A program made the translations under genes and the position numbers. The notes below the pieces were generated by a model. That model searched no databases and was not told where the DNA came from. It worked only from the letters and a program-made list of their open reading frames with translations. From positions 14,985-78,984 of the forward strand of contig CAMBXE010000001.1 in the NCBI GenBank assembly GCA_945871805.1: DNA of 64,000 bases, written 5' to 3'. This DNA is from Rhizobium sp. Q54. GTDB taxonomy: Bacteria; Pseudomonadota; Alphaproteobacteria; Rickettsiales; UBA1997. Below, piece after piece: positions 1-64,000 of this stretch (the first letter of the stretch is position 1; every line of letters begins with the position of its first letter).

Positions 1-11
1 TAACGCTAAAA

Positions 12-734
12 GTGGCCCAAGATTTTGATGATCCTAAGTATAAAAAGGGAGTGAGTGAAAAAGTTAGAAACGCTTTAAATCAAATGGATTCATCTGATCA
101 AGACAGCTCTAGAGGTAAGGGTTCAACTGAAGGTATTATTAATAACGCTGTGAAGGCTTTAGGAAAGGATTGTGCCCCAGATGAGTTGGACTCAATGATC
201 GCTGGCGTTATAACAAGAGTATCTAAATCTTTAATAAAAGGCGCTCAGTCTTGTGGTTTTAATGAAGATGTTTCGGAAGCAATGGTCGCTGGTCCAAACG
301 GTATTTTAAAAGCTTCCGCTGGTTATGCTGCGAAATCCGGCAAAACCTTTCTCGAGCTAAAGAATGCAGTTACCAGCATGGATGGAACAACGCAGGCTGC
401 TCTTGCTATTGGAGAAGTTGGCACCGGAAGAACTCTAGATCAGCTTTGGGATCAGGCTATGAAAGCTGCAGTTATAAGAGGGAAGCAAATGGGCGATCCT
501 TTGGGATACTCTCTGGCAGAAGCTTCTTCAGCTCTTGATACTGCGATCGCTCAGAAAAAAGACATGTCTCTTTATAAAAAGCCGATGGCCGTATTGTATA
601 ACGGTCTAAGACAAGTATTCGATTTGATTTCGCCAGCGCCTACTACGTCAAAAGCGGGAGATAATTTTAGTGCTATCGGACTAGATGGTAAAGGTCCTGA
701 TAATGCAAAAGGTGGCGGACGGGGTCAGGGATAA
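12..734 (+). CDS. hypothetical Ala/Gly/Ser-rich protein, probably 5'-truncated by the window edge
   Basis: Reading frame is open from nt 3 to the edge, and the track start is only a GTG. I recognise no motif. C-terminus is KGGGRGQG. A hairpin plus T-tract follows. Confidence 0.5.
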   Translation: MAQDFDDPKYKKGVSEKVRNALNQMDSSDQDSSRGKGSTEGIINNAVKALGKDCAPDELDSMIAGVITRVSKSLIKGAQSCGFNEDVSEAMVAGPNGILKASAGYAAKSGKTFLELKNAVTSMDGTTQAALAIGEVGTGRTLDQLWDQAMKAAVIRGKQMGDPLGYSLAEASSALDTAIAQKKDMSLYKKPMAVLYNGLRQVFDLISPAPTTSKAGDNFSAIGLDGKGPDNAKGGGRGQG

Positions 735-755
735 GTTGTATCTCTATAAATCCAT

Positions 756-800
756 ATCCGGTAAAAGTTTCATCAGCTTTTCCGGATCGCGGATTTTTTT
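756..800 (+). terminator. putative Rho-independent terminator
   Basis: atccggtaaaag (756-767) pairs with cttttccggat (777-787) with one bulge. T7 run at 794-800. Confidence 0.5.
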
Positions 801-864
801 GATGACAATCTGACGATTCTGTAAAAAATTCCCCCTTACGCACTTCACTCAAACAATTTCAGTT

Positions 865-1899
865 TTGTCAAAAACAGCAATAATTCTCTTCAATCTCGGC
901 GGACCAGATAAATTGGAATCAGTCAAGCCCTTCTTGTTCAACCTATTCAACGATAGCGCGATCATCAAATTGCCGCAGCCTTTGCGTTTTATATTGGCGA
1001 AGCTGATCTCAACTTTGCGTTTTCCTAAAGCAAAAAAGATTTACGAATCGATCGGCGGCTCATCTCCACTGCTTTCTTTCACTAATTCCCAAGTCCACGC
1101 ACTTGAGCAAGAACTTTCATTTTTCGGAAATTTTAAAGTTTTTATCTCGATGCGTTACTGGCATCCATTCGCATCCGAGGTAATAAAAAAACTTCACGAA
1201 TATTCTCCGGATCAAATCGTTTTACTGCCGCTTTATCCGCAATTCTCGAGTGCAACTTCTAATTCTTCTTTGGAGGATTTTTTGCGCAGATTGCCGCGCG
1301 AAACCAAAGCCAAAGTAATTTGCTGCTACCCAACAGATCCAGATTTCATCTTGGCCCACACCAACTTAATCAAACAAAAAATTGTCGGACAAAATTTCTC
1401 CGAATTACGTTTTTTATTTTCTGCCCACGGCTTGCCGCAGAGCTTAATTGACGAGGGAGATCCCTACGTTTCTCACGTTGAAAAAAGTGTCGCTGAAATC
1501 GTAAAAAATTTTCCGCCTGAAATGGATTTCTGTATTTGTTACCAATCAAAAGTAGGTCCAAAAAAATGGACTTCACCTAACTTAGAACAAGAGCTTCATC
1601 GAGTTGTTCTCGACAAAAAAACCCCAGTAATCGTGCCGATTTCTTTCGTTGCCGATAATTCCGAAACTCTTTTTGAACTCGATATTCTTTACAAAGATTT
1701 TGTCGCAGATTTGGGTGTAAAAAAATATCTCCGCGTCGCAACTCTAAACAATAGTGGCATCTTCATCAAAAGCCTTGCTGAGATTTGTAAAAATGCCGTA
1801 AAAGACGATTCAGCTAAGGTTTTTTGTGGTAAAAATCCGCAAAGAATTTGTGAGAAAAAATTTAAATATTGTCCAAATCAAAACCACCGCGAAGCGTGA
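865..1899 (+). CDS. hemH: ferrochelatase
   Basis: 344 aa with the typical N-terminus TAIILFNLGGPD and ferrochelatase-like layout throughout. TTG start in the track. Confidence 0.9.
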   Translation: MSKTAIILFNLGGPDKLESVKPFLFNLFNDSAIIKLPQPLRFILAKLISTLRFPKAKKIYESIGGSSPLLSFTNSQVHALEQELSFFGNFKVFISMRYWHPFASEVIKKLHEYSPDQIVLLPLYPQFSSATSNSSLEDFLRRLPRETKAKVICCYPTDPDFILAHTNLIKQKIVGQNFSELRFLFSAHGLPQSLIDEGDPYVSHVEKSVAEIVKNFPPEMDFCICYQSKVGPKKWTSPNLEQELHRVVLDKKTPVIVPISFVADNSETLFELDILYKDFVADLGVKKYLRVATLNNSGIFIKSLAEICKNAVKDDSAKVFCGKNPQRICEKKFKYCPNQNHREA

Positions 1900-2327
1900 T
1901 TGTTGTTGATGTAGTAACCAAAAATAAAAAGTGGACAGACAAAGAAAAGCTCGTCGAAAGACTTGCTAAAAAACTTATTTCTTTAACTAAATCTGATGCG
2001 CAAGAGCTCGCGATTTCTTTGGTCTCTGACCGCCAAATGAAAAAAATTAATTTTCAGTTTCGCGACAAAAATAAGCCGACTAATGTTTTATCTTTTCCGG
2101 CCTTTGACCGGTTATTTCTTGGCGATATTGTAATCGCCTACGAAACTCTGGAGCGCGAAGCAAAAGAGCAAAAAAAGAAATTCAACGATCACCTGACACA
2201 CCTAATTTTGCACAGCATCCTTCATCTTCTTGGCCATGATCACGAAGAAGAAAAAATGGCGCAGAAAATGGAAAAATTAGAAATTAAAATTCTCAAACAA
2301 CTCGACATCGAGAACCCCTACAAATGA
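1869..2327 (+). CDS. ybeY: rRNA maturation endoribonuclease YbeY
   Basis: Zn-binding motif HSILHLLGHDH. The real start may be the GTG at 1896, which overlaps the hemH stop (GTGA). Confidence 0.9.
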   Translation: MSKSKPPRSVIVVDVVTKNKKWTDKEKLVERLAKKLISLTKSDAQELAISLVSDRQMKKINFQFRDKNKPTNVLSFPAFDRLFLGDIVIAYETLEREAKEQKKKFNDHLTHLILHSILHLLGHDHEEEKMAQKMEKLEIKILKQLDIENPYK

Positions 2328-3151
2328 CAAAGCGCAGACTAAGTTTTCTCTCTAATCTCCTCGGCAAAAAAACCAAAAAATCTTTCGCCTCGGCAATTTC
2401 TTACGTGGTAGAAAGTTACGATAATACTGGCCTTATCAGCCCAGAAGAAAAAAAAATGTTAAAAAATGTCATCGCCTTTGGTGACAAGAAAGTTGTAAGC
2501 GTGATGACGCCGCGCTCGGACATCGTTTCCGTAAATCAAGAAGCTGATTTGAACGAGATCAAGAGAGTAATCGCCTCTGACGGCCACACTCGCATTCCAG
2601 TTTTTAAAAAAGATTTCGACAACATCGTTGGATTTATTCACAGCAAAGATTTGGCGAAATTTATTGGCAATAGTGACGAGGATTTTTCGCTGACAAAAAT
2701 TTTGCGTAAAATTCTTTTTGTTCCGGGCTCGATGAAGCTGCTCGATGTGCTGTTTCGCATGCGCATGGCGCAGGTTCACGTCGCCATCGTGCTCGATGAA
2801 TTTGGTAGCGCAGATGGCTTGGTAACGATTGAAAATTTAGTAGAAGAAATCGTCGGCGACATCGAAGACGAGCATGATTTACCGACAGAAGATGCCTTTT
2901 CTCGCGTGCGAAAAATCGGTGAAAATAAATTTGAATTTGGTGGTCGAGTTGAGATCGAAAAATTTGAAGAGGTGCTACAAAGAAAAATCGAGCGAGACGA
3001 CAATGAGTTCGCAACCGTCGGTGGCTTTGTGTTGACGCTGTTCAATCAAGTGCCAGAGATCGATCAGAAAATTGAGCGAAATGGTTTAAAAATTAAAATC
3101 ATCGATGCCGATGAGCGGGCAGTGAAGCTGATTGAAGTCGTAAGTTTCTAG
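2324..3151 (+). CDS. CBS-pair / CorC_HlyC domain protein (CorC/TlyC family)
   Basis: VMTPRSDIVSV, tandem CBS-like segments and a C-terminal transporter-associated domain. ATGA overlap with ybeY, the usual ybeY-corC synteny. Confidence 0.85.
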   Translation: MTKRRLSFLSNLLGKKTKKSFASAISYVVESYDNTGLISPEEKKMLKNVIAFGDKKVVSVMTPRSDIVSVNQEADLNEIKRVIASDGHTRIPVFKKDFDNIVGFIHSKDLAKFIGNSDEDFSLTKILRKILFVPGSMKLLDVLFRMRMAQVHVAIVLDEFGSADGLVTIENLVEEIVGDIEDEHDLPTEDAFSRVRKIGENKFEFGGRVEIEKFEEVLQRKIERDDNEFATVGGFVLTLFNQVPEIDQKIERNGLKIKIIDADERAVKLIEVVSF

Positions 3152-3158
3152 TCTCTTC

Positions 3159-3186
3159 CTGGATTCCCGTGAAGGCAGGAATCCAG
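3159..3186. repeat. REP-like hairpin (ctggattcc-N10-ggaatccag)
   Basis: 9-bp inverted repeat between the convergent corC-like and gltA stops. Related to the ATCCCC-N8-GGGGAT units elsewhere in the window. Confidence 0.7.
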
Positions 3187-3194
3187 AAAAACAT

Positions 3195-4484
3195 TTAGCG
3201 ATTACCAATTTCAACGTAATCCCTTTTGACCTGTCCAGTATAGAGCTGGCGCGGTCTGCCAATTTTAAAGGCCGGGTCTTCAATCATTTCTTTCCACTGA
3301 GAAATCCAGCCAGCTGAACGCGCAATGGCGAAAATTACTGTGAATAAATTAGCCGGAATTCCGAGCGCTTTATAGATGATTCCAGAGTAAAAATCGACAT
3401 TCGGGAAAAGTTTTCTTGAGACAAAATATTCGTCATTAAGCGCAATTTTTTCGAGCTCAACCGCAATACTTAAAAGCGGATCATTCTTGATTCCAAGCTC
3501 AGCCAAAACTTCGTCACAAGATTTTTTCAACACCGCCGCGCGTGGATCATAATTTTTGTAAACACGATGGCCAAAACCCATCAGGCGGAAGGAATCGTTT
3601 TTATCTTTCGCCCGCGCGATGAATTCTGGAATGCGATCTTTAGTGCCAATTTCTTGTAACATCTCGATCACTTCCTCATTCGCGCCGCCATGTGCGGGGC
3701 CCCAAAGCGAAGAAATCCCTGCGCCGATGCAAGCAAATGGGTTAGCACCAGATGATCCGGCAAGGCGCACAGTAGAAGTCGAAGCATTTTGTTCGTGATC
3801 AGCATGCAAGACGAAAATCATTTCCATCGCCTTGGCGATTACTGGCGTAACTTTGTGCGGATAATTTGGCTTATCAAAAAGCATGTGGAGAAAATTTTCA
3901 GCAAATCCGTATTCTTTATTTGGATACATCAATGGCTCGCCGATCGAGTATTTGTAAGCCATCGCCGCGAGTGTCGGCATTTTGGAAATAATTTTGTAAA
4001 CCACGTCCATGCGACCTTCTGGCGTGTGAACATCCATTGTTTCGTGGTAGAAAGCAGAAAGAGATGCAACCGATCCAACCAAGATGGCCATTGGGTGCGC
4101 GCGCCTCGGGAAGCCGCGCAGAAGAATACCAATTTGTTCGTGAACGAGCATGTTGCGAATGATGCCGCTTCTGAATTCGCGGTACTGCGTCGCGTTGGGC
4201 AAATCGTGATTTAACAACAAATAAGCTACTTCAAGAAACTCGCTTTTCTTCGCCAGCTCTTCGATTGAATATCCGCCGTGCCTTAGAAATCCTTGATCGC
4301 CGTCGATAAAAGTAATTTTTGATTCGCATGAAGCTGTAGATAAAAATCCCGGATCATAAGTGAACATTCCGCTTTCTTTGTAGAGCGCCGAAATGTCGAT
4401 CACATCTTGCCCAACAGAGGCTTTACGAATTGGTAGAGAAATTTCCTTACCATTTGGGAGCGTTAATTTAGCGGATTCGGACAT
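3195..4484 (-). CDS. gltA: citrate synthase
   Basis: Signature [15 protein letters not shown] prefer the ATG at 4484 ([12 protein letters not shown]) over the track start at 4532. Confidence 0.95.
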
Positions 4485-4546
4485 AGATTTTTGATTTAAG
4501 ATTTGAGAGTTTGTCGGCTTCCTAAATACCAAAATGTTAATGTTAA

Positions 4547-5662
4547 ATGGTTAATTCCTTGGGCTTCCCAAAATCAGAAAAAGATACCCGCGTTGTCGTT
4601 GCAATGTCCGGAGGGGTCGATTCTTCCGTTGTCGCCTGCCTGCTGAAAGAGCAAGGCTACGAGGTGATCGGCATCACTTTGCAGCTTTACGACATGGGCG
4701 ATGCGCTGAAAAAAAAGAATGCCTGTTGTGCTGGCGTGGATATTTACGACGCCAAAAAAATCGCCGAAAAATTCGATTTTCCGCATTATGTTTTGAACTA
4801 CCAAAATCTTTTCAAAGAGTCGGTGATTGATGATTTTGCGGATTCTTATTTGCAGGGCGAAACGCCAATTCCCTGCATTAAATGTAATCAGTCCGTGAAG
4901 TTTCGTGATTTGCTAAAAACCGCGCGCGACCTTGGCGCAGACTGTCTTGCGACCGGTCACTACGTACAAAGGTTGGTCGGAAAAAATGACGAAGCAGAAA
5001 TGCACAAAGCGGTCGATGAAGACAAAGATCAGAGTTATTTTTTATTTGCGACGACAAAAGATCAGCTCGAATTTTTGCGTTTTCCACTCGGCGGAAATAA
5101 AAAAGAAAAGACGCGCGAAGAGGCTCTGCGCCTAGGTTTAGAGGTGGCAAATAAGCCTGATTCGCAAGATATTTGTTTCGTACCAAATGGTGATTACGCC
5201 GAAGTAATCAAGCGTCACCGTCCGCAAGCTTTCAAGCCTGGTGACTTCATTCACGTCGAAACAAAAAAGATTTTAGGCCGGCATGAAGGCATTATTAACT
5301 TCACTTTGGGTCAAAGACGCGGCCTTGGTATTTCTTATCCCGAGCCGCTTTACGTAGTGAAGATTGATCCAAAAGAAAATGCGGTTTTCGTCGGTGAAGA
5401 AAAGTTTTTACAGAATCACAAATTTAAAATTCGTGATTTGAATTGGTTTTCTAAGACTTTGCCGGGCGCAGAAATTAAAGCTCATGTTCGCCTTCGCTCA
5501 AATCACGCAGAAGAGCCAGCGACAATAAAAATTTTAGAAAATGGCGACGCAGAAGTTGAAATGAAATCAATGACGCGCGCGATTACCCCGGGCCAAGCAT
5601 GTGTGATCTACCAAGATTCTCACGTGCTTGGCGGCGGCTGGATAACTAAAGAAATCGAGTAA
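4547..5662 (+). CDS. mnmA: tRNA 2-thiouridine(34) synthase
   Basis: PP-loop [13 protein letters not shown], catalytic Cys region PCIKCN, 371 aa. Confidence 0.95.
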
Positions 5663-5668
5663 ATACAT

Positions 5669-5737
5669 CCGCCGGTTGAGCGAAGTCGAAACCTTTAGAG
5701 CCTTATTCGAGAGGTTTCGACTTCGCTCAACCGGCGG
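5669..5737. repeat. family-B perfect hairpin repeat (25-bp stem)
   Basis: ccgccggttgagcgaagtcgaaacc (5669-5693) is the exact reverse complement of 5713-5737, with a 19-nt loop. Related copies at 58780 and 63038. Confidence 0.9.
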
Positions 5738-5763
5738 GTGTGTTTACTAAAAAACTAAAAAAA

Positions 5764-6363
5764 ATGTCTGAAAAAAAACTTCCCCTAAACGTTCCATTCA
5801 AAAAATTTTCTGAATGGTTTGAAAAAGCTGGCGCAACAAAAGAAATCATCGAGCCAACGGCGGTCTGCCTTGCAACCGTTTCTGAAAATGGTCACCCTTC
5901 GTCACGAATGGTTTTGCTAAAAAATTTCGACGAGCGCGGTTTTTGTTTTTTCACAAATTTAACCAGTCGCAAAGGCAAAGAACTCTCGCAAAATCTCAAT
6001 GTCGCACTTTGTTTTTACTGGGGAATTCTCGGTCGCCAAATTCGCATCGAAGGCGCAGTTGAAAAAGTTTCGATCGAAGAAGCTGACGATTATTTTGCCT
6101 CACGTCGTCGCGGCAGTCAGATCGGCGCCTGGGCTTCTAAGCAATCGCAAGAGATGAATGAGTGGAGCGAATTCGACGAGCGCATCAAAAAAATTTCTGA
6201 AGATTTCGAAGGTCAAGAAATCCCCCGTCCACCTTTTTGGTCGGGTTTTCGTGTAGTTCCAAAGCTAATTGAATTTTGGGAAGATGGTGAATTTCGCATC
6301 CACCGTCGCGAAGTTTTCGAGCGCGAAATTGATGGCTGGAAAGTGAAAAAAATTTATCCTTAA
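5764..6363 (+). CDS. pdxH: pyridoxamine 5'-phosphate oxidase
   Basis: LATVSENGHPSSRMVLLK...FFTNLTSRKG. ATG at 5764 preferred, because the track GTG at 5740 lies inside the hairpin. Confidence 0.9.
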   Translation: MSEKKLPLNVPFKKFSEWFEKAGATKEIIEPTAVCLATVSENGHPSSRMVLLKNFDERGFCFFTNLTSRKGKELSQNLNVALCFYWGILGRQIRIEGAVEKVSIEEADDYFASRRRGSQIGAWASKQSQEMNEWSEFDERIKKISEDFEGQEIPRPPFWSGFRVVPKLIEFWEDGEFRIHRREVFEREIDGWKVKKIYP

Positions 6364-6421
6364 CCCTCGGATTTGCTGCTCAAAATACAATTTTGAGCAC
6401 CGTGCTCAAAATCTTTTTTCG

Positions 6422-6441
6422 ATCCTCGCCTGTGCGGGGAT
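6422..6441. repeat. REP-like unit (atcctcgc-ctgt-gcggggat)
   Basis: 8-bp stem with one G-T pair. Same family as the arms of the 6757-6873 element. Confidence 0.6.
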
Positions 6442-6471
6442 TCAGAAAAAACCCACCACGCCACACTACAA

Positions 6472-6687
6472 ATGCACATCTACATCCTAGCCAGTAAACG
6501 CAACGGCACCCTCTACACTGGCGTCACCAAAGACTTAGAGCGCAGAATCGTCGAACACAAAACCAAACTCCTCCCCGGATTCACAGAAAAATACGAAGTA
6601 ACAAAACTAGTCTATTGCGAAGAAATCCCCGGCGCGACATCAGCAATCGCCAGAGAAAAACAGATCAAAAAATGGAATCGAAAATGA
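6472..6687 (+). CDS. GIY-YIG nuclease family protein, cut short by an in-frame TGA (possible pseudogene)
   Basis: MHIYILASKRNGTLYTGVT...REKQIKKWNRK then TGA. The same frame continues as KLRLIEEHNPEWKDLSEEW up to 6783. Confidence 0.75.
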   Translation: MHIYILASKRNGTLYTGVTKDLERRIVEHKTKLLPGFTEKYEVTKLVYCEEIPGATSAIAREKQIKKWNRK

Positions 6688-6756
6688 AAGTTGAGGCTAA
6701 TCGAAGAGCACAATCCTGAGTGGAAAGATTTGTCTGAGGAGTGGATGGAAACACCT

Positions 6757-6873
6757 CCTGGATCCCCGCCTGCGCGGGGATGACGCTGAAAGTAACGCGC
6801 TCAATTCTCGTCCCGTCTGAAAGCAATGCACTCAATTCTCGTCCCGTCATCCCCGCGCAGGCGGGGATCCAGG
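6757..6873. repeat. composite palindromic element (29-bp perfect terminal inverted repeats around 2 x 31-bp direct repeats)
   Basis: cctggatccccgcctgcgcggggatgacg (6757-6785) is the exact reverse complement of 6845-6873. Tandem ctgaaag..ctcaattctcgtcccgt units at 6786-6816 and 6817-6847. Confidence 0.9.
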
Positions 6874-6878
6874 AAGGG

Positions 6879-7850
6879 TTAGGTTAATTGCAAATCGTAA
6901 AATCTTTTAATCTCGTCGCGCACATTTTCTTGACCTTGCGTCACGTTGATTTTTGCGCGGAATTCTGCCGAGCCTTTTAGGCCAGAGCTATACCAGCCGA
7001 TGTGTTTTCTTGCGAGTGGAATAGCAGTTTGCTCTCCGTAGTGCTCAATCATTTCTGCGAAGTGATTGAGAACAATTTCTTTTTGCTCGGCGAGTTCGGG
7101 AGTGGGAATTTTTTCTTCACCTTTTAGATCGGCATTAATCTGCGCAATCAACCAAGGTTTGCCGTAAGCGGCTCTGCCGATCATTACTCCATCTGCCTTC
7201 GAGAGCTCGAGCGCTTTTCTTGCATCGTCAGAATTTTTGATGTCGCCATTGGCGATTACGGGAATTTTTACGGCCTCTTTTACGCGTGAAATTAATTCCC
7301 AGTTGGCGCTGCCGTCATACATCTGACAACGGGTGCGGCCGTGAATGGTGAGCATTTGAATGCCAACATTTTCTGCTTTTTTTGCAAGGCTGGGCGAGTT
7401 TAAATTTTCATAATTCCAACCTAAGCGCGTTTTCATCGTTACCGGAATTTTCACGGCCTTAACCACCGCTTCCATGATGCGCGTGGCGAGATCTTCGTCT
7501 TTCATCAAGGCGCTGCCAGCAAAACTATTTACAACTTTTTTGACTGGGCAGCCGAAATTAATGTCGATGATGTCGGCTCCGAGATCTTCATTTAACTTTG
7601 CTGCTTCGGCCATTATTTCTGGATCACAGCCGGCGAGCTGCACCGACATTGGATAAATCGCATCATCCCTTTCGCATTTTTTCAGTGAGTCGCGTGTTTG
7701 CATGATCATTGCACGTGACGCAATCATTTCTGAAATCACCAAAGGCGCGCCGAATTTTTTTACTAAACGACGGAAAGGTAAGTCGGTTACGCCTGACATT
7801 GGCGCCAGAAGGACGTTGCCTGGTAATGTGATATTTCCGATTTGGATCAT
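6879..7850 (-). CDS. dusB: tRNA-dihydrouridine synthase (DusB/NifR3 family)
   Basis: MIQIGNITLPGNVLLAPMSGVTDLPFRRL. ATG at 7850 forms an ATGA overlap with the upstream gene's stop. Confidence 0.9.
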   Translation of the reverse strand: MIQIGNITLPGNVLLAPMSGVTDLPFRRLVKKFGAPLVISEMIASRAMIMQTRDSLKKCERDDAIYPMSVQLAGCDPEIMAEAAKLNEDLGADIIDINFGCPVKKVVNSFAGSALMKDEDLATRIMEAVVKAVKIPVTMKTRLGWNYENLNSPSLAKKAENVGIQMLTIHGRTRCQMYDGSANWELISRVKEAVKIPVIANGDIKNSDDARKALELSKADGVMIGRAAYGKPWLIAQINADLKGEEKIPTPELAEQKEIVLNHFAEMIEHYGEQTAIPLARKHIGWYSSGLKGSAEFRAKINVTQGQENVRDEIKRFYDLQLT

Positions 7851-9304
7851 GCGAAATAAGGAAGGTAATGCCAGTCGCGGCGTAAGTCTTTGGCGTTGGC
7901 ACACTTGATGCGGCCTGCTTTGAGGCAGTCTTGGATTAGGCGTAAAGTTTTGGTTTGTTCGTGATCGCCAAAGGCAAATCTGTGGCGAATCGACTTGTTT
8001 GCCGTTCTTTTGTTACTCACTAAATTCAGGCAAGAGTGTTGAAAAACCGCTTCGATTCTTTCCTCTTTTTCCATCTCACTGAATTTTTTTGGCATGTAGA
8101 GAATGACGCAAAAGTAATCTTGCTCGAGGCGCCATTTTATTGGTGGCAAGACATTTATTTCAATGGAGTTGACTACCTTATCATAACCACTGCCCTTTTC
8201 TTCAGCGAAGTGTGTTTTGCGCATGATGTCGGCTAGTACTTCGTTTCTGGTTTTGGAGGGATGATCGATCAGGCGATCAGACGAGATCTCTGGCAGCAAG
8301 CCTCCTGGATTGGTGATTTCGATACGATCAGAAAAAATATCGACGGTGACGAAACCGTTATTTTGAGTGTAATCGCGATGGATGATGGCATTGGCTAACA
8401 ACTCGCGAATCGCGATTTCTGGCACTAGAGATTCATTGATGCGACTCGCCTTTTTGATTGATTCGCGATGTGAAAGTAATGATAAGATTTTACTCACTGC
8501 ATCATCCAAAGTTAGGGAATAGCCCTGGTTAAAAAAGATATCTCGTTTGGAAGAAATCTTACTGCTTCCGTCATATTCGGTAATGCGGATGGCGAATTTT
8601 TCATATCCCGGGAAGGCGCTAAAATCCTCGGCACAAAGCAAGACACAAAGATTTGTCGGTAAATATTTTCCTTTGGTTTTTAGCAAAAGTTTGTGATGAA
8701 AAAGATGTTCGTTGAGAGCTTCTTTATTGTTGATCGGAGTTGGGTTGGTTCTCTTTACGAATTCGCTGAAATCAAATAAATCGACCCACTTGGATTGGTT
8801 GCTAATCGGTAAAACCGCGGGTAATTCTTCGTAACGCAACATGCGCGACGAAAGCATCGCAGCACGAAGTTCAGGCTCACTCATTTGCCTAGTGTTTCCA
8901 GCAACTCTGATGTAAGAAAATTCTAATCCTTTGTTTTTTAGACTGACCGGTTTTTGCACCGATTCATGAATGTAAGCTGCTAGAAGTAAGCGTCCGGAAT
9001 GTTTGAATTTTACGAATTCAATTTTGATTTCTGGCTTGAGATTGTGTCGCGCTACATTGCTTAAGGATGAGGTAATGTTTTTTATTTCGCCTTCGCTGCC
9101 AACGCCAATTACTTTTCCGTGATCATCAATTCCATAAACCAAAAATCCCCCTCCAGGAAGATTGGCAAAGGCGGAAAGATGTTTGCTGAGTTTCTCCCCG
9201 TTGGAGGATAGCGCCTCTTTCCAATCGAGTTCGTTTAACTCACAAGGAAAAGGAGCTAGACTTTTTTCTATTAATTCGAGGCAGAGACTTTCTAAGTAAT
9301 CCAT
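7847..9304 (-). CDS. AlbA_2 (Schlafen-like) / HATPase_c_4 putative DNA-binding regulator (the 'RecG-like helicase' annotation family)
   Basis: N-terminus LSAFANLPGGGFLVYGIDD. C-terminus RELLANAIIHRDY, IEITNPGGLL and SKTRNEVLADIM..EEKGSGYDKV, all typical of this family. Confidence 0.8.
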   Translation of the reverse strand: MDYLESLCLELIEKSLAPFPCELNELDWKEALSSNGEKLSKHLSAFANLPGGGFLVYGIDDHGKVIGVGSEGEIKNITSSLSNVARHNLKPEIKIEFVKFKHSGRLLLAAYIHESVQKPVSLKNKGLEFSYIRVAGNTRQMSEPELRAAMLSSRMLRYEELPAVLPISNQSKWVDLFDFSEFVKRTNPTPINNKEALNEHLFHHKLLLKTKGKYLPTNLCVLLCAEDFSAFPGYEKFAIRITEYDGSSKISSKRDIFFNQGYSLTLDDAVSKILSLLSHRESIKKASRINESLVPEIAIRELLANAIIHRDYTQNNGFVTVDIFSDRIEITNPGGLLPEISSDRLIDHPSKTRNEVLADIMRKTHFAEEKGSGYDKVVNSIEINVLPPIKWRLEQDYFCVILYMPKKFSEMEKEERIEAVFQHSCLNLVSNKRTANKSIRHRFAFGDHEQTKTLRLIQDCLKAGRIKCANAKDLRRDWHYLPYFA

Positions 9305-9439
9305 TTAGTAGGGGTTTTGTTGTTTAAATGTGGTGAATGATGTAGTATAGAATGTATTATAGATCAAGTCTTGATTTTGCTGTATAAAACAATGCAGCCA
9401 AATTTTTTACTCTCTGAATGTATTAATAGTTTTAATAGT

Positions 9440-9458
9440 TTTTGGTGCCCCCGGCATG
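9440..9458 (-). repeat. partial duplicate of the tRNA-Arg(CCT) 3' end
   Basis: ttttggtgcccccggcatg is identical to 9517-9535 (last 16 nt of the tRNA including CCA, plus 3 flanking nt). Confidence 0.9.
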
Positions 9459-9519
9459 GAGAAAATGACCTAAACGGTCATTTTCGGCGGCAACATCGGC
9501 CGATCTAAATTTTGTATTT

Positions 9520-9594
9520 TGGTGCCCCCGGCATGACTCGAACATGCGCACATGGTTTAGGAAACCACTGCTCTATCCCCTGAGCTACGGGGGC
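9520..9594 (-). tRNA. tRNA-Arg (anticodon CCT)
   Basis: Reverse complement is GCCCCCG TA GCTC..GAGC A GTGGT TTCCTAA ACCAT .. GCATG TTCGAGT CATGC CGGGGGC ACCA. Cloverleaf folds and CCA is encoded. Confidence 0.9.
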
Positions 9595-9681
9595 TAATGA
9601 AACCCGTCTGGCGTTGCCTCGAGGCTTCGAGGCATGAATTTAAGATCGTAACCGAAAACGACCGTTTTGGGTCGTTTTCTA

Positions 9682-9707
9682 CCCCTTCGCTACGGGGGCT
9701 AATGAAA
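9682..9707 (-). repeat. partial duplicate of the tRNA-Arg(CCT) 5' end plus upstream flank
   Basis: ccccttcgctacgggggctaatgaaa versus cccctgagctacgggggctaatgaaa at 9576-9601. The last 18 nt are identical. Confidence 0.85.
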
Positions 9708-9708
9708 T

Positions 9709-10974
9709 TTATTTACTACCGACGCAGTGATATTCAAACCCCTTTTCCCTCATTTCTTTCGCATCAAAAAGATTGCGTAAATCGATGATTTTTTTGGTTC
9801 TGATTTTTGAAAAATCGAGTGCGCGATATTCTTCCCATTCGGTAACGATTACGATTACATCCGCGTCAGACGTAGCTTCGTAAAGATCTTCAAAGAAAGA
9901 AATATTTTTAAATTCTGCCAATTCACGTTTCGCATTTTCGATCGCGGCAAAATCATGAGCGAAAATTTTTACGTCTTTTTTTGCTAATTCTTTGGCGATT
10001 GTGATTGCTGGCGAATAGCGAATGTCGTCGGTATTTCCTTTGAAAGCGAGGCCAAGTAGTGCGATTTTTTTGGCCGGAACGGCGAGAATTTTTTCAACCA
10101 TTCTGATTTTTCTTTTTTGATTCGAAGCGATTACCGAATCGATCAAAGAGAGCTCAACAGAATTTTCTTTGGCGACATTTAAAATCGCCAAAATGTCTTT
10201 CGGAAAACATGATCCGCCAAAGCCCGGCCCGGGATTTAAAAATTTTTCACCAATGCGCGAGTCTAATCCCACAGCGCGCGCAAGCTGCTTGATATTTCCG
10301 CCAACCGCTTCGCACAAATCCGCCATTTCATTAATAAAAGAGATCTTGGTCGCGAGGAAAGAGTTAGCAGCGTATTTGATTAATTCGGCAGTGATGATGT
10401 CGGTTGCGACTAGTTTTTCTGGCGCAAATTTTTCGTAAATTTCGGCGAAAATTTTTTGGGCTTTTTCATCTTCAACTCCGACAACGATGCGGTCGGGATT
10501 CATGAAGTCATTGATCGCAACGCCTTCGCGCAAAAATTCTGGATTAGAAGCGACGGCAAAATCTAGCAGAGGATTTACCCGCTTAATTAATGCCTTTATT
10601 TTCGCGCCAGTGCCGGCGGGAACTGTCGATTTAGTGACGATTAATTTGTAAGATTTTGAAAGTTCAGCTACTTCTTTTGCCGCAGCAAGAACGTAAGAAA
10701 GATCTGCTGATCCATCTTCATCTTGCGGAGTGCCAACGGCGATAAATACAACGGCAGAGCCATCCAAGCCATCTTTTAAATTTGTTGTAAAAGAAATTTT
10801 TACTTCAGCGAGTAACTCAGAAAGTCCTGGTTCAAAAATCGGAACTACGCCGGATTTTAATTGGGAAATTTTTTTTTCGTCCTTGTCGACGCAAATAACT
10901 TCGTGACCAAGTTTAGCGAAACAAACGCCTGAAACCAAGCCCACGTAGCCGCTGCCAATTACTGTGATTTTCAT
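9709..10974 (-). CDS. ugd: UDP-glucose 6-dehydrogenase
   Basis: MKITVIGSGYVGLV Rossmann N-terminus and catalytic GFGGSCFPKD. ATG at 10974 preferred over the GTG at 10989. Confidence 0.92.
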   Translation of the reverse strand: MKITVIGSGYVGLVSGVCFAKLGHEVICVDKDEKKISQLKSGVVPIFEPGLSELLAEVKISFTTNLKDGLDGSAVVFIAVGTPQDEDGSADLSYVLAAAKEVAELSKSYKLIVTKSTVPAGTGAKIKALIKRVNPLLDFAVASNPEFLREGVAINDFMNPDRIVVGVEDEKAQKIFAEIYEKFAPEKLVATDIITAELIKYAANSFLATKISFINEMADLCEAVGGNIKQLARAVGLDSRIGEKFLNPGPGFGGSCFPKDILAILNVAKENSVELSLIDSVIASNQKRKIRMVEKILAVPAKKIALLGLAFKGNTDDIRYSPAITIAKELAKKDVKIFAHDFAAIENAKRELAEFKNISFFEDLYEATSDADVIVIVTEWEEYRALDFSKIRTKKIIDLRNLFDAKEMREKGFEYHCVGSK

Positions 10975-11019
10975 ATTTCCCCCCCCCACTTACAATTGTT
11001 GCCGCAGACTCCAATATTA

Positions 11020-11916
11020 TTACTTTTCCCTCATTATTACGAACTCAGCGAGATCAATCAGCAACCTAGCTTTATCGCCAAAAATTCTTAAATGAGCGAT
11101 TGATTGTTCGTGTAATAATTTCAGTTGTTTTTCGGCATTTTCTAAACCGACTAAATCAACGATGCTGACATTTTCTTTTGTTTTTTTGTGATGAGCTTCT
11201 TCGATTTCTGACTTGCCTATATTGATGCCGCGATGATCCAAAACATCATCCTTAATCTGAAAAGCTAAACCTAAATCATGGGCAAAATAACGTAGCGCAT
11301 TATGTTCATCGGGCCCGCAGCGACCAAGAGCTGCGCCACTTTCTGCTGCAGCCATAAAAAGTTCGCCAGTTTTTAAGCGATGTAATCTCGCCAAGGTTTC
11401 TTTGGAAATTTTTTGCGCAGCTTTTTCGATGTCCATCATTTGCCCACCGGCCATTCCGGCGAATCCTGCGGCTTTAGAAATTATTTTAATTAATTCGCAA
11501 CGAACCGATGCGTCCTTGTGAGTGACGGGATTAGCAAGTATTTCAAAAGCGTAAGTTAGTAAAGCATCGCCAGCAAGAATTGCCGTCGCTTCATCAAATT
11601 TTTTGTGATTAGAGGGTCTGCCGCGCCTTAAATCATCGTCATCCATCGCTGGTAAATCATCGTGAATCAGTGAGTAAACATGAACAAACTCAAGCGCTAC
11701 TGCGGCGTTGAGCGAAGTCAAAATCGACATGCCAAAAATTTGCGCCGAGGCCATTAGTAAAAATGGACGAATTCTTTTTCCGTCAGATAGCGCTGAATAA
11801 CGCATCGCTTCGACCAATTTTGAATCAGCGAAGTCGTGCGGCAAAAGTTCGTCCATTCTTTTTTGTACAAGAATGGAGCAGGCAAGAAGGGATTCTTTAA
11901 GATTTTGAGAGAGCAT
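11020..11916 (-). CDS. ispA: (2E,6E)-farnesyl/geranylgeranyl diphosphate synthase
   Basis: FARM LIHDDLPAMDDDDLRRG and SARM FQIKDDVLD. Confidence 0.92.
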   Translation of the reverse strand: MLSQNLKESLLACSILVQKRMDELLPHDFADSKLVEAMRYSALSDGKRIRPFLLMASAQIFGMSILTSLNAAVALEFVHVYSLIHDDLPAMDDDDLRRGRPSNHKKFDEATAILAGDALLTYAFEILANPVTHKDASVRCELIKIISKAAGFAGMAGGQMMDIEKAAQKISKETLARLHRLKTGELFMAAAESGAALGRCGPDEHNALRYFAHDLGLAFQIKDDVLDHRGINIGKSEIEEAHHKKTKENVSIVDLVGLENAEKQLKLLHEQSIAHLRIFGDKARLLIDLAEFVIMREK

Positions 11917-11967
11917 TTTTAAGAAAATTTACGCACAGGATTCATGTGAATAGTTGCGCTGCATTAG

Positions 11968-13050
11968 TTATTTTTTATTCAACGCTTTATCTATTTCAGA
12001 CAGAGAATTTGCGAGCTGATTTAATTCATCAATTTCGAATTTTGGAATCTGGCGATTTGATTCATTGCGACAAATTTTTTGAGCAGTTTCAGACAAAATT
12101 GCAATCGGACGAATGATGTGTTCGTAGAAGCCAAAAAGTACAAATCCAACAATGGCGATAAGGAAGGAAGCTATAAGCGAGTAGGTCATTAGTCGCATCG
12201 TGTGGCGACGTTCTGCTGTATTGTTGTCGTAGATTGTAATTAGGCCATAACTGACACATTCTTCGATTAAATCACATTCAAATAATTGTTTGAAGTAGGC
12301 AAAATCAGAGATCAATTCTCGTCGAGAAGGGTCCTTAATATTTTCCAGCATTTTTTCCAAAATAACCTTGTTTTCCCCGCTGTCGAGATTCTCAGATTTT
12401 ATAACCACCTCGCCATTGCCATCCGTGATCGCGAATAAAACATTATCGCCAGAAATCAGGCTGCTGATCTGTGATTTTAAATTGTTAACGCTGATCCCAG
12501 CGATCACTGATCCAACATATTCTCGATGATTATTAGTAATGCCGTAGCCAATGGGAATGGAATGAATTTTGCTGATGCGGCCAATAATTGGGTTGCCAAT
12601 GTGCATCGTTAGCGGGTTTTCTCGGGCTAAAATGAGATAATTGCGATCCGAGAGATCGATATTTTCATCTAGGATGCCAAGTCCGCTTGAAACTTTAACC
12701 TTATGTTTTTCATCAACCCAGGCAAAAATATTCCAATGCAATAGGCCGTCACTAGGGACGCGATAATTTATTAGCAGATCGTTAATAAATTTGTAATCGC
12801 GCGGGTTGTGAGTTGAGATTTGTCTGCCGACATAGGTCATTATTTGCTTGGTGTAAATCAGAGAGTCGGTGATTTTGCGATTAATATTATTGTTTTGAGC
12901 TCTAATTTCGTAAGAGGCGGTCGATCTAAAATCATTATATTCGCCAAAGAGAAACGTCAGCGAAGCAGCGAGAAGGATAGCTGAAAATATTGCTGCGATG
13001 AAGTAAAAGTAGCTGTTGGCACTTTTTTTAATAAGAAATTTTATAATCAT
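11968..13050 (-). CDS. membrane sensor-like protein (TM, Cache-like periplasmic domain, TM, HAMP-like) with no output domain
   Basis: Hydrophobic N-terminus YFYFIAAIFSAILLAASLTFLF and second TM LIASFLIAIVGFVLFGF, followed by IIRPIAILSETAQKI...DELNQLANSL. Ends about 45 aa after TM2. Confidence 0.6.
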   Translation of the reverse strand: MIIKFLIKKSANSYFYFIAAIFSAILLAASLTFLFGEYNDFRSTASYEIRAQNNNINRKITDSLIYTKQIMTYVGRQISTHNPRDYKFINDLLINYRVPSDGLLHWNIFAWVDEKHKVKVSSGLGILDENIDLSDRNYLILARENPLTMHIGNPIIGRISKIHSIPIGYGITNNHREYVGSVIAGISVNNLKSQISSLISGDNVLFAITDGNGEVVIKSENLDSGENKVILEKMLENIKDPSRRELISDFAYFKQLFECDLIEECVSYGLITIYDNNTAERRHTMRLMTYSLIASFLIAIVGFVLFGFYEHIIRPIAILSETAQKICRNESNRQIPKFEIDELNQLANSLSEIDKALNKK

Positions 13051-13058
13051 TCGCGAAA

Positions 13059-14468
13059 TTACTTGGTTCGTTTGGCTGAGTCATTTTGCGGCTCATTGTC
13101 AGCGCAGGTTTCTTCGGTTTTTTTCGGAAAGTATCTATCTACAAAAGAGCCTTTGCTTCTGATCGCGCTTTCGCGCTTTAGTGAATATTCAGACAAAGCT
13201 TCGGAAAGAATAATTAAGCCAGTTTTGATATTTTCTCGATCAAGTTCCGTGCGATTTGGATATTTTTTTGAGTTTTGTGAAATGCTTATCACGGCTTCAA
13301 GAGCCTGTTCATCACTGAGTGCTGGATTAGCAAAATCTTGGCAGCTCTTGATAATTTTTATGGTTTCTGCGTTGTTCAGAATGCCTTTTATGTAGACCCC
13401 GGTGCCGTGTCCATAAGAGTCAGAAATAATTACCCCGTCTGATCTTTCGAATGTCGGCGGGACAACATCTGGCCCCATCACTAGAAGTATATTGGGGCTA
13501 TTTTTACCATATCTTGTTAGGCAAGTTACGTCCTGTTTGTAAAGATCTGGGTTAAGAAAAATATTGCTGAAGAATTTTTCAGGTTTCTTGCTGCCGCAAT
13601 CGGTAAGACTAATGAAATAAACCGACGGAGATAGTTCGCATTCCAAGCTTTGAGTTAATGGAGACCCCATGTTAACGCAAAGAATCTTGTTCGTGTATTT
13701 TTTTATCTGATCTTCTTCGCGGCCATTTTCTTCTAATTTTGCTTTTAAATATCTTAGATGAGAACCGGCTTCTCTGGCGCCAATGCTGTGACTTAAAAGA
13801 ATGACACGCTTGCAATCATTCGGATCTTTAAGCTGTTTTTCTTGATCAAAGAAAATCGGCACAAAAATCTTTTCAAAAAAATTTTCAGATTCTTCTTGGT
13901 TGATGTAATCCGTTTCGACATAAGGCATGGCTCCTTTGATGTAGCGTCGATCTTGATCGGCATCAAGTTTCGGCGAGTAAATTAACCTCCGTAAGTTCGG
14001 AGCTAGTTTAGCCATCTGCGCATAGGTATTTCTTAACGCTTTATCGGAGCTTGCCCCACCAAGCCCCGGAGTGATGATAACTTGTGCTTTTGCTACTATT
14101 TCAGGGCTTGCTATTCTTAGTTCTGAGTCTCCTTCAATTTCGATAGCTTGCCCCATCACGCCTTCTATCGAAGATTTAGGCTGTTCGTTTAATTGATTGT
14201 GAGTCGAATGAACCAAAATCGGATCAAGTAGGTTGTTTTGTATGGTTGTGAATAGCTCGCCAATGGCGAATGGGGGCTGAATACCCAAAATCCATTTACG
14301 CCGATCTTTTTCGCGCGCAGCTTTTACAATTTCCTTTATGCAGGAATTAATTTGCGTCTCGTGATGTTGAGTTTGTAGTGCGTCGACATAGCTAATTCCA
14401 GCGGCGGCACTTACCCTGTCGGATAATATTTTTGTAAATTTTGGCAGTTTTTTAAATGACCTAGACAT
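13059..14468 (-). CDS. hypothetical protein, putative alpha/beta-fold serine hydrolase
   Basis: VIITPGLGG, nucleophile-elbow-like VILLSHSIGAREAG, later SDSYGHG. ATG at 14468 avoids overlap with thrB. 8-nt gap to the downstream sensor-like gene. Confidence 0.5.
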   Translation of the reverse strand: MSRSFKKLPKFTKILSDRVSAAAGISYVDALQTQHHETQINSCIKEIVKAAREKDRRKWILGIQPPFAIGELFTTIQNNLLDPILVHSTHNQLNEQPKSSIEGVMGQAIEIEGDSELRIASPEIVAKAQVIITPGLGGASSDKALRNTYAQMAKLAPNLRRLIYSPKLDADQDRRYIKGAMPYVETDYINQEESENFFEKIFVPIFFDQEKQLKDPNDCKRVILLSHSIGAREAGSHLRYLKAKLEENGREEDQIKKYTNKILCVNMGSPLTQSLECELSPSVYFISLTDCGSKKPEKFFSNIFLNPDLYKQDVTCLTRYGKNSPNILLVMGPDVVPPTFERSDGVIISDSYGHGTGVYIKGILNNAETIKIIKSCQDFANPALSDEQALEAVISISQNSKKYPNRTELDRENIKTGLIILSEALSEYSLKRESAIRSKGSFVDRYFPKKTEETCADNEPQNDSAKRTK

Positions 14469-14507
14469 TTTTATTAAATAAAATGAGCGGAATAAATCCT
14501 TATAAAT

Positions 14508-15440
14508 ATGGCAGTTTACACAAAAGTTACAAAAGAAGAAATTACTTCTCACCTAAGAAAATACAGCATCGGCGCATCAATAGATCTCAAAGAAATTCTT
14601 GAAGGAATCGACAATTCTAATTTTATTTTAGAGACCGATCAGGGGAAGTTTATTCTTACTATTTTTGAATCACGCCTTGCTGAAAATGCTGAAAAAGATT
14701 TACCATTTTTCATAAATTTAAAACTGCACTTGGCGAGAAATGGAATTTCTTGTCCGCGACCAATCCTTGATAATAAAGGTTCTGCGCTGGTCGATCTCGA
14801 AGGAAAAAAATCGGTAATTGTTACTTTTTTGACGGGAAAAGCTGTCGCAAAAATTACGCCAAACAGTTGTTTTGAAGTTGGAAAAATTTTAGCCAAATTG
14901 CATTTAGCCGCCGCTGATTTTTCGATGTCGCGTAAAAATGATTACGGAATTTCTAACTTGCGTCCTTTGTTTTCTAAGTTCGAACGCTTGCTCGATGATT
15001 ACCAAAAAGATTTGCGCGAAGAAATTTTAGAGAATCTAGATTTCCTAGAAAGATCTTGGAACCTTGATTTACCTAGTGCCGCAGTGCATTTAGATTTTTT
15101 CCCCGACAATGTTTTTTTTGACGAGGATGAAAAAGTGAGTGGAGTAATCGATTTTTATTTCGCCGCTAATGATGCCTTGATCTACGATTTTGCTGTGACC
15201 ACGACCGCCTGGGTTGATGATGAAAAAAAATTTGCCGCGCTACTGCAGGGCTACGAGGAAGTCAGAAAATTTTCTGAAGAGGAAAAAGATTTTTTAAAAA
15301 TCGCCTTAGTAGGAGCCTCGATGCGCTTTTTATTAACAAGGCTTCACGACATGTTTTTCACCGTAAAAAATTCTTTCGTTACGATCAAAGACCCGCAGGA
15401 ATATTTAGAAAAACTAAGATTTTTTAGAGCGCACGCATGA
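14508..15440 (+). CDS. thrB: homoserine kinase, APH-fold (ThrB type II)
   Basis: MAVYTKVTKEEI...EGIDNSNFILETDQGKFILTIFE matches the Pseudomonas/alphaproteobacterial ThrB N-terminus. HLDFFPDN kinase motif. Confidence 0.85.
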   Translation: MAVYTKVTKEEITSHLRKYSIGASIDLKEILEGIDNSNFILETDQGKFILTIFESRLAENAEKDLPFFINLKLHLARNGISCPRPILDNKGSALVDLEGKKSVIVTFLTGKAVAKITPNSCFEVGKILAKLHLAAADFSMSRKNDYGISNLRPLFSKFERLLDDYQKDLREEILENLDFLERSWNLDLPSAAVHLDFFPDNVFFDEDEKVSGVIDFYFAANDALIYDFAVTTTAWVDDEKKFAALLQGYEEVRKFSEEEKDFLKIALVGASMRFLLTRLHDMFFTVKNSFVTIKDPQEYLEKLRFFRAHA

Positions 15441-16138
15441 GCATCAAACATCATTTTTTCGGCAAGGATTGTGTAATTGATCGCGAGTTGTTGGGCCGCT
15501 CCAATCTTGAGAGCGCACTGGATAAGAAAAATTTTTCTCCGGCGGCAGTTTTATTCGTAAAGCAAGTTCATGGCGCTGAAATTGCTGTTGTCGATTCGGC
15601 AGAAAAAATTCACGGCAATCAGAATCTGCCCAAGGCTGACGCGCTTGTAACCAATTTGCCAAATATTGTTCTTGGAATAGTTACCGCTGATTGCGCCCCG
15701 ATTTTATTTTTTGATGCAGAGAGAAAAATAATCGCCGCCGCACATGCTGGTTGGCGCGGAGCCAAGCTAGGAGTGATTTCATCAACTGTCACCGAAATGA
15801 AAAAGCTTGGAGCAAAAAATATTGAAGCAGTAATTGGGCCAATGATTCAGCAAAAATCTTACGAAGTTTCTCAAGAATTTTTAGAGGATTTCTCACGCGA
15901 AAATTCAGCCAATAAAATATTTTTTATTGAAGGCGCAAAAGCTGAAAAATATTGGTTTGACCTGCCTTCTTACGTCGAGAAAAAATTGCAGGAATCGGGA
16001 ATTACAAAAATCACAAATCAACGAATCGACACCTACACAAATGAACAAGATTTTTTTTCTTTCAGAAGATCAACGCATCAAGGAGAGAAAGACTGCGGAA
16101 GGAATGTTTCGGTGATTGTGGGGGGAGGTGGTGCCTGA
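15437..16138 (+). CDS. pgeF: laccase-domain purine nucleoside phosphorylase (YfiH/PgeF family)
   Basis: VKQVHG, ADALVT, VTADCAPILFFD, AAHAGWRGA. ATGA overlap with thrB. Confidence 0.88.
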   Translation: MSIKHHFFGKDCVIDRELLGRSNLESALDKKNFSPAAVLFVKQVHGAEIAVVDSAEKIHGNQNLPKADALVTNLPNIVLGIVTADCAPILFFDAERKIIAAAHAGWRGAKLGVISSTVTEMKKLGAKNIEAVIGPMIQQKSYEVSQEFLEDFSRENSANKIFFIEGAKAEKYWFDLPSYVEKKLQESGITKITNQRIDTYTNEQDFFSFRRSTHQGEKDCGRNVSVIVGGGGA

Positions 16139-16204
16139 AGCCGGAATCGAACCAGCGACACAAGGATTTTCAGTCCTTTGCTCTACCAACTGAGCTATTC
16201 AGGC
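16129..16204 (-). tRNA. tRNA-Phe (anticodon GAA)
   Basis: Reverse complement is GCCTGAATAGCTCAGTTGGTAGAGCAAAGGACTGAAAATCCTTGTGTCGCTGGTTCGATTCCGGCTTCAGGCACCA. Confidence 0.95.
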
Positions 16205-16261
16205 GCGAAGGCGCGGCAACGTAAAGACGGATCTTTTATTTGCAAGTTGGCCAGTTCGTCA

Positions 16262-16320
16262 CTGCGAGCTACGTGGGGCAATCCACGGTAAAAAACTGGA
16301 TTGCCCCGCGCAGCTCGCAG
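16262..16320. repeat. long intergenic hairpin (24-bp stem)
   Basis: ctgcgagctacgtggggcaatcca pairs with tggattgccccgcgcagctcgcag (two positions become G-U on one strand). 11-nt loop. Confidence 0.8.
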
Positions 16321-16406
16321 CGAAGAAGTGGAGAGGTTAGTACCAAATCCACAACCTGGACTTGCAAAAAATCACTCACAAGATGATGCAAAATTATCCC
16401 AGATAA

Positions 16407-16850
16407 ATGTCAGAAAACTTTCTCAAAAAAATTCGCGAAGAAAAGAAAATTGGTCAAAGCGAGCTGGCGCAAAAAATTGGCGTGAGCAAGCAGCTACTTT
16501 CTGGTTTCGAAAATGGTCGCAGTGGTATTTCGAACGAGGTTTTAAAGAAGATTTCTGAAGTGCTTGAAATCAGTCCAGACGCGATTCTAACTGGTAAATC
16601 ATCTCGACCATTTGACGAAGACGGGCGCAAGAAATTAACCGCAGCAATGAGCTTGGCCTTCAAGATTTACGGCGATCAATTTGACAAAGAGACTTTGATT
16701 AAAATCGCTACCGAGACCTACGGATTCGCGGTTGATTTCGATCTAGCCAAAAACGAGCTTAGCAAAAATAAACTTAAAAATTCTCTCGAAGAAAAAATTA
16801 TCGCAGGACTCGCGGCCAAGTGCTTTCTAGACTCGATAACCGTCGAATAA
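16407..16850 (+). CDS. XRE-family helix-turn-helix regulator with an unknown C-terminal domain
   Basis: IREEKKIGQSELAQKIGVSKQLLSGFENGRSGISNEVLKKISEVLEISPDAIL. Confidence 0.85.
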   Translation: MSENFLKKIREEKKIGQSELAQKIGVSKQLLSGFENGRSGISNEVLKKISEVLEISPDAILTGKSSRPFDEDGRKKLTAAMSLAFKIYGDQFDKETLIKIATETYGFAVDFDLAKNELSKNKLKNSLEEKIIAGLAAKCFLDSITVE

Positions 16851-16863
16851 TAAATTTTAAACC

Positions 16864-17076
16864 ATGCAGCAAGAAGAAAAAAAATTAGCCAAACAGGAAT
16901 TAGAAAAAATTTACAACAATCGCTTTAAGTGGTTGCAAGCGGGCAAGATGTTGCGAGGCAGATTTGCCCAAACACTTCACGACAATCCGAAATTAAATTT
17001 GGTGCTGAAATTGGTGGTATTGGCCAATATCGGAATCTGGTCTTCGCTTGCTTTTTTATTTTTAAAATTTTTCTAA
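16864..17076 (+). CDS. small tail-anchored membrane protein, hypothetical
   Basis: 70 aa, charged N-terminus, C-terminal hydrophobic helix LVLKLVVLANIGIWSSLAFLFLKFF. 13-nt and 1-nt gaps to its neighbours. Confidence 0.5.
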   Translation: MQQEEKKLAKQELEKIYNNRFKWLQAGKMLRGRFAQTLHDNPKLNLVLKLVVLANIGIWSSLAFLFLKFF

Positions 17077-17077
17077 C

Positions 17078-17479
17078 ATGGTTCTAAAGCGTTACGTTCT
17101 GTTGGTCGAAGACGAAAAATTTCAGGCAACATTATTTGCCAAAATCATTGAAAACGAACTTTCAGATTTTGGTTACCAAGTCATTACTATCGAAAATGGG
17201 CGCGACGCATTGAAGTTTTTTTCCGGAGAAAAAATTTTAGAAATCGAACAAAGCGAAGTCGGATTGGTGCTACTTGATTTAGCCATTCACGATATTTCTG
17301 GCTTGCAAATTCTTGAGAAGATCGACGCAAAAATTCCGGTTGCGGTGCTCAGTGCGAATGAAGATGAAAAAGTGAAAGCAGATGCTTTGCGCTTGGGCGC
17401 GTCCGAATATTTCGTGAAGGGAAAAAGTCTCGAAGAGCTAAACAGGTTACGAGATTTTATTGTTAAGGTAATGAGGTAG
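17078..17479 (+). CDS. single-domain response regulator (CheY-like receiver)
   Basis: LLVEDE acidic pocket, phospho-acceptor in VLLDLAI, AVLSAN, and the conserved Lys in YFVKG. No output domain. Confidence 0.85.
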   Translation: MVLKRYVLLVEDEKFQATLFAKIIENELSDFGYQVITIENGRDALKFFSGEKILEIEQSEVGLVLLDLAIHDISGLQILEKIDAKIPVAVLSANEDEKVKADALRLGASEYFVKGKSLEELNRLRDFIVKVMR

Positions 17480-17586
17480 CTCTGCGTAAATTTTTTATTT
17501 TCTTATTTTTTGTAATTCGTTCTGAACCCTCTCTAGCTGCTCTACCATTCGTTACAGATGATGCTGGGATAGTTGATTTAAACCAA

Positions 17587-18282
17587 ATGTCGCTCGAGGC
17601 TTTTTCTGAATATTGGCATTTGCCGAAAAAAAATGAGCAGGAATTAGGAAATTTAATCGGTGGATATTTCGGCGCTTCTTACGGCGTAGCAAAAAATCTT
17701 GAGCTCACTTTTGGCAGCCTTGTCGGCTATAATTTTCACAATAGTAACGTCGCTTTGTCGAACCCGATTTTTCAGGCCAAGACAATGGTTTATACCTCGC
17801 GCAAGCAGGTCATTCCTAGCGTTGCGCTTGAGGCTGGTTACGTTGATAAGCGCGGTCGAGATCAATATTTTGATTCAGCTAAAAACACCTATTTACTCGG
17901 GGTCGCGACGAGTAAATTTTTTGACGACGATCTAATTATTCACGTAAATTCCGGCGTTAAATCATCTCACAATATTGATCAACAATCGAATGTTTCGCGC
18001 TTACATCTTGGTGTCGCGTTCGATGTGGCGCTTACTTCCGATCAAGTAAGATTTATTGCAGAGAGCTACAACGGCACACCAAATTCGCCGCGCGATTCGC
18101 CGGGATTTTTTCACTCTTACCAAGTGGGTTTCAGGTTCATTAAATCGTCGAATTTATCCTTCCATATTCTAACCGGCAGTCAGCCAACTTTCGCTGGTTA
18201 CGACACAAATAATGAAATGCTCTACCGCCGCACTCAGTGGCTTCAAGTAGGGGTCAGAAAGATTATTGATGATTTGTTTTAG
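17587..18282 (+). CDS. putative outer-membrane beta-barrel protein (MetA-pathway/'transporter' OMP-like)
   Basis: Alternating beta-strand-like pattern and C-terminal Phe (..IIDDLF). The frame is open upstream to 17467 and encodes a signal-peptide-like stretch from a CTG at 17482. Confidence 0.6.
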   Translation: MSLEAFSEYWHLPKKNEQELGNLIGGYFGASYGVAKNLELTFGSLVGYNFHNSNVALSNPIFQAKTMVYTSRKQVIPSVALEAGYVDKRGRDQYFDSAKNTYLLGVATSKFFDDDLIIHVNSGVKSSHNIDQQSNVSRLHLGVAFDVALTSDQVRFIAESYNGTPNSPRDSPGFFHSYQVGFRFIKSSNLSFHILTGSQPTFAGYDTNNEMLYRRTQWLQVGVRKIIDDLF

Positions 18283-18291
18283 AAGTGCCCT

Positions 18292-21200
18292 TTAGGCAGG
18301 ATTTTCCAAAAATTTAATCCACATTTTCGAAATTTTTTCCGACAAAGAATTTTGTTCGCAGCGATTGTGTAAATGCGCAAAATCTAGCTTGTCCATTTCT
18401 TGATCTTGCTGCCCGCAGGAATAAAAATATTCCCATTCCCCCGCGTTATTTTTTCTTTTCTGCAGGCATTGCGAGCACACACCTTTCAACATGCATTGCA
18501 TTGGCGAGTTAAGGCTGGTGATCGCGATTGGCGCTTGTTGCAGCGCGGGAATTTCATGACGAAGTTTGGCGACTTCATGCATCATCGAATCATTGCCGAT
18601 GGTGAAAATTCGGTCGATTTTAGGAAAAGAATAGTTCCTCACGGAGTCAATCACTGAGCCCTGAATGCCCTCGACTGAAATTATTAATTCCGCGCAAGAT
18701 TTTCTCATTTTTTCTTCCTGAATAATGAAAGAGCTGTCGCGGTAACCAGCAAAAAAAATCACGCGACAACCATTGGCGCTCATGGCTTCGGCGATTTTAG
18801 TTAGCGGCTGATTTCCTCTTCCACCGCCAATTAAAACTACAGTTTCATCTTTTGGAATTTCTGTCGGCTTACCGCTTGGGCCCATGAAAACACAAGGCTC
18901 GCCCGCTTTAAAATTTTTAATTAAATGGGTGGATCCGCCAGTATCGATAACGATGCCACTAATAATTCCTTGCGCGCGATCAACCGACAAAGCCGTCACC
19001 GGCAAGCCCTCCATCGCCATTAACTGATCCCCAATTTTCGGCGCGAGCGCGTGGTAATTTTGTAAACGGAAAATATGACCAAGCTCAGTTTGATTCGCCA
19101 AAAGCGGCGCCTTCACAAACACTTCAAACACGTTCTCCGACAACATTTCAACCTTCTCAATCCTAACCAAAAAATCTTCAGAGTAGTCGCGTTGAGCTTG
19201 TTGAAGTGTGACGAGATTTAAAATTCGAGTAATCTCCACGTGCCCAATCTTCGCACTCGCCATTGCCTTCACCACATTTCCTTCAAAATTCGGATGCAAA
19301 TCGCCAAAAAAACTCACCGCTTTTTTCGTCTCGTCGTCAATTTTTGTAATAACGCTAAAATCCTTCGGACGCGCGCTGTGAGTGATTGGATAATGTTTGT
19401 GATTCTCGTCAATTTCGGCGAAATATTTTCCTTCAATTTCAAAATCTAAATCATCTTCAAGCTTTGGCGAAAGGTTCGGAGTCGTGCCCGCGGCGACTAA
19501 AATTGTTTTGCATTCAAATGATTTTCCGTCTGCGCATTTGAGATTTTTTACGTGACCAAATTTATCGAGTTCTGCTTCAAGCGGCGTGACATTTTCGATA
19601 AATTCAATTCCCTCTTCAAAAGATTTAACAAGCTCTTGGTGGTTGAGCCTGTAAGCCGGAGAGTCTTGTATTTTTTTTCGGTAAAGAATTTTTACAGCCG
19701 GAAAATTTTTCTGATTCAAAAATTCTTCAGCGATTTCTTTTTCCTCTTCACTGAGCAGCGGCCAAATTTTTTCTTTGCCGATTTTGTTAAATTTGTCGGA
19801 AAATTTTTTTACCTGAGTTGTGTAATAAGCCTGCGCTTCGCAGGCGGTGTCGGTTGCGGTAAGGCCTCCGCCGATTACCACGATCGGCATTCTGATTTGC
19901 AAATTGGTGAATAATTCTTCTTTGAACGAACCAGTTAATTGTAGTGACATTAAAAAATCTGAAGCCGATTTAATGCCTTTCGCAAAATTATTTTTTAGAT
20001 TAATAATATTAGGCCGACCCGCGCCAATGCAGAGTGCAATGTGATCGAAGCCGTAAGTTTCAAAAGCGATTTTATCGGTGATTGAAGAGCCAAAACGAAT
20101 GCCGCCAAACATGCGAAAATTTTTTCGACGCTCCAAAAGCAGGCGAATAATTTTTAAATAATTTTTATCCCAGCGCACCGTTATTCCGTATTCTGCAACG
20201 CCGCCAAAGCCTTGAATTAAGCGACTTCCAAGCGATTCGTAAATTTCGTCGAGATATTTTATTGGCTTAAATTTTGTGCGATTTCCGAGCGCGTCGATTC
20301 CAGAAATTTCGCAAGGAAGCGGTTCAATTTTTAATCCATCAATCGCGACAACTTCGTGCCCGTCATTTAGTAAATAATGCGCGAGCGTGTAGCCTGCTGG
20401 CCCGAGACCACAGACTAAAACTTTTTTACCCGATTTTTTTTCGGGTAATTTTTTTTCCGCGAGTGGATTCCAGCGCGTGAGCAACGAATAGATTTCGAAG
20501 CCGTAAGGCAAAGCAAGAATGTCTTTTAACGTGCGTGTTTCGATTTGTGGGATGTCCACTGGCTCTTGTTTTTGGTAAATGCAGGACTTCATGCAATCGT
20601 TGCAAATACGGTGCCCAGTGCCCGCAATCATTGGGTTGTCGATTGTGGCTACGGCGAGAGCGGCGAGCGAAAAACCTTCCGACTTCAACAAATTCATTTC
20701 CGAAATTTTTTGGTCGAGCGGACAACCGCGAAGTTCAACTTCGAGTGAATCAATTTTAATTTTCTCGGATTCTTTTTCGAAAATTCCCGTACGACAGGAA
20801 TCTTTTTTCTGCTTGTGACAAAAAATACAGTAGTGGGCTTCGGCTAGAATACGATTGAGTCCAAAGCCTGTGTCAGTTAAATCAAATCCTTCGCGATTTG
20901 ATTTTTCCTGACACAAATTTTTCTCGAAAGAAATCAAATTTTGCTGATCAGTTTTCTGCGGAAGAATAAAAAGTGCGCCGCGGCGGTGAAGCTTGCGACC
21001 CTCTTGTGAGTAAAGCGCGAAGCGGGCGTAATCGGTAAGAATTTCTAAACTTTCTTCCGCCAAAATTTTTGTGGCGAGTTGTTTTTCGAGGTCGTCGAGA
21101 TCTTGGTAAGAGATTTTTAGATTTTGGAGAAGTCTTGCTCCATCTAGTTCGGCAGGTGCATCTTTAAATTTCTTTGCAACAAATCTTTGCACAAATTCAC

Positions 21201-21438
21201 GTCGCGCGACGGAAACTTTTTGTAAATCTTCGTGCTGTTTTTTGAGCAGATCATTTTCTTTTTTAACGCCGAAAAGCTCGACGAGAAAATCTTCAAGAAG
21301 ACGCGCTTTTTGAATTAAATCATTTTCGCCACTCGAGAATTCTGCAAATTTTTGATCCAATTTTACCAGACCTTCACGCTCGTAAAGATCGTCAAAAGTC
21401 AGATTGAATTTAGGGTTTAAAAACTGCTCAGAATTCAT
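18292..21438 (-). CDS. 1048-aa fused oxidoreductase: unknown N-terminal domain, then Fe-S/GltD(NfnB/SudA)-like, then PyrK(NfnA/SudB)-like
   Basis: Cys clusters HYCIFCHKQKKDSC and HRICNDCMKSCIYQ..PVDIP. Rossmann motifs VLVCGLGPAGYTLAHYL and VVIGGGLTATD. C-terminal MGPSGKP, VLIGGGRGNQPL, CMLKGVCSQC. Confidence 0.75.
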   Translation of the reverse strand: MNSEQFLNPKFNLTFDDLYEREGLVKLDQKFAEFSSGENDLIQKARLLEDFLVELFGVKKENDLLKKQHEDLQKVSVARREFVQRFVAKKFKDAPAELDGARLLQNLKISYQDLDDLEKQLATKILAEESLEILTDYARFALYSQEGRKLHRRGALFILPQKTDQQNLISFEKNLCQEKSNREGFDLTDTGFGLNRILAEAHYCIFCHKQKKDSCRTGIFEKESEKIKIDSLEVELRGCPLDQKISEMNLLKSEGFSLAALAVATIDNPMIAGTGHRICNDCMKSCIYQKQEPVDIPQIETRTLKDILALPYGFEIYSLLTRWNPLAEKKLPEKKSGKKVLVCGLGPAGYTLAHYLLNDGHEVVAIDGLKIEPLPCEISGIDALGNRTKFKPIKYLDEIYESLGSRLIQGFGGVAEYGITVRWDKNYLKIIRLLLERRKNFRMFGGIRFGSSITDKIAFETYGFDHIALCIGAGRPNIINLKNNFAKGIKSASDFLMSLQLTGSFKEELFTNLQIRMPIVVIGGGLTATDTACEAQAYYTTQVKKFSDKFNKIGKEKIWPLLSEEEKEIAEEFLNQKNFPAVKILYRKKIQDSPAYRLNHQELVKSFEEGIEFIENVTPLEAELDKFGHVKNLKCADGKSFECKTILVAAGTTPNLSPKLEDDLDFEIEGKYFAEIDENHKHYPITHSARPKDFSVITKIDDETKKAVSFFGDLHPNFEGNVVKAMASAKIGHVEITRILNLVTLQQAQRDYSEDFLVRIEKVEMLSENVFEVFVKAPLLANQTELGHIFRLQNYHALAPKIGDQLMAMEGLPVTALSVDRAQGIISGIVIDTGGSTHLIKNFKAGEPCVFMGPSGKPTEIPKDETVVLIGGGRGNQPLTKIAEAMSANGCRVIFFAGYRDSSFIIQEEKMRKSCAELIISVEGIQGSVIDSVRNYSFPKIDRIFTIGNDSMMHEVAKLRHEIPALQQAPIAITSLNSPMQCMLKGVCSQCLQKRKNNAGEWEYFYSCGQQDQEMDKLDFAHLHNRCEQNSLSEKISKMWIKFLENPA

Positions 21439-21523
21439 TAGTTAAAAATCGAGATTGTTTACGAGGCTTAGAGCCAAGAGGATTTGACCGTGTCGAATAC
21501 TTGCCGCGCGGCAAGTATCTTCT

Positions 21524-21558
21524 AACCCAGATCGATCATTGAACGACGGATCTGAGTT
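21524..21558. repeat. mini-palindrome resembling the fused termini of the family-A element
   Basis: aacccagatcgatcatt gaacgacggatctgagtt versus family-A ends aacccagatccgtcatt...aatgacggatctgggtt. Confidence 0.55.
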
Positions 21559-22556
21559 TAATTTCTCTTCGCCATTTCAATCGCGCCGTAAGAAATAATC
21601 GCCGAAGCGCCGGCTCTTTTAAACGAAATTAAACTCTCGAAAAAAACTTGATCAAAGTCAAAAGCGCCCTGCGCGGCCGCAAGTTTTAACATCGCGTATT
21701 CGCCACTGACTTGGTAAGAAATTACGGGAAGAGGAAAATTTTTGGCGGCTTGTGAGACGATGTCTAAGTAAGGCATTCCAGGTTTAACGATTATTAAATC
21801 GGCGCCCTCTTCGACGTCTAGCGCGATTTCGCGCATTGCTTCAGTCGAGTTGCGGAAATCCATTTGGTAAGTTTTTTTATCTTTTTCTCCTGGAGACTTT
21901 TTTAAGTTTGAAGCTGATCCAACCGCGTCTCTGAATGGTCCATAAAAAGCTGAAGCATATTTAACGGCGTAGGACATTAGCAGCGTGTTGGTGAAATTTG
22001 CCTCATCCAAAACATCGCGAATTATTCCGATTCTTCCGTCCATCATGTCGGAAGGGGCGATTACGTCGCAGCCGGCTGCGGCTTGAACTAGAGCCTGTTC
22101 GCAGAGAATTTCGATTGTTGCATCATTTTCGATTTCGCCTTTTTTATTTAGAATTCCATCGTGGCCGTGAGAGGTGTAAGGATCGAGTGCGACGTCAGCG
22201 ATTACGCCGATTTCTGGCACGGCATTTTTAATCGCGGCAATCGTGCGGCAGATTAAATTTTTTGGATTTGTTGCTTCTGTTCCGGTCGAGTTTTTGAGTT
22301 TTTGATCGGTTACTGGAAAGAGCATCAAAGCAGGAATGCCAAGCTTGTGAGCCTCTTTGGCTTTTTTCACAATCAGATCGATTCCGAAACGAGAAACGCC
22401 GGGCAAGGTAGAAATTTTTTCTTCCGTATTTTTGCCTTCGATTATGAAAAGTGGTAAAATTAAATCACTTGGAGTGAGAATATTTTGCGCAGTTAATTCG
22501 CGAATCCACGGGGCTTGACGATTTCGTCTCAAACGAGTTCTTGGAAAGAAAGGCAT
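21558..22556 (-). CDS. hemB: porphobilinogen synthase (delta-aminolevulinate dehydratase)
   Basis: RLRRNR N-terminus, Asp-rich metal site ADVALDPYTSHGHDG, active-site Lys region IIVKPGMPYLD. Confidence 0.95.
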   Translation of the reverse strand: MPFFPRTRLRRNRQAPWIRELTAQNILTPSDLILPLFIIEGKNTEEKISTLPGVSRFGIDLIVKKAKEAHKLGIPALMLFPVTDQKLKNSTGTEATNPKNLICRTIAAIKNAVPEIGVIADVALDPYTSHGHDGILNKKGEIENDATIEILCEQALVQAAAGCDVIAPSDMMDGRIGIIRDVLDEANFTNTLLMSYAVKYASAFYGPFRDAVGSASNLKKSPGEKDKKTYQMDFRNSTEAMREIALDVEEGADLIIVKPGMPYLDIVSQAAKNFPLPVISYQVSGEYAMLKLAAAQGAFDFDQVFFESLISFKRAGASAIISYGAIEMAKRN

Positions 22557-22591
22557 TGCTGTAAATTTGTAATTAAAAAATTCCTCAAAAC

Positions 22592-23401
22592 ATGAAAAAC
22601 ATTCTTGAAGAGATTTACCAGCACAAGCTCGTCGAAGTTAGAAACCGTAAGAAAGATTTGTCGGTTTCAGAAATTTGTGCGCAGACAAAATGCAGCGAAA
22701 GCAAATCAAAATATCCCCATGTGGATTTTTTTGCGGCGCTAAAAAATAAAGACGAGCGCGGAGAAATTGGATTGATTTGTGAGATCAAAAAAGCTTCGCC
22801 TTCGCACGGAATAATTCGTGAAGATTTTGATCACCTTGAAATTGCCAAGGCTTACGTGGAAGGGGGTGCAACTTGTATCTCGATTTTGACTGACGAGAAA
22901 TATTTTCAGGGAAAAAATGAATATTTACAGGAGGTTCGCGCGCTGACAAATCTGCCGCTTTTGCGCAAAGATTTTATTGTCGACACTTACCAAATTTACG
23001 AAGCGAAAATGCTCGGCGCGAATTGCATTTTGTTGATTGTTGCAATGCTTGACGATGCAAAATTAATCGAGCTTGAGCAATGCGCGTTAGATGCCGGCTT
23101 GTCTGTGTTGATCGAGGTTCATAGCGAAGAGGAATTGCAGCGCGCATCGAAGTTAAAAAGCAAATTACTCGGCATTAATAATCGTGATTTGAAGACGCTA
23201 AAAGTTGATTTGCAGACTTCGTTATTGCTCTCGGAACTCGTTCCAGATGATTATGTTTTGGTTTCAGAAAGCGGAATAAAAGACGCGCTAGACATCGATT
23301 TATTACAGCAAGCGGGGATCAATTGTTTTCTAATCGGAGAGCATTTTATGCGGCAGAAGAACATCGCTAGGGCGGTAAAAGAAATTGCTATTTTGCCTTA
23401 A
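22592..23401 (+). CDS. trpC: indole-3-glycerol phosphate synthase
   Basis: ICEIKKASPS, LRKDFIVDTYQIYEA, LIEVHSEEEL, GINNRDL. Confidence 0.93.
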   Translation: MKNILEEIYQHKLVEVRNRKKDLSVSEICAQTKCSESKSKYPHVDFFAALKNKDERGEIGLICEIKKASPSHGIIREDFDHLEIAKAYVEGGATCISILTDEKYFQGKNEYLQEVRALTNLPLLRKDFIVDTYQIYEAKMLGANCILLIVAMLDDAKLIELEQCALDAGLSVLIEVHSEEELQRASKLKSKLLGINNRDLKTLKVDLQTSLLLSELVPDDYVLVSESGIKDALDIDLLQQAGINCFLIGEHFMRQKNIARAVKEIAILP

Positions 23402-23485
23402 TGAATAAATATTTTTAACACCACTCACATCAGTTTATCTAACAGAATTCCAATCCTCCCAACTTAAGTAAATCAAGGCCTTGCC

Positions 23486-24808
23486 ATGGAAGTAGCAATA
23501 AAAAATACCTACGACAAAAAACTGAAAAGAGATTACCAAATCACCATTCCTCACGCGATGATTAATGGCAAAATCAACGAATATGTTGCCAAGGTTGGCA
23601 AAACTTTTTCTTTGAAGGGTTTTCGTAAAGGCCAAGTGCCGCACGAAGTAATCAAAGAAAAATACGGCAAATCAATAATGGCTGACGAGGCGGATAAAAT
23701 TATTTCCGACACGCTAAAAAAGCTGGTTGCAGACAATCAAATCAAGCTCGCACTTCCGCCAAAAATCGATATTAAATTTTTTGAAATCGACAAAGACATT
23801 GAGTTCACAGCTACTCTTGAGCTTTACCCGCAGCTTCCGGAAGTCGAATTAAATAAAATTAAAGTTACTAAAAGAGAGGCTGAAATCGCCGCTTCCGATG
23901 TTGATGAAGCGATGAATAAAATGCTAAAATTCTACCGGAAGTGGGACAAGCAAGATGCTGGTTACAAAGCTAAATTGGGCGATTCAGTGAATATTGATTA
24001 CGTCGGAAAAATGGACAAAAATGAATTCGAAGGCGGCGCTGCGAAAGGCCACCAGCTTGAACTTGGAACCAATAGTTTTATTGACGATTTCGAGAAGCAA
24101 TTGGTTGGTAAAAAAGCTGGCGAAGAAACTCGCGTAAAAGTGAAATTTCCGAAAGATTATCACAAAGAAGATTTCTCAGGAAAGGCGGCAGAATTTGATG
24201 TGAAAATCAATGAAGTTTTAACTGCGCAAATGCCTGAAATTACTGACGAATTTATCAGCGCTAATTTCGGAATGGAAAATAAAGAGAAGCTAGTCGAGGC
24301 GGTAAAGGGCCAGATTGCGAATAGCTACGAAGAAATGTCGCGCACGTTTTTCAAAAAAGAATTTTTTGATTTCTTGAACAAGAAGCATGATTTCGAGTTG
24401 CCAGTTGGATTAGTTGAAGAGCAATTGACTCAGCTTTGGACAGAAGAAGAGCAGGCCAAATACAAAACCGAAAAAGAACAAGAAAAAGCTAAAGAAAAAA
24501 AACGCGAACTTGCTGAGCGCATGATCCGTTGCGGCATGATTTTATCTGATCTCGCGCAAAAAAATAAAATCGAAGTCAGCAACGACGACGTGAATAAAGA
24601 ATTTGGTAAAATTCTTACTCGCTTTCCTAACCAGGAAAAAGCGGTGATCGAATATTATCAAAAAAATCAAGGAGCAGTGCAGCAATTGCGCGGCTCTATT
24701 CTTGAAGAAAAGGCGATTGATTTCGTTTTGACTCAGCCTTCAATCGAGAAGAAAAAAATCGCTTTAAAAGAGTTCGACAAACTCTGGGCAAAATCTAACG
24801 AGGAATAA
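23486..24808 (+). CDS. tig: trigger factor
   Basis: 440 aa with N-terminal ribosome-binding region GFRKGQVP and FKBP-like GDSVNIDYVGKMDKNEFEGG. Confidence 0.93.
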   Translation: MEVAIKNTYDKKLKRDYQITIPHAMINGKINEYVAKVGKTFSLKGFRKGQVPHEVIKEKYGKSIMADEADKIISDTLKKLVADNQIKLALPPKIDIKFFEIDKDIEFTATLELYPQLPEVELNKIKVTKREAEIAASDVDEAMNKMLKFYRKWDKQDAGYKAKLGDSVNIDYVGKMDKNEFEGGAAKGHQLELGTNSFIDDFEKQLVGKKAGEETRVKVKFPKDYHKEDFSGKAAEFDVKINEVLTAQMPEITDEFISANFGMENKEKLVEAVKGQIANSYEEMSRTFFKKEFFDFLNKKHDFELPVGLVEEQLTQLWTEEEQAKYKTEKEQEKAKEKKRELAERMIRCGMILSDLAQKNKIEVSNDDVNKEFGKILTRFPNQEKAVIEYYQKNQGAVQQLRGSILEEKAIDFVLTQPSIEKKKIALKEFDKLWAKSNEE

Positions 24809-24809
24809 A

Positions 24810-25484
24810 ATGCACGATTTTCTAGACGCAGTAAAAATGGTTACCTTCCCGATTCATAAGGAAGGCTTCAAATTCATCTTCATCTTCGCTTTGGTTACGA
24901 TCATTCTGGCCTTGATGAATAACGTTCTGGGCTTGATCGGCCTCGTTCTAACCTTGTGGTGCATTTTCTTTTTTCGTGATCCTGAGCGCGTGATTCCGGT
25001 TGAAGAAAATGTCGTGATTAGTCCGGCTGACGGCGTGGTTACTCGCGTAGAATATGGCGTTGAAGCACCAAGCGACCTTGGTTACGGCAAGCAAAAATTT
25101 AACAAAATCAGCGTGTTTTTGAATGTTTTTAACGTTCACGTAAACCGCGTTCCGATTGGTGGCACGATTACTAAAATCAGCTACAAGCCGGGAAAATTTT
25201 TGAGCGCAAATGCCTCTGACGCAAGCAGCGAAAACGAAAGAAACTCAGCTGTGGTTAAGCTCGACAATGGCAAAGAAATTATCTTCGTTCAAGTCGCTGG
25301 CCTAGTTGCGCGTCGTATCATTTCTGATTTGAAGGAAGGGCAAAAAGTAGCAACGGGCGATCGTTACGGAATCATTCGTTTTGGCAGCCGCGCGGATATT
25401 TATTTACCAGAAAATGTCGCGGTAAAATGCCTCGTCGGTCAAACAATGATTGGCGGCGAAACTATCGTTGCTCGACTAGATTAA
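24810..25484 (+). CDS. psd: phosphatidylserine decarboxylase proenzyme (short type)
   Basis: N-terminal TM and self-cleavage motif GIIRFGSRADIYLP. Confidence 0.9.
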   Translation: MHDFLDAVKMVTFPIHKEGFKFIFIFALVTIILALMNNVLGLIGLVLTLWCIFFFRDPERVIPVEENVVISPADGVVTRVEYGVEAPSDLGYGKQKFNKISVFLNVFNVHVNRVPIGGTITKISYKPGKFLSANASDASSENERNSAVVKLDNGKEIIFVQVAGLVARRIISDLKEGQKVATGDRYGIIRFGSRADIYLPENVAVKCLVGQTMIGGETIVARLD

Positions 25485-25500
25485 AACCGATTCAAGAACG

Positions 25501-25599
25501 GACCTCCATTTTGTCATTCCCGCTTAGGCTGGAATTCGGGAGGTCTCGTAATTTACTCCGAGCTTGCTTTCCTGAATCCCTGCCTACGCGGGGATGAGG
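25501..25599. repeat. cluster of REP-like units
   Basis: gacctcc...gtcattcccgcttaggctggaat...ggaggtc (25501-25545) and cctgaatccctgcctacgcggggatgagg (25571-25599). Confidence 0.7.
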
Positions 25600-25631
25600 T
25601 GGAGAGATCGGTGTAGCTAAATTAAATTTTT

Positions 25632-27167
25632 ATGCGCTCCTCGAATATTGCTAAACTTACTTCTAAACGCGAAGAGGCCAGAATTGGCGGCGGTCAAAAG
25701 AGAATTGATCTTCAGCATTCAAAAGGAAAATTAACGGCACGCGAAAGAATTGAAGTTCTTCTCGACCCAGATTCTTTTGAGGAATATGGCCTTTATGTTG
25801 AGCATCGTTGTGCCGATTTTGGCATGGATGACAAAAAGCATCCAGGGGATGGCGTGGTAACCGGCCAAGGCACGATCAATGGTCGTTTAGTTTTTGTTTA
25901 CAGTCAGGATTTTACCGTAATGGGCGGCTCGCTTGGCGAGGCTCACGCAAAAAAAATCTGTCAAATTCTTGATCGTGCGATGCAAGTTGGTGCGCCAGTT
26001 ATCGGCATGAATGATTCTGGCGGAGCGCGTATCCAAGAAGGTGTAGATTCGCTCGGCGGCTACGGCGAAATTTTCCAGCGAAATATTGATGCGAGTGGTG
26101 TAGTTCCGCAAATCTCTCTAATCATGGGGCCATGCGCCGGCGGCGCGGTTTATTCGCCGGCTCTTACTGATTTTACGGTGATGGTTGAGAATTCATCTTA
26201 CATGTTCGTGACTGGCCCGGACGTGGTTAAAACAGTTACTCACGAAATAATTTCTCAAGAAGATTTAGGGGGCGCATCAGTGCACGGCGCCAAGTCTGGC
26301 GTGGCTCACCTGACTTTCAAAAGCGACATCGAAGCTTTGTTGCAAACTCGTCGTCTGATTAATTTTCTTCCGCTTTCAAATCAAAAAGCATCGCCACAAA
26401 TTCCAGTCGATGACAATGCAGATCGCGTTGACGTGGCGCTAAACACTCTAGTTCCAGAAAATCCGAATCAGCCTTACGACATGTCAGAGCTGGTTGAAAA
26501 GATTTTGGACGAAGGTGACTTTTTTGAAATCCAGCCGAATTACGCCAAAAATATTCTCGTTGGCTTCGGTCGCATGGAAGGCGAAACGGTTGGGATTGTT
26601 GCCAATCAGCCGATGAATTTGGCTGGATGTTTAGACATCAAAGCCTCTGAGAAAGCGGCGCGTTTTATTCGTTTTTGTGACGCGTTTAACATCCCGATTC
26701 TAACTTTCGTTGACGTTCCGGGATTCTTGCCAGGAACAGATCAAGAGCATGCAGGAATTATCCGCCACGGCGCGAAATTGCTTTACGCTTACGGCGAAGC
26801 AACGGTTCCAAAAATCACCGTGATCACCCGTAAAGCCTACGGAGGCGCATACATCGTAATGAATTCAAAACATCTTCGTGGTGACGTGAATTACGCTTGG
26901 GCGAACGCAGAAATTGCAGTAATGGGGCCAGAAGGTGCAGTAGAAATTATCTTCCGCGAAGATGCGAAAGATCCAGAATCGAAAGCAAAAAGAGTTGCAG
27001 AATATCGCGAGAAATTTGCTTCGCCTTTTGTGGCCGCGTCACGTGGCTTTATTGACGAAGTGATTCGTCCGCAAAATACCCGTAAAAGAATCTGCGCTTC
27101 ACTGCAAATTTTGAAAAATAAGAAGATCGCCAAGCCTTGGAAGAAGCACGATAACTTGCCACTGTAA
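25632..27167 (+). CDS. pccB: propionyl-CoA carboxylase beta chain / acyl-CoA carboxyltransferase
   Basis: 511 aa, carboxyltransferase motifs [15 protein letters not shown] and [11 protein letters not shown]. Confidence 0.92.
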
Positions 27168-27192
27168 AAGAAGGCGTCGCGTCGGTGATTTT

Positions 27193-27373
27193 AACCCAGA
27201 TCCGTCATTAGAATTGCGCCATTATTTCTCTAAGCCTTAATTCTGTTAATCTAGTTATCCGCTCCACTCCGTCAGCGTATGCATGCTACGCTTCCGGCGC
27301 GGTGGCTTCGCACAAGACTAAAGAATCAAGGCTTAGAGAAATAATGGCGCAATTCTAATGACTGATCTGGGTT
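27193..27373. repeat. family-A nested palindromic element (RPE/MITE-like), copy 1
   Basis: About 46-bp terminal inverted repeats aacccagatccgtcattagaattgcgccattatttctctaagcctt / aaggcttagagaaataatggcgcaattctaatgactgatctgggtt. Central agcgtatgcatgctacgct hairpin. Confidence 0.9.
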
Positions 27374-27377
27374 AAAC

Positions 27378-37075: not shown

Positions 37076-38224
37076 CTAGTGAGAAATATTGTTGTAAAAG
37101 TTGCGTATTTTGTAGAGCAGAATCTGACCTATCCTCTTAAGGCGTCCCGCCTTGTCAATTTCTTCTTTGGCAAAAAGTGGGTAGGAAAAATTTTTATAGC
37201 CTTTGATTTCGATTACCAAATCTGCGACTTTAGTGTCGATTTTAATTGGGGCGTAAAGCGGGCTTTTGTACTTAACGCTAACCCGCACTTCATCGAGTGA
37301 ATATTCTTTCGGAATGGTAAAGGTGATTTTTTCTGAAGTGATCACGTCAATCTTTGATTTTGTGCCAAGCCAAATTGGTAGTTGTGCCACGATTTGATTT
37401 TTTTCGAAGAGAATTAATTTTTTGTAATGCTGAAAGCCGTAATCAAGAAGATCGGTAATAATTTCTGTTCTTTGTCTCGGTGTTCGGCCTTTATTCATCA
37501 CCGCGATTAAGTTGCGATGATTGCGTTTGACGATGCCAATAACTCCATATCCACCTTCGTTAGTGTGTCCGGTCTTGCCGCTGACAATGCCGTCGTAATT
37601 TTCACGAATCAGTGGATTACGATTACGCTGAGTGATATTTCGATAAGTAAATTCCGGAATGCCAAAATAATGTGAATATTGCGGGAAGTCTTGGTGCAAG
37701 CGGATTGCCAGCGTAGCTAAATCGCGAATACTCATGTAGTGATTGGGCTCGTTGAGTCCGTGTGGATTACGAAAATGACTATTTTTCAGCTCTAATTCTT
37801 TTGCTTTTACATTCATCAAAGCGACAAAATTATTGAGACCGCCAGCAGTGCTTTCAGCAAGAGCGATCGACGCATCATTGCCTGAAACCGCTAGCAAGCC
37901 TTGCAATAAAGCATCGATCGAAACCACGTCGCCATAGTTTAAAAACATGCTCGAGCCGGATTTTCGCCACGCATCTTTACCAATTAAACATTGGCTATTA
38001 AGAGAAATTTTACCTTTTTGAATTTGATCAAAGACCACGTAAGCAGTCATGATTTTCGTCATCGAAGAAGGAGGAATGCGAGCATCGGCATTTTTGGAAA
38101 GGAGCACCTCTTTAGTGTCTGCATCGATAAGAAAATAAAACTGCGCTTCACGCAGAGCCGAAGTGAGTTCAGCGGCCTTTGCCGGCAAGGCAAAAAATAA
38201 TAATAGCGCGAGAATTAACCTCAT
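37076..38224 (-). CDS. D-alanyl-D-alanine carboxypeptidase (PBP5/6 class)
   Basis: Signal peptide, then SxxK (SMTKIMT), SxN (SGND) and KTG (KTGHT). Confidence 0.9.
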   Translation of the reverse strand: MRLILALLLFFALPAKAAELTSALREAQFYFLIDADTKEVLLSKNADARIPPSSMTKIMTAYVVFDQIQKGKISLNSQCLIGKDAWRKSGSSMFLNYGDVVSIDALLQGLLAVSGNDASIALAESTAGGLNNFVALMNVKAKELELKNSHFRNPHGLNEPNHYMSIRDLATLAIRLHQDFPQYSHYFGIPEFTYRNITQRNRNPLIRENYDGIVSGKTGHTNEGGYGVIGIVKRNHRNLIAVMNKGRTPRQRTEIITDLLDYGFQHYKKLILFEKNQIVAQLPIWLGTKSKIDVITSEKITFTIPKEYSLDEVRVSVKYKSPLYAPIKIDTKVADLVIEIKGYKNFSYPLFAKEEIDKAGRLKRIGQILLYKIRNFYNNISH

Positions 38225-38988
38225 TTTTGCGGAGAAATATCTTTGTTTTTGACGATGGTTTTAATGAAGCCCGAGACTTTATTTTGTACTGTATTTTGAT
38301 CGGCAACTGGGGCTGTCGAAGCTTTTATTTCGGCTGATTTTTTTGGAATATTTGCGTCTTGATCATCAAAATTCTGACCAAAAATTTGTTTCGTTTTATT
38401 TTGCCTCTGCATCTTTTTCTTTTCTTGAACCAGCATTTTACTGAGCTCGACATCGTCATTAGTTTTTTTCGAATTAATCGAATCAACCGCGCGCTGCAAA
38501 GAATTGCCACCAGCCAGAAGATAACTTTTGTTAGCCATTTCCGTAGTCACGCCAAAGGCATCTAATTTAGGCACTTCGATTACATCAAACTCAGCGCCAA
38601 TCTTGTGAAATGGAGGGTAAAGAATGAGATTATAGTTTAGCTCAAAAACATTTGGCGACAGAGAGTTTGGCTGATTATTCGCCCTGCTTTGCTCGTAAGT
38701 TTCATGATTAGGAAGATTTCCTTGCTCGTGCTTTTCGCCGAGTTCGACGATGTCGACGTAAGGATAATATTCAATTCTACTGGCTAAATCTTCGTTAACT
38801 TCTTCTGGCGTTGGCGGCCTAGAAAACATCTTTTCTTGATTTACCTGCTTGTCTGGTTTGCGCTTCTCATTAATTTTTTGAATCTCTTCGTGATATTTTT
38901 TGTTGAAGCTGTTGTTGGATTTATCGAGATCCGAAGAGCAGGCGGAAAATAAAAGCAGTAATGGCAAGAGAGCAATGAAGCTTCTCAT
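38221..38988 (-). CDS. hypothetical lipoprotein
   Basis: Lipobox LLLFSAC|S. Lys/Gln/Asn-rich, no recognised domain. Overlaps both neighbours by 1-4 nt. Confidence 0.65.
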   Translation of the reverse strand: MRSFIALLPLLLLFSACSSDLDKSNNSFNKKYHEEIQKINEKRKPDKQVNQEKMFSRPPTPEEVNEDLASRIEYYPYVDIVELGEKHEQGNLPNHETYEQSRANNQPNSLSPNVFELNYNLILYPPFHKIGAEFDVIEVPKLDAFGVTTEMANKSYLLAGGNSLQRAVDSINSKKTNDDVELSKMLVQEKKKMQRQNKTKQIFGQNFDDQDANIPKKSAEIKASTAPVADQNTVQNKVSGFIKTIVKNKDISPQK

Positions 38989-39659
38989 TACTTACCTTTG
39001 GTTAAAATGGCATCCGAGCCAGAATCAGTAATTTTTTTCACCATTTCTTTGGCTTTATTTCTGTCTGAAAATGGCCCGAGTAAAACGCGATAAATTGTTT
39101 TATCACCCTCAACTGTTTCGATTTTTCCGGAGTAAAATTTTTTCATTTTCTTCAAGGTGGCATCGGCGCTGCTAAGATTTGAGAATGAGCCAACTTGTGC
39201 AAAGAACTTTTTGCCGGAGCTGATTTCCTTTTTATTGGAGCCAGCTTCGCCAATTTTATGCACATATTTTTTCTCTCCCTTCTTCGATTCGGTGAGGTCG
39301 AATTCTACAGATTGCACAGGTTCTTTTGTGCTAGTTCCAAGAATTTCTTCGGTTGGTTGACCAGCTGGAAAAGCACTAGTGGCTTGGGCATTGGCAATAT
39401 TTTGATCTTGGTAATTTTTAATTGGTTGCGGCTGATATTTTACTTCGCCTTGTTGCGCCGGACGATTTTCAGCAGGACTCATTTTGCTTTGAGATGTTAA
39501 AGCCTGCGTATTTAACTCCGGAGCCCGAGTTACTACGGGATGAGACTTTCCCTGCAAATCAACAATTCTGATTTTCGGCTGACCGTCTTTTTGCCAAAAT
39601 GGCTGACTGCACGAAGTCAAAATTAGGCCAAAAAGGATGAATAAATTATTTTTTTTCAT
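38988..39659 (-). CDS. SPOR-domain lipoprotein
   Basis: ATG at 39659 gives MKKNNLFILFGLILTSC|S (lipobox). C-terminal SPOR-like FAQVGSFSNLSSADATLKKM...YRVLLGPFSDRNKAKEM. Confidence 0.75.
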   Translation of the reverse strand: MKKNNLFILFGLILTSCSQPFWQKDGQPKIRIVDLQGKSHPVVTRAPELNTQALTSQSKMSPAENRPAQQGEVKYQPQPIKNYQDQNIANAQATSAFPAGQPTEEILGTSTKEPVQSVEFDLTESKKGEKKYVHKIGEAGSNKKEISSGKKFFAQVGSFSNLSSADATLKKMKKFYSGKIETVEGDKTIYRVLLGPFSDRNKAKEMVKKITDSGSDAILTKGK

Positions 39660-39747
39660 GTGAAGAAAAATGCTGAGAAGCGTTGTAAACAAAGGGTGCA
39701 AAAACTCTGGTTTCGGAGGGTAAAAAGACAACAAAAATAAGGGTGAA

Positions 39748-39909
39748 CTACTTGAGCTTTTTCTCGTCTTTGTCGTCATCAAACAAGATGCGACTAGCGG
39801 CGCCATCAAGATCTTCGTACTGCTTATTTTTTAAGCTCCACAAAAAAGCAGCGAGGCCGATTAAGGCCGTGGCAAGAGCAATTGGAATTAGAAAAATTAA
39901 GACTGACAT
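39748..39909 (-). CDS. ccoS: cbb3 oxidase maturation protein CcoS/FixS (53 aa, not in the ORF track)
   Basis: Hand translation: MSVLIFLIPIALATALIGLAAFLWSLKNKQYEDLDGAASRILFDDDKDEKKLK. Overlaps the ccoI end by 13 nt. Confidence 0.85.
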   Translation of the reverse strand: MSVLIFLIPIALATALIGLAAFLWSLKNKQYEDLDGAASRILFDDDKDEKKLK

Positions 39910-42221
39910 TTCTTTGAATTCATGCGCAGCGAGTTAAAGAGCACTAGCAACGAAGATGATGACATCGCAATCGCCGCAACTAGAGGCACAACATGGCCAG
40001 CGACGGCGTAAGGAACGGCAATTAGATTATAGATTAATGCGATTAAAAGGTTTTGTTTCATGAGTGAAATTGCTTTTGTCGAGGAGTTAATGAGCTCAAT
40101 AATCGGCATTAATTTTTGTCCTTGGATTATTATGTCGGCAACATTTTGTGAGATGTCGGAGGCGTGTGAAAAAGAAATTGAGACATGAGCTAAAGCTAGG
40201 GCCGGAGCGTCGTTAAGCCCGTCCCCAACCATCACAAATTTTTCTAATTTTTGTAAAAATTCTACTTTTGAAATTGGCGTTTGTTCGAAATAAAATTCAG
40301 CAATTCCTAATTTTTTTGCTACAGATTCGACTGCTTTTTCTGAGTCGCCAGAAAGTAGAATTACTTTTTTACCAGATTTGCGGAGGCTTGTTACAACGGC
40401 GTCTGCGTCAGATTTAATTTCGTCAGAAAATAAAAACACCGCTTCGTTTTCGCCAAATTTTACAAAGCAGGTGAGTAAATTTTCTGCGTTTTCGAAGTCG
40501 CTTTTAATGTCACAAAAATCTTTGCGGCCAAGTCGTAAAATTTTATTTTCAAAATTTGCCTCTAGTCCGAAGCCTTGATTTTCCTGGGCCGAAAGCTCTT
40601 CTAAATTTTCTTTGTAACTGGCTGAAATTGCTTGAGCTATTGGATGACGACTATTTTTTGTGAGCGAGGCGGCAAGTCTTAGAAGATTATTTTCGTCGCC
40701 ACGGAGCATTTTTATTTCGACTAATTTCGGCGCGCCAATCGTCAAACTTCCGGTTTTATCAAAAACTACGACATCGATTTTGCTCAGCTTTTCCAAGGCC
40801 TCGCCTGATTTTACCAAAATTCCTTTTCGCAAAAAATTCGAAATCAAAATTGTTTGCACAATCGGCACGGCCAATGCCAAAGCGCACGGACAGGTGATGA
40901 TTAAAACCGCAGTCGCATTCATTAAGGCAACTTCCCAGCCGCTTTTAAACCAAAAGCAAAAGGTCGCGAAGGCTAGCAAATGAACGGCCGGCGTATAAAA
41001 TCTAGAAAGATAATCGGCGAGACGAATGTAGTGAATTTTTTTACCTTCCGCTTCCTCGCTTAGGCGAATAATTTCGGCGAGCAAACTATTCTGCGGCGAT
41101 TTGGTAATTCTGATTTTTAGTGATTGGGTCAAATTAATCGTGCCGGCAAAAACTTCGGATCCTTGCGCGATTTTTTTTGGTAGGCTTTCGCCGGTAATTA
41201 ATGCGGTGTCAATTTCGCTCTCGCCAGAAATTACCACGCCATCAGCAGCAACTTTTTCCCCGGCTGAAATCAGTAAAATCATGCCTTCACGCAATTGTTT
41301 AATCGGCAGAATTTTAATTTTTTTATCTTCTTCGACGCGCCCAAAACTTGCGGCGAGCAAGGTGAACTCTGTTGCCATTGCAAATGCTTTTTTGCGCGCT
41401 TTTAAATCGAGGTAACGACCAATCAGCAGGAAGAAAGTCAACATCACCGCCGAGTCAAAATAGACGTGACTCGCGCCTCGAAAAGTTTCGAGCAAACTCA
41501 CCATGCAAGCCAAAAAAATCGCAATTGAAATTGCTAGATCCATGTTGGGATAGCCCCGTTTTATTGATTTGGCGGCTGATACAAAAAATGGTCGCGCTGA
41601 AAAAATAATTACTGGTAGTGCGATCAGTGACGAAAAAAAATGTAGTAAATTTCTAGTTTGAATTCCCATCGCGTTCGCATCTGCAAACCACAAAGAAAAA
41701 GAAAACAGCATGATGTTACCAGTGCCAAATCCAGCAACCGCAAGGGCGCGCAAGATTTCATTGCTGTATTTTTTTTCGGTAGAGTTAAGAATTTCTTCGT
41801 CGAAGGGGAGAAGCTTGTAACCGATTTCGTGAATTAATTGAATCAGGTCATTTCCATTTTTTGCCTCGCCTTGCCAACGCAGAAATAAAGTTTTTTTCGA
41901 GAGATTGACGCGCGCAGTTAAAACATTTTTTTGTTTTTTTAGAATGCTTTCGATCAGCCAAATACAGGCGGCGCAATGCATTCCTTGGACCATTAGCGAG
42001 ACTGAATTTGCGCCACCTTCTTCGCGCAAAACAAATTCTGAAATATCCAATTTTTCACCAATCTCTGGCTTGATCTTTCCAGCAGAAAAATTTTCTTCGC
42101 GCAGTTTGTAGTAATTTTCGAAACCCAGTTTCTTGATGATTTTGTAAGCCGCGTTGCACCCTAAGCAGCAAAATTCTTCTCGCGTCTCTTCACCGCAATG
42201 TAGGCATTTACTGCACAACAT
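39897..42221 (-). CDS. ccoI: copper-translocating P-type ATPase (FixI/CcoI)
   Basis: N-terminus CLHCGEE..FCCLGCNAAY, TM CPC (ITCPCALA), DKTGSLT, GDGLNDAPAL. Confidence 0.92.
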   Translation of the reverse strand: MLCSKCLHCGEETREEFCCLGCNAAYKIIKKLGFENYYKLREENFSAGKIKPEIGEKLDISEFVLREEGGANSVSLMVQGMHCAACIWLIESILKKQKNVLTARVNLSKKTLFLRWQGEAKNGNDLIQLIHEIGYKLLPFDEEILNSTEKKYSNEILRALAVAGFGTGNIMLFSFSLWFADANAMGIQTRNLLHFFSSLIALPVIIFSARPFFVSAAKSIKRGYPNMDLAISIAIFLACMVSLLETFRGASHVYFDSAVMLTFFLLIGRYLDLKARKKAFAMATEFTLLAASFGRVEEDKKIKILPIKQLREGMILLISAGEKVAADGVVISGESEIDTALITGESLPKKIAQGSEVFAGTINLTQSLKIRITKSPQNSLLAEIIRLSEEAEGKKIHYIRLADYLSRFYTPAVHLLAFATFCFWFKSGWEVALMNATAVLIITCPCALALAVPIVQTILISNFLRKGILVKSGEALEKLSKIDVVVFDKTGSLTIGAPKLVEIKMLRGDENNLLRLAASLTKNSRHPIAQAISASYKENLEELSAQENQGFGLEANFENKILRLGRKDFCDIKSDFENAENLLTCFVKFGENEAVFLFSDEIKSDADAVVTSLRKSGKKVILLSGDSEKAVESVAKKLGIAEFYFEQTPISKVEFLQKLEKFVMVGDGLNDAPALALAHVSISFSHASDISQNVADIIIQGQKLMPIIELINSSTKAISLMKQNLLIALIYNLIAVPYAVAGHVVPLVAAIAMSSSSLLVLFNSLRMNSKKCQS

Positions 42222-42690
42222 AGCGCCTTGTTAGGTAGAGCTTTTCTTCCCCCTTAGAGATTAGAATTATTGCGTCCCATTGGCCGGGGAGCGGAAAGTT
42301 GATATCGAATTTATTAGTGCCACTGGAAGTGTCGGCGATTACAGAAAAATCAAATCCTTCTTGAGTTGGGCGAGTGAAAGTAATGTTAACGCTGGTATCG
42401 GCGTTGGTAGGCGACTTGTCGGCAATCACGTTGATCAAAATTTCCATTTTATTTTTACCGGTGCTGCGTGGTCGGATATCAACTTGCCAGCCAAGTTCTT
42501 TTTGTTTTTCTGCCTGCTTCAAAGTTTCATTGTAGTTAAGGCCTTTTTGGTAGGAATCCTCAGTTACCACGCCGCGCCAAGTTTTTTTAGCGATGTAGAC
42601 ATAGCCAATATTTACCGCGATTACCACGCCAAAAAAAGCGAAAAAAATGTAAGGAATTTTGCTGCGTTTTGCGGCCTGTTTATTTTGCAT
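42208..42690 (-). CDS. fixH: FixH-family protein
   Basis: 160 aa, single N-terminal TM IFFAFFGVVIAVNIGYVYIA, periplasmic domain. Placed directly before fixI as in fixGHIS. Confidence 0.75.
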   Translation of the reverse strand: MQNKQAAKRSKIPYIFFAFFGVVIAVNIGYVYIAKKTWRGVVTEDSYQKGLNYNETLKQAEKQKELGWQVDIRPRSTGKNKMEILINVIADKSPTNADTSVNITFTRPTQEGFDFSVIADTSSGTNKFDINFPLPGQWDAIILISKGEEKLYLTRRYVVQ

Positions 42691-43063
42691 TGTCCGAGAA
42701 AGTTTTTTGTCGATGAATCCTTGTTAGGCAGAATTTCAAATCAGTAGAAATTTTGACAAAATCAGCAGCGAGAATTTCTTTTCGTGCAATTACGACGTAA
42801 TCAAAATTATTTTTTGCATGTTGCGGAGTGAGAGCGCGTACGGCTTCGCGTAATCTTCTTTTGGCGCGATTGCGCTCTACAGCTAATTTACTGACAGTTT
42901 TTGCTACGGTATAGCCAACGCGACAAAAATCTTTTGAATCTTCGCGTAAATAAATTTGGGGGGTGGGGTGAGTGAGAAGGAGGAGTGTCTGTGAAAAAAA
43001 TTTCTGACCCTTCTTGCTAATATTTTGAAACTCTGCGGATTTTTTAACCGTGATAATATGCAA
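42680..43063 (-). CDS. rnpA: ribonuclease P protein component
   Basis: RVGYTVAKTVSKLAVERNRAKRRLREA. Follows rpmH. Confidence 0.92.
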   Translation of the reverse strand: MHIITVKKSAEFQNISKKGQKFFSQTLLLLTHPTPQIYLREDSKDFCRVGYTVAKTVSKLAVERNRAKRRLREAVRALTPQHAKNNFDYVVIARKEILAADFVKISTDLKFCLTRIHRQKTFSDNAK

Positions 43064-43077
43064 AGACCAAGGAAATA

Positions 43078-43212
43078 TTAGACTGACAATGAAGCGCGAC
43101 CTTTAAAGCGACGACGCGAAAGAACTCTACGTCCGCCAACGGTTGCCATTCTTGATCTAAAGCCATGTCTTCTTTTGCGTACTATTTTGCTTGGCTGCCA
43201 AGTTCTTTTCAT
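43078..43212 (-). CDS. rpmH: 50S ribosomal protein L34 (44 aa, not in the ORF track)
   Basis: Hand translation: [44 protein letters not shown]. Confidence 0.95.
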
Positions 43213-43338
43213 AAATTTATCTGATTTTTACCCGAATTTTTCCCGGTTTTTTAAAGTGTATCAACAAAGGGCGGCGCAACCTATTTGCCGATCTTTAAAT
43301 GGCAAGTGGCGGGCTAAGTAGCTCTGTAGAAGAAGTTT

Positions 43339-44703
43339 TTAAATTAGCGCTCGATTGATTCGGGCGAGCACTTCGTCTTTTTCGAGGATTTCAATCACGT
43401 CGAAAATTCCACCGGGAGAGGCGGAGGAAAAAGTTAAAACGATGCGAAGCAGTGGTCCGAAATCTTTTATTTTTAGATTTTTTGCAGCGGCAAAATCATT
43501 AAGAGAATTTTTAATTCCATCGTGAGACCAGTCGCTCAAATCGGAGAAAAGTTTTTGTAATTCACTGAGAAGATCTCTCTTTTCGGCGATGATTTTTTTG
43601 CTTTCCTCGTCGAGTTTGCTGACAAATCCATCGCGATAAATTTCTAAACTTTTTGTTAAATCGGTCAGTAGTTCAGCTCGTTCTTTAGCGAATTTAATTA
43701 CGCGTAAAAAACGTGATTCCTCTTTTTTGTTGGTGGTTGGGATTAGCAATTCCTCTTCATTTTTCTCTTTGATGTAATGCTTATTTACTGACTTCAATTT
43801 CACGAAATCAAAACGTGACGGAGATTTTCCGACGCGATCTAAGTCAAACCACTCAATTGCTTGCGCATCGGAAATAATTTCGGAATCGCCGTGCGACCAG
43901 CCGAGACGAAGTAAATAATTTCGCATCGCTTCCGGTAAGTAGCCCATCTCTTTGTAGTCGATTACCGAAGTGGCGCCGTGGCGCTTGGAGAGTTTGGCGC
44001 CGTCTGGTCCGTGGATGAGTGGAATATGGGCAAATTCGGGCACATTCCAATCCATCGCTTGGTAGATTATTTTTTGACGAAAGGCATTTGTGAGGTGATC
44101 ATCGCCGCGAATTACGTGAGTGATTTGCATGTCGTGATCATCGACAATAACTGCAAGCATGTAAGTTGGAGTGCCATCGCCGCGCAGCATTACTAAATCA
44201 TCGAGTTCAGAATTTTTTACGCGAATTTCGCCTTGCACTAAATCTTTAATGATCGTCTCGCCTTCAAGCGGGGCCTTGATTCGAATCACTGGTTTAATCG
44301 TTGAAGATTGCGATTGCGCTTTGTCACGCCACGGACTTTTGAAGCGAAAAACTTCTTTTTTTTCTTCAAATTTTTTGCGCATTTCTTCGAGCTCTTCTGT
44401 CGATGTGTAGCACAAATAAGCCTGATTTTTTTCGAGTAATTTTTCGGCGATTTCCTTGTGACGCGCTAAATTTTTTGACTGCAAAATAAAATCCTCATCA
44501 TGCTTAAGTTCAAGCCAGTCAAGGCCTTGCAGAATTGCATCGACCGCTTCTTTGGTTGATCTTTGTGCGTCGGTGTCTTCGATTCTGAGTAAAAATTTTC
44601 CGTTGTGGTGTTTAGAAAAAAGATAATTGAACAGGGCAGTGCGCGCTCCGCCAATATGCAAATAGCCAGTTGGGGAAGGGGCAAAACGAGTGACGACTTG
44701 CAT
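43339..44703 (-). CDS. gltX: glutamate--tRNA ligase
   Basis: HIGH (PSPTGYLHIGGART) and KMSKS variant (GAKLSKRHG). ATG at 44703 preferred. Confidence 0.95.
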   Translation of the reverse strand: MQVVTRFAPSPTGYLHIGGARTALFNYLFSKHHNGKFLLRIEDTDAQRSTKEAVDAILQGLDWLELKHDEDFILQSKNLARHKEIAEKLLEKNQAYLCYTSTEELEEMRKKFEEKKEVFRFKSPWRDKAQSQSSTIKPVIRIKAPLEGETIIKDLVQGEIRVKNSELDDLVMLRGDGTPTYMLAVIVDDHDMQITHVIRGDDHLTNAFRQKIIYQAMDWNVPEFAHIPLIHGPDGAKLSKRHGATSVIDYKEMGYLPEAMRNYLLRLGWSHGDSEIISDAQAIEWFDLDRVGKSPSRFDFVKLKSVNKHYIKEKNEEELLIPTTNKKEESRFLRVIKFAKERAELLTDLTKSLEIYRDGFVSKLDEESKKIIAEKRDLLSELQKLFSDLSDWSHDGIKNSLNDFAAAKNLKIKDFGPLLRIVLTFSSASPGGIFDVIEILEKDEVLARINRALI

Positions 44704-44819
44704 GTATTTTTGATTTAAAATTTCTGATTTTATTTTTGGAGTAATCAAAAATTGACTTATCTCGCATCGCTGCGCAACTTAAAAAATATCTCCAAATTCA
44801 ACTAAAAGTTTTTAACAAC

Positions 44820-46520
44820 ATGGCAATCTCTCATGCTACGACAGACGTTGGTGCGAAGCTCTTAGAGCAAAAAGTTATTTCCGATGATCAATTAGGAATT
44901 GCGCTCAAAGAACAAGATCGTCTCAAGGGCGCAAAAACCATTGGGATGATTTTGGTTGAGATGGGTTTTATTTCCGAAGGCGCGCTCGGTGAAATTTTAA
45001 ATGAATCAAGTGGCTCAAAAAAATTCGATCTAAAATCAACGATCATTGACGCCAAATTAGTTAAAAGAATTCCGAAAGATTTCGCTGCTCACAATAAATT
45101 AATTCCAGTTTCATTCACGGTGGACTCAGTAACCATTGCGATGGCCGACGTTTTTGACATTGTCGCCATTGATCAAGTGCGTCGTTTTTTCCCGCCAAAT
45201 TTTCGCATCAATCCTGTTTACGCGTCAGAGACGGATTTGCTGCAAGCGATCGACCAATATTACGGTTACGAAATGTCGATCGAAGGCATTTGTAAGGAAA
45301 TGGAAAGCGGCGACAAAAATAAAACCTTAGATGAAAATCAGTTAAAGGGCGATTACAAAAGTCCAGTTGTTCGCCTGATTGATGCGATTCTTACCGACGC
45401 TGTACATGCAGGCGCGTCGGATTTGCACTTTGAGCCAGAAGCTTCTTTTTTGCGGATTCGTTACCGTATTGACGGAAAAATGGTTCAGATTCGTTCGATC
45501 CACAAAGATTACTGGTCGGCACTTTCGGTGCGTCTCAAAATTTTGTCGGGCATGAATATTGCCGAATCTAGAAAGCCACAAGATGGTCGAGTTAATTCTG
45601 AAATTCTTGGACGCAGAATCGACTTTCGCGTCTCGACTCAGCCGACGATTAACGGCGAAAATATCGTCATGCGTATTTTGGATGAAAAGCAGTCGATCCT
45701 TTCCATGGAAAAGCTCGGCTTTTCTGAATCTAACATGAATGCGCTGAAGAAATTGGTGCAGCGTCCGGAAGGAATGATCATCATGACTGGCCCAACAGGT
45801 TCTGGTAAAACCACTACTCTCTACACGCTTCTCAGCTACGTTAACTCGATCGACAAAAACATCATGACGCTCGAAGATCCGGTTGAGTACCACATTCCGA
45901 TGATTCGTCAGTCTAATATTCGAAATGATATCGGGATGGATTTTGCCTCGGGCATTAAAGCGCTTTTGCGACAAGATCCCGACGTGATTCTTGTCGGTGA
46001 AATTCGCGACAAAGACACCGCGGTTACTGCGATTACGGCGGCGATGACTGGTCACCAAGTCTACTCTTCTCTACACACAAACGATGCGATCGGAGCGATT
46101 CCGCGCTTGATGAATATTGGCGTTCCAAACTATCTAATGGCCGGAGCCTTGATCGGCGTGGCTGCTCAACGTCTCGCACGTAAACTTTGCATTCATTGTA
46201 AAAAAGAAGAACCAATAACTGACTTCGAAAAGAAGCTGCTCGGCACTAAATACTCTTCCGTCACAAAACTTTTCAAAGCAACCGGTTGCGAGAAATGCAC
46301 TAGTGGTTATAAGGGGCGAGTTGTTGTTGCTGAAGTTCTCTCATTTGATCGCGAGCTTGATGATTTAGTGGCCAGAGGCGCGAGTCGCAAAGAGATCGTG
46401 GCTTATGTTTTGAGTCATGGTTTTATACCGATGGTTGAAGATGGTTTGCTTAAAGTTATTGCTGGAATAATCGACATGAAGGAGTTGATCCGCGTTGTTG
46501 ACATGACTGACAGAATGTAA
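44820..46520 (+). CDS. GspE/PilB-family secretion ATPase
   Basis: Walker A GPTGSGKTTT, Walker B ILVGEIRD, His box GHQVYSSLHTND, tetra-Cys CIHC...CEKC. N-terminal T2SSE_N/MshEN-like repeats. Confidence 0.9.
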   Translation: MAISHATTDVGAKLLEQKVISDDQLGIALKEQDRLKGAKTIGMILVEMGFISEGALGEILNESSGSKKFDLKSTIIDAKLVKRIPKDFAAHNKLIPVSFTVDSVTIAMADVFDIVAIDQVRRFFPPNFRINPVYASETDLLQAIDQYYGYEMSIEGICKEMESGDKNKTLDENQLKGDYKSPVVRLIDAILTDAVHAGASDLHFEPEASFLRIRYRIDGKMVQIRSIHKDYWSALSVRLKILSGMNIAESRKPQDGRVNSEILGRRIDFRVSTQPTINGENIVMRILDEKQSILSMEKLGFSESNMNALKKLVQRPEGMIIMTGPTGSGKTTTLYTLLSYVNSIDKNIMTLEDPVEYHIPMIRQSNIRNDIGMDFASGIKALLRQDPDVILVGEIRDKDTAVTAITAAMTGHQVYSSLHTNDAIGAIPRLMNIGVPNYLMAGALIGVAAQRLARKLCIHCKKEEPITDFEKKLLGTKYSSVTKLFKATGCEKCTSGYKGRVVVAEVLSFDRELDDLVARGASRKEIVAYVLSHGFIPMVEDGLLKVIAGIIDMKELIRVVDMTDRM

Positions 46521-46625
46521 TTAACAAAACTCTCGCCATCCTTGGTGCAAAGCCCTTCATCCCCGATGCAAATCATCGAAGATCTCAGAATCTTAGCCCA
46601 AAAAGATGTAATTAAAATTTTCAAA

Positions 46626-64000: not shown

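Follow-up and report, generated by a model that had tools for sequence, protein, structure and literature searches.

Partial copies of both ends of a tRNA-Arg(CCT) gene, joined to mirrored hairpins, at a variable locus in an uncultured alphaproteobacterium

Partial copies of tRNA genes are routinely taken as the footprints of mobile elements and are used to delimit genomic islands. Williams is said to have described mobile-element integration as a source of tRNA gene fragments in 2002. The integration of mobile elements is now the accepted general origin of such fragments (PMC9897764), and islands integrated at tRNA genes can accrete in tandem, e.g., the ssrA islands of Dehalococcoides (PMC3146451). 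In these islands, and in their decayed derivatives such as cis-mobilisable elements (CIMEs), direct repeats of the tRNA end (attL and attR) bracket an insert, the gene is regenerated, and both tandem arrays and empty sites occur. The tyrT/tyrV locus of Escherichia coli K-12 (rtT/RttR) is a classical integrase-free precedent for the 3′ side. As we checked in the sequence, it carries three copies of a repeat at a 178-bp spacing, the last of which overlaps the final 19 nt of tyrV. Short extragenic hairpins with compensated stem changes and inverted pairing are in turn familiar from REP/BIME sequences, MITEs, and Rickettsia palindromic elements.

The locus analysed here lies in a 64,000-nucleotide stretch of DNA, hereafter the window, and resembles each of these systems in part. 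An intact tRNA-Arg(CCT) gene is flanked on both sides by displaced, non-functional copies of its own ends, each joined to a hairpin cassette that we call E, and the two cassettes mirror each other about the tRNA. As at tyrT/tyrV, there are downstream units, the nearest one overlapping a 19-nt copy of the tRNA 3′ end, and no integrase. The window has one unit of this kind and a related locus, L011, has three, a likeness of architecture and not of homology: the two systems have no sequence relationship, units are 77 nt long here (~141 nt in L011) compared with 178 nt in E. coli, and E. coli has neither a 5′ counterpart nor a mirrored hairpin. Direct repeats of the tRNA end, a regenerated gene, tandem units, and empty sites are shared with att-bounded islands, and the 3′ repeat reaches the 3′ end of the gene (16 nt plus AAA, exact). 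Unlike in such islands, the inserts are 58-79 nt long and gene-free, no integrase was found, the repeats reach into the flank of the locus, the variable genes lie outside the repeats, and the 5′ end is also duplicated, in a repeat without counterpart in the att family. REP/BIME sequences are marked by a GTAG head, a hairpin, many copies, and a RAYT gene; GTAG directly precedes the stem in the 5′ copy of E only (the 3′ copy has GGAG), and the window holds two copies in 64 kb, not dispersed and each tied to a tRNA fragment. Nor does E share the dispersed copies or the short, fixed-length target duplications of MITEs, since it occurs only at the ugd-tRNA-dus locus and the repeats are 18-31 nt long and vary among lineages. 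The mirrored two-sided layout is therefore best filed as an unusual form of the known tRNA-end repeats and not as a new jumping element. The features of the window are as follows.

7846..9735, minus strand: horizontally exchanged block, beginning ~27 nt before the end of ugd and taking in the 5′ module, tRNA, 3′ module, spacer, and 485-aa gene up to the dus start codon (identity comparison)
7847-9304, minus strand: 485-aa SLFN_AlbA_2/HATPase_c_4 (Schlafen-like) gene (Pfam)
9440..9458, minus strand: outer 3′ partial copy, tRNA positions 60-75 (CATGCCGGGGGCACCA) plus AAA, an exact repeat of 9517-9535
9455..9495, plus strand (opposite to the tRNA): 3′ copy of E (covariance model 53.9 bits; RNA folding energy -14.2 kcal/mol)
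9461-9485, plus strand: hairpin of the 3′ E, perfect 10-bp stem GAAAATGACC/GGTCATTTTC
9496..9516, minus strand: trailer between the AAA flank of the tRNA and the 3′ E, carrying a 12-nt tail match to the 5′ module (alignment)
9520..9594, minus strand: intact tRNA-Arg(CCT) with encoded CCA (ARAGORN, Rfam)
9603..9643, minus strand: E tail (TTACGATCTTAAATT) and inner leader, the latter holding a 7-bp hairpin (9616-9633; short segments aligned by eye)
9644..9685, minus strand (that of the tRNA): 5′ copy of E (covariance model 64.6 bits; RNA folding energy -14.7 kcal/mol)
9654-9679, minus strand: hairpin of the 5′ E, perfect 10-bp stem GAAAACGACC/GGTCGTTTTC
9682..9707, minus strand: outer 5′ partial copy, 8 nt of leader (TTTCATTA) plus tRNA positions 1-18, matching 9577-9602 at 24/26 positions

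ARAGORN and Rfam (64.2 bits) agree with the initial annotation on the position of the intact gene, and both partial copies that it reported are present. The 3′ copy repeats the final 16 nt of the tRNA and the AAA that follows without a mismatch; by chance, ~7e-5 exact 19-nt repeats no more than 200 nt apart are expected in the 64-kb window. The 26-nt 5′ copy departs from the gene by a D-loop change of TC to GA, which also occurs in the relatives L027 and L055, and is otherwise equal to it. The duplicated segments restore both gene ends, as was supposed when the tRNA was first described as regenerated from both sides. Eight independent assemblies (NCBI, ENA, and Logan) agree letter for letter across the intergenic sequence, so the layout is not an assembly artefact, a concern that the initial annotation had itself raised. 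The window, from an uncultured alphaproteobacterium (G+C content 42%), contains no partial copies of its Phe, Arg-TCT, or Cys tRNAs or of its tmRNA. The tmRNA (62022-62554) is a permuted, two-piece, alpha-type molecule; in its tag as predicted by ARAGORN (ANDNFANDNFELAPATKVAFA) the motif ANDNF is duplicated, which could be a real duplication or a misprediction.

The consensus of E is AGAAAA, a 5-bp variable stem, a CNAAAC loop, and TTTTCGG. Read from the outside towards the tRNA, both sides have the same order: a partial tRNA end, (T/G)AGAAAA, the 5-bp stem, the CNAAAC loop, the return stem, TTTTCGG, a tail, and the real tRNA end. A similar hairpin had been noted in each insert at the outset, and the hairpin is indeed the same on both sides, but the two inserts are inverted and not direct copies: the local alignment score is 36 in inverted orientation (null mean 12, p <= 0.0005) and 15 in direct orientation (p = 0.15). 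This inverted similarity runs for 12 nt beyond the hairpin, over CGATCT(T)AAATT (p ~0.01). A covariance model built from nine copies scores E at 54-67 bits on one strand versus 15-17 bits on the other. The hairpin motif has two matches in the 64-kb window, both flanking the tRNA, and none in 100 shuffles. On the 5′ side the junction reads GGGG/TAGAAAA directly after tRNA position 18 (GGGG/GAGAAA in L083), and on the 3′ side E abuts position 60 of the outer copy (TTTTCTC/CATGCC). These inner junctions, at positions 18 and 60, are constant in all relatives.

At ~9487-9498, within the 3′ E part, the segment GGCCGATGTTGC may be a degenerate copy of tRNA positions 44-55; its counterpart in L027, on the inner side of the 3′ hairpin, matches positions 44-55 and 62-66 exactly (p ~0.004). 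Apart from this 3′ module of L027, E and its tail show no significant similarity to the tRNA, which speaks against their being the decayed middle of a tRNA gene duplicated whole in tandem: the collinear by-eye matches TAGA, CAG, and CCTAAAC were not above those of shuffles. Group I introns occur in alphaproteobacterial tRNA-Arg(CCU) genes. The Rfam search returned no known RNA family other than tRNA, even at E <= 10, which rules out a remnant of such an intron. The inner leader, between the 5′ E and the tRNA, has a separate 7-bp hairpin (GCCTCGA AGCC TCGAGGC, 9616-9633), at the place of which relatives carry other palindromes. By-eye comparison of short segments shows the inner leader of the window to be similar to the native leaders of L011 and L067 and to the outer leader of L027.

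Searches for further copies confined E to a single locus. Across 202 kb from 22 sources of the clade, the covariance model found E only between ugd, the tRNA, and dus. A scan of JGI metagenomes with the 5′-type junction gave 48 matches, five of them with a stem, and all five lie just past ugd beside a 5′ tRNA-Arg fragment. GTDB representative genomes gave four chance matches to the E pattern, none with a stem, and searches of IMG/VR, phages, and plasmids gave neither E nor a matching attP; the metagenomes were scanned with the 5′-type junction alone, and the 3′-type (TTTTCTCCATGCCGGGRGCACCA) was scanned in IMG/VR alone. A dispersed hairpin family is thereby ruled out, as copies are confined to the ugd-tRNA-dus locus in all collections searched. 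The initial annotation had suggested looking for a recombinase with a matching attP. No recombinase was present among the Pfam families of the genes called within ~10 kb on either side, such domains are absent from the neighbouring 434/430-aa and 485-aa proteins, ten further window ORFs are housekeeping genes, and viral, plasmid, and phage sequences supplied no attP.

Several MITEs were also seen. A palindromic MITE in L012, ~200 nt downstream of the tRNA (4647-4760), contains the E hairpin and tail, the sole copy of E that is not joined to a tRNA fragment. Its junction, GGGG/TAGAAAAC, is the same as at the tRNA, and its hairpin is that of the L027 5′ copy and not that of the 5′ copy of L012 itself. 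The presence of E within this unrelated MITE, with a GGGG/TAG junction, hints at some mobility. In the window, a palindromic MITE with the terminal repeat CTGGATCCCCGCCTGCGCGGGGATGAC lies at 6758-6872, just past a 71-aa GIY-YIG ORF (6472-6687), and members of the same family adjoin the tRNA-Arg locus in L009, L011, L012, and L068. A second, unrelated MITE of ~200 nt, with the terminal repeat AACCCAGATCAGTCATTAGAAT and TTTAA on both sides, lies directly upstream of the tRNA in L009 (~4345-4540).

Orthologous loci were collected by way of homologues of the adjacent UDP-glucose dehydrogenase gene (ugd). In all fetched loci the gene order is ugd, tRNA-Arg(CCT), a variable stretch, and dus. Their contents, with ugd DNA identities, are as follows.

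Clade A (window and L009 98.6% identical), window: 5′ E, 3′ E, and the 485-aa gene
Clade A, L009/L070: a 434-aa gene, no E, and, upstream, a pair of unrelated palindromic repeats (MITEs)
Clade B (L067 and L082 97% identical), L067: 3′ E only and the 485-aa gene
Clade B, L082: bare tRNA and no gene
Clade C (L011 90% identical to L029/L051), L011: a pair of ~141-nt units, each with a 37-nt tRNA copy, followed by a 3′ E unit, and a 430-aa gene
Clade C, L029/L051: layout as in the window
L012 (74-81% identical to the window, as are all that follow): 5′ E with a different stem, one L011 A-type unit with a longer trailer, and an E copy inside a MITE
L014: 5′ E
L027: 5′ E and 3′ E, with the stem CAGCC in both
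L055: apparently two tandem 5′ modules, at a contig end
L057: 5′ E only
L083: another 5′ variant
L068: bare tRNA, 5 nt past the ugd stop codon

Modules are thus present in some members and absent from others within each of the three clades. Occupied and empty sites of the kind envisaged at the outset do exist: the tRNA is bare in L082, L009/L070, and L068, is accompanied on the 3′ side only in L067 (which lacks the 5′ module) and L011 (which has three tandem 3′ units), and on the 5′ side only in L057 and L012. A second type of cassette is ~105 nt long, contains three hairpins, one of them E-like (AAAATGATC/GATCATTTT), and leads into 37 nt copied from tRNA positions 40-76. It occurs in L011 as two tandem units that are ~10% different (2288-2568) and in L012 (4460-4635); its stems appear to covary between L011, L012, and L009, and it has no Rfam match.

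The outer limits of the repeats vary: the flank included is 0, 4, 8, or 13 nt long upstream and 3, 4, or 12 nt long downstream (8 nt upstream in the window, 13 and 12 nt in L027, and 4 nt in L057). In L057 (minus strand, ~180-260), the end of ugd runs into the 5′ tRNA copy at a GTTGG microhomology; the ugd stop codon is lost, and the reading frame continues through the tRNA fragment and hairpin for 20 extra amino acids. The partial copies match the tRNA of their own lineage, having C3/G70 in the window and T3/A70 in both L027 and L012; those of L012 also carry its TTCGAAT T loop. Because the repeats take in local flank and track lineage-specific tRNA substitutions, a foreign attP is a less likely source than local origin or gene conversion. 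The derived GA of the 5′ copy is common to the window and L027, whose ugd genes are only ~78% identical, so the 5′ module is old. Since the first 11 nt of this old module appear to have been re-matched to the tRNA, we infer gene conversion. From the window to L027, the modules have diverged as far as ugd has (~77%).

Pairing in the hairpins has outlasted changes in their sequence. The nine E copies have four stem types (CGACC, TGACC, TATGC, and CAGCC), yet pairing is perfect, with Watson-Crick pairs in 87/87 cells; four of the ten stem pairs have changed on both sides, and none has changed on one side or been broken. Between the 5′ and 3′ hairpins of the window a single stem pair differs (C-G to T-A), with compensation inside each hairpin, and a long-range duplex between the two sides therefore has two mismatches. 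The minimum-free-energy fold of 9436-9712 (minus strand) does pair the two outer modules (-109.4 kcal/mol, z = -6.6), but as compensation takes place within each hairpin this long-range fold is a by-product of the inverted repeat and not a conserved feature. A consensus scan called no terminator at either hairpin and no promoter within the 5′ module. The T run of the hairpin sits within the stem, paired with the A run as in bidirectional terminators, and the folding energy is ~-14.5 kcal/mol. In the local-origin reading set out below, the E hairpins would most probably act as bidirectional terminator-like structures or as structures that protect RNA ends.

The modules change genomes as part of a larger unit. 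The block at 7846-9735 is 98-99% identical to L029/L051, whereas ugd is only 87-88% and dus 87.7% identical. This difference between block and flanks shows that the modules travel as passengers of a ~1.9-kb block, and they move between lineages only within this block, which holds the tRNA itself. From the tRNA to the 485-aa gene, L067 shares 99-100% of its sequence with the window, against 89% in ugd, and its leader is unrelated. The spacer of L082 is absent from L067, so the tRNA-dus interval was replaced and not inserted into. The tRNA-dus slot is a hot spot of gene swapping: L009, with a ugd 98.6% identical to that of the window, has an unrelated 434-aa protein without a Pfam domain in it, and other slots are empty. 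The block with the 485-aa gene has spread between lineages that are ~12% diverged, and the 485-aa protein has weak PADLOC matches to the pAgo and Aga (pAgo-associated) models. One of the initial proposals for this locus, a miniature element aimed at the tRNA, is not supported, given the restriction of E to one locus, the lack of a recombinase within ~10 kb on each side, the local flank in the repeats, and movement inside the block alone.

How the modules arose can be read in several ways. The reading towards which we lean, tentatively, is that the architecture is old and tied to the locus. A small number of duplicative rearrangements in place would have produced it, the hairpins would have been kept, the copies homogenised with the tRNA, modules lost or multiplied through their repeats, and the whole spread by homologous exchange. 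The anatomy, the restriction to one locus, the covariation, the polymorphism, and the block transfer are observed; the founding mechanism, gene conversion, and the role of the hairpins are inferred. Some observations fit this poorly. The inner junctions, in the D loop and T stem, are the same in all lineages; the 16-nt 3′ repeat and the 37-nt repeats of L011 and L012 have the sizes of typical integrase att cores; occupied and empty sites occur inside single clades; and the tandem units of L011 are ~10% different, with unrelated first 20 nt, so that by their sequence they look more like separate insertions than a recent duplication. Scars of integrase att sites, as in CIMEs, would account for much of this. 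Elements would have integrated at the T arm/3′ end, at the anticodon arm, and, unusually, at the D loop, each supplying a replacement gene end; internal deletions would have left attP-proximal hairpins between attL and attR, and the tandem units would be successive integrations. The 3′ repeat extends to the CCA end, the 37-nt repeats begin at the anticodon stem, L011 has an array of three units, close relatives have both empty and occupied sites, a variable gene slot adjoins the tRNA, and the accepted view traces tRNA gene fragments in general to the integration of mobile elements (PMC9897764). We regard att scars as a serious but less probable rival, given that integrases are missing from the ~10 kb to either side, that neither IMG/VR nor phages nor plasmids yielded a matching attP, that up to 13 nt of locus-specific flank lie within the repeats and the variable genes outside the segments that they bound, and that the L082 spacer missing from L067 points to replacement and not insertion. 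The partial copies, moreover, lack the loop nucleotides expected at a loop crossover, and a mirrored hairpin on both sides would take two element types with a common arm. To our knowledge, regeneration of the 5′ end is not a habit of integrases, which also counts against this explanation.

A fixed inner junction with a variable outer boundary (5′ repeats of 18-31 nt, 3′ repeats of 19-28 nt) is what would be seen if E were an active miniature element, mobilised in trans by an enzyme encoded elsewhere in the genome, that enters the D loop or T arm of tRNA-Arg(CCT) and makes a long, variable target duplication that restores the gene; the survivors would be those duplications that pass the gene end, since only these restore the tRNA. 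The copies always equal the resident tRNA, the 5′ and 3′ hairpins of one genome are more alike than same-side hairpins across genomes, and the MITE-borne E of L012 is preceded by the same GGGG. L055 may have two tandem 5′ modules, but these lie at a contig end and may be an assembly artefact. Such an element seems improbable: no copy was found away from the ugd-tRNA-dus locus in any searched collection, there is no known candidate enzyme, the derived GA shared by distant lineages indicates descent and not repeated fresh insertion, and the modules of the window and L027 are as diverged as their ugd genes. The mirror symmetry of E about the tRNA, the passage of a tRNA-containing block between lineages, and the L067 breakpoint exactly at the tRNA 5′ end would suit an element bounded by terminal inverted repeats (the E copies) that carried a complete tRNA-Arg into the resident gene as a replaced core, leaving the outer fragments as the old gene, with one-sided states produced later by deletion between repeats or by crossover inside the tRNA. 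The fragment of tRNA positions 44-66 in L027, however, is on the inner side of the 3′ hairpin and hence not outside the element, the transferred block reaches the dus start, far past the 3′ E, one-sided states are common (seven lineages have 5′ modules and four have 3′ modules), and no transposase was found, which makes this a decidedly improbable origin. The pairing of the outer 5′ and 3′ modules in the minimum-free-energy fold raises the further prospect of an RNA processing stem: in a read-through transcript, a long helix of acceptor-stem halves and ~30 bp of E would surround the pre-tRNA and be cut, e.g., by RNase III. In favour of this, all four genes (ugd, tRNA, 485-aa gene, and dus) are closely spaced on the same strand, but compensation within the hairpins leaves two mismatches in the long-range helix of the window, many lineages have a single module only (L067, L011, L057, and L012), and any inverted repeat automatically gives a high z-score. 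We give a processing stem very little credence.

If the architecture is indeed old and of local origin, it may have been founded by illegitimate or template-switch recombination at the tRNA gene, which would have copied the gene end and its flank, after which the hairpin of one module would have been copied, inverted, to the opposite side of the tRNA. Short-tract gene conversion would keep the partial copies identical to the resident tRNA. Recombination between direct repeats would delete or multiply modules while always restoring an intact tRNA, and homologous exchange would carry the whole unit between lineages inside the ~1.9-kb block. The maintained hairpins would keep the tRNA apart from its neighbours, ugd on the upstream side and the variable gene on the downstream side.

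Should E prove to be a self-propagating miniature cassette specific for tRNA-Arg(CCT), it would be a mobile element of a new kind, restoring the gene into which it inserts, acting on both ends of a tRNA, and needing no adjacent integrase. If the local origin that we favour is true, the locus would serve as a warning that tRNA-end repeats can arise and persist without integrases, and it would indicate that a tRNA beside a hot spot of gene swapping can be insulated by maintained hairpins.
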